From Paramecium tetraurelia (Eukaryota), in NCBI GenBank assembly GCA_000165425.1, contig CT868001.1, positions 124,001-188,000 of the forward strand: 64,000 nt of DNA, given 5' to 3'. Shown one piece after another: positions 1 through 64,000 of the stretch (position 1 is the first letter of the stretch; every line of letters begins with the position of its first letter). The notes beneath the pieces were generated by a model. The model saw only the letters and a program-made list of their open reading frames with translations. It was not told the DNA's origin and made no database searches. The translations under genes were made by a program, and so were the position numbers.

Positions 1-665
1 TCTTCGCCTTCGTCTTTAATTATATCCAATCGAATAAGGTTGTATATTATTTCCGCAATCTGAGGCACATCTAATAGTTTAATGAGATCCTTAAATACAT
101 ATTAACTTTCTTTTTGCGAATTTAATAAATATTTCCAAAGCTAAATATTATTTTTATAGAATTACACTTATTCCTCTTTTTTCAATTAATGCTTTTAATA
201 TTTTTGCCACATACCCTGCAAGTGTATTATCAATGAAATCTCTGTCTATTGTTTTGAATAGCATATTAAGAAATTCAAATTCCTCAGGTCCCTTTTAATC
301 AAAAAAATAATTGATTATCAATTCCTCTTTACTTCCAATAATTTCACTTACTAGAAAAGGATATCTAGAGATCACTATTAAATTGTACTTGTAAGGGATG
401 ACTTCTTCATTCTCCTTGGGCATGAGATTAATTATTTATAGCATTTCCCAAAAGCGTTCTGGAGATTTTGTAACACTATTTCTATAAAGTATTTTTACAA
501 TTCACCGAACAATTTTATGTTTTGTTTGGACTCCAACAGATCCTCTTGATCTAATATTTCTCGCAATTACGCATTAGGATTATCATTGAAGTATTGCCCT
601 ATTTTACTTTGTACCTTTTGCCCTGCTCTTTTTCTACTATATATTGTAATGAATCATTACCTCAT
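1..665 (-). CDS. SAPS (SIT4/PP6 phosphatase-associated) domain protein, 5' part; runs off window start
   Basis: Ciliate-code translation with tiny introns: MSRKRAGQKV...LREILDQEDLLES...YPFLVSEIIG...DNTLAGYVAKILKALIEK, matching the SAPS N-terminal motifs (L.EILD..DLL, YPF...EI, LAGYF.K). Confidence 0.75.
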
Positions 666-752
666 GTATATGATGATTATATAATATTAATTTTTATTAA
701 TTCATTTTCTAAACTCAGATCATATAGTGATTTATAATTAATTTACTATTTT

Positions 753-1115
753 ATGTTGTTTAATAAATTCTACTAACCAAGTTTTTATGAACTCCTGGAA
801 AATTTAGATAGACTCTATTCTAAACAAAATCACATATCCTAACAGGTAATCAAGCAATAAATACTGACACATGCACATATATTATCACCTTGATAAAATA
901 AACTGGAGATTGATTCTACTATTTTTGATAAAAAAAGATTTTATAATAAAAATTAATAATTTAATCAGAATAGCGACGTTTGATTCATCAATCTCAGACG
1001 AACGAGACCGTGTTTATCCTCATATGGTATTTCTATTATTGTAATCTAATAATAAGCTTTTATTAAGATTAATTAATATTATGGGATAATATTAATTAAT
1101 AAATAATATTCTTGA
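753..1115 (+). pseudogene. Possible decayed gene remnant
   Basis: ATG at 753 opens a protein-like frame (MLFNKFYQPSFYELLENLDRL...) with two internal TGAs (SP*QNK, DV*FINLRR). No homology recognised. Confidence 0.25.
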
Positions 1116-1289
1116 TCTAAAAACTCAATATTTTGTTGGAGATACTCGAAAATATTTCTAACATTGGGTCGATCCTTAGAATTAATATTTTCACTTAGAA
1201 ATTCAAATTATGTGTATTTAATGGTTTTGGATGTTTTTGTTTATTTTAATGATAATCTAACAATATATACAATAAATAATATTAAGTTC

Positions 1290-4200
1290 ATGTAAAAATT
1301 ATCTCTGGAGCAACATTTGAATGGACTTGAAAGGGAAGCTTATTCATATAAATGCAAGATCAAAGAGCTTGATAAGTATTCATATTGAGCTTTGTAGGGT
1401 GGTTAATCAATAGAGTGGGATTATAGAATTATAATAATAAAGAATTAATGAGTTGGAGGAAATCAATATTGATTTGAATAATAAACTGTTTAAGGTCGGC
1501 GAAGAGAAAAATGAAATTCAGGAAAGCAAAAGTATCTTGGAAACATAAATACGAAATTTATAGGAGTAAATTTTGCACACAATATAATGCACTGATGTAT
1601 TTATTTGATTAAAAGGGCCAATAGTAGTCGTAATTAGAATACGATTTGAAAAAGGAAAGGAATCTGACAACTCAATTAGAGAAGGAGATTTAAATATAAA
1701 GAAGCTAATTGGAGCATTTAGAATTGGAGCGCTAAAAATTGGATTAGGAATTGAAGACAAAGAGTTTAAATTAAGTAATATACATTAACAACGATGCTCT
1801 GACTAATGTCTTACAGAATTACAACTAGTATTTTGAGAACTTCAATAATGAAAAGCAATAATTACTAAATTAGATTCAATATTCTAAGGTTTTGGAAGAA
1901 AAGACAAGTAAATAAGAATTCAATAATTAGAAATTGAGAATCAAAAGCGAATTGATAGATTATAGATGATAATAAAAAATGCAGAGGAGAAAAAAAGGGC
2001 TCTGGAAGAGGAAATACAAAACTTGAAGAATGACAATGAGAATTACAAGAAGAACTTGGAGAATCAAAATAAATTGGTGTAGGAATAGGAGAAAGTAAGA
2101 TTAGAATTTGAGAAGGAAGCCTTAACAAAATAATAGTAGAATGAAATTTAACTATTGGATTAGCAAGATCAGATTGCAAAGTTGTAGTAGAAAATAAATT
2201 CTTCCAATTCTATGGTTTTTGATATGGTTAATCTGATAATTCCATCAGACATGGAAGAATTGATAGAAACTAAATAGTAATTGTTGAAGTGCGAGGAAGA
2301 GTTGAAGGAATTGAAGGAGTAGAACAAAAAGGAGAGGTAAGATAAGAAGAAGCTGTAAGATTTGGTTGAGAAGGAATTGCCGTTTGTCAAGCAAAGGAAA
2401 CAGGAGTTCGAATAGTTGATGGCTATTTCTTAGCAATAGAAGAAAAAACTAGAGGTGGAGATTAGTTTGAATAGAAAATTAAAAGAAACCTAAAATTAAT
2501 TAGAAATAGAACTATAATAACTGAAATAGAAGGAGGAAATCCAAAATATTGAACTTATTTAGTTAAAATCGGAAATTCTTGCTTGCAGAACTTAGATTTA
2601 GGAGTTATCTGTTATTGATCTTCTAAAGAATCAACCCTAGGTTTCGAATACTGATGGTTAGGTATTCATAAAGTAGTTATGCCATGAGAATGAATAGTTG
2701 AAAACTTAAATTTAATAAATCTTAATTAATTAGCAATCTTATAATCGCCCAACCAATTAATGGGAAGCAATCTAATAGGAGAATTTAAATCTCAAGTATG
2801 TTTTAAACACGAAGGAGGACGAGATTACGAATTTGAAAGAGAGGGTTAGCATAATGACTCAGGAGAAGGCTTTGGGATAGATTATCAATAATAAGGTTGA
2901 GCCGATTGTTCATAAAATTGAAAGTAATACTCATATTCAAATTAGAAATCAAGGTTAGAACTGAAAAGCAGTAGAGTTTATTAAATGAATTCAGGAAATA
3001 GAGGATGGAGAAGCGTAAGTTGGAGTTTAGAATAGAGGAACTGGAATTTGAAATATCTAAATTGTAAAGTCAATATTAGTTGGAGAGGTAGCAAAAGGAT
3101 TTCTTGGAGAGGAGATTGACTTAGTAGAAGGATGAATTTGGAAGGAAGAAAGAAGAATTTAGAAAGAGGTATGAGGAGTTTGAAATTAAAATAAAGGAAT
3201 TGCAATAAGAAATGAGTTTAGCTTCTGTAACTCAGGAACATATTAATTATTATTAATAAAACCAAATTTTGTTTTAGCAAAACAAGAAGAATAAACAATT
3301 AATAATTCAGTAGCATGAGGAAATTAAAAATTATGCATTAGAAATATAGAGATTGAGAGAGGAGTTGCATTAAAAGGATCGATAAATTAAGGAATTGGAA
3401 GGAGGAGATTAGAGAGGCGAGGAGAATTAGAAAATATTATAGATGAAGATATAAAGTGAAAATGATAAAATCACAATTCAAGGATTGTAGGAGTAGATAC
3501 ATCAATTAATAAAGGAGAAGGAGGATTTGTATAATCAATTTTTGATCCAGAAATAAAGATCTGAATAAGTCTAAAAAAACTAAAATAGTGATCAATCTTT
3601 ATCGGAGTTGAAGAAGAGCACTGAATATTTGTAAAATAGGATACAATAATTGAAGGAGGAGTCACAAAAGAGGATTCAATAATTAGAGATAGAATTTTAA
3701 AATAAGGTTGGATAGAAGTAGGACGAGATATCGTATTTGGAATAGGAAATATTGGAACTTAAAAAGGTACTGGAGGATTATAAAAATTAATATAAATAAG
3801 AGAAGTTAAAATAAGTTAACAAGTCTGAATTGAGTTTAAATGAGATTCAAGACTTGAAGGAACAACTGTCTTAGACGACTAGGGAGAAAGATCAGCTATT
3901 GAGAAGGAAATAAATGATTGAGAAAAAGGATACGGATTTGAAAGTAAAGGAGGAGTTAATAAATTCAAGGGAATAAAAAATTAATGAAGAGTAGGTTCAA
4001 TTTGAATAGACCAGACTAAAATAGACTTAAGAGATATAGGATTAAATATCAATTCAGAAGAACAAGGAATTGTCAATAATAGCATGTGATTATATTTTGA
4101 GTCGAGAACTGGAAAAGTATAAGGAGAGACTTCTTCAGGAGTAGAGTAAAGTAAATGAATTATTATAACAATAACAAATACAACAAAGCAGTCAAGAGAA

Positions 4201-4492
4201 TGAATTTAATAATGAGAGGTAAAGTTGGAATGGCAATGTAGAGTAAAAGTTTGATGGTCAGGAATAGGAGATGAGAAATGAAGAAAACAAGGTTAATAAA
4301 GGGATGTAGATTGAGGAACAATAAGTTTTGGAAGAAGAAAGACAAATTGATTAATAAGAGGTTTAGGAGAATGTGGGAGCAAATGAGGCAAAATAAGGGA
4401 TGGATATTATATAAGATGGTAAATTACTTGCTTATTTAGAAAAAGTGAAATTGAATCAAGAGGAGTAGAAGGACAAGGCAGAAGAGAGTTGA
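1290..4492 (+). CDS. Large coiled-coil protein of unknown function (about 1000 aa)
   Basis: Long TGA-free, E/K/Q/L-rich frame under the ciliate code, with micro-introns (e.g. gtattcatattgagctttgtag). Ends GAA GAG AGT TGA. Confidence 0.75.
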
Positions 4493-4595
4493 CTGTGATT
4501 TCATAAATGTATTTTTACGATGAAATAATGAATGTTAATAATAAACTTCAATTGACAACTGTTACTACAATTTTTGATTAATAAAATATAAATAA

Positions 4596-7132
4596 ATGCC
4601 AGCTGAATGTGTAAAAGTCATTGTAAGAATGCGTCCATTCAATCAAAGAGAAACGGAGAATGGAAGCAAACCATGTGTGGTAGTTTATGAAGACACCAAC
4701 ACTGTGGAATTAAGAAATGTATTCTATTTAATCATTCATTCCTTAGTCATAGGATAATGATGTGAAATCGTATACATATGATTACGTGTTTGGATCAGAG
4801 ACACCTCAACTATCCATTTATCAGAAAACTGCTTTCAACTTGGTAGAGAGTGTAGCAGATGGTTATAATGGAACAATATTTGCATATGGTTAAACAGGTA
4901 TTAATATTCAATTATCGTACAGGTTGTGGCAAAACATTCACTATGATTGGAGACCCATCTAGTGTAATAATATTATTCATTATTAGGAAACAATGAAGGG
5001 AATCATACCTAGAACTTTTGATCAAATTATCAGCATTATAAATAATAACTCAGACTCAAACAAAAAATTTCTACTTCGATGTTCATACATAGAAATATAC
5101 AATGAAGAAATACATGATTTATTAAGCAAAGATGTGAAGCAGAAATATGAATTAAAAGAGAGATAATAAGGTGTCTACGTTAAAGATCTAAACATAGCCG
5201 TGGTTAGAACTACTTAAGAAATGGATCGATACATGTAATTGGGTACATAAAACAGATCAGTTGGAGCCACAGCCATGAATAAGGAATCAAGTCGTAGTCA
5301 TTGCATTTTCACTGTATACATAGAATGTTCTGTTACAGACCAAAAAGGAAATGAGAGAATTACTGCTGGAAAATTAAACTTGGTGGATTTGGCAGGTAGT
5401 GAAAGATAATCAAAAACCTAAGCCACAGGTGACAGATTAAAAGAAGCAACAAAAATCAATTTATCACTTTCAGCTTTGGGTAATGTCATTTCAGCACTTG
5501 TTGATGGTAAAACATAACATATTCCTTACAGAGATTCTAAATTTGACAAGATTATTACAGGATTCTTTGGGAGGAAATACAAAAACAATAATGATCACAG
5601 CTATCAGTCCATCTGATTTCAACTTTGATGAAACTTTGTCTAGTTTAAGGTATGCATCAAGAGCTAAAATGATTAAAAATCAACCTAAAGTAAATGAAGA
5701 TCCAAAAGATGCTTTATTAAAAGAATAGGCTGAAGAGATCAAAAAACTTAAAGAAATGCTGTCCAAATAAGCAGCAGGTTAACCGATATCTATGGATGCC
5801 TTTTAGCCAATTGCTAAATCAGAAAACAATTCAGAGCTGGCAAGATTGAAAGCAGAGAATGATAGATTGAAGGAGAAGAGTAAGGCCTAAGCAGGAGGTG
5901 GACCAACTGAAGAGAAACTTAAAGAATTACATGAATTTAAGGAGAAGAACAATTAGTTACTATAAGAGAAGGAAAGAATTGAAATGGAAGTAAGAGAGAA
6001 GGAGATTTAAGCAGAATAAGAACGATAAGCCAGGAAGAGATTGGAAGATTTATTGAAAGAAAAGGAGTAGATGATGGTTTAAGGTGGCAGAGGTACTGAA
6101 GACGATAAAAAGAAGTATAAAAAATTGAGACAAGCTATTGATTTATAAAAAAAAGAGCATGAGGCCCTTATTAGTTAATAGGAATAGTAATAATAAGAAC
6201 TATTGTAAATTGAGACTAAGTATCAAAGTGTACAGGAAGAGGTTGAAAAATTAAGGAAACTTGTTAAATTTTTGAGAAAGAAATTAGAAGAGGCTTAAAA
6301 TGAGTAGAAAGATTTAAAGCAAGAAGTTGAATATGAGAAAGAAGATCTGTTGGATACGATTAGAAGTTAGAAAAAAGAAATCAAATTATATTCTGGCATA
6401 GTTAAAATGATGTTTAATCAAACTGAGTTAGAATCTCTTCAAGCAGCATGTGAATGGGATGATGATTCTTCGGAATACAAGATTCCTCCTTTCAATTTCA
6501 AAGCTAAGAAAGTCAATTTTCCTAATTTGCCTTATAAACAAGGTAATCATATTAATTGAAACTAGCTATCGATTTAATTGAGCAAGAAAAGGCAGAAAGA
6601 ATTATTGAAATAAATTCTCGATAATCTGATAAAGGTAGTTACTATGATTCTGAATACAATCAAAGAATGATTTCCTCAAAACAACAAATAAAGGGTATAC
6701 TCTATTTTTTCAATGTTAGATTCTCAACAAAAATAAAATGGTACAAGTTAGCCTCAGTTGGATAGAGCCTAATTAGTGGCTGAGAAGATAAAATTGAATT
6801 ATTAGATGCTCGAAGAAAAAGAAGGAAAATATAGATACTCGAATGAAGTTTCCAATCAGTAATTGAACGAGAAGAAACCAAATCAAAAAATAATATTAAG
6901 TCCTATTGATAATCGAGGAAACACAGTCCCCAATTTTCCAAGTCAATATGGATATAATAGTAATACAAACAGCAGCAATTTATCACAAGCAACACCACCA
7001 TCTAATAAAAAAAGTATGATCAAACTTTTATTACTAGATGTTAATCTATAGCCTTTAGAATCAAAACCATAGGTTCCAGGACCTGATGAATTATAAAGAA
7101 GAAAATAGCATCAGAGAGTCTAACAAATTTGA
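4596..7132 (+). CDS. Kinesin-2 family motor (KIF3/KIF17/OSM-3-like)
   Basis: [32 protein letters not shown]-loop, [37 protein letters not shown], kinesin-2 neck [11 protein letters not shown], then a coiled-coil stalk; several 20-30 nt introns. Confidence 0.95.
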
Positions 7133-7528
7133 AATATATATTATTTTCTTTTTATTTTCACATCTATTTACTAATGTTCCACAAGATGATCAAATGTATT
7201 CGAATCGATTTTGGTATTTTATTATCTATATTTAAATTTAATTTATTCATAATCTCTCATTTAAGTCGTTTTATAACAATATATCATTCTCACCTAATGG
7301 AATTTCATCAAAAGTATCAGTTATGCCTTCAATATTTCTCATCAACCCCAAACCAATGTTTTTAAATTTAATTTATTCAGTAGAAACAAATAAATTGGAT
7401 TCACCGTCTGTTTATTAACAGTTGCATATTAGGATTATCAATGCCAAAAACAAAATTAATTTCATAAAAAATAATAAAAATAAATCCTAATAAAGTCTTA
7501 AGTTTTATTATAATTTATTATCAATTGA

Positions 7529-8357
7529 ATGAGAAATCAAATCACTTCTCATGTAACTAACATTATCTAATTTTAATAGAGTCCTTTTAGAACAACACAG
7601 TCTATAATCAGAGATAGTCCCCATACTTAGTTGGATGAGTCCCGTATTTCAAACAACCGAGTTCCACAAAATAGAGAATCTATGAGGGCAAGAATGTTGA
7701 TTAACTAATCTCATAATAATATCCAGAATTAGGGGTAATAAGTCAGAAAATAAATTGCTAATGAAAGAACATAGTCAAAAGGAGGCAATCCAAATGAATT
7801 TAATCCCAAAAAATTTATAACCAAAGAACTCAAAGCATTTTATATTGATTAATTTAATAGGAATCAGACATTATTGATATCAAACAAGTTTTCGATTACT
7901 ATGATTCAGAATAAGCAGGAATATTATCTCCCAATGATTTAGAATAATTGTTGATTAGTTTTGGATATCACCCTTCTAAGGAAACCTTATATGGTAATTA
8001 AATCCAATTATTCTAAATAGAGATATTTTCTGAATTGGATGAAGAAGAATTAGGAGGAATAACATTTCAATATTTCTTGGCCATTCTAAATCAGGATAAA
8101 ACTAAATCAGAGAAAAAGGATGTAATTAGAAGAGTTTACAGAAAGTACGATAAAAGCAACAAAGGATATATCACTTTACAAGATCTAAGATAAGTTGTGT
8201 ATAAAGATTTGAAAGAAGATATCGATGAAGAGGTATTGGCTGAAGTAATAGAATAAATCTGATATTCAAGATCTTTAGAAAGACCGACTCTAACCAAGAT
8301 GGAAAAATGACATTTGAAGATTTTTATAACGTCATTACCAAAAAGGTTTATTATTGA
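7529..8357 (+). CDS. Centrin-like EF-hand protein with N-terminal extension
   Basis: FNPKKFITKELKESDIIDIKQVFDYYD, four EF-hand-like loops (DSEQAGILSPND, DEEELGGITFQY, DKSNKGYITLQD, DSNQDGKMTFED) and C-terminus FYNVITKKVYY*, as in ciliate centrins. Confidence 0.85.
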
Positions 8358-8386
8358 TATTATTTATCCGTACATATTTAATTATA

Positions 8387-8817
8387 ATGTCCTGTATTAT
8401 ATAATTAACCAATAGAGCAAAGCGATCCTTATCACAGAGTATTTTTCAATTTAATAAGATCCTACTCGATAGCCTCCTCATAAAATTATATTGCCTAAAC
8501 TCTTTGTGGAGAGAGAAAGAGCAATATCCCTTGATAGACGTACCCAAAATAAGAAAGTTATTTCGAACTCACCTAAACCCTTTATACATTCTCCTAAATT
8601 AATTGCTAAGTCAGCTTAAACAGAATTTAATCATTTGAAATTGTCATAGTGCTCCAAACAATCTGTTGTTTTAGAAGGCAAACAATTTAAAAATACCATA
8701 AGTAGAAAACTCAGATAATTACCCATAAATTCAAATGACTTTTGTTAAGCTGGTTTTGAAACTAGTGACACAGAATTTGATGATTTTTCTTTAGAAGCAT
8801 ATCTTAAAAGATAATGA
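8387..8817 (+). CDS. Hypothetical protein, start not resolved
   Basis: About 140-codon TGA-free frame (...PPHKIILPKLFVERERAISLDRR...DTEFDDFSLEAYLKRQ*). The ATG at 8387 could not be joined in frame with a clean intron. Confidence 0.45.
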
Positions 8818-9097
8818 TAATATTATTGTGCTTAATTTTTGCTATAGCATTAAGTTGTTTTATATTGAATATTATGAAGAAATGCTTTTATCTCACCATT
8901 TTATTATAATTTCTTATCAAACAGAGCTTAAGGACCTCAATAAATTACTCCAATAACTATTTTTAGTTAAAATTGGAAATATGTATTAATCAAATTCTTT
9001 AAATTAAACACTAGAACAACCTTTGAAAATATCACTCAAATAACAAAATAATATAAAAACAGATTTTAAAAATTACAACAAAAATCAAATAAGTGTT

Positions 9098-10175
9098 TCA
9101 ATGTGATATTACATAAGTCTCCTTATCTTCTTCTTCAGTCTAATTTTGTTGTTTATTTGCTTTTTCACATGGAGGTTAACTTAATCCTAGTTTATCTCTG
9201 ATTTTGCTTTCGTCTAACTCATCATCATCGTCATCTTTTGATAGAGTTAATGTTCGAAACACTTAATTGGAAAGCATCATTTTTGCTTTTTAAAGAGATA
9301 AAGATCTTGAGAGACTTTAAAATTTCCTTTGTTCATTTTATTAATATTAACTGTTGAGTGTCACAGCGTTTCTCATGTTCAACACATTTGATGAAGTGCT
9401 GTTAAACTATTTAAATAAACTAGAAACTGGACGTACATCTGGTAACTTTTATAGGTACACAATTATACTTATGATAACCAAATGAAAAAGGGTAAATTTA
9501 ATTCGAGCTCTTAGTCTTACTTATCAAAGAAGAAATCTTTTATTTAAAATCCATTTTCTGGATTTAAGTGAAAAGACACAACAGAATTCTTTTAATAAAT
9601 CTTATTCATTACATCTACTATAATGATGTCTTTTAAATCTCTGCCCAACTTGTTTAGGTTTTTAGTTAATCCAATTTACAATGGTGTACAACTATCTCTA
9701 TACATTCTGCCAATAGCTCTATTATTGGGATCAATAAAATCCATGACCGGATCAGCATATTCTTATAGACTTGCAGTCCAAAAAACTATATCGTAAAATT
9801 CATAAAGTTGCTCTAGGAACTCATAAACTCCTGGCCGAATCGTTACATAGACTTTGAACAATTGACCTTAAACAATAATCTAGGATATAATTGTATTTTA
9901 CATCGATTGAAAAATCATAACCATTTATAATTTAAAATTAACTATGAACCAATGTTTCATCCAAATCTAGAACTATGACTTTGCGTTGTCCCTAACCAAA
10001 TAATTTTGAAAAGTACTAAAAATGATGATTTGGGACTATCAATTCCCAATTGATATTTTAATTGGTTTGTTTGTTGTTGCTTTGATTTCAGGAAGCTCAA
10101 GCAAGAGCATATTCTAGCCAAAAAGGACTAACTCTTTGTTTTCTACTCTTTTTAATATATAATGTTTTATTACAT
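9098..10175 (-). CDS. FCP1/SCP (NIF) family CTD small phosphatase-like HAD phosphatase
   Basis: VIVLDLDETLVHS, YVTIRPGVYEFLEQL, VFWTASLQEYADPVMD, KNLNKLGRDLKDIIIVD motifs. Confidence 0.93.
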
Positions 10176-11319
10176 AAAAATTAATGAAATGCAACGAAGT
10201 TCAATAATTAAAATAATCAATACAACTTTATCAATAACTCTTTATATATAGATTTGATTCAACCATTTAAATCAATCATTTCAAAGGGAACTTAATTGTT
10301 AAAACGCATTAAATTTGCTACATAACTATCTAAAACTAGACATTGAAGATGAAAGGGATGGCTATAAACTCAGATTTCTATATTTAATTATTCACTTATT
10401 TATTATGATTAGATTCATAAATTTATACACAATTAATTTTTTTATCAATATAACTTTAAATTTATGATATTAATTTAAACCAATGTTTTGAAAATAAGCA
10501 ATTTTTATTATTTTTTCAAGAAAAACAAATGATTTAATTAGTTTTCTTTGAGAGATCTTTGATTATCATTGGATATTTGAATTATTAAATACTTATATCA
10601 TTTTAATTCTGAACCAATTGTTATTGAATTCTCTGAGAAACAAAGGCAATTTCATTAAGATACCATTTAATTAGTGATAAATATCAAAATGATAAAGGAG
10701 TTTCATGTTTTTATTAAATTTATATAAATCAATACAGAAACAATAGCGTTAATAATAATATAAATTCTATAAGTTATTTATTTATTTCTTTCAATTAAAG
10801 ATATACACTACTTAAGGGTTCTTATTTTTATTCATGATTTGTTTCATTTAGATTCTCTTCAATATTTATAAGTATTTTTTTGAATTTAATAATGAAAGTT
10901 AAATTCTTAATTTATTAAAACTAGCTATTTTGAGTTTATTGATTTTAGAGTTAATTGAATTTGAATTACAAAATCAGAAAGATTGCTAAAATTGTTTATA
11001 TATGTTAAATCTTCAATATGTAGTCGAAAATATTTTAGTGTTCTCTAAATTCAAAGTATTAGTTTAATTCTTAATAAAAATGTGAAGAATCAGCTTCATG
11101 ATAATAGCATAATTCTAAAATCAAGAGAGATATTAATGATGTACCTTAATAATAGTAATTTCAATTATTAAAAAGTGAATGATAAGATTTATTCTGTTAT
11201 AGACTCTTATTTTGACTCATTTATGAATCCTTTCATAAAGTATTGATTTTGCATTATATTTATTATTATTTAAATTAAAGTTGTTAATAAATAAAATTAA
11301 TCATAAAATAACATCAAAA

Positions 11320-12566
11320 ATGTCTGAAGAAGATGAAGTAATATGTGAACAATGCTAAACAGTTCCAACACAATTTGTTATATTAGATTGCGAGCATAAG
11401 TTTTGTTTATATTGCATTTCACATGCTATTCACAAAGATGACAGTGGAGTGCCTTGTCTAAAATGCAATGCTCCAACTGTTTTAGATCACGAGTCACTTT
11501 AAGCTGTCCAACAAACAAAGGAATCACAATCATAACTTTCGAAGACGTAGCCCAATTACAATGTTAAGCCTTTTACAACAGAGAAGAGATAATATGTTTA
11601 ACCAATTTAGGAGGATCCTACAATAAAAGGTCATCCTTGCTTAGAGAAATTAAATTTAGCAGTTGAAAGAAGTTTGGATAAGATCAGGAACATTCAATTC
11701 GATAAATAGTAAGTAAAGGATAAGTGCCAAACATAAAAGAGTGACATAGACACAGAATTCAAAGCTTTGCACATGTATTTAGATTCAAAATAAGAGGAAT
11801 TTCAAAATCAATTGTCTAATATTGAGACTTCATATTTGAATGAACTTACTAAGGATGAAGAAGTTTAGGTACTATTTTAAAGTAGTTTAAGCAACTAGAT
11901 ATTGAGGAAATGAGCATAATCAAGAATGAAATAAAGGCAATTTTGAAAAGCTAGGATGGTTAAGATATATACACATTCAAATAATTAGTGGCTACAGTGG
12001 ATGGAATAGTATAGGACAAATAGTTATCAATAAAACAACTTGTAATTATAATAAATTACTATTTAAGAACTTGTTCAAACAAATGTAGGATGAATTGTAA
12101 TAACTCTCAAAAAAATAGGCTCAGTTTTATTAGGATTTCAGGAGATTTTTTAATATTTTATAGCCTCTCCAAGTATCATTAGTATAAAATTATGCCAGTC
12201 CAATAAAATTAGAATATGGGGGTTCAATCACAAGGTATTTTGAATAATAAAGATAGTGACATTTAGGAGAAGATTAGAGAATTGAAACACAGGAATTCTA
12301 GATCGATGAATACTTCTTAACTGAACAACTCTAGATCTTAGAATTCTCCACCTAAAAATACTTTTCTGAATGAAGAGATCAACATATCTAGGAAAATAAG
12401 TCGAGAGTAGGCTAACATTGTGCAACAAAGGAAATTGGGGACTTCGCCTATGGATGCAAAAACTGTATTACAAAGTTCAATGAAGCATAATAATAAATCA
12501 AATTCAAAATTCAACAAAATTTTAAATAGCCCCCTTACACTTGCTGGATTTTCATATTTGAGTTGA
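11320..12566 (+). CDS. RING-finger protein with coiled-coil region
   Basis: N-terminal C3HC4 pattern CEQC-x9-CEHKFCLYC...CLKC, followed by helical and low-complexity sequence; micro-introns. Confidence 0.8.
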
Positions 12567-12832
12567 TTTAGTACTTTATAGCTATAATTTATTAAAACCT
12601 ATAATATCAGTAAATAATAAACTGGACTTATTTTAATTATTTTGCTATATATATTAATTATGACATTTATATTAAAAAATTAAAATAACTTTAAACATTA
12701 ATTTAATGCTTAAATTTCATTATTATAAAGCTACCAACAATCTTTGTAATAGGGATGTATTCAGATTTCAAACTACAATTGTACTTTCTAACGAATTTTG
12801 CCAGTATTTCTAAATTAAATTAATATTAATAT

Positions 12833-14556
12833 ATGTTTCAGGAATTCATTTCATAACTTGGCACATTCAAAAATGCTGAAATTCCTTTTTATTTTAGAAA
12901 TCAATTTAAAATCAAAGACAATTTCATAAATCCGAACAGCAAGTATTTCGATGGTATTGTACAAAAGTAAGAAATCAATATATAAAAACAACAGATTGAT
13001 TTAAGAGGAAAAGTAGGGTATAAAGAGAAAATGGGATAAGTAATGTAAAATGATGTTCATATGGGTATTAAGTAAGTATTTTCAAATCAAAAATCAAAAA
13101 TCCATCAACCCAAACAAGGAGGAATGGCAAGAGCTTGCAAGTATCTTAAAAACTGATGAAACCATTCTCAAATAAAGATGGATCACACTAATAAACCCTG
13201 TTCAGAAAAGTATAAACTGGGATTCTCAAGAAGATGACATCATCCGTTCATTGATGAAGTAAAATATCAATAAAACAAAATAGTTAATAGGATGAGAAAC
13301 ATATATGGACATTTATTGCCTTGGAGTTATATAACAAAAATGGGGGTCAATTTATTAGAACCCCTAAGTAAGTTAGAGAAAGATGGATGAATTACCTCAA
13401 CCCTAAGTTGAATAAGTAAGCATCAAATTTATACCCTAGAGCAAATTGGACTTAAAAGGAAGATATCCAATTATTGACCAATATAGTCAATCACGGCAAA
13501 AGATGGTCACAATTATCAGCACTCTTACAAGGAAGAACTGAAAATCAAGTCAAGAATAGGTATCCCAAATTAATATAAATTAAGATTCAAAAGCTTAATG
13601 TAGAAGATATACAAAGATGAAGACGATGATGAATTAGATGAACTTCAAGCTATACAAGATTATTTAAAGAAATTAGGAGTTTACTCTGAAGAATTCGCAG
13701 GAGATCCAAATATTTAAAAAAACCAATCTTTCCAAACCTTCAAGTAGAAAGTCAGAAAACTCCATATTTAGATCAGGCATCCCAAAAAAACAACTAAGAA
13801 AAAGAAGGTCACCAAAGCTAATCTCAAAACCTTAAAAAAATAGTCAGAATCAATTAATTAAGAATTTATTATTTAAAATAATTCATTAAATCAAAAAGAA
13901 AATAATGAACCCATCCCTAATGTTTAAGATTCCAACCTACCAAATGACCTTAATCGATAAGATTAATAATAATAAGTCTAATAACAAACCTAAATTTCAG
14001 AAATTAATGGTATTCAAACACCAAGTACTTTAAATAACTGTTTCTTGCCCTTTATCCAACAACCATATTAGTTCGATGTCTAATAATAAAATTAGAATTA
14101 GTTGATCTATCAAAGTTATAGAAATTAAATGGAAGAATTTCAACAATATTAATATAAAATTATGATGGAATAATATATGAAACAGTTTCAAACTAATTAT
14201 AATGCCATATCACCAATTTCTATGATTAATCAAACTCCCATGACTTACACACCTACCCAACAATATCAATTATATTACAACACATTTACATCACCATAAT
14301 GGAATTGTAGTCCTAACTAAATAGATATCAATTCCCCTAAATTTTAAAATTTCTATTGGTAAAATCAATAGTAACATTATGATTAATTCTAAAATGAACA
14401 AATGAGACAAATGCAATATGTATTTATCCGAATTAATTTTAGAATCATAAATTAGAATTTTTAAATTCGAATAGCCTTGTCGATGACTGGAAAAGAAAAA
14501 GAGATAATTCGAAATAGAATTCACAATTTCAATTTATGGGTTCATTAGATTAATGA
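12833..14556 (+). CDS. Myb-family transcription factor (three Myb/SANT repeats, the first divergent)
   Basis: KRKWD...EWQELA...QRWITLINP; NWDSQEDD...WTFIA...RTPKQVRERWMNYLNP; NWTQKED...RWSQLS..LQGRTENQVKNRF; Q/N-rich tail. Confidence 0.9.
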
Positions 14557-16682
14557 TAACATGATTAATTCTTATATCTTGAATAGACCAAAAAAAAACA
14601 TTATTTTATTCATCTGATATATATATCCTAAATTTCGGATTTTATCCTTGTCATGCAAAACTTCTATTATCTGTTTTTTTTAAAAATCGATATAAAAAAT
14701 ATGCAAAATAAATTGTTTGAATCTCATTTTTTGTTCCTACTAAAGAATCCCTTGATAAACTCTCAATAGTTTAAATTTATTGAATAAAAGGATAAAATTA
14801 AATGATTTTGGCTAGTCTTAAATTTATTCTTAAATTATAATAATTATTAAAAATATCAAATTTACATATGAAAAATAATGAATAAATTAGGTATAAATTA
14901 ATTGAATGCTAAAATTTTCTTCAAATTAAAAATTTATTATAATTTGATATCCCCAAAATATTGCAACTAATAAAGTTATTTAGATCTAAGTAATTCGATC
15001 ACTCACTCACTTATATAAAAGTAAATTACCTATATGATATGATTAGCATGAATATGAAAAGAATTTATTAGGTACTCAATAATACTTTGCCTATCAAAAT
15101 TAAAGTTCTATTAGTAAAAGAAAGTTCTAATTAGTTGCATATTCCCATGCTATTCTCTACCTTTGATTTTTATTCCATTTTTAATTCTAACACAAAATTA
15201 AGATTTTTACTCTTGTTTAAAGTCTCAAGCCTTAAAATCTATCTTTATTAATCTTAATAATATTGATTAGAAGATTTAGATTTCAGGTTAACTATTTTAA
15301 AAATCTTGTAAAACTGCAAATGCTTTAAAACTGAATTAAGATATTATATTTTATTAATAATAGAGCAATAAGTCCTCATTCGAAAATATTATTTCATATC
15401 CTTAAAATTTTGATGTGTTGCCTGTTAATTTGAAATTCCTTTTCTATAATATATAATTTTAATAGAATTTTGAATAAATATGAAATAATGATTTTTAAAT
15501 ATTCCATAAAATCCTTTTCAATTTTATTCAATATTTAATACATATACGATATTTTAATAAATTCATATCAAAATTGAAGAGGAATTATGATAATTAACAT
15601 ATTTATTAAAACCTTGAAATAGGAATTTATAATTTTTTAAATTTGAAGTCTTAACAAGTTAGAAATCCTCATGCTCACTATTTGCATAGGATGAGAGAAA
15701 TAAATCCTTTATGAAAAACAAAAACCAAATACATAATAAACTTTTAATAATTCTACTAAAATCCAAAAAGGATCAAATTTGAGATATGTAATACAGCTCA
15801 TTAAAACAGCAGTTGACTTTGATTAGAGTATTCCTTGACCTTCTATACAATCCTATCTTAAGCATGTTTGCTGTTATTGTATAAAGGATGATATTACAAA
15901 TTTTATCCACAGCATCCAGCTAAAAAGAGGATTTCTAATTTAATAGGTTTCCCTAATTCATATGTTTCATAAGTCTTCCAGCTCCTACTAATATTACAGA
16001 TGCTTGTTAGGACAAAGTCTTAAGCTTTTCCGAATTTATAACCATTATGAACAACATATTATTCTTAGTTTTGGGTTGTTAAAATAATGCCATAATGGAT
16101 TGGTTCTTATGCATCAGGTTTACAGGCTCTTTAAGTAAGTTCAACTTTAACTACTTATAAACACAAAATTTCTTTGAACTATTTCTTTGACATTCTATTA
16201 TTAATGAATTATTTTCGTATTCTACCTCTTATATAGATTTACTTTGATTTATATTTAAATCTAATAGAAATCAAATTTTAATATTTAATAGGGTGGACTT
16301 GACCCTCCAATTTTAAAATCTCATTATAAATAATCAAATGTAACAATTTTTGATATTTGATCTATGCTCATATCAAAATAACTTCTCAGTTTAACTACAA
16401 AACAAATATTAAGACACAATCTTTAATCTAATTCTATTGTTATCAAGGCTAAAAACAGAATTAATTTATCTTGTTTTAAGAAATCTTTAGAGGCAGGAAT
16501 TTATATCCTAAATCGAGCTTAATTTCTATGTTTTCAAAGTTTTTTGTAGTAATTAATTATATAATGTAAAAATATGAGTCATATATAAATCTTTAAAGGT
16601 TAGAGTTTCCATTATTGGTAATTATTCAGTTATTATTTATCTATATTTATATATATTTAATTTATATTTTATAATAATAAAT

Positions 16683-17048
16683 ATGGCTTCACAAGCTATT
16701 GCAAAAGATTTGTATACATATACAAATGATGAAAGGTTCAGTATCTAATAATATGCTATCTAGCTTATAATTGATGATCTATTCAATTAAAGGGAATCAA
16801 GTATGCAAAGATCAAAGAAAAAGTTTCAATCTCTGCAGATCAACACCTTTGGGAAAGCATGTTGAACCTGAGTTTTGCAAAGATAGTGCGATATCATTCA
16901 TTGATTGCTTTTTGGGAGTGTATTCATTCTTTACTATTATTTAAGTCAAAGGAATGCGAAGTGTCATTAGCAATTTTAGAAAGTATTTGACATCGCCAAA
17001 ACAGGACAATATGCTTAAGAAAGTTTGGAAGATTATTTGAAATGTTGA
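16683..17048 (+). CDS. Twin CX9C mitochondrial intermembrane-space protein (NDUFA8-like spacing)
   Basis: CKDQRKSFNLC...EPEFCKDSAISFIDC...KCHQQF; two micro-introns; about 105 aa. Confidence 0.65.
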
Positions 17049-17099
17049 ATACGATTATACAATAGTATCCAAAAATATTATTTTTATATATATATCATT

Positions 17100-17609
17100 T
17101 TAAGCTCATCTAAGTTCTCAAAAGCCCTTTAGCCTTCTTTTTCTACTGTCCTTCTCCCTTGAATTGTGATCACTCATCCATTATTTGGATTCAAAATAAG
17201 TAAACAAGGTATGCCTATATATTGGTTATAAGTACCTTATATATGCCTTTTATATTCATAATACACTTAATATTATACAAATTCTTTAAAATCATAAATA
17301 ACCAAGGCATATCCCTCACAGTCTCCTTATATTTCTCTTTGTTCTCATCCATTCCAATGTAAATTATTTCCAACTATTAAATATCCTTATTTATTTTTGA
17401 GTAGAATTCAACTTCTCAATAGCTCAATTAATTACTCAAGGATGGTGTAAATCTTCAACAGGGTTAACTCCATTTAGCTCCAAATAAACACTCACAGATG
17501 TAGCATTCTTGAGGTTTGGTCCATCCGTTGGACCTTTAACTGATTGAAATGAAGTAAGTTGAAAATCCATCATATACTAATTATACCATTACTTTCTAGA
17601 TAATTTTAG
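17100..17609 (-). pseudogene. Nucleoredoxin/tryparedoxin-like thioredoxin pseudogene
   Basis: VY/GAKWSQPC*RFTPSL, LEIIYIGMDE, DMPWL, GIPCLLILNPNNG*VITIQGR. Needs two frameshifts and has two in-frame TGAs. Confidence 0.8.
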
Positions 17610-17848
17610 AATCTGTTTTATATTTTCCTATATTACATCAATTCCTCACTAAAGAAGAGAAAGTCATCCAAGGTTCAAATTATGAATGTCCTTAATTTGG
17701 TTCTAAATATAGCTTACAAGAAATTATAAAATAAGTTATTTTCTTTCTCTAAAAAATATTTTATCAGATGGTTTATATTTATTATAAATGTTTTAATAGA
17801 TTAATCAATAATAAATTAAATTGTTAGTTATTATATACAATTAAGGAC

Positions 17849-18862
17849 TCATTCAGTTTTTATTTATTGCTGTTAGTGATATACTTATTCTAACATTGGT
17901 TAGAAATAATGTTTCCACAAAAAGGTGATATTGTAAGACGTTAAAGTTCCAGAATCAAGAGCCTTGAAAAAGTACAATTCTTTAAAGAAGTCTTCCTCAA
18001 TTTAATTTAGTTCATTTTTATTGACTCTTTTAATATTTTATTCACTTGGGAGGAATAATACAATTTCGGGCATTATTGATAGAACTTCTTATTTTATATC
18101 TTATAATAGATGATGTTGTTATTCATCCTTCTATATTTCAGTATTTTAAATAGACATGTCTACCTTCTCAGTTTAAAACTCATTTTTAATACACACTTGC
18201 TTCTTTTATGGGCTTTCAGTAGATTCTAAAAGCAAGGATAATTAATTTCTGAACTTTTTCATCTCGATAGAATAATTTTCTTCTGGCACCGAGCATATTT
18301 TTTCATACAGTTAGGAGAGCTTATGATAATGTTGCTTTTCAATAGAAATTATTGAACCTTATTTTGTATTACATAATTCAATTTATTTGAGTAGTTATTT
18401 AGATTCACTATCAATTTTCTAGAATTATTTTGTGTTTTAATTAATATAATTTAATTCTGTCAATTATGAAGCATGCTCCGAATCATAATTTGATTCTTGA
18501 GTCTCTTTATAGAACTTACAAAAATCAAAGTTATTCTGTATTCTGGTTAAAAACTATTAAATTAATGAATTATCGTATTTGTCTTTAAGTTTAAATGTTT
18601 TTTCAGATACCTCCTAGATAATCTATGAGAGTAATTCTTGACCTTTGAGTTAATGTAAACTCTTCCACAACTCCTAATTTGGATAACTTTGAATTGTTGC
18701 ACATCTTGAATTAACGCTTGGCTTTATTGAAACACATAATATGAAAGGATGAAATCCAATTTCGCGATCATTAAAGCATTGCCTTATCCAGCCCATTATT
18801 TTCTTTATCAAAAGCTTCTTTTGTTTCTCTAGTGTCCTTTTATCAGGTGTACTTAAACTCAT
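17849..18862 (-). CDS. Hypothetical protein
   Basis: ATG 18862 to TGA 17849, open frame under the ciliate code (MSLSTPDKRTLEKQKKLL...FLWKHYFQPMLEQVY...). Confidence 0.7.
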
Positions 18863-19972
18863 CTATGGATGAAAAATATTTAAATAATAATATTCTCTAT
18901 TATTAATTTAAATACTATTCTAAAAACATAATTTCAATCTTGAATCAATCACCTCTATTAATAATCTAAAATAAGAATTATTAAAGGTATAATATCTTAT
19001 CCAAATAGTAATAGAAACTAAAATACATTTAAATTTAGTGTGTATAATATATTAATAATAATAATAAAAACCTCGAATTAAATGAGTTATATACTATTCT
19101 TGCATTCACAGGTTGTCCTTGTCGTTGGTGGGATATATTTCTTCAATTTTGGTACAAGGGAACCATACAATTTGCTGTTCTTTGAAGTTGGCTTAATTAG
19201 GCTAAATTTTGATTCTACAATTATAAATTCAGTTTATTATATAATGAGATTCTGGGAGGTGGAGAAAAAAACATTAAGGAATTCTTTCGGCATTTATGCA
19301 AACATGTACATTTTCAATTATTTTGGTTCATATTTAAGTTGTATTTCTATTATTTCTAATATTGCGAAGTAAGTTTGGATTGTATTCTATAGTTAGTCGA
19401 TTTCTCTTCAGAACCTATTATATATTGAAATAGCAACGCTTATAATAAGCGATAAAGGTTAGATTAGAACTTGATATTAAATGATTGATAATTGGATGGC
19501 AAGGATGATTATTTAAATGTTAAGCGTAAATCAACAGCCAAAGAAATCTTTCCTTTTTTGAGCAAGAATTAATCAATTAAAATAAAATCATATATTCGAT
19601 TGATTAGGTTAACAGTGATTAAATTTCAGAACTTTTTTATTTACTCTGATTACTTAGGACTGTCAGAATCCACCAGAAATAATTTATATGAATGGGTGGT
19701 TGTTCTTAATTTATAAATCGATTTATTTTATGAGAGATCATGATCTTGAATTCTTCTTTATTGCTTACAATAGTTTAGACTATGCTTTAATTGGATGACA
19801 AATAAAATAATCTTTTTTCTATTCTAATTTTTTATATTTTATTAAATTACAAAACTTTGTGTTTACTTTATAAGTGTTGCTTAATTCAATTGATGTTAGA
19901 GAATGAAGGTATTACTTTAAAAGGAAGAAAAATGTTAAGCAAATTCAAAATTATTTAAAGTTAAATTCAATT

Positions 19973-20844
19973 ATGAATGTATTTAACAACAATTCTTCAG
20001 ATGAACTTCCTCAAAATCTAGAAGATCTTAAAGCCAATTCGGAATGGATACTAGGTATTTTTGAAGCAGGCAGAGGACCTCTGATTGGACCTATCATAAT
20101 TGCAGGTTGCTTTTGGCCAATCACGAATCATAATTACATTGTTAAATAATGTTCTTTATCACTCAATAAACAATTCTACTAAAATCAAGTTGAAAGTTCA
20201 GAAATAATTAGTAAACTTAAAGGCAAGGCATTGCAATTTGAAACAATCGAAATTAGCGCCCAAAAATTATCAACTAAGATCTTGGCGTATACTCCTTCTG
20301 ATGTAAATGAAATTAGTTTAAATTACACATTATAACTTATTAAAAATATACTGTCAAAAGGATACAAAATTATTGGTAGCAATTAGATATTTAATAGATA
20401 GAGTGTTATATTAATCCCATTGGTTTCAAGGAAAATTTGAATGAAGTTTTGAAAAAGGGTCTTGGCTTAGGAAATAATGACTTAAAATTTATTGTGGGAA
20501 TGCATTAAACAATAATTGCAGCCTAAATTGTGTCTTTGCAAGAAAGGAATACTCGATTGCTGCAAATATAATAAGATATTTATCCATCTGGATAAATGGG
20601 ATCGGGTTACCCTTCAGATGCTCTGACAAGAGAGTTTCTCTCTAAAGTCAGCATTCCTGTTTTTATTTATCCATAAGACATTAGATTTGCTTGGTAAACA
20701 GTAAGCGCTAGTCTTAAATAAAAAGCAATCAACATTGAATATTTATCCGAAGAGAATTGGACAAGATAAACAAAAGAACAATTCTTAGAAAACCCCTCTT
20801 TTTTAGAATATGGAGGATTACACTTTGAAAATTATTATTTATGA
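19973..20844 (+). CDS. RNase H2 subunit A-like protein, predicted catalytically inactive
   Basis: LGIFEAGRGPLIGP, VNEIS, GSGYPSD, IRFAWQT motifs. One 26-nt intron (20376-20401); 281 aa, uninterrupted. Confidence 0.88.
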
Positions 20845-20899
20845 TCTATCATGAAAATGGATTCTTAATTATTTAATCTATTTTTAATTATTAAATATT

Positions 20900-20906
20900 A
20901 AAAAAA
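20900..20906 (-). terminator. RNA polymerase III oligo(dT) terminator of the tRNA
   Basis: Run of 7 T on the minus strand immediately after the discriminator base. Confidence 0.75.
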
Positions 20907-20979
20907 GCAATTTGCGAGGATTCGAACCTCGGACCTTCGGATTTGGAATCCGGCGTGTTAACCACTTCACTACAAATTG
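20907..20979 (-). tRNA. trnW: tRNA-Trp, anticodon CCA
   Basis: Cloverleaf: CAATTTG/CAAATTG acceptor stem, D-loop with GG, anticodon loop TT-CCA-AA, T-arm CGAGG-TTCGAAT-CCTCG. Confidence 0.92.
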
Positions 20980-21011
20980 AATTTAAATTTTAGTAGAGTG
21001 TATAATTTATA

Positions 21012-22004
21012 ATGGAAATTAGAAACTTAATGGAAGATTAATAAATTAGAATAAACAAAATTTATTATTATAGATAATGTCTATTTTTGTAGAAAAATAA
21101 AAGAATTTTTAATGATTTTTTATAATTGATATCTTCTGAGCACAATTAAACGATATTGATAAGATCATTATTAAAATTACAGAGTTTAAAAATATGGAAA
21201 AATTCTCGTTGCATAAGAATCAAAGATATTTCTAAGATCATATAATCTGCCAAAATTTGAGGCATCAATTTCTATTGTTTCAAATGGTGATGTTTTTATT
21301 TAAGTTTACAAATAATTTATGAACTTTCAGTTAAAAGAAATCAAGTTAGATCAAAGAATATTAATAACTATTTTGAAAATAAAGAATAAACCCATCATAA
21401 AAAAAAGAGAATTGTTTTTAAATTAATAATTTTAGTAATTTATGAGAGTTCATTTGAATAAAAATTTATTAATGCTAATTAACTTCAGTTTCTTTAATAT
21501 AAAAAGATAGCAAGTTTACTACTTGAATTTGATACAATTTGAATTTGATTAAAAAAAGGGATATATGACATTGTAATTTCATCATCGTTGTAATCAAGAG
21601 TATCTGATGATGAAGGTAAAAGTGAAATTTCTTCAATTAGTATATAATAATAATTTGATTTTATTAATATTGAGTATATGGGATAAATCTGCAAGAGCTG
21701 TGAAAAAAGGGATATAGATAAAACTGAATTAATGATTGAATCATCCCCCCAACATTAAGAAATAAAATTTATTGAAGATTTTGAATTCATTAGTGGTTTA
21801 GATAAATTAGAATCATCAAAGAAAATGAGTATGCTCACCTTCCAAAATAAAAATAACAGTAGTAGTTACCCTCATGGAGATTCACTCTATCAAGGGTCTC
21901 TTTTCAGTGTTGTAACTCCTGATTTTAGTGCTTTTTCCTCAAATTTAGTTTAATGAATTGTCCATGCTGTCAGATAGCAATATTTGAATTGATCTATGGT
22001 ATGA
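21012..22004 (+). pseudogene. Probable pseudogene (or readthrough candidate) with several in-frame TGAs
   Basis: A single frame of 331 codons from ATG 21012 with coding-like D/E codon phasing. TGAs at about 21258, 21288, 21540, 21546, 21954 and 21990, with no obvious introns removing them. Confidence 0.45.
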
Positions 22005-22121
22005 TTTCTTACTTATATATTTAATATGATTTTTGTAATTATGTAATTGTTACAATGAAAATAATAGTAAATAACATAAAAATTATAATATATATTGTGA
22101 AAAAATGATGTACAATTAATT

Positions 22122-22844
22122 TTATTTAGGCAGATTTTTTTTTTTCACCATAAAATAGCTCCAGTTATTAATCTCAATCCCTAAAAAAAAAATAATGACA
22201 ATGAAGAACATATTTATAACATCTTCAAATATCAAAAATAAAAACTTCTGCCCAACCTTATAATTCAAAACCCAAAAGACTATTCTCAGAAGTGAAGAAA
22301 ATCCCATAGTTACAAGTATTTCTAGATGTCAGGCTCAACTGTTTTGATCAAGATGCAAATTTTGTTCTAAAAAAAATTCCTCATATAAATTTGAGGCAAA
22401 AAGGCACAAGCTTCAATGAATAGACTCATAGAAACAAATATTTGAACTGTAAAATAAATTTCGTCCTTCGTCCTATGTGTTCAATAAATAATAAGAATAT
22501 TGGGATAAGAGTTAGAGAAAAGCGTCGATCTTTTATTAAATGAAGACCAGTGTGTCTATGATAAAAATGAAAATGAGCTTACCTGAATTTGTAGAAAAGA
22601 TAAATGATATAAGCACTCAATGCAATAGAGAAGATCTACTCAATCCAAATCAAAAAGAATTTTAATAATCTGGTATCACCAATGTAAAGGTTTCACATCA
22701 AGGTTCCAATAAAATACATCATTAAGGTTTCTAAAGCCACTCCCCATTTATTCCTTTTCTCATTAATGCGTTTAATGAAAAAAGTAAGCCGCAGAATTTT
22801 ACATAAAGTGACCAAGTGTAAAAATTATCAATATAAAAATCCAT
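22122..22844 (-). pseudogene. ERD2/KDEL-receptor-related (PQ-loop) pseudogene
   Basis: WGVALETLMMYFIGTLM*, SLFIEACAFLPQIY, MGFSSLLRIVFW motifs. One intact intron, but several frameshifts and an in-frame TGA. Confidence 0.65.
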
Positions 22845-22858
22845 AATAATTATTATTA

Positions 22859-23194
22859 ATGGATAAGAAGAATCAAATTAAGGAATTGGAAAATGAAATA
22901 CAGGATAAATGGTCGCAATTAATTGAATCATATTACAATCCCTTAATAAGGAAAGCACATCTAAAAACTGTCTAGGAAATAGCCAAATGCAAAGATCAAG
23001 AATGCATAGAATATTGGTTGAAAAAGAGAGAAGCACCAAAAAACTATTTAAAAAAAGTTACCAAAACATATGAAAATGGAATAGAAGATTGTTTATTCAA
23101 TTGCAAATATTCAATGGCTCTTGAAATGGACGATTGTTATATTGAATGTTTCTCAAATATTAAGAAAATAGTTGATAAATTACATTAATTTTGA
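22859..23194 (+). CDS. Small Cys-motif protein, FAM136A/DUF842-like
   Basis: 111 aa, helical, with AKCKDQECIE, EDCLFNC and DDCYIEC paired-Cys motifs. Family assignment is by pattern only. Confidence 0.55.
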
Positions 23195-23599
23195 TATAAA
23201 TTATTAATTTAATTATTTTAAACTACAAAAAGCAAGAGAGAATTAAGAAAACTATCTGAATTGTCCAAACTTCTAAGTTGCTAATCCTTTTCATTCTTAT
23301 TCTAAAAGAAATTTTGATATCGAAACTGTATTAATTTTTCTATCTCATCAGTTAATACTTTAGTTTCTTAAGCATAACACTTTACAATGAATGTTGATAA
23401 ATAATTTATAATTAAAAAAAAGCAAGATTTAATACTCCAAACACATAAATCTCTAATAGTTATCATTCTAATATCTAATTACTTGAGTTTAAATGACATC
23501 TTACAAAGTTCTTTAATAAGGGCTATATAGTTCATTATTCTAATTAGATCCTATTGGGAAATATTCAAATATTTTTAATGATTCATATATATAATTATA

Positions 23600-24614
23600 T
23601 CATTCTGGTGACTTATAGAAATTATTTAATGCATATAATCTAACTTAGCCTAATGTAACAAACATGCAAATGTTCCATGTGATGATTCTACCTGCATTTG
23701 CTGAGAATCCATTGTATAGATTTAACACTCCCTATTCATAATCGATTGAAATTTCTTACTTCGTTTTTTATGATGTTACTCACAACTGTTAAAACACCAA
23801 CATTTTGATTCATAACTCTAGTCTTAATCAAATCAACTGGCTATCCAACCACTGCTGCTATGAATCCTGCACAAGCACTTGAAGCAAAATGGCATGTTAA
23901 ACCTTCATGGAATAACCCGGTTTTAATTAGAGATTCCTTGATGTGATCAAAGGTGGCTAACTCAGCACAATTAATCACAGCATTTCTAATGATGTTTGGA
24001 GTTACTCCTCTCCAAAATCCGTGCAACCTTAAATTCATAAATATCTATTACCCATCTTGTTTGTAGATCTTAATGTATGCATCTGTCAAGTTCTTATAAC
24101 GACGTTAATCAGCTGGAAGATTACCATCGACCTAAAATCTCACCTTTATCACATCAAATGGACTTGCGATTGAGATACCAATTCCACCTGTGGCTAGACC
24201 TGCATAAATCTTTTTAGACAGGGGAGGATCACCTTTGAAATCTTTTCCACAGAAGAAATCACGCGTCTTTGATATTCAATAATTAATCCTTACAGGTTCA
24301 TACAATCCAATACGGATTGATGCAAACACTAATTGTCTCTGGATTCCTGCTGAAAGACCCTTGAACAAACTTGAAACTCCCTCTTCACCATAAATTTGTC
24401 GAGTTGTGTGTAACAATCCGTGATATCTGTACTTCCCATTCGCATCTGGCTTTTGGATTTAAAGACGCACCTTCTATTTTCAAATATCAATGTATAACAT
24501 TACAGCTGTATCAATAGGGATGGTTATAGCCTCTGCTACACTACCTGCAATACCACCTGTGATCATTTTCACCCAATCTGGCAAATCATTTATGCTCTTA
24601 TATTGTTTGCTCAT
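23600..24614 (-). CDS. Mitochondrial carrier, uncoupling-protein (UCP) type
   Basis: Three carrier signatures (PIDTAKVRLQ, PFDVIKVRFQ, PVDLIKTRVM) plus UCP-like GIQRQLVFASIRIGLYEP and PNIIRNAVINCAELATFD. Confidence 0.92.
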
Positions 24615-25187
24615 TTTATTAATTTAATGCGTCAATTCATTGTAATATAAATTAAAATAACAAAAAAATAATATAAAATTAAAAGATTTCTCGTTTTTAA
24701 ATTAGATTATATACACTTTATTCAATTTCCAACTCTAAGCCCTATTTCTAATAATGCTTTCCTTTGGATATCAAAGAGTAGCAAATGCATATCGTATAGA
24801 AAAGTAGTAAATCGAATAAAGATTAATTTTTGGAAGCTTTTTTTAAAGAGAGAATTTATCAAATTTCAACTATTTCTGATGGAACTATGTTATTACATTA
24901 AAAATCTAATAGAAAATATTTTAATTCTTAAATCGTCTATATTAATCCATGATTTTAAAGGATTTTATTTTATAGTTATTTTAATAAATAAATTAAAATA
25001 TTTAACAAATGATTAAAATGAGGTAAAACATTCTTTTGATGTTTGTTTTACCATCCATTAATCAGATATTAAGTTATTCTGAAACTTAAACAAAATTCTT
25101 GATTAATCATAGAATTTTATCTTCAGAAAATACATTTTTGTTCATATAATAATATTTTATAGATGGTTGTGTTTTAGAAAATCAAAA

Positions 25188-25827
25188 TCAAGAATCTATT
25201 TTCTCATTGTCTAAATCATCAGATTAACTTGAAAAACTGTAGTCCAGATTTCTTTCATTTGTTATAAGATTTAAGGCAAATTTTGGTTCCATATCATCCT
25301 CTTAGCCTTATTGCTACTCTATTTGTTTTAAATTTAGTGTCTAGATTTATTCAATTAAATCTATGGCAGGGAATCTACTCAATAGTTTGGGAGGGGGTTT
25401 GTTTTAAGCATTCGAACTGTCTATGTAATTGATTGATATTATATATACTATGTTGAAAATTGAATTGAGACACTACTATAGATTTCTTTGGCATTATTGT
25501 AGAATGCCTACTTGGTACTTGAGGCTATGTCTTTCTTTATTATTTATTGGCTATTAATTTAGTAGTGTTTTTTAGCGGTTCTTGGGACAGATAACGAAAC
25601 AAAGAATTGTAAGAGGGATTGTTAAGATCTTATTACTGTAAGCCTGCTTGTAATAATATTTATTTTAATGGTTCATCTATGTCCGAATTAATCGATGTAA
25701 TAGAATCTAGCATAGGATTTGTAATATTGATTTTGAATTTTTAGAGTTGTTCATTTTGATTTGAAACACACCCTCCTGAAATAATAGGCTTCACTCTATA
25801 TTAAGGCCAAAAATATTCTGAGTTCAT
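25188..25827 (-). CDS. Hypothetical protein with possible WH2-like motif and acidic tail
   Basis: 203 aa after removing a 28-nt intron; contains PPPK...AIDLIEQIQTLNLKQIE and ends SDDLDNEKIDS*. Confidence 0.65.
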
Positions 25828-25915
25828 TTAAACTATAAGAGAGGGAGAGGAAATGAAGAAAGTTATTGTTATATAGTTTTTAATATTATTGGTATGATAA
25901 TATAAAATTTTATAT

Positions 25916-27486
25916 ATGTTCCGTTTTTTATTTTTCATTTTTTGGATAGGATTAAGTGAGGATATATTGAAGGCTTAGATCGAGGACTACTTTTAAGGAA
26001 ATGATATTCTGGAAGATGCGTTTATTAATGATGATTTATACTAATAGGAATTAATATTTTAAGCAGGAGTGTTATTGTTTGAGCAGAATCCCTTAATTGA
26101 ATAAATGCTTGCAATGGCAGAGACAATAGGAGATGGAACAAATGAATAGATGCTTCTGTTGATGAGCGAGGCTGAAAATGAAATTCCTGATTATGCTGAA
26201 TTGTAATCACCAATCAGTGATACAAAAGTGTTTGAGTAACATCAGAGACCAAAAATAGAATAAATTGTAACTGATGAACCTGAATGGTTGGCATAAACTG
26301 AATTCTTTTTGGGTGCCCTAACAGTTTTCATTGCATTCCCTTTGCTCTTGAATTCCGAGGCTAGGAAATACAAACATCATATGATATTAAAGGATGTAGC
26401 AGAATTGAAGAATGAAAATTAATTGATAATATTGCAAGGATCCACATTAACCACAGAAGAGTTCCTGATTGATTACTTAACAGGGATTAAAGTTGAAAAT
26501 GCAATTAGATTTTATAGAAAAGTGGAGGAGTTGGTAATTAACAATTAAGGAGATCGCAAATGGATAGAAAGAGAAAGCGAAATACAGTGGTATGATGACG
26601 AGGACAATGAAGTGTAATTATCAATGTGGAAATCTCAGATTCAAAATAGTTAATGTTTCCTAAAAGGTTATTAATTGAATGATAATCAAATTGAAAAGTT
26701 GAACAATTGGCAGAAACTTAAACTTAATCCAAATCATTATCCAGAGTATCAAATAGACTAGAACAACATTTACTTGGTTGGAAACACAACATTAAGAATT
26801 TCCTTTTGGTACATTCCCACTCAATTGCTTACTGTAGTTTGTAAATCCTATGGCATTTAATTGAACCCCATAGAAATCCATATTCCCATTCTTGAATCTA
26901 CTTAGGGATGCAGTATGAGTTCGACAAGACAAGTATTTATGCAATTTCTATAAAGGGTTGTTAAGAATTGGTCTGTTAGAAGGTGTATCAATGGATTGTG
27001 TGGAATGAATGGTCACAAGACGAGTAGAATATCGATTATGTAGAAGAGGGTTTGGTTTCATTGGAAGAAATATTTGAATCAAAATTGACATTCAAATAGA
27101 GTGACCTGAATAAAATTAGAGTTCTGGCATTTTTCTTAATGTTCTTGGGAATTTGGATGTTCTTTTTGCCAATCTATTAGGTAACACTCTTTGTTTAATC
27201 TTGAGGTATTATCATTGTTCCCAATGTTTGGATAGTTGGACATAGGACCTTATTTGGGCGGAATAGTTGGGTTTATATTTGCAAGTGTGTTTTGGTTGAT
27301 TACAGTTGGAGTATCATATTGGTATAATATTTTCTAATATAGACAAGCTTCTATAACAAAAAAGTTGGATTGACTCTTATCTTTATTGGAATATCAATAT
27401 GCATGATACTTATCGTATGCACTCATTTCGATTACTAAATTTAACCTAAATCTTTTGTGGAGATTTAGTAAAGATGGTTTTCATGA
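25916..27486 (+). CDS. TMEM43/LUMA-like membrane protein
   Basis: N-terminal hydrophobic leader, TM followed by LLLNSEAR, IRFYRKVEE..KWIE, GNTTLRISF, and three C-terminal TMs after IRVLAFFLMFLG. Confidence 0.6.
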
Positions 27487-27658
27487 AAGCATAAACATTA
27501 AATTATTCAACACAATATTATAGCTATACAACATTTATATTATATAAAATAATAGAGTGCTTTTCTATCATAAATTGGAGAGTTCTGATGATAAAATAAC
27601 CAATCTTCTAAAGTCATGCGAATGATTGTACTATATTTTAGTTAATTATATATTCAAA

Positions 27659-28386
27659 TCATATGGCTATTCTGTAAGTAACATATAATCCTGCAGTTTC
27701 ACTTTTTCTTATGATTTTTACCACATCTCCATGATGAAGTCCCAAAAATCTTGCTATTGGATCACTTTGTAATATCCTTGGCAATTGATTATCCACCATC
27801 CCATACTTCTTCAATAATAACTAAATTTATCAAATGAACTTTACCTCTTTCTCTTTATCATTTAAAATGATATGTTGAGGTACTAATTCGTGCTTAGTGA
27901 CATCGTAGACTAAATCGTCTTCTCCAAACAATTCAAACGAGTAGGTTTAGATGGAATTGACTTAATCTATAAAAAACCTTGCCTTTTTTTCCACCACTTA
28001 TGGTTTAGTCGCAAATGGGTCAGTCGGAAATACCATTATGAGTCTCTTGACTTATCGATTAGAAAGCTCACTAATATATTTTTTTGCATCATCGTAATTT
28101 AGAGCTGTTTATTTAGTGTAAAATTAGATAACCATTTTGTCTGTCTCGTCCTCTTTCTATCATATAATTACAGGGAATTCCTTACTTTAAAGCAAACTAC
28201 TCTCTAAGGTAACACATCTGTTCGATATTTTGCTTCAAACAACTCGAAAGGTTCATCTTCAATAAGAATAGGAGGGTTGGCTTCAAAGTACCCTCTTTGT
28301 CTTATCATTGAAGCAAGAGTTTGAAATACTTTATATTTCTTTTTTATTGAAGCTTTATCTTCAGGTCTGTATTCTTCTTCGATCAT
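27659..28386 (-). CDS. RPB5: DNA-directed RNA polymerases I/II/III common subunit RPB5
   Basis: [49 protein letters not shown]-terminal M..QRGY. Confidence 0.95.
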
Positions 28387-29134
28387 TAATTTTAATTAAA
28401 ATAATTAAGAATTTATTTTGGTTCGATTTTTTTCTAATTAAATGTAAACCAAATATTTTAATACTGTTTGTAGCATTCTTTATTGCCATACATAATAAAT
28501 TTTTGAATATAATGTGTATATAATTTTAATATAAGTATTATATAAATAGTGTTAAACAACTAGTAGTTGCAAAGCAATTAATATTTAATAATGATTATTT
28601 TCTATTTGAAATAAATCGTCAGGAAACCAATTTAATTAATGCTAATATACTCTTTTTCCTAGGTATTATTAGCTTAAATGGATATGATAGCCTTGTGTAA
28701 AGTAGAACTTATTCTCTTTTTGAATGAATATCATTATCAATATATAATGTAAAAATACTAATAAACTACTTTTCATAATCGTTCTTAATGAGCTAAGTTA
28801 TGGAGAATGAGATGGTCCGTGATAAAGTTAAAAATATATGTTCGTTATTAAAAATAATTTGAAGTTTTAATTGATATATTTCATACAACATGTACTTCAA
28901 AATAGTTTAGACTTAGAATTCAATATTGAAAGAATAATAAGCAGAAAAAGTCCTCATATTTAGTGGCTACATCCTAATATCTATTTTAAGTACTATGTTA
29001 ACCACCTTATTTTCACTAAATTACCTAATAGATAATGGTCTAATTGATAAGAATTTTATATTTTTGGACTTCCTCCTAATTTAAAACGAATCGAAAGAAT
29101 GATTAATATATAATAATATTTATTTTATATTTCA

Positions 29135-29362
29135 ATGGGAGCTTGTGCAGGAACATAAAAACCATAGAAAGAATCTGAAAAGCCTTTGATAATGCCTCCA
29201 GAACTAACTGATGAGAATGTTAAGAGAATAAAATCATAGTTTGATGATTTAACTTCGTTATTAGAATCTGTAATATCATTCAATATTCGTTAGTTGAGTT
29301 AAGAGTTTAAGACCATAACTGATAACATAATAAAGCTACAGCATTAACATTAAGATAATTGA
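29135..29362 (+). CDS. Small protein with N-terminal acylation-type motif
   Basis: MGACAGT (Gly2 myristoylation, Cys4 palmitoylation pattern); one 24-nt intron; 67 aa. Confidence 0.6.
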
Positions 29363-29417
29363 ACTATGATATAATTAATTATAAGTTTGGAGATAATAAT
29401 AATAATATATTAATTTT

Positions 29418-32400
29418 ATGAAATTGAGGATCAAGCTAATTTTGATGATAGTGTTTTTATCACTTTACTATTTTCTGTTTAGTCTGGTGTTGTTATTAGG
29501 TTAATATTTTGATGAAGAGTATAGAACAGAGAGTGAGACACTGTCCTAAGGAATTTATAACGAGTCTTCATTGGTAAAAGTCAATAGTATTAGATTAGAG
29601 TAGACTTCGATTTGCTCGATATTATTATGGAAGATCCAATAGACCTAATATCAATTCACTTTATGCTATTTAAAATCTAATAGATTACATTGATGATTAT
29701 CAACAATTAGACGATGAGAGTTTGCTTGGATTAAAATGGTATTTTAGCAATGTCACTGATTTGTACATTTTGAAACTTGACTACCCAAGTTAATATTAAC
29801 TATTACAATATTACTCCCCCCTATCGAAATTGATTGAGATCTACAATAAAAATAATGTATTTGATCACTTTCATTTTTTGTGTTAAAATGGATTAGGCAT
29901 TTCATTTTATAGTACTGACATCAAAACTTCCGATGATTGGTACGAAACATCGATATCCAATTGTAAGACATATAATGATTGCTTCGATTATATTAGTGGA
30001 TATTCTCCACAAATCGCATACCCTAAATTAGACTTAAATAATGAAGTTTGGAGAATGAGGGCTGGAAAAGAAGGTTCTGAATGCAAATTGCACATTTAAA
30101 AGAAAAGAGAACTTGCGATAATTAATTCAGGTGCACCAGTAATTTATTCGTTTCTAACAAATGGCCACATTAATATCATTTCCGATGGAGCACTTGTTAA
30201 TAGCACCCTCGAAGATGCTTTATAACTGTGGCCTAATCAAACCAGCGATTTCACTGACCAACTCTACACATTAGTTACTGTCCCAATAGAATTTAGAAAA
30301 TGGAGAATGCTTTATGATGGAATGGGAGAACAACGAATAGTATTGTTTTCTTCTTACCATTTTGTGCATCCAAACTTCCCAAATATTACTCTTACCAAAG
30401 AATTAATTACTAAATGCTCGATGATTTATCTATAGTCGATGTCACTGTCGTATTACAAACAGTTGGCAGGTCAAAATGAAGAAGCATCAAAGATTTCAAT
30501 GAATCTTATCATTATTGCATGTGCTTTGCATGCAGTTCTCATCATTTATTTCTGGAGGAAAGGTGTAGTGATTGCACTTTCTCTTGAAGTTCCCATTAAT
30601 TAATTGATTAAATTAACTAAAGTGGATATGAAATATCTTGAAATACAATACTTCAATTTAGAGAGTTATAAGGATCTCTTTAACAATAAAGAAATAAGGA
30701 AATTCTATGAAGTCATAATCAATTACTTGAATAGCATTAAATACTCAAATAATAAACTCTTATAGGGATCTAAAGATATGGATGAAGCTGAAGCCTTAAT
30801 CATCTTAAGTATGTCAAAGAGATTCTATAAAAAATACTATAATAACCCTGCTGTTGGCATCTGTGCCAATAATATTGCTAAAATTCATATGAGAAATCAA
30901 AGATATCTTGAAGCTATGAATGAATAAGAGGAATCAGTGTTGATAGCAAATTAAGATTTGTAAAGTTTAAAAGAAATGGAATAGTATGCAAATTAAGCAG
31001 CACAGCCATAAGATGATTAATAATTAATTAAATTGTATCTTAGGTTAAAAAATAATGTTTTATAAAAATTCTAAAGACAAGAAGAAAAAGTGATGAAGGA
31101 AGTTATAAAAGATTTGGAAAGTAAAACAAAGGTCATTTAAAACTCTCAAAATTTTACAGTAAGAAGGTAAACTACTTAAAGGTTTAAAAATGATACCTAA
31201 ATTAAAAGTTCAATAGAATCTGAGGTGCATAATTTGAATCAACAAACACCTAAGCGAACAAATACTATGTTTAGAAAAACATACCAGGAAGATAAAAATC
31301 CAATTCAAGAAGAAAATGTTGATTTACCTAGTGAACGATTGGAGAATTTAGGAAGTCCAAAAAAGTCTAGTCCTATTTCTAGAATATAAAATACTGAAGA
31401 ATACTCTAAAAAGTAGGTTATTATTGAACACAAAATTGTATTTAGAAAATATCAATTGGCTTGTATTCTTTACAATTATAGTATGACAAAATCTTAATCA
31501 ACATTTCTTAATGAAAGTGTTAAACAATTCAATGATATTATGGATGATCTTTAGAATCTTCCTGAATGCTTTTCTATTCTATATATGAAGATCAATATCA
31601 TAGCAAAAAAGGCGTTTTGTTTTGCCAGAGCTGGAATGCTGGAGAAAGCAAAATTAGAATTGGAAGAAGCTGAAACTAAATTGAAAAATTTGTAAAACAA
31701 TAGGACTGAAATTAAATAACTGGAAATTTCTGATTTTGTGGATATTTTTAGAGATATTCCTTTAGAAATTTTAAGAGAAAAGTTAACAGGTTTAGAGGTA
31801 ATTAGTTTGACTCATTTAGGCATCGTTATTAATGATTAGAGGAGAGTATGTCGAAGCTTGTTATAAGTTTATTTCTATTCTAAAAGCAGAAGGACACTAT
31901 GATCCTGGATTTTAGAAATTTGTATTGAAGACATTAACCAAAATATTTAAAAGATGCAATGTAGATCATAATTGCTTGATCAAATTCTCACAATAAAATT
32001 AACTTAAAAGACTCGAACTGATCTTTCTACTTGATTACTCATCAGAAATGACGACAGAGCAATTTACTTTATCTCATCATATGTGTCAGAATGTTGTCTA
32101 ATCTTTGAATGATGACTCATTTGTTGGACTATATGCATTCAACGAATCCCTCCATGAGATATTCCCTTTACAATTGAAGGGAACCTACAAAAAGCTTTTA
32201 GAATCAACTATAGAAAAGGTTTTGATCAAACCAGGCGGATAAGGTAACATCTTCTCAGCCCTTGAGATTACGATAGCATCTTTGTTTGAGAAGGATAAGC
32301 CAGAGTAAAGCAAATAATTATCGTTACACTTGAAATCAAATTAGATCAAATAGCAAATTGAATAAGAGGAATTCAGATGCTCGGATATGGAGTTTAGATG

Positions 32401-32857
32401 CAAGACGAGTTCACCCAGAGTAGGAATAACGGTTTCAGGTGGATTTAGTTAGGCCTTGAAATAATACGAAGAAAATTAGTTTGATAATGTTAGTTTAAAT
32501 TAAAATATGGTAAGAATTGAAGATAATATTTCTTAGAATCAATATAAAGTTGATATTGATAACATTGATGAAGAAAAAGATGAACACACCATCAGATATG
32601 TATGCATATTTAGTGAAGGAGTTCACAATTACAACCAAATGTCAATTGATAGATTGAAAAGCTTGATAGAAAAGAAGAATATCCACTTACTAATTTTCAA
32701 TATTGCTAACTAGAATATGAATATGCTTTATCTCAAATAATTATCTTAGGTGTCTTCAGAGAGTAGATTCTTTACAAATGAAATTGAAATCAAAGACTTT
32801 TTTTCAAAACTTAGAACTAATGATTTTACTAAAAGAGTTTATTTAGAATTCTTTTGA
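29418..32857 (+). CDS. Membrane protein: TM - extracellular domain - TM - HAMP-like - TPR - C-terminal VWA domain
   Basis: Two hydrophobic segments flanking about 330 aa; PINQL..EIRKFY HAMP-like linker; TPR-like AVGICANNIAKIHM; VWA LIFLLDYSSEM, VGLYAFNE, YVCIFSEG. Confidence 0.75.
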
Positions 32858-33047
32858 ATATAAATTCACTATTTATAAAAATTATTTTTATAAATATCTC
32901 ATCCATATTATATTCTTTCCATTATTTTGATGAATATTCTTAGGTAGTGAAATCGAAAAATTAGAGAAACATAAGTATATTATAATATTAGGAATAATCT
33001 ACTTTTATTACTTAAATGATTAAAATATGAAAGATATCTACTCATTG

Positions 33048-33801
33048 TCATTATTATTGAAACAATACCATATACTTTTACAGTATCATTTGCTTAGTTT
33101 GATGCAAATGATTTTCTATTTAAGATATATGTTATCTGAGTTCTTAAATTTTATCAGCATTATCTAAATCCTCATTTCTAAAATATAATTAGGTCTTACT
33201 GTTATAGTTATTAGATTTTTAAGATAATTTCTGCAATACTATCTCCTTGAAGATCTGTATTTTTACTACAAATTTTAAGTTTTTTCAGGAGATGGTGTTT
33301 GACTTAATTAACAGTAGAGCCTGGAATTTGTTAAGCTATATCGGTAAAGCTAGTTCCCTTTCGTGATTACTCCATAATGAAAGCTTCTTCAGATATAGTA
33401 AACCTTTGTTTTGCTTAAAAATAGTTTATAGGCTTACTTGATTTGCAAGTTCTTGGTTTTGATTTTTTTTTGTCTCTTCTCTTACTCAGACAATCAGAAC
33501 ACTGTGAACAACTGGCCTCTGCTTCATAATTATCTTCCAATTCAAATTGTTGCTGCTGTTTCGCTGTTCTTTGAATGAATTCGAACCCATTTTTTTCATT
33601 CTTTAAGTTTGATATTTCTATATCAGGAAAGAGATATTATTCAGTTTTTTTGGCAGATATTTCAAAAATAGATTATTCTTCTAAGATGTTTGATCCAGCA
33701 TTAGTAGATACTTCCTAATCTTATTTAGGTGATGCAATCAATTATTATTTCCAGAAATTTGTAGCTTGATTACAAATTTTTTCAAGCCCATTTCGATTCA
33801 T
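33048..33801 (-). CDS. Single Myb/SANT-like domain protein
   Basis: QRFTISEEAFIMEQSRKGTSFTDIAQQIPGSTVNQVKHH; two micro-introns. Confidence 0.7.
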
Positions 33802-33846
33802 TAGATTTAATAATTAAAAATGAAAATCAGAATATAATAATCAACC

Positions 33847-34779
33847 TCAATTTTTTCTTTTTATTTGAATCCCATTTATTTCCTGTGATTATTTGCTAAT
33901 CTTCCCTAAATATTATATTTCCTGTTATAAAATTGGTTCCGAACTTTTCCATCTCTCTATCTCTTTTTAACACGCATTTACTTCGTTTAACTGAATATAA
34001 GTGTCCTCCATCTTTTCAATTAGCATTTTCAATAAATCATTATCAATTACTATCTTCGACAAATTCTTTTCACTCAAATCAATATCACACTCCTTGTTAA
34101 AGAATTACTAGTAGCAATAACGAAAGGATTGTTCCAAATGACTCAAACTCAATTTCTCACATCCATTTTCATTTTACAACAAAATAGCATTCCCTATTTT
34201 AAAATGTACAGCACTAAGTTCCTTATAATTAAACGAGTTTTTCAAAATGTCCAAGGCCGCATAAAAATTTAGTAATCCGTCCTTGTAATCTTCTCTCCAA
34301 GTCTAGAGGTCTCCTATGCGTATCAAAATCAAACTCATTTCTAACTCAGTCTCATTTATTTTCGATCTAATTTCTATCATAATCTAAAAAGGCTTACGTT
34401 GCAACTATTCCTATAATTTATACATCTCTATATTTTGCTTATCAAGTCTGTTTCGAATGATTGTCTTTGCTGCTTCCAAGTTCTCAAAGGCCAATTATGT
34501 ATTCTTTAATTCCCTATCATTTCTTGAAATTTCCACGCAATTCAATGAATTCTCTACAGAATCTTATGATTATTCCAATATTTAAACTAAAATGCTTCCA
34601 TATTCAAAATAAAATTATGCCATATTATTATCCAATTAATCTTGATAATATTGCGCCGCCTTTTCAATTAATTTAACCATTTTATCTTCCAACTCCTTCA
34701 AATCAATGCTTTCATTTTTCAAGGATCTAATCCCATCTAACTCCTTAATTAAAGACTTTTCCTTTTTCTTTGATTTCAT
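33847..34779 (-). CDS. NASP/Sim3/Hif1-like SHNi-TPR histone chaperone homologue
   Basis: AQFYFEYGSIL, QLAFENLEAAKTI, LIRIGDLQTWREDYKDGL, LSAVHFKIGNA resemble the successive NASP TPR motifs; basic C-terminus. Confidence 0.65.
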
Positions 34780-35752
34780 TATTTTATAAATTAAATATAA
34801 AATTAAGCACTATTATTAACAAGAAAGTATAATAAATAAATTATATAATAATATAATTTATAATATTAATGACAAGTAAATATTATAAAGTTCTCCAGTT
34901 AGCCTTTTATCTAATTTCCAATAAGAGACCAAGCTTATCTTCCTACAGATATGCCAATTTGATAGGCTGAAAGAATATAGATTTTCAAGGAAAAAAAGTA
35001 ATAATTAATATTAGAGGGTTAATATAAAATTTGGAAATTCTCTGATGGATGACACAAATATTACTTGACTTAATTCCATAAACTTAAATAGAACTTTATG
35101 ATAAATCTTTGAAGGATTAAGTAGTTAAAAATCAGTATAACCTAAGTTATCATTAATTAATAAGTTATAAATATATATATGGGAAATAAGTAAAGGAAAT
35201 TAAATAATAAACATTTTATCGCTCTACTAAGATTTTTCAACAATAATAATTAATACAATTGAATGGAAATATTATGTCATGAAATAAAGTTGTGAAAATA
35301 AAGCTATTTTTCTTAAGATCTAAGTCTGCTTTGGAACATCATTATTAATTTTTTCAATTATTAAGAATCAATAAATATTTATATTTTAACTAATAAAAAT
35401 ATTCTTAAAAATATTCAAATGTTAAATTGGATAATGTTAACAAAATTTAAAATTCTTTAGTTGTTAAATTTTTATTTAAAGTAATGAGTAAGCTATTAAA
35501 TTGAATAAATTATAATATATACTTTTTTTTCAATTTTCCTTGGACTTGCTTTGGTATTGCAATTAAAGTTTAGACTAATTTCTTGAAATTGCATCTTCAA
35601 GAAAGACAATTCTGTAATTTACATTTATTGCGTTTGAATTAATTAATTATATATTTGTATCAAAATTGATTAACATAATATTTATTAAAGAGAAACATAA
35701 TTTTAATGACCATATAAAATTTATCATTAATATTTATATATAATTTTTTAAT

Positions 35753-36440
35753 TCATTTGAGCAATTTTTTCGCTTTAACAATTAAATTATCAATTATGTA
35801 GGGTTTTACGTAAGATTTCTCCGAAAATATCACTAAAATAAATTTTCCAGAAGGGAAATGAGAGGACACCTAAGTTAAAAATTACATGAATAGAAAACTT
35901 CAGTGATTGAAATTCTTTAAAATTCACCTCTGCCTCTCAGAAGTATTTGTGTTTATCCCTTAAATATTGGTTTCCCTTTAATATTGGCATCAACTTCTTT
36001 TGGAAATTTCTCCGATGTGTATCTGAGTTGTAAGGGAATTTTACATTCTTAAATAAACAGGACAGTCTTCATCCTCTAAAACTTCTCCATTCATACCTCT
36101 CAAACTAACAGACAAATTGAACATCCTCTCTCGATAGATCTCCTTGATCTCTTCTTCTAAATTCAAGTAGGATATGAAATGCTTATGACCCAATTGACTC
36201 AAAATAAATTGATGTTGGCTAATTAGAATAAATCTGATACTTCTGTCTATGTATAGTGATTCTGGATTGCAATCCCTACTTGGGGACAATTTTAGTAGGT
36301 AAATTTTCGATGCACTTTTTCAAAGAGTCCAATCCTATTGACAAATTGTGCTGGATGAGACTTTAAGTTTGCAACATATCTCTCAGCATTTTGAGATTTA
36401 GGTCCTTTTATTTTTCTAAGAACTCTTCCAATTCCTACAT
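35753..36440 (-). CDS. Hypothetical protein with EVSSHF motif
   Basis: Open frame with three micro-introns; C-terminal ISITEVSSHFPSGKFILVI...VKPYIIDNLIVKAKK. Confidence 0.7.
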
Positions 36441-36651
36441 AATAAGTTTTAAAATTATCTAATTATGATTCATTCATAAATTTGAAACATTTGAAATGTA
36501 TGCTTAGAATAAGGGTAATTTATTTAAATTACAATATTATTCTTTTGGAATTGAAAGTAGTTTCCGTTTCATTAACCTCATAGTCGAAAGAAGGCAACAG
36601 TTTAATACATTCAATCAAAATATTATATAAGAATAATCATTTCCCATAACC

Positions 36652-39211
36652 TCAATGTTACTAGCCTGGCTTCTAATAATAGCTTTGCACATAATTGGAT
36701 TGAGTTGCAGTTGGTTGAGCAAGGATACTGATCATTTTTCCCTCGCCCATTTCCTGATGTTGAGATTTGTAGGCAATGATTGATTAATTAGTTTTTTTCA
36801 CTTGCTGAATGATATAGGGATTCTAAATCATGGGGATAACCTCATTAAGCATGAGAGCATTTCTATTTGCAGCATGCATATCTAAGATAGAATTAATGTG
36901 ATACTCATTTCTTAATCATTTAACCCTGAATCATCATACAACATGGGGATCTATTTCTTTTTCAGCAGATCCCTAGCCTCCTGACATCCCATTTGAGCAG
37001 ATCTCTAATATCTTTGTATTGCATAATTGACATCCTTTTTAACGTATTTCCCAGCCTCATACATCAATCCCAAATGGAAATCAGCCTTGGCATTCCCTAA
37101 TTTCGAAGCCTCTTCATAAGCATTGAAAGCCTTGGCAAAATCTATACTGACTCCTTCATATCCCTATTCATAAATGAGACCCATGTTAATTAATGCTTCT
37201 GAATCCTTCAATTCAGCAGCCTCCCTGTAAAATTTAAGAGCCTCTCTTTAATTCTGTGGTACACCAAATCCACTATGGTAACAATCTCCTAATTTTGTCA
37301 TGCAACTAGAATTCTTTAGTTGTGCTCCTTTAAAATAATAATGGATAGCATTTTGAGCATCCTTTTACACTCCAAACCCACACTCATAGAGATGTCCTAA
37401 ATAGAAATAGACTTCTGTGATTTCTGGGTTTTGAATCATGATCTGAATCAAGTATTAATGAGCAAATAAATAATCTTCCTACCTTCCTGAATTGCTGCAA
37501 TCTTTCATCACAAAATGCATGTATTACAGTCTGCAAGCAACATCCCCCTTCAATGCCCCTTCTTTATAATAGCTTTTTGCCTACTCTAAATTGACTCCAA
37601 CTCCTTAACCAAATTCATGACATTATGCCAACCAATAGAGCGAATTGGCATAACCAAGTTCTTTGGCCATTTCGAAGTATTTGATAGCTTTACGATAGTT
37701 ATTTCCAACTACTATTTCTTAATAATCTGGATGGTTGTAATAAAATAATCCTAGTGCATTAATAGCTCTAGGATATCTGACTTTCTTTCCCTAAGAATAG
37801 TAGAACTAGGCTGAATCTAGACTGGGATCTTGTATATCTAACAAACTTAAGATTAATAATATGTACATTATTCCCCATCTTCGCTTTTGAGTCCATTCTC
37901 AAATATCTCTCCCAAATCTACCAGTGCATCCAAATGTCCCTATTCACTTGCCTACTAAAAGAATACAACAGCCTCTGACTTTTACTCATCCTTTGTCTAT
38001 AATTTCCCTTGAGATAGCATCTATCCATCAATCAATTCATCTAATAGCAAACGACCGATTCTATACAAACCTTCTGCATTTTTTGCTGCGGCACTCTTCT
38101 CCCAATAAGTATATGCTTTGTTTAAATCTTTGGGGAAGAATTTGCCTTCAGAAAATATTTAGGCTATAACATTTTGCGCATTAACGTCTTAGTTTACTTC
38201 TGCCAATTCATAGTATAAATTTAGAGCCTCAGTGATATTCTAAGGTTTCCCAATACCGTAGAGCATCTCATGTGCAGTTCTCAATCTATCATCCGAAACA
38301 GGTTAATCTCTATAGACTTGAACTTCTTTAACCTTCTCAACATATTCAACCACTTTCTTCTCAACAGGTTTATCCACATATACTATCTTTTCAATAGGCT
38401 TATCAACATAAACGATTTTATCAACTGGTTTATCCACATATACTATTTTATCAACAGGTTTCTCGATTATCTTAGTTTCTCCTGCTGCACTAGGAAAATA
38501 ATCATTTAATTGCTTAATTAGGAATGATCTAAAATCGTCATAATTAAGACTGGTTTTAACTACAACAATATCAACATTATTATTTTCTAAATTAGGCAAC
38601 GCTGCCCATTAAATAAAGTCAAACTCTATTTTTCTAAATTCGTTTTCAAAATTTTTTAAGGCTTCTCCCTTTCCACAACAACCCGAATTTGCTAATCTAC
38701 CAAGACTAACACTAATTGAATTCATATTATCTTGAGTTGATTTGGCCAAAGTTTAATAGTATTCATTTAACTTAATTTTAACTTTAGACTTGTCCTAATC
38801 GATATTCAAAATCAATTTTTATTAATCCAAGAAGGGCTTGCTGAATCTTTATCTAGCTTCTTATGGTATTTTTTGGTTATCCACAATTTGGTTTGCTATT
38901 CTCTCTATAAAAATTTAAATAAATCAGTTACTAAATGGTTGCTCAGTTGCCCATCCCTTAATTTTCTACCATAAAGCCACAGCCACTTAATCGTTTTTCC
39001 CTTAATCTTGTTTTTACTTCATCTGTTTTTCTTATTCAACCTAAAAATGGGAATATCAACAATAGGGTACTTCAATATCTTTGACAGCACTCCTCAAACG
39101 TTCCATAATAATCTATTCTAACTATGTTATGACATGTTCCTTTTTTCCTTGATCATTTTTATCTTTACTCCCACTAGATGGTCGAGCATTAGAGTGAGTT
39201 GATCGATCCAT
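36652..39211 (-). CDS. Sel1-like repeat protein
   Basis: About ten Sel1 repeats (e.g. LGDCYHSGFGVPQNQREALKFYREAA, MGLIYEQGYEGVSIDFAKAFNAYEEA), preceded by a helical N-terminus and VDKP repeats. Confidence 0.9.
38361..38461. repeat. 30-bp coding tandem repeat (about 3.4 units) encoding KPVDKIVYVD
   Basis: Units begin at 38361, 38391, 38421 and 38451 (tcaacaggtttatccacatatactat...). Confidence 0.9.
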
Positions 39212-39284
39212 TTTATTAAATTAATTTGAATTGAGAAATACTTGTGAAATATATATATACTGATTTTCGTTAATTTCAATCATA

Positions 39285-40206
39285 TCATTCAGTCTATGTT
39301 CCTTAACCTCCTTCACCTGATTGACCTCCTTCTCCCTATTGACCTCCTTCTCCTTATTGCCCTCCTTCCTATTATTCTTTTTACTCTTCCTGTTTTTGCT
39401 CCTTATTTACTTAATACATTATTACTTGTTTCTCTTGCTCTTAAATTATTGACTGACCACCCAAATAAGTTCTATCGAAATCTTCAGGAGCCAATCTAGT
39501 GGCTGCCATCAGTTTCTCTTTTACAGCCTACTCTCTTTATTGTGTTGCCTGCAGTTTTTCGACTAATTTCAATTCCAACGCTTCTAATTGCTTTATTGAG
39601 TATTCATGTTTTTCATTTTCCATAATTATCTTTTGTCTCTCTCTCTCCTACTCCAATCGCACCTTCTATTATTTCTCATATAGTTTTTCTTGGATCATCG
39701 CTTAAGACAGTTTCTCCTCCTCCTTCTTCAATGTCGCTCTCAACCTGAGATTTTGGGCAATTTTAATTTGCTCTTCATTTGTTTTCATTAATTCGAATTT
39801 AATGGAGTTTTTCATTAATTAAGCGTCTTAATGCTTCATCTCTCTTACCTCTTATTTCATCTTTTTGAGATGCATCCTTTCATATTAAGTTTACTAGTAT
39901 TTAGTTGGATCAATCATAGATAGTTGATGTTATTTCTGTTCTTTCTATTTTATTTATTACACCTGAAATAATTACTTTCATCTTCTATGCAAGTCGTGAA
40001 GCATACACATCAAGTGCCAATTGTTCTGCCATTTCCACTTTTTTTGACAGTTTCTCATTTTCCTTCTTTAATTATTTGATTCTATTCTCAACAGTCTAAG
40101 ACTCCAACTCCAATTATTTTTATCTCCTTTTGGCTTCATTTAAACTGAAATCTTCAGATGTTCTAACTGATTACACAGACGAACTTTAATGTAATTTTGG
40201 CAACAT
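39285..40206 (-). CDS. Coiled-coil protein with Gly/Gln/Glu tail
   Basis: MLPKLHQSSSV..., E/K/Q-rich helical body, ends EGGQQGEGGQQGEGGQSGEGGQGTQTE*. Confidence 0.75.
39306..39368. repeat. 18-bp coding tandem repeat (about 3.5 units) encoding QQGEGG
   Basis: acctccttc(a/t)cc..attg units at 39306, 39324, 39342 and 39360. Confidence 0.85.
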
Positions 40207-41381
40207 CTTATAATAATAATTTATATAATAAATTCATACAAACATTTCACAACACCAATATGACTAAACCATTACTCTCACACACACCCATTCACATATT
40301 ATACATCAATTTGAAGCCTTAGTTATTGTTACTTTGTATTATTTGTCTCCTATTCTCTCTATTTGATTAAATAAATAGTTTAATTGCATTCGAATGCTCA
40401 TTCATCATTCTCTCTAATAGGGTGTGTAAATATTAGCAATTTATATCTGGTTTTGTACTAAAAATATAAATTTATATTTCATATTCGTTTTTCATGCTTT
40501 ACTTCCGAAATGAATTTTAATTTCATCACCTAATTTATATATATGCTAAATCTTCTTGAAAAACATAAGAAAAGCTTTATTTTTTGTACTAGATTTATGT
40601 CAAAATCTATTTGATTATTAAAATCTGCATTTTTTTTATTTCTATTACTGGTGATACTAATAATATTGTTTAAATAATATATCTTGAACCAGGTTCAGTT
40701 AGATTCAATCTTTATCGACCAATTCTATTGATTTATTTACTTATTTTAGTGAGAAGCAAATTCAAACGGCAGATATCATTTTTTTTATTATTCTGCCCTT
40801 ACTTTAATAGGATGTAATCAACTTTATAGTTTAGTGGGATTGTGATTCAATTCATAATACTTTTGGATAATAATAAAATTTCAACAATCTGAATAAAAAA
40901 ATTATATATGATAACATAAGCGGAGGAGTGATAGCTTATGAAATTGTTTAAATAAAGTTGTTCCACTCCTTTTAGAAACTAACTTTTTAAATTAACCTTA
41001 AATCTAGCTTTATCTCTCCAAAAGGCAGCTCATTCAAAAATTCATAGATGAACAGATTAATTCTCCATCAATTTCAGTTTATACTATATTTAGTTAAGCT
41101 TAACAATTTCGATATTTAATCTATGTTTATTGACCTTACTAATTTAATAATAGAATTTACCTAAGTTTCATCAGAAATTTATAAGATTCTAATTTTAGTT
41201 TAATGAAGTGAATGATACTGAGATTTAAGAAGTGAAGATTTATTATTAATATATATATGTAGATTTATAAATTAATACAATTGAAAAGATTATGGTTTAT
41301 AAATATAAATTATTAAACTAAAAATATCGATCTTAGGCAAGACTTACCTTGAAAACATACATATATAGAAAGTGAATATCA

Positions 41382-41852
41382 TCAAAATCGAAAACTAGTG
41401 GCGAAAGTTTTTGGATGAGTTTTTTTCATCGTTGTGTCGACTGAGAACCCTCGAACTCTTTTTTAGCTCACTGAATCGATCCTCCTCCAGGAATCAAAAT
41501 TGAGTTCTTGACTCTGCTTGACATATCTCATATCCAGTTCGTGCTTTATGAGGGAGATTTCTTATTTAAAATAGTCGTTTTTTGCTCTCTGCCATTTGGA
41601 TGTTAGTCCCATGTACATGGTGGCATCACATTCTGCATTGTCTCTTATTTTCCTGGTTTAAGTTATGTGCTCTTGGATAAAAGATTTGAATTATTCTTTC
41701 TGTTTTTCTCTGAGTTTATTTAGTGACTGGTCTCCAAAGACTAAAGTTGTTTTATTGAGTTTGGCTTTTGGGCTTTCCTTAACGAACTATTCGCAGTATT
41801 ATTTGAATGAGATGTTGGGGTGCTTAGGTAATTGATTTTACTTATTAATCAT
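41382..41852 (-). CDS. Hypothetical protein (156 aa, intronless)
   Basis: ATG 41852 to TGA 41382, 157 codons with no internal TGA; higher GC than the flanks. Confidence 0.75.
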
Positions 41853-41872
41853 ATTTAATTTTATATCGAAAA

Positions 41873-44800
41873 ATGATTATGAATAATCGACGAGTGTTTT
41901 ATGATGAGTCCATTTGGGAACGGTTTGAGAACAGGATAAAAACCTGGACTTATGGACTCACCCACGAATTGTTGCAGAATTAGGTTTGCAGTCCATTCTT
42001 GTTCAAGTTCCTAATATTGATTGAGCTCATCTAACTTGTATTTTTTGAATTGACACATTATATAGCTGTATTATTCGATTCATCCCAACTTAGATTTTCT
42101 ATTCAAAACGGTGTGGTTGGAGTACTTCCGTAATGCATTGCAATACTTCTAAGTGAATTACATCATATTCAACGGTGGAGTGAATGTGCTGTTAATAGTA
42201 ATGTACATTGTAAGTTTGATTTGTGTATTATTTATAGTCCTTTGGAGTTCAGATTCTCATGTTGTTCCTGTTGATCATAATTACATTCAAACTGACATCA
42301 AATAAGAGGAAGCCAAGCACCTTTCTTACATACTGTCTAAAAATATTTTCCTTGTATGGCTTGCTTTTGAATACCATTTTGACAATCCCCATATTCAATT
42401 CCTTCATCGGCACCATTTATTGCAACTCCGACGCTCCCTTTTCCGATGGTTTAGAATGTTACGCTGGTCTCCACTTTTTGCATATATCATTGGCTGTACA
42501 ATAATAACTCATTTTAGATAATCGGCTTAATCTTATTTCTAATCAATGTACTCTATTTCGGATTGCTTTATGCTGAACTCAATCCAAGTTCCCCAATCCC
42601 CTTTGCATCTCCCCAGTCCAAAAATCCATTGGTTAGATAGTTGATCAAAATCATTCTTCCTCTCTACGTGACTCTGGATTTCAATGGCGAAATCGCAGAA
42701 GTCTACATATCTCTTTTGGCAGCATTTTATCTACTCCTGCTGGTCCAAAGATATCGATCTCCACCCTATTACAATAAGAGTGTATATGGATTCATCGTAG
42801 TGCAGGAAGTATTACTCTTCTGGGCAAGTTTGGTAGGCGTCATAACTGCATTTCTGGATTTAGGTGCTGTTGATGATATTGGATTGTTTTACATGATTTT
42901 GGGAATGCCATTGCTTTCCTTAGTCTATTTCCAATTATTGACTTTTAGACAATAACAGCTATTAAAAACCCCCATTAAATCATTCAAAAAGGAGACAGAC
43001 ATCGAAATCTATATAAATCATCTCATGGATTTAATTGAAAATCGTGAAATTCTTCAATCCAGAATTGTGTTGGAAGGTGTATTAAAGTTGCATCTAAAAA
43101 ATTGTGGAAAGCCCAGTGAAAACTGTGTTTGTCAGTAATTGGTAGCAGACAACTTGAAGGATGAAGAAACACCCCAAAAATTGAAGAGATGGTATCAACT
43201 AATAAAGAGTATTATATCTGATGCTCTGGATAGGTATCCAAAATGTCCAAGATTGCATCTGTTGAATTCATACATACATCATGAGAAATTGAAGAATAAA
43301 TTCAAAGCCTTATTTGAATTGATGATCACTGAAGAAAACAAACCGAATTTACAGGAAGAATTTAGTATTTATAGATATAAGAATCTGATTGAAGAGGAAA
43401 TGATCGAGAATGATATGAGAACATCTGAAAATAAAGGAGTAGATGTCAATATCATTGTAGTATTCTAAAATAAATTTGTCAATTTCCTCGGTAGTATAGA
43501 AAAAAGTGTTACTTTACATATGGAATTTTGGAGAGAACTACTTGAAGAAAACCCAGACATTTAGAAATTGTAATCACTTGGATCTAAAATTACAAACACT
43601 GTTGAATCTACAAGTGATTTCTACAAAAAACTGTAAGAGATGAATCAGAATCATATCAAATGTCTGTAAGTATACGGCAACTTTTTGAAGGATATTGTTA
43701 ATGACGATGTGGAAGGATAAAGGATCTTGGAGAAAGCTGAATATATACAAAAGAGCACTGCTGTCAATAAGTTAGGATTAGATTAAGAAAGATAGAAGTA
43801 TGGTGAAAATGCCAATACTTGTATTATCACTTGTTCAGGCAATTATAATAATATAGGTGTGGTTACTAATGTTAACAACGAAATAACTAGAATCCTAGGG
43901 TTCTCTAAGTCAGACATAATTGGATAGAATGTAAATAGAATCATGCCAAAAGTATATGCTGATCAACACGATCAATTCATGAAGAACTATTTAGAAACCA
44001 GTGATTCCAAAGTGATTGGATAGGAAAGAATACTATTAGCTCAAAATAAGAACAATTATTTGGTGCCATGCACTCTCATGATTAAAGTCTTGCCTAATTT
44101 GGATGAAGGAATTTAGATAGTGGGATTCTTGAAAGACATAGAACCTGGAAGTTCATATTTAAGAAGTGAATAAGAAATCGATTAGGAGTGGCATTTCATA
44201 ATCATCAATGTTAATAGTCAAGCCATCTTGGGAATTACTTAATCCTGTTATACCAGATATGGTATTCCAGCATCTTTGGTCTATGGTAATTCAACGAATA
44301 CTAATGAATTCACTATTGATGCCATTGCTCCTGAATTAGTGGATAGTAAAAATTAGGATGATCTCAAATCTCAAGGCTTGGTTACTACTATTGATACTTC
44401 TTAACTCCAACAAAACTTCCTGTTGGGACGAGGAGAAAGTGATGATGAGATGTCACTGGAAGAGGAAGAAAACATATACGAACCTCCATAATAAGCTTCA
44501 TAGATGTAATCTAAGATTGGAGATTCAAATTTAGGTTAAATGCTCAATTAGAATCATTAATATAAAGAAACTGCCGTTGATTTATCGCAATAATAAGTCT
44601 AGAATTCAAAAATAGAGGAGGCCAAAAGTAAGAAGTTGCAGAAGTAGCAAAGATATAAAAAATATAAGATTAAAGCTTTTGTTTAAGATGAGACAGAATT
44701 TGGCGATTAAAAAATATAGATCATCAGATTTTATGAAGTTGATGAGAATGAGGAAATTAAATAATAAAGATCGATGGAACCAGCAGCTGAAGAAGCACAA

Positions 44801-47135
44801 TAGAATTAGATGAAAACTGTTATGAAGGATGAATAATAAGTCTAAGAAGATGTGAATGCATCTGAGGGAGAATCCAATTTATCAGGTGGATCAGTAAATG
44901 ATGATATGAGATAATTGAAAGACTTCAAGGCATTAATTTCAGAAAAAACAGAGCCAAAATACATTCGTATTCTGAAACGAACTGTCTGGTTTATTATGCT
45001 CATACTCATTGTTCTAAGTGCACTTATATTGGGATACAGAATGACTCAAAGTTCGGATGTCTAAGAAGGTGCTGATGCCATCTATTTATCCTATATGAGA
45101 CATAATATTATGGCAGATGTCAACTTTTACACTCGATTACTGTAGATGTTGGGCAACAGTACTTACATAGCTGATAAACATGGTTACACTACAGCAAATG
45201 CAGACACATTTATTAAGGCCAATGTAATACTGTTTTAATATTGATTAGCTGTCCTATTTGGTGGATACTTTGAAGGTAGTGCAATTTGATGTCATCAAGG
45301 CCAGAATCAAAATGGAGGCTAGAATGACTGGATCGTCCAATTTGGAAACTTATTAAGTGAAGTTTTTGTTGACTTCTGGAGAGGAGAAAATGTAATTGTT
45401 TTCTAAATATTAATAGTTACGACAACATTTTTAATGATGCATTATTTTAAATTATTACTTCTGCTTCTTCATTGAGAAATTCATCTGCAGCATCATTTAA
45501 TGGTTCTGTAACAACAGTCGACAATACACAAAAGAACTTTTTTTATGTGATGACCAATGGCTTATTTGTTTTGAGAAAGGGATCAGAGGATATTGCATAA
45601 AGATTTTTCGATTTTTAGTTCGGATGAAATCAACAACTATTAGGTAACCTTCTTTGTTATTATGGGTGTTGGCATATTCTGTTTGGTGGTATCTGCAATG
45701 ATTCTCATTCCAATTGTGTTTTAGGTGCATAAGACAAACAATATGGTCATGTCACTATTTGGTATCATCCCAATACAAGAAATAAAGGAGTTAGCGGCTA
45801 AATGTGAAAATTACATGCAGGAATTCTTGGAGGACAAGAATGAAAAGAAGGAAATTGTTGATAAAGAAGATAAACCTCCTTAGCCCAATGTTCAACCTCC
45901 TGAAGTAGAAAAAACACAGAACAAAGAAGTTTTTGAAATGAATAATGAGGAAGAAGATAAAAGTGATAAAAAGAAGAACTAATAATAAAGTGGATCAAAT
46001 GGAAGTGGATAAAATGTATTGCAGACTGGACAACCTAATTCAAATGCTATTCATACATCAATCACTGCCAAGCCATCTGAGAATAAGGCTACTCCATCTG
46101 CCTTTACTTAAGGAGCCACCAAAAACGATTAAAAACAACAACAGCAATAAGAGCAAGATAAGAAAGAAAACGAAGAGGAAATAGAAAATCTTCGTTCCTA
46201 AAAGTTGCTTAACTCAAAGGATAACAACAAATCAGTGGTCATTGTTCAATTCCTAATCTTTGCTCTTATCTTTATCTCTTATTTCATTTTGGATATTAAT
46301 TTAGAATTGATCTTCCTGGATAATGTGCAAAAGGCCTATGATCATCTTCAATATTCATCCAAAAGACCCATTTCCATTAAATATAATGTTTACTTCACAT
46401 TCGAAGAAGTGGTCACAAACAAGACTCAATTAGAAGATACATTAGACATGAGGACTGAGTTTCAAAGCAGATTATATGATAATGAGAGAAATTTGTTCCA
46501 ATCTTTGACTCAGTCATTTCCTTCTTAATATGATTCCTACTTGTCCAAGTTTTAAGCTTTCACATATAATAATCTATGCGTCAATGACTTTAGTATAAGT
46601 AAACATTTATATCTTAAAATGTAGACAATTTTGTTACCGATTAAACAGGATGTGCGGCTGTTGACTCAGGCTTGCTTACAAGTGGGTTGAAGACAGCCTT
46701 TGTCTCAGTGGCTTTGAGCACAAATGATATGATCAGTTACTGGAAGAATACACAAAGAGCCAGAGCAGGTATGAATATCAATCACAATAATTAGACTTAA
46801 TTTCTACAATTAACAATTAGACTTACCATGATAAGTTGCATAGGTTACTGTACTATATTTCACCTGCATGCGATTACTTAACAGATCGATTCATGTCAGG
46901 CATTGCAGACTTCTTATCTTACAGTGATTCGATTGAACAAATGAAATTCAGTATCTACTTGGTCTTGATGTTTGCTGCATTCATTTTCTGTTGGACTCCT
47001 TACTTGAATAATCTATCAAAGCAGATTTGGAGAACTAAAGGAATGTTGAATATGATACCTATGGACATTATACAAAAATACCCTAATTTGAAGTAGTAAT
47101 TTATTGGAGGAGAGATATTATAGGCGGTGAAATGA
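41873..47135 (+). CDS. Multi-pass membrane PAS-domain protein (TmcB/TmcC-like), copy 1
   Basis: Multiple N-terminal TMs, helical region (HMEFWREL), PAS motif NVNNEITRILGFSKSDIIGQNVNRIMPKVYADQHDQFMKNYL, further TMs, C-terminal TKGMLNMIP. Confidence 0.88.
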
Positions 47136-47164
47136 ATATTATTATTATTTGAATTATTATTATT

Positions 47165-50100
47165 ATGTAAGGAATTTCAATCTTTGATGATGATAAGTCA
47201 GCCATCGATAAGATGTAAAATTCCTTCAAGAATCTCCTTTTTGAGATTATTTATTACTTGATATCTGGAGAGAACTTTCCATTATTTCTGTACATCTTCT
47301 TTGTGCTGATTGAAAGCTTTTAAGTGTTTTACTTTGCATTCAGTGATGAAGTAATTAAATATTATAAAAATTAAGTTCCTTTCTTTGTGGAAGGTCAAAT
47401 CCTGGTCTGAATCATTTTAACAATTTTTTGGATACTTTATGATATCTCCCTATTTGAAAAATGTCGAATTTCAAAGTTTTATCCTGGTGCTATATATAGT
47501 AATGGGGTTATTTTTTATACTAATAGTGCTGATAATCTTTATAGCAATAAAAGCATAAACCTCTTCTGTCGGTAAATTGACAGGTCCTTTGGTTGTTCTA
47601 AAAATATTTTTTGAAATTCTAAACTACATCTTCTTTATGCCAGTACTACATTTATTTTTAACTGTGTTTTATTGTGATTCGGCCACAGGATATCACAATT
47701 ATTACAGCGATTTACAGTGCTACACCGGTAATTATTTATTGCATGCCTTTTTATCGGCTATTGCTGCCTTAATTCTAATATGCGTAAGTGGATTGGTGAC
47801 GATGACCTTCTACGAGTCAAGATTTCAACCTAATAACCCTCTTTGTAAGACTTCTGGCAGAGACGATATGAAATTTTTGATTTTCAAAATAATCTTGGTA
47901 TTGTGCTTTACATTATTGAACGTAAGTGAATTAAGAATTTTGGTTGTCATAATCATCACACTTTTTGCAGTCATTCAATTCTTCTCATTCAATAAATCAA
48001 GTGTATATTTGAACTATTATTACTCCAAAGTGCTAAATTCTCAACATGCCATCATCATGTGGACAATTTGTATGATCATATTTGGCATCATTGTAGAAGA
48101 CACCTATTATGAAGGAGCACCATATTTGTGGGTATTCGGAAGCCCACTACTCTTATTGATTGTGATGCTGAGAAAAGAATATCGATATGATATCATGATG
48201 ATAGACTCCAATAAATTTGACTCCCTAAATCAAGCCATCCAACAGTTGCAATACTTAACCAAATTCTTGAACTATTATCATACCGACAGGAACATAGCCA
48301 CTCTCCTGGATGGGTTCGTTGAATATCACAGAACCATCTGCAAAAGGGAAGACTGTCCTTGTTAAGCTAAAAATATGGGGAATAAGAAAATCGCTAAATT
48401 CTAGAAAAATTTCAAACTCTAAAATTAGGATGAGGAAATCAAAGAACAATATGTCGTTTTAGTCTATATTTTAGAAAGAATCTTCACACTTTCATTGACA
48501 AGATTTCCAAATTGCACTGAATTGAGAATAGCACATTCGTTGTTCTTAATGGAAAAAATGTAATCAAATTAATAAGCATTATAAGAGTTGGTGGCAGCAG
48601 AACAAGAGAAACCCTATATGGATGAGTAATTCATTATATATAGATTAAAGAAACTGATTGAAGAATAGATGTTTGAGAATTCAAAGTCATCCAAGAATCC
48701 AGCAGCTGGCATTGATGCTGTTAATGAACTAACCACTGAGAACAATCTCAGAGAGATCAGGGCTTAGATTGAGAAATCAGCATCTCAACATATAGAGTTT
48801 TGGTCTCAATTAAGTGAAGACACACCAGACTTAGGAAAACTATACGATGTGGGAACTCGAATGATGTTTGTGGACAAGATGTTAGAAGATTCATGGAAAC
48901 GAATCATTAAGATGAACATGGATGTCCCACCGAATCTGATGATGATTTATTCCAGATATCTGGTTGATATTTTGTATGATAAAGAATCTGCTGAAGAGGT
49001 TTTGGAAAGATTGAAGAACTTTTATTCTGTTAATATGGACAGAGGCAAAATTACAAACAATATCAATGATTTTCCTAATGAATCCACTGCATTGATCAGT
49101 ATTTCAGCTGAAGATATCACTTTTGGTAGAATTATAGGACTCAATATGTCTGCATCCAAGATGTTTGGTTATTCCAAGAGTGAATTAATCAATAGGAAGG
49201 TAAACATTTTGATGCCTAATGTCTTTGCTCAATCACATGATCAATTCATGGAAACCTATTTGTAAACATACGAAAGTAGAATCATGAACAGAGAGAGAAT
49301 GATCATTGGTAAATCCAAGAATGGATACATCTTTCCCTTCTTTATCTATGTAAGATATGTGCCCTCATTTATTCATGGAGCCTAGTTTTTCGGAGCCATG
49401 AGACAAGAAAAAGTGTTTAAAAATGTAGCCTTCATGATTGTAAATGGGTAAACTTAAGAAATTGAAAATATTTCAGCCACCTTTATTACCATGTTCCACA
49501 TTGATTTGAATTATATCACCAAAAAGAAGACTAAAGTGAGTGATCTTATACCAAATTTTCAAGAGAATATTACTGAATATCTGAACAAAACAGGAGCTGA
49601 AGCAGAAATTAATTTTAAAAATAGAGACTAGTCAGTTTAAGGTAAATTTAATATCACTGCTGGTGAAATCATGTTTAGGGATTCTAAATTATAAGGTTAC
49701 ATTGTAAAAATTGAAAATAATAAACAAGAGAAATCTTTTCTTAATCCAAATGAATAATCTCAGATAAAAAAACAATAATAAGTCAAGTTCTATTTTTAAT
49801 TTGATCAAACATAACATATTTTTACTGGAGAGTACACTTAAGATTAAAATTTCTAGATGTCTGCCATCTCAAGTGTTAAATAGGATGAAACATTTGATTA
49901 TTCATAAAGAGAACCAGTTAAAGAAGATGAGAAGACACCAACATCAAATATAGGAGATAAAGAAGAAAAATTAGACCTTGCCTTAGGAATCAGGACTATG
50001 AAATATATCAATGGGTAATTATATGACATCGAAGAGTTTAAAAACTAGGATTCTGATGAGGACCAAGAAGAAAATGATTCAAAGAAGGGAGGAACCACTG

Positions 50101-52082
50101 GAATGCAACAAGTTTAAAAGGAGGATGAAGAGGAGGAAGCTGAAGGTGGACATGCTAATATTTATAAGTCCAGGAGAACTTTTGTTTAATTCCTTTCAGA
50201 GAGTCGTAATGTTAATTAGAGTAGTATGATATGTTTTAAGTGGAGTGCTGCCGTTTTGATTATATGTTTAGGAATATTGGGTTTATTGGATTATGTGTTG
50301 ACTCAATAATTATTTTAAGACATTTAAGATGGATACATAATGATGTAAGATTCAAATATCAGAGTAGCTTTAGGTTAAAGGATTTAATGGTAAATTATGG
50401 AATTATGCAGATTAAATAAAATAAATGTAGCTGGTACTGATGATAAAGTAAAAGTATAACTTGCTAATATGAATACAACAATTAGCGATTTAAAAGATAT
50501 TCAATCAAAAATTCAATCATCCACAAATGTTGGTGGAAGACAGGATGAGTTAATGACTACTAATTCCATCAAAATGGTTAGTAGAGATGATAGCGGAAGT
50601 GATAGCAATCAACTAGTTGATATAAATCAAGGAACTTCTCAAATAATATCTAAAGCTTTTGAAATTATGAATTATGATATCACAGAATTTGATCCTGAAA
50701 CCGATTCCATCTATTTCATCAGATACAATTTGTTAAACGATTATTATTAAGCTACCTTAGAGAGTGTGGATCTATATACTAATTAATTAGTTAATTTGGC
50801 TTATGATTCGAATGTTTTGTTGATTTTATTGATCGTAGCTTGTGTTTTTACAGTCATTTCAATTCCATGGATTGCTTGTGCCTTTAGCTTGGTTTCACAA
50901 AATTAGGAGGAAGTTATAAAATTATTTTTAGAGATTCCTTTGGCCAAAGTTAAATAATTATTCGCTAAGTGCGAAGCTTTCTCGAACACTCTCCAAATAG
51001 GTGAGGATGAAGAGGCAAATCAAGAAAATGATTTGTCATTTGAAGAAAATGATGAAGGAGAAGGAGTCGTAGAAGAGTTTGGAAGAAGAAAGAAAAGGAA
51101 GAAGTATAAGTATGATTCCAAAGACAAGAGGAATTTCTATATTAAATTCATTATATCCATTGGATTACTCATTGCCTACTTTATAGCCCACTATTTAATA
51201 GGAGCAAATCTGCAGAGTTCTATGTAGTAACTAATTTAAGAAATGAATGCTACCTCAATGGCTGTTCCTTCTATTACGTTTGCGAATAACGTTTTTCGAT
51301 AAATGTTATGGGATGCCAACTTCCCTGTTAAAAACAACGTATCTAAAACTTTATCGGCTGATTTTGTCAAAGATCTCTATAATTTGAACACGAACATGCA
51401 AAAAGATCATTCCTTAAACTTAGGATATCACAATGCTGTTTATAATGATTATTTTGATACAATAATGAAGGCTGGAGCATGCAACGAGGTCATCAAAGTT
51501 GCAGGAGTAGATTTGGCTACTTGTTAAGCTTTTGTTAAAGGAATTGTGGATGAATCTTTGGCCTTGGCTTTATCAAGACACTTCGAAAATCTTAGGTATT
51601 TGCTTACTGTATATGACTCTCTTTTGAATGATTCGACAGCCACAGCAATAGCAGGCACACTTTACAATTTTACTACCAATAGTTAGCAGAATAAGATACT
51701 CTCACTCATGTACACAGATATAGCTGCAGTAGAGATAAGTATGAATGTTGATTTATGATTAGATCAAATGCAAGACATATATATTAGATCAATATTTTAG
51801 TAATTGCTTGTAACTTTTAATGAGAGCATGCAGAAAGACTTAGAAACGAACACGACCACAACTGTGACCATATTTATTGTGTTCTTGGTAGTGCTCATTT
51901 TGGTTTATCTGTTGTTTTGGTGGCCAATAGCGAACAAGATTAATAACGAAGTAAATTCATTTCCAAATTGATTCTAGATAAGAAGAACGACGCTCCTTTT
52001 ATCGATGATACCCATAAATTTAATTTAGAGAATCAAGACTATTAGAGAATATTTGAATAGAATTCATAAGGTTGATTCTTGA
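47165..52082 (+). CDS. Multi-pass membrane PAS-domain protein (TmcB/TmcC-like), copy 2
   Basis: Same architecture: HIEFWSQL, PAS LNMSASKMFGYSKSELINRKVNILMPNVFAQSHDQFMETYL, C-terminal TTLLLSMIP. Confidence 0.88.
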
Positions 52083-52190
52083 TTAAATATGATATAAATT
52101 AATTTTCATTCGTTTTTTATTGATTAAGTTCATTTTAAATGTCCAAATGTATCAAGTATGTTAGTTCACTTTTATAATAATTAAATTTCT

Positions 52191-53491
52191 ATGGCTCGTT
52201 ATTTAATTCTGCTTGGACTTTTAAATCTCGTTCATCTTAGCGAAATATGCAAGACATTGTAAGTAAGCACCAATCTCAAAAAGGCATAAGATGATATCAT
52301 TTCCTTAGGTGTGACATCAAAATAATGGAGCAGAAAAGCAAGTAAAATTTTGTTGTATTTAATAGAAAATCCAATTATTGTACCTGCTTCTCAACACGTG
52401 GATTATATATATATCACTAGTGACAATCCCAATTTAGCAATCGAGAATTTCTAATTAAATTTCGATGATCATTACTATGCAGATTCTTCAATAAGATTAG
52501 ATCATAGACCTAATGGAAAACATACAGAATATGCTATAGAAATCAATTATAAATGTAAGGAATATGGAGGAACTCTTATTAATTACGAGATGCAATTTCA
52601 AGTACCTTCATGCGGAGATGCCTAAATATTTTGGAAGAAATTCTGTGGCAATCCTCTGACTTTAAGAGAAGGGTTTAGTGTGGATATGGTCTATAAAAAC
52701 TACAGACAAGAGATTATTAAAAATTCAGAAATCATAAATGCTTCTTACTTTGATTCTGATTTAGACAATTACGTGTTCAATGTTTCCAGAGACATAAACG
52801 TAATAAAATTTATCCTTTAAATGAAAACTGAAGTGTCATCTACAGATCAAATCCCTGAAGAATTTGTTACAGATGTAGCAACACTGAAAAAAATACCAGA
52901 GGTCAATCTGACACAGCCATATGTGGATGTGGAGATGGAAAACGTGACTAAATCATGGTTCGAGGGAGAACTCTCAAATGGTGGGCTGATTACAAATAAA
53001 GAAAGCGAGCTAACCTTGAATTTTAAGTGTGTTGGATTAGGAACATCTAAAATTGAGATTACCTTCCCATTTCAATATTTTAAGGACATCACATTGGTAA
53101 TTGTAAAGGATTGCAATTATGCTTTCAAAGTATAAAATGTGATAAATGCTAAATACTAAGAGGGTGACACCAAAAGTAAGTTTTATTATTAACTTTACAT
53201 AGCCTTTGCGGTTTATTTTGTGATATTCATAGTAGTGTTTGGTTTGATCATAAACTTGTGTATAGGAAGAAAGAAGGGCTTGGCCAATATTCCTTTCTTC
53301 ACTACGTTGATTAGTTTGCTTCTATGCATCACCTGTCAATAAAAAACGTACAATAATAGATGATAAATTTTAGATGTGTGGGCAGGAGCATTAGAAAATG
53401 CTTTGGTTTGACTGGAGAATCCTTTTTGCCTTCTGAGGAACCAGATGAAACCTTTTCTTCTGGTCAAAAGTAGTTTTATGGTTCTATATGA
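52191..53491 (+). CDS. Type I membrane protein with signal peptide and ATG27/M6PR-like cytoplasmic tail
   Basis: MARYLILLGLLNLVHLS leader, lumenal domain with paired Cys, one TM, then GRKKGLANIPFF and a terminal YGSI (YxxPhi). Confidence 0.65.
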
Positions 53492-53524
53492 AAATAATTA
53501 TAAATGTTATTCATTAATTTAATT

Positions 53525-55062
53525 ATGAATAATAATAAAGGAAGTTTTCTATGGTGCAATCTACAGCTATAAGATAACGAAAATGCTTACGGCTTAGGAA
53601 ATTAAATATTATACACAGGAATGAAGCCTCCCATGATAGGGGGTGTTGAAGAAATACCTAAAGAGAATATATAACAAAATAGATCGTGCGATTTGAATGA
53701 CTTTTTTAAACAATACATTTGCTTGTTTACCAATATCGTTGGATACTAGAGACTATTGGGTAATGGCTAATTGGAGAATTAATTGTTGCATGCAGTATCT
53801 TTATAGATTAAAGAAGATTGTTCAAAAAGGAAATAATTAAATAGTCTTTCAACTTAATCGAGGAGAAGTTATCCAAGAATAATAATAGAACCAAGCAAAA
53901 ACAAAGAACAAATAAAAATAAGAGTCCTCATCTGATCTTTTTGCAGCACTCATTCAATAAGTGAAAAGGGAATATAAAGAAGTAAATAATGTTGATAATC
54001 TCCTAGTAAATAGGCAATTTGGGGAAGATATTGCAATTTAAGCATCCTCCTATAATTGATTTAAACTTTGTACTTGCTTAAGGAACAGATGAAAATGAAG
54101 TCATCCAACCGTATATTAATTCTGAATTAATGGAAGACGAATTTGAATTTGTTTCATATCATTTAAGTGACGCAAATCCTATTTCGATTATAAATTCACA
54201 CATTCAACAATTAATAAAAGCTATATCATCAAATTAAGTAATAAATATTTATGAGGTTAGAAATAAGTATTATACTTCAATGATAAAACTGCTTTTCCAA
54301 TAAATAAATACGACGATGTTTAGAAGATCTAATTGTTTAAATCTGATTTCAAAAATAATAGAAGATTAATTGTGTATAAGAATAAGATCAATAATCTAAT
54401 TGATACCGAAAACAACAAAATATTGAATGTTCATCATTACCTCAGTCCAAAAGCATGTAAATATGTTGTATAAATTGATAGTGGACAATGGAAAAAGATA
54501 CTTTGTTAGAGGAGATTATGTGTTTCATCATTATATGCAAGATGGATTCGATGACAAAGGTTGGGGATGTGCTTACAGATCATTTTAAAGCGTGTTATCT
54601 TGGTTGATGGAGAATGGCTATACAAGCAAGAAAGAGATACCTAATCACAAAAGGATCTAATAAATCTTGGTAGAAATGGGAGATAAACCAATTAATTTTG
54701 TTGGAACATCAGAATGGATCGGAGCCTTTGAAGTCAGTATGTTAATTACACATCTTACTCATGTGGAATGCAAAATATTAAATGTATCCAAGGGAACTGA
54801 TGTAGTTTCTAAACTGCCTGAATTCAAAAGCTACTTTGAGAACTATGGTGCACCCATTATGTTTGGTGGTGGTCTCTATGCTTACACTTTGTTGGGAGTT
54901 GATTACAATGATGATGATTGTAGATTCTTGATATTGGATCCTCATTACACGGCTAATGATACCATCAAATCCGTTATTGAGAAATAGGGAGTGAGTTGGA
55001 GGAAGGCAGACATGTTTGAGGAAAAGCATTTTTATAACTTTTGCATGCCTCTAATATAATGA
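53525..55062 (+). CDS. UFSP2: Ufm1-specific protease 2 (peptidase C78)
   Basis: [53 protein letters not shown]; long N-terminal domain. Confidence 0.92.
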
Positions 55063-55078
55063 AAACAAATGAAATATA

Positions 55079-55965
55079 TCATTTTTAATTTAATTGTTGA
55101 ATTTGCATTTTTATGGCTCTTATTTATGCTAAAGTAGACTCAATTCTTTTTTCAAGATTCAAAGGTTGAGCCTTTGGAGATGACTATTTTGCTGGAGACC
55201 AAAAATTTTAGGATTTGTAAAACTGTTGAGCAGATTCAGCAAATCTGGGATTGTCATTCGATCTAAAATCACTTAAGGAGGAATCCTTAACAGTGGACTC
55301 TTCTGTATTCCCTTGATTTTATTTTTCTTTATTTCTATTCGAAGAACATATTGATTGATTGGACTTTTGATGACACTTGGTTAATGTAATATTTTTGCAA
55401 TCGGAAAAGTTCTAGATTTATTTCTTCTTTTCCAAATTCTGCACTTATTTCTAGTAATTACTAAATAGATTAAGATTATACTTATTTACTTCTAATAATT
55501 CCTAATTTTTTTTCATTAATTATTAGTTTAACACTTTTTCTATTTCATTGTTCCTAATCTATTTTTGCAATTTCGTGTTGGCTTCTTACAACATCTGAAC
55601 ATAATTCTCATTTTATTTTTGGAGTAAAGCTGTGTGCTCCATTGCTGACTAGAGATCCTTAGTGAGTTATGTTACTTTACTCTCTAATAGCTGGCTAATT
55701 GTAGTCAATAATTTACTTGGTTTTTGCAAATCTCATCCGATAACCGTTCTTAAATTTGTATCAGCCCTACATATGTATTATTATTATAATCTTCGCTTGT
55801 CTTCTCTCCTAATGATAATCTTGACAAAGTAATTGATTATTCATAAAGATTCTAACCAAGCTTGAACTTCTCGTAATAGTCCCTTTATAAAAATTACGAG
55901 ATATTTTATGAAGCATGTTCCGAGTTATGAGGTGAGTGTTCTTCATTAACTTCACTTTGATTCAT
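55079..55965 (-). CDS. Hypothetical coiled-coil protein
   Basis: Open frame with micro-introns; ends NLEKRIESTLAQIRAIKMQIQQLNQK*. Confidence 0.7.
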
Positions 55966-56540
55966 AATAAATAGATAAATAAAATATAATTACTTTTTAT
56001 TTTTATTCAATATTGATTGCCAACTAAAAATGCATTCTCGGGGCGGTCTGCTTAAAATAGAAACTAATAATAACTCTGAATAATAAATGATAAATAAATT
56101 CACTCTGAATCATTATTTGTGAATCGAAAATCAATTATCCTCCTTCATCACTTTTCGTAGATTGATCAATATATGTCATTACCTTTGAAGGTGAACCTAA
56201 TATTTGAAGAATTAAATTTGGATTATATTCAAGAATGTGAATATTTTATTTAATAATCATGTATATTTATATGTATTTCTAAAAATATATTGCCTAGAAT
56301 ATCGTTAAATGATAATTCGATTGTCCTTGAATGTAACGACTGCTTTGGTCTAATTCTTCAAAATAATCTAAAAGTCCTTTCATCAACATAAAAAAATGCA
56401 AATTTTGTTATATATATTAATATCATAAATAGGTTATTATGCAGAGACTTAAATTGTAAATAATTATGCATTTCACTTTTGATAATATTACATTGTCAAT
56501 TTTGAATGACAAAATTATTGAGCAATGTAAAAATGCTTAA

Positions 56541-56574
56541 AATCGCCCTAGCACTTTAATCGCCCTAGCACTTT
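56541..56574. repeat. Perfect 17-bp tandem duplication
   Basis: aatcgccctagcacttt x2. Confidence 0.9.
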
Positions 56575-56831
56575 TTATACACATTCCCTATCATTGAAGG
56601 TATATGACTTCCCAAAGACCTTTATAATCGATCCATCATTTCTCCATAATTGGATTCATAAAATCTCAATTGCAATACCAAAAAAGTGAAATAATTTTAA
56701 TTTTTAATAATGAAAGAATATTTAGAAAAATGATATTATTTATAGGTGTTGATGAAAGCATTGTCACTTCACTAGTGATCGCACTTTATTTCAACCCCTT
56801 TTTCTGAGCATCTCAGAAACAAGGGGGCAAC

Positions 56832-57502
56832 TCAAAGGTTTGGCAAACGTAGTGCTAGTGCTAATGGTATTTCGAATGCATTCATTAATAGTTAGTTGTT
56901 GTTGATTTCATTATTATTATTTAATTAGAAACAATTGTCATTATTGTTGACATTGCATGCACTCTCGTTTAGGAGCATTAAATCTAAAGCAAAAGATATT
57001 CAAAAATTTTACCTTAACCATCTATCACGTAGCCAAGGGGAATGACATCATGCTCCTAAACTTGAATACAGTGGTCTCCTTGCCATTCCCCTTATTATAC
57101 CTACATTTCTTCTGAAATGCACTTATCTTTACACTCCTTTTATTTAAATTCAATAAAGTCTGTTTTTTATTGTTTTTAGAGGAGTTACTCAATTATTTGC
57201 TACTTTCTTTTTCTTTCTTGTTGTTTTTTCATAATCTTATAGGATCCTCTTCGGAATTGGCTGAATTTATTAGTCCTTCTAAAACGTGAATCACATATGT
57301 TTTCTTACTTCTTGTCAATGAAGACTTCCTCCTAGGGATTAATAGAGTAAGCACATAATTCCTCAAATAATTGAGAAAAATATTGCTTTTGTTCTTCTAT
57401 CTCTAAATTTTCTAATTCTTAATCATCATCAATATTGGAGCAATTGGGGAATATTGTCAAAGGTGGTTGGGATTAAACATCTGAATTTTAATTATTTTCC
57501 AT
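56832..57502 (-). CDS. Hypothetical protein
   Basis: MENNQNSDVQSQPPLTIF...; one intron of about 29 nt; frame open to CTT TGA at 56832. Confidence 0.65.
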
Positions 57503-57555
57503 TTTTAGTGAATCAAGATGGATTAGTTTATTTTTTATTTTAATTAATAACATAC

Positions 57556-59813
57556 TCAAGAATTAATAAACTTAATATATTCATAATCAAACTCAGTGTT
57601 TTATAAGATTTTATCATCTATCAAAATCCTTGGCAATTGGAAGGATACAATAGTTCTTTAATTCACACACTAGATCATTATCTGCTTTTTCCCACCACTC
57701 AATTAATACAATAACCGTTATGCTGCTGCCAACCCTAACTTACATTCTTACAGCCGTATTTGATTGAGTTAAAATTGAGTCAGTCCGCAGCCATAATCTG
57801 TGATTGTGAAGTGAATTTCTTCGTAATAATTCCACACAGTTATTTCAACCTCGTTTGGCTACTGTAAATACTATTCATATTAGTATGCCTGGATTGAATT
57901 GTTAATTAAATTGATCAATAACTATTTAAATCTTCTAAATAAATTAAAATTAAATATAACCTTGCATCTGTGATGATATTTTTGTCATATAGATTATTAT
58001 CAATCAGCATTAATTTTACACCATATTTCATAAGAGTTTGATTATGGTGAAATTAATCAAAAAGTAAGTGAATGCTTTAACATATATCAATCTTTTTCAT
58101 ATCAAACAAGATTTTTTCTGTCTATGAAAACACCTCAAAAAAATTGAAGTTATCCTATTCAACCTAAAAGAATTCAAATTACAATTTCGATAAGAATAAC
58201 TATAATTGACTTTGTCTCTTAAGCTAAACCTTCTCAGAAATATCAGATTATCCCTCTTCACTATTTCTGTTTGAGCACAATGAATAAGTTCTTCTTCGAG
58301 CTGACGTACCCAATCGACTTAAGTAATCAGTCTCAAGTAAACTAGATGGACTCTTGATTTCACGAATCCATTTATGAATTTCAGTTATCTTGCAAGCTTA
58401 ATTTTATATAAATTTTGTAGACACATCCAACAATTCAAGATTTTTCACGTTCTACTTAATTGATTATACTAGTTTATCTATGTCTCTCATCAAAAATACA
58501 ATGGCCAAACCGTCAGAGTCCTAAATTACTATACATTTATACCTCCTCAAAGATGTAGAATTTGATTTACAAATCATACATGCTTTTATTGGTTTTTATT
58601 CTTCCAAAAAGATTCATTTTACTATTTTTCAGATTCATCGCTTCTGAAGAGCTCTACTAATATGGGATAGAGGACAATCCCATTATGGATTTCTCCATTA
58701 TCAGATCCATCAACAAGGATTTCTGATTGGAGAGATTACTTAACTGGAGGGGATCTGCTGCATCTAATTGTTTCAAGGATTTCTTGGATTGAAGTTACTC
58801 TATTATTTTATACTATTCTAGATGGTATTGGAGCCAATCATAAAGACTTTGTTGTTTTTTGAATTCAGGACTTTGGATATCAAATTAAGTCCAATGAATG
58901 TCATTGAAAACCTTCATTTCTGATAGGAAATCTACAAATGTGATATTATTATCTTAAAGGAATTTACTAAACGAATAATTGCTTACGGAGTTTTATAGTA
59001 GAGAATTATTTTAATAAGCGTTAAATGAAAATTTAATTATGTAATCATCGCATTAGAATACGAAATTGCCCCAAAGAGATGATTTTGTAGAGTTTGATGC
59101 ATTCTGTTATTTTTATTTAGATTCAGGTATCTCGTCATCCTCAGCAATGGAATCAAGAGGACAAGCTCTTGAATGCTTGATGAAGAGTTATTCGTCATTT
59201 AAAGGTCTGGCTGAAGATTTTTAAATTTATTGAAATGATAGTTCATTAAAGAGTCTGTTTGATTTATTTTCTTTGGCTTAAATTTCTACTTCATTCAACA
59301 TTTATTTATAAAAGATTTCATTCATTCCCACCAAGATACATAAAATTATTAGTATGAACATAATCCCAAGTTTAATATCATTCGTAATAGATAAACAAGT
59401 AACTAAAAGTACGATTTGCACAAAGATCTTGCCTTTGTAGATGATGGGATTCTCGTTTTATATGCTAAGTGTGTTGTTGTATTGGCCATTCACAAAGCCC
59501 AGAGTATAAAAAAGAAAGGAGTTCGATTCTTAATTTAAATTACTAGCACTATTAATTCTTGCAAGAGTTAATAGCCAAAGGAATATAGGAGAGATATCTT
59601 AATAAATAAGATTTGCATACCTATTTTCCAAGAGATTTGCTAAAACGAATATAGCACTCTAAAAGCAATTGAAATAACAATGATGATTATGGAAAGAATT
59701 TGAATTACATTTAAATCAGCCTGAAGTTCAATTTCCAATCCCAAAAAAAAGAGAGAGATGAAATAATTTAAGGAATATTTCAATTCTTTCTTCCATAAGT
59801 TTTTTCTACGCAT
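57556..59813 (-). CDS. Membrane-bound histidine-kinase-like protein (HATPase_c domain), H-box not recognisable
   Basis: Several N-terminal TMs; N-box ITDARRFKQLLINLINNSI, G1 FTITDYGCGL, G2 remnant KLGLAAAQRL. Confidence 0.75.
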
Positions 59814-59965
59814 GGTATATTATAATTATGAATAAATCAAAAATTGATAATTAATTTTACAATTATCAATTGGTGTGTTTTTACCTCAAGATTGGATACC
59901 TAAGAAAACCAACATAAGAAATGATATTTATATTCTTTATATATTTTTATGATAATCCTTCATCA

Positions 59966-62900
59966 TCATCCTACAACCATAGCCATAAACATTAGAACTA
60001 TGCTGATCTTCTAAGCTGAGACATCTGTATTATTAGTATCATTATCGGTGTCGTTGGGGGGGGCAGGTTTCTCATAACAACTAACACATCTGGCCTTAGC
60101 AGTATCCCATGTATATGCGTAATTTGAATTAATTAGACAAGTATCCTACATTAAAATGGATGGATCGACTGATGTACATAATCCATTCTATATCATGCAA
60201 GTTTTAGTTGCTTCTGAATTAAATATTTAGATAAATTTGCAAGAATTTGTCTGCTAATAGACACTTTAGCAATCTTAGGGAACACACTTAGAAGTACCAT
60301 TTTAAGTGATATAGCTACATCCTCTAAGTGATAAACACTTTGCCTACTCAGTTATAACTTAGCATCCGGTAACATCTGAACACTGATTATTAGCCCAATA
60401 ACAAGTTTTAGAACTTAATGTTCCTGAATTACAGGCAGTCTAATCTTGATATGAACTACAAGAGTTTTACTTAGTGATACAACTTTATTTGGTTGCATCA
60501 TAAACACATGTAGAAATTGTAGCACAAAAGAACGTGGACGCTGGAAGTATGTCAATACAAGATTTAACTCTGCAATAAGATCCAGAAGTTTTAGTCACAT
60601 CTGTCCAATAACAAGGATTATTTATTCCTTAAATTTTCGCATAACCATTGTTGCATTAAGGACTGGTATTGTATGACTCGCAGGTTTAAATGGTCATACA
60701 TTTTGTACCATCAGAAGTACAAGAACTCATTTTAGAATTACAGTATTAATGATTGGATCCACTAATATCTGAACAGGCTTGATTCCTACAAGATCCATCC
60801 CAGACACAAATATTAGTAGTAGTTGATGAATTAGTAGCCGTTGTGATGTAACACGATGATCTATCTGTATATTCTTAACAAGTATTCTTCACATCCATGC
60901 ATTAAGTTCCATTAGTAGTGCAATATGAGCTTACTCCTTAGCACTCTGAATGAGTTTTATAAAAAGCATCGCTGCATGATTTGAATATCATGCATGTTTT
61001 AGTAGTAGAAGTGGTATCTTTAAATGCTAACATGCATTATCCATCAGAGCCTTTATTACAATTTGTAGAATTTAGATTTTCACATTTTTTAATAGGTGTA
61101 CAGGATGAGCCATTAGATGTACATTTTGATAATACACTTTTGCATTCTGAATCCTTTGTCAAAGGGATATCTTCACATTTCAAATATTGAATGCATTATC
61201 CTTAAGTATTGTTTACATTTTATAAAGCTTTAACCCATAGACATGGTAGACCATCAGAAGTTTCAACACAACTTCCCTCAATCAAATATTCAGCACAGGT
61301 GGCTGCCATATTGACACATTTTCCAGTTTTGGAAGTAGTGCATTATTTATTTTGCTTTTTGCATTTGAAATGATCTGTGCCTGTTAAATCTGTACAGTCA
61401 TTACTCCTGCAGCCTTTATCTTTCTCCCAAACGCATACTTTACCATCTTTAGAAACAGTGCAGCTTGTTTCTGACTCAAAAGAATTGCAATCCTAAATTT
61501 ATTTGCAACCTCCTTATTTTTTAAGAGTGCATTGAGAATTGTACGATTTACATTATAATTCACTGACGTAATCTGTTGAAGATGCTAATTCACAAATGCT
61601 TATTTCACAGTAAGCATCACTTGTTGCAGTAGGTGGATTCCAAACGCATTGTTATCCTAAATTATTGACTCTACAAGCATCTTGTGTTCTTGCATCTTCG
61701 CAGGTTGTCCTTAAAACACATCTAGTTCCATCTGTGGTACATTATCCTCCCAAGCCTGCTTATTTACATGCTATATCAGTCACAAAGGAATACTACTCAC
61801 AATCAATTGTGACACATCTTTAGTTTCCACTATTCTCACAAGTATCCAAATATTTGGAGCACTCTCCATCCAAATCTTCTGGTGTATTACTGCATTCCCT
61901 TGTTACACATTAGGCACCATTCCAATAGCATACATTACCATATACACTCTTAGTACATTAAGATTTTACTTGGTAATCTTCACATTTTGGAGTCAAATCC
62001 ATACAACCAGCCAAGGTTGAACTGAGGGTGCAATTAGGTGCAAAATCACTGCAACGTTCATGAGTGGTAAATGTTTATGGTGCTTTACTGCACAATCTCG
62101 TATAACAAGCTGAATTAATACTATCCCATTTACATTCCTAACCTGTTGAACTGTATCTGCATTAATCTTCGATTTTATACTCTTCACAATCAGCTCTATT
62201 TTTGCATCCATAAGCCGAAAGGACTCCTGGTGCTATTTCAGTGACACCCACAGTACATTTGTCTTAAACTTAGGTGTATTTATTTAACGGAAGTTCTGAA
62301 CAAGCCTTATGTGTTTAATATTTATTTGGATCAGCTGATTCGCATGAAAGGGTTTCACAGAATTCATTTTCAGGGTTATCGGTGTTCCAATGGCAATATA
62401 AACCAGATGAATCAATAACACACTGCTCTTTGTGATGGTAATCCTTGCATGCTTATAAATTCATGCATCCACTTGGATATGATATTGATTAATCATTAGG
62501 ATCTACAACAAAATTGACAGTGCATCTTTCAAATTTATTTTATTTTTTGGGATCCTAAATATTGTTTAACTCATAACATTCGTCGTGAGAATCATATTTT
62601 TCAGTTTTTTCTATCGTTTTGCATTCAAAAAGAGCACATTTTTTCAAAGTTGGATTCCAGAAGCAGAGTCGATTTTAATTATCAACAACGCATTGTAACT
62701 CTGATACGTAAGAATCACAAGAGTTTCTAGATATACAGCCTCCCGCTTAAGCTACAGTGCATGTTGACATATATGATTCACATTAGGCATCGCTTGTTAA
62801 AGTATCATCAGAAGAGTAGCAAGTTTTCTTTATGCAGATATTTTATTTCACATCCAACATACATGGCCCTTCGATAAGTGATCTTAAACATTAGTTGGAA

Positions 62901-64000
62901 GGATAATTTAAACAATTGCTCTTCATTTCTACACATCCATTGTTTGAAGCATTCACAGTGCATGCATTCTTCCATTTTACACATGTTTCATGTGTAAATG
63001 GTCCAACTGCATTCTAACAAGTTTTGAGAGTACAACCTGAAGTTCCTTAATTTGTACATGCCTCATTGATTTTACTGCACTTGTCAAAAGTATAAACTGT
63101 ATCTTTTCCAAGAAAAATCTATTCACAGGTCACTCCTTTAGAGGATTAACATTTAGCATCTGCATCATTTTAAGCAGACTGGATACATAATTCATTCTCA
63201 CTTCTATAGCAATCAGAAACTCTAGTCTCATATCCTCCACATTACTTTCTAGCCACACATTCAGTTCCTGCTCGATTAACACTACAAAAAGTGCTAAAGC
63301 CTTAGCAATCTTCATAGGTTAATCCTGTTCCTTTTTTGTATGAGCAATTCTTGTCTGCTTCTATTAAGGTTGTAATACCAACACACTCACTTGTAGTGCC
63401 AACTTACCAAATGCAATTACTCTATTCTGACTTTACACATAAGTTCTCCTCCTTGTAAGTACCACAACTAGTTTAAATTAAGATACATTTTGTCTTATCC
63501 TTGCTCACAGTACATGTTTCATCAAATTAATGACAAATTTGCTCTGTAAGGTTTACACCCGTCTTTTCATCACAAGATTTATTGACACACGGCACTTTAC
63601 CAACTCCACCTAGGGGATATTTGCAAAACTCTCTATTTTTCTTACAATCTGCATCATTTTCATTTGACCAATTGCTACAGGGTGTAAATTACTTATAGCA
63701 CGATAACCCATTTGTGGCACAAGAACGGTCTGTGCTAGCATTATAGCAATCCTGTACTGAATATTAAGGACAACGATCTTTTTCGGGAACACAACCAGTC
63801 AACGCATTGTTAACTGAGCAACTAAGTTTATTAGCTTTTAATTTTTAGCAATGGGTTAATGAAGATATCGGTGGTCCTCCAGTTTTTCCAGTTTAAGTGA
63901 TATAATCGTAACATGTTTTCAAAATACATCCTGTTTTACCATCATTAGCCTTGCAATAGAAAGCGACATCTTCACAAGTTTAAGTTGAATAATTTATCAA
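59966..64000 (-). CDS. Cys-rich Paramecium surface-antigen (PSA-repeat) family protein, 3' part; runs off window end
   Basis: More than 1300 codons with periodic cysteines and recurring CxW motifs (CYW, CVW, CLW, CFW, CIW), T/S/K-rich; hydrophobic C-terminal GPI-signal-like tail ISIVLMFMAMVVG*. Confidence 0.9.

Follow-up and report, generated by a model that had tools for sequence, protein, structure and literature searches.

A conserved RNase HII/H2A homologue of Paramecium tetraurelia predicted to have lost its catalytic metal site

The gene for protein A0BL27 of Paramecium tetraurelia is considered to be a real, transcribed gene for a catalytically inactive RNase HII/H2A pseudo-nuclease that is kept by purifying selection; the protein most likely acts without cleaving, and a probability of roughly 0.6 is assigned to this reading as a whole. 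Descent and fold make it a member of the RNase HII/H2A family, but judged by the catalytic tetrad that defines type 2 RNase H enzymes it is not one of them. Its database name, 'Ribonuclease', was assigned by rule and claims more than the sequence supports.

The gene lies in a window of 64,000 nucleotides, the whole stretch of DNA that was analysed, which is AT-rich (29% G+C) and has the character of ciliate nuclear DNA. When read in the ciliate code a first open frame begins at 19973 and is closed by the TGA at 20440, with another extending from 20404 to the final TGA; excision of one 26-nt GTA...TAG segment is the sole removal that joins both frames (Table 1). The spliced product of 281 aa is identical to the annotated P. 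tetraurelia protein GSPATT00029875001 (XP_001426642.1, A0BL27; 0/281 differences), and the coordinates, length, single intron and motifs quoted in the initial annotation are all correct, including the TTT at 20060-20062, which is codon 30 within GIFEAGRGP, and CYINPIG, which spans residues 136-142. No further copy of the gene is found in the 64-kb window by tblastn. The neighboring open frames contain no Pfam family above the cut-off and therefore give no context clue. A tRNA-Trp gene (anticodon CCA) is located at 20907-20979 on the opposite (-) strand, 62 bases downstream of the stop codon of the RNase H2A-like gene, and a tRNA-Ser (AGA) is present at 23928-24022 (-).

Table 1. Positions in the window of the gene, its diagnostic residues and its transcribed span
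Feature	Position	Strand	Remarks
Coding exon 1	19973..20375	+	residues 1-134 and first base of codon 135; PF01351 31.2 bits on exon 1 alone
Intron, GTA...TAG, 26 nt	20376..20401	+	only frame-joining removal; spliced product equals the annotated protein exactly
Coding exon 2	20402..20844	+	rest of codon 135 to residue 281, plus TGA stop (20842-20844)
Codon 30, TTT, Phe for first catalytic Asp (human D34 position)	20060..20062	+	column is D in 90/90 canonical proteins, F in 4/4 orthologues
E31-A-G-R-G35, catalytic Glu and GRG (33-35) kept	20063..20077	+	phmmer and MAFFT alignments
L64-N65-K66 in place of DSK, lysine kept	20162..20170	+	phmmer and MAFFT alignments
I-N139-P-I-G in place of VDTVG, Asn for third catalytic Asp	20410..20424	+	phmmer and MAFFT
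V166-G167, site of 5-residue deletion removing the KAD segment (fourth catalytic Asp)	20494..20499	+	both MAFFT alignments
G201-S-G-Y204-P-S-D207, GSGYPSD kept with junction-sensing tyrosine	20599..20619	+	phmmer and MAFFT alignments
C-terminal tail SFLEYGGLHFENYYL, residues 267-281	20797..20841	+	resembles canonical ciliate-type H2A tails; pLDDT below 50 for 268-281
Approximate transcribed span	19841..20858	+	read bins of runs X21-X23; 1018-nt contig of run X1

The Paramecium protein is a full-length RNase HII/H2A homologue both by Pfam and by fold. Its match to PF01351 (RNase_HII) spans the entire profile (positions 1-199 of 199) and scores 52.9 bits against a cut-off of 25.8, and three Paramecium orthologues score 52.9-60 bits; canonical proteins from Tetrahymena, Ichthyophthirius, Blepharisma and frog score 154.1, 130, 170.3 and 168.2 bits, respectively. 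The AlphaFold2 model, built from a 94-sequence alignment, has a mean pLDDT of 79.7 and is poor only at residues 1-10, 246-249 and 268-281. In the PDB, Foldseek ranks the A chains of RNase H2 from human and mouse first (E 4e-17 to 2e-15), ahead of archaeal RNase HII; all matches with E <= 0.001 (34/34) are RNase H2A, HII or HIII chains.

Within this fold one of the four DEDD carboxylates is present, and the pattern is the same in four species: the first Asp is replaced by F30, the Glu is kept as E31, the third Asp is replaced by N139, and the Asp of KAD is lost. N139 is presumably the counterpart of D107 in the Thermotoga maritima enzyme. The protein was aligned to mouse and human RNASEH2A by phmmer, and by MAFFT to one set of 12 and another of 90 canonical proteins; all three alignments agree with the initial annotation on the loss of the first catalytic Asp and of the Asp of VDTVG. 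The same annotation described DSK as absent, which holds for the Asp and Ser but not for the lysine, as K66 is kept in a column that is invariant in all 94 aligned sequences. KAD is missing, as had also been proposed; MAFFT places a 5-residue gap between V166 and G167, and phmmer with the human chain sets the KAD Asp opposite V166. With the mouse chain phmmer pairs D162 with this Asp, but only by shifting the next helix out of the AAS(I) register. The AlphaFold2 model features a strand at 163-166, three further residues and then a helix at 170-194, which puts D162 at the distal end of the strand; the carboxylate count is therefore taken as 1/4. A rebuilt acidic active site was also looked for; the alignments display no new acidic residue at or next to the lost carboxylate positions, the nearest being D162. 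Since only one of four metal-binding carboxylates is left, canonical two-metal hydrolysis is not available, and the protein is predicted to be unable to work as a nuclease by the known mechanism.

The GRG loop and the tyrosine of GSGYP sense the ribose 2'-OH at the RNA-DNA junction in complexes of the T. maritima enzyme. Both GRG and GSGYPSD had been described as retained, and residues 33-35 and 201-207 are intact, with the columns of G33-R34-G35 and Y204 invariant in the 94-sequence alignment. The 90 canonical sequences have 40 columns conserved at >=85%; all four Paramecium orthologues retain the canonical residue at 24 of these, including G28, E31, A32, G33-R34-G35, P36, G39, P40, K66 and N112 and, further along, R183, G201-S-G-Y-P205, D207, T210, R229 and W232. 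Sixteen columns are altered, including D30, D64, S65, R73, D139, K-A-D, S176 and K180, with three of the four carboxylates among them; as five of these near-invariant residues (D64, S65, R73, S176 and K180) are non-catalytic, the nucleic-acid surface is not simply preserved.

Database searches recovered orthologues from three other species of the Paramecium aurelia group. The orthologues of P. octaurelia, P. pentaurelia and P. primaurelia are each 281 aa in length with no indels, differ from P. tetraurelia at 10/281, 28/281 and 27/281 residues, respectively, and share with it F30, N139 and the KAD deletion. The orthologues are 90-96% identical; any two of the four differ at 7 to 35 residues, and 38/281 columns vary. 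Residues 25-60, which comprise the former active site and the GRG loop, contain one variable column in 36 versus 37 in 245 elsewhere, a difference that is not significant (Fisher p = 0.063). Median dS values in the S6 Table of PMC8354472 are 0.214 for tetraurelia-octaurelia, 0.597 for tetraurelia-pentaurelia, 0.609 for tetraurelia-primaurelia and 0.063 for pentaurelia-primaurelia. With 663.7 nonsynonymous sites counted in the P. tetraurelia coding sequence and one change allowed per differing residue, the minimum dN is 0.011-0.055; its ratio to the published median dS is 0.07-0.17 across six species pairs, which is a proxy for dN/dS based on genome-wide median dS rather than a gene-specific estimate. 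This proxy is far from neutrality, as an unconstrained frame at a dS of ~0.6 would differ at most positions. These comparisons indicate that the gene is held under purifying selection in at least four Paramecium aurelia species.

A contrast is provided by a second P. octaurelia copy, P0201 (CAD8198571.1), which is annotated as 129 aa and sits on the same 380-kb contig (380,280 bp) as the intact orthologue P0003. The middle of P0201 matches residues ~136-185 at 75% identity, and its tail corresponds nearly residue by residue to the DNA that follows, read in the +1-shifted frame; P0201 is therefore regarded as a frameshifted, decaying second copy. P0201 and P0003 share octaurelia-specific residues (KKSLGL, AAQTV), P0201 reads CYIYPNG where the intact gene has CYINPIG, and its features suggest a recent duplicate that is decaying. 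Taken with four 281-aa orthologues free of indels and the low proxy ratio, this frameshifted copy upholds the earlier suggestion that the gene is maintained by selection. A 69-aa fragment from a Logan assembly, P0125, is 93% identical to residues 1-69 and reads GIFEVGRGP, so that F30 is kept and A32 is replaced by Val; it ends where the P. tetraurelia gene has a TAA glutamine codon, and probably comes from yet another Paramecium species whose genes were predicted with the standard code. Database searches expected to cover the proteome of P. sonneborni (subclade B) gave no orthologue from it; an orthologue of the expected ~80% identity should share many words with the query, and P. sonneborni may lack the gene, have it unannotated or carry a far more divergent form. 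A metagenome scan with the protein gave 89 pattern matches, of which 0 were confirmed.

The gene is transcribed from the sense strand at a low level. Three oligo-dT, paired, stranded RNA runs with the same species label (X21-X23; 58-nt reads), about a third to two fifths of each of which was read, were mapped on 18500-22500. Reads cover the gene from ~19950 to 20800 (bins 19840 to 20911) as well as two neighboring genes, with 0 in intergenic bins; first mates lie on the minus strand for all pairs over the gene, which is on the plus strand, and are reversed on the minus-strand neighbor at 18500-18900, as a stranded library should show. Mean depth over six gene bins is ~4.3, 1.3 and 0.3 in the three runs, which is low and differs between samples. 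Relative to the upstream neighbor (18634-18901), depth on 19974-20777 falls from ~0.8 to 0.14 to 0.06 across X21-X23, which belong to a single study, with small counts. No split reads over the intron were found in these runs, which have 58-nt reads and low depth, and the intron is therefore supported by the annotation and the orthologous proteins. A 1018-nt contig from run X1 matches 19841-20858 with the intron kept, and the intergenic DNA on both sides is uncovered; that X1 is RNA is a guess, and the contig may represent an unspliced transcript, or else DNA with coverage lost at AT-rich sites. The gene id has 0 occurrences in the expression supplements of PMC3091696 (searchable files), PMC5485702 and PMC10711438, where other gene ids are used, and no link of the protein to autogamy, conjugation or RNA-guided DNA elimination was found in the accessible expression tables.

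The best blastp partners of the protein among 411 fetched proteins are H2A from Tetrahymena and ciliate-like sources (119-125 bits). The pattern W-x-[LM]-G-I...C-x-W-P-I is common to the Paramecium protein and ciliate H2A, with GCFWPITN in the former and CCIWPITN in Ichthyophthirius. Maximum-likelihood analysis of 33 sequences places the four orthologues close together (end branches 0.003-0.03), with a stem of 3.16 changes per column leading to them and a median end branch of 0.66; in a quick tree the stem is 3.67. The clade attaches outside all other eukaryotic H2A with support of 94/87, which is not strong, and a placement with Tetrahymena and Ichthyophthirius is not rejected by the AU test (p = 0.243). 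The outside placement is read as long-branch pull rather than as a sign of ancient origin. The branch pattern is that of a burst, or a long period, of change before the aurelia species split, and of strong constraint since. An ESM Atlas search with the Tetrahymena protein returned only broad eukaryotic RNase HII clusters. The Ichthyophthirius multifiliis protein XP_004029844.1 (P0178) is without ~40 residues between the DSK region and YIDTVG relative to Tetrahymena and is matched by Pfam in two stretches; this gap looks like a gene-model error.

The C-terminal extension of ~32 residues (250-281) is variable at 4/32 columns among the four orthologues. Its tail, modelled with pLDDT below 50, resembles canonical ciliate-type tails, which end in ...GYYTKKIGITRNFDL in Tetrahymena and in ...GAFMNKVGLTSDFIL and ...KSWISNLELNENFDL in two ciliate-like proteins; by eye, the terminal ENYYL and the upstream F-L...G-L of the Paramecium protein resemble RNFDL, SDFIL, ENFDL and EKFKL of the canonical proteins from Tetrahymena and ciliate-like sources. 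According to PMC3060506, the C-terminal extension of human RNASEH2A is the eukaryotic adaptation for binding H2B/H2C, with residues 284-299 contacting the B/C dimer, and deletion of 248-299 abolishes the trimer. In Paramecium, the kept 2'-OH-sensing elements and the ciliate-like tail would fit both ideas put forward in the initial annotation, binding without cutting or engagement of H2B/H2C. Selection is proposed to have kept the substrate-recognizing and partner-docking parts, namely the GRG loop, the lysine of DSK, the tyrosine of GSGYP and a eukaryote-type C-terminal tail, and it is this preservation that makes a non-cleaving mode the most likely one. The protein may occupy RNA:DNA hybrids or RNA-DNA junctions without cleavage, and/or take the place of the A subunit on H2B/H2C; it would then serve as a reader, as a protector or shield, or as a competitor or regulator of RNase H2 activity.

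Two other explanations of an intact but altered frame have to be weighed against this proposed non-cleaving role. The protein could still be a nuclease with a rebuilt or reduced active site, using for example E31, N139 and other side chains, or one metal. Retention of E31 and of all substrate-sensing motifs would suit such an enzyme, as would the position of the most conserved part among the orthologues, residues 25-60, around the former active site; against it, three of four carboxylates are gone (by Phe, by Asn and by deletion), the alignments offer no new acidic residue nearby, D162 being at the far end of its strand in the model, and the Foldseek match 3o3f is, by its entry title, T. maritima RNase H2 D107N with uncut substrate. 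A rebuilt site is therefore considered very improbable. Hardly any weight is given to a decaying, functionless gene copy that merely still looks intact, despite a very long stem (3.16 changes per column, where end branches have a median of 0.66), a Pfam score that is a third of the scores of canonical proteins, and a ciliate code in which only TGA is a stop, so that open frames survive more easily. P. tetraurelia differs from P. pentaurelia or P. primaurelia at only 27-28/281 residues with no indels at a median dS of ~0.6, transcripts come from the sense strand only, and a truly decayed copy, P0201, is at hand for comparison.

The remaining alternative concerns the gene's status in the genome. 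The initial annotation described a paralogue standing beside a DEDD-intact copy; no such Paramecium protein is found among the matches listed, an absence that is treated as a lead only. The protein could instead be the only RNase H2A-family gene of these Paramecium species, an orthologue of the Tetrahymena enzyme with a decayed active site, in which case Paramecium would lack RNase H2 activity or supply it some other way. A word-indexed search with the Paramecium protein returned only its own orthologue clusters as Paramecium rows among the 120 of 304 matches listed, and an exhaustive search of 50%-cluster representatives listed 150, of which 19 were identified by name; among these 19, Paramecium is represented by the frameshifted P0201 alone. 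The Ichthyophthirius protein was searched against a database expected to hold five Paramecium proteomes, with the 8000 candidates sharing most words scored; the best 120 of 7664 matches, all with E <= 1e-39, include two Tetrahymena proteins (46% identity), one from Blepharisma and 0 from Paramecium. No candidate for a canonical H2A of Paramecium type emerged when the fetched proteins were screened by composition and motif. The AU test, moreover, permits a place with Tetrahymena and Ichthyophthirius, where an orthologue is expected. A Paramecium protein just beyond the best 120 of 7664 would nevertheless be unseen, a canonical one could hide in another 50% cluster, and the general points made below, near-universal RNase H2 and a genome rich in whole-genome duplicates, also count against a single gene, which is regarded as unlikely. 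The best canonical match, P0007, was considered as an active Paramecium copy and judged unlikely to be one, because it is a full-length call from the same source as the Paramecium-like P0125, which stops at a TAA glutamine codon.

Almost all eukaryotes are, to our knowledge, equipped with RNase H2, and many gene copies from whole-genome duplications persist in Paramecium. Given how widespread RNase H2 is, the existence of an active RNase H2A copy in Paramecium is held to be quite probable. It is a more speculative proposition, and a rather doubtful one, that the aurelia species are without any DEDD-intact RNase H2A and that the enzyme has become a non-cutting reader of hybrids or ribonucleotides which still sits on H2B/H2C; if so, ribonucleotides would have to be removed by another route, and an organism with RNA-guided genome rearrangement would possess a natural 'dead RNase H' sensor. 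Loss of a near-universal repair nuclease would be a much larger finding than one more dead paralogue in a duplicate-rich genome, which would be of interest mainly to the RNase H2 and ciliate fields. Interest in the protein is moderate as it stands and would be high if it were the only H2A in the genus. A natural RNase H2A that lacks the metal site and keeps its 2'-OH-sensing parts would be a useful probe for roles of RNase H2 beyond cutting, such as recognition of hybrids and ribonucleotides, competition for H2B/H2C and PCNA-linked sites, and regulation of an active copy. No report of an RNase H2A pseudo-enzyme, or of RNase H2 in Paramecium, was found in the open full text of PMC and bioRxiv.

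Among characterized proteins, human and mouse RNASEH2A (PDB 3puf, 3p5j, 3p56, 3kio) display the same fold (Foldseek E ~1e-16, TM ~0.7), are alignable over residues 25-248, and share with the Paramecium protein GRG, the lysine of DSK, GSGYPSD and a C-terminal extension beyond the HII core. Identity to them is however ~21-27%, and the Paramecium protein is without the first, third and fourth catalytic carboxylates, has a KAD loop that is 5 residues shorter and carries an extension of ~32 residues compared to ~52. The H2A proteins of Tetrahymena (P0300 and P0301) and Ichthyophthirius (P0178), with which it has its best blastp matches, the W-x-[LM]-G-I...C-x-W-P-I pattern and a similar C-terminal end in common, represent canonical ciliate enzymes; these keep D-E-D-D, DSK and KAD and score 130-154 bits with PF01351, whereas the Paramecium clade scores 53-60 bits and, unlike them, has a stem about five times the median end branch. 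Catalytically dead enzyme paralogues are common in general, as reviews and individual examples describe. The trypanosomatid AdoMetDC prozyme and the DHS paralogue are dead homologues kept by selection and would be a possible model if an active H2A coexists; they belong to another enzyme family, in which the active enzyme is activated through pairing with its dead copy, and neither a partner nor an active copy was found for the Paramecium protein among the matches listed.

A further comparison is with laboratory mutants. Catalytically dead RNase H2/HII mutants, which are used to trap substrate, bind it without cutting, as an entry title also states. In human 3p56, with Ala at both Asp positions, and in T. 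maritima D107N (3o3f), the carboxylates are lost and the recognition apparatus is intact; the Paramecium protein has an Asp-to-Asn change like that in the 3o3f title and is also substituted where the 3p56 chain has Ala. Those proteins are engineered point mutants of active enzymes, whereas the Paramecium protein is natural, appears to be under selection, and has many further changes.
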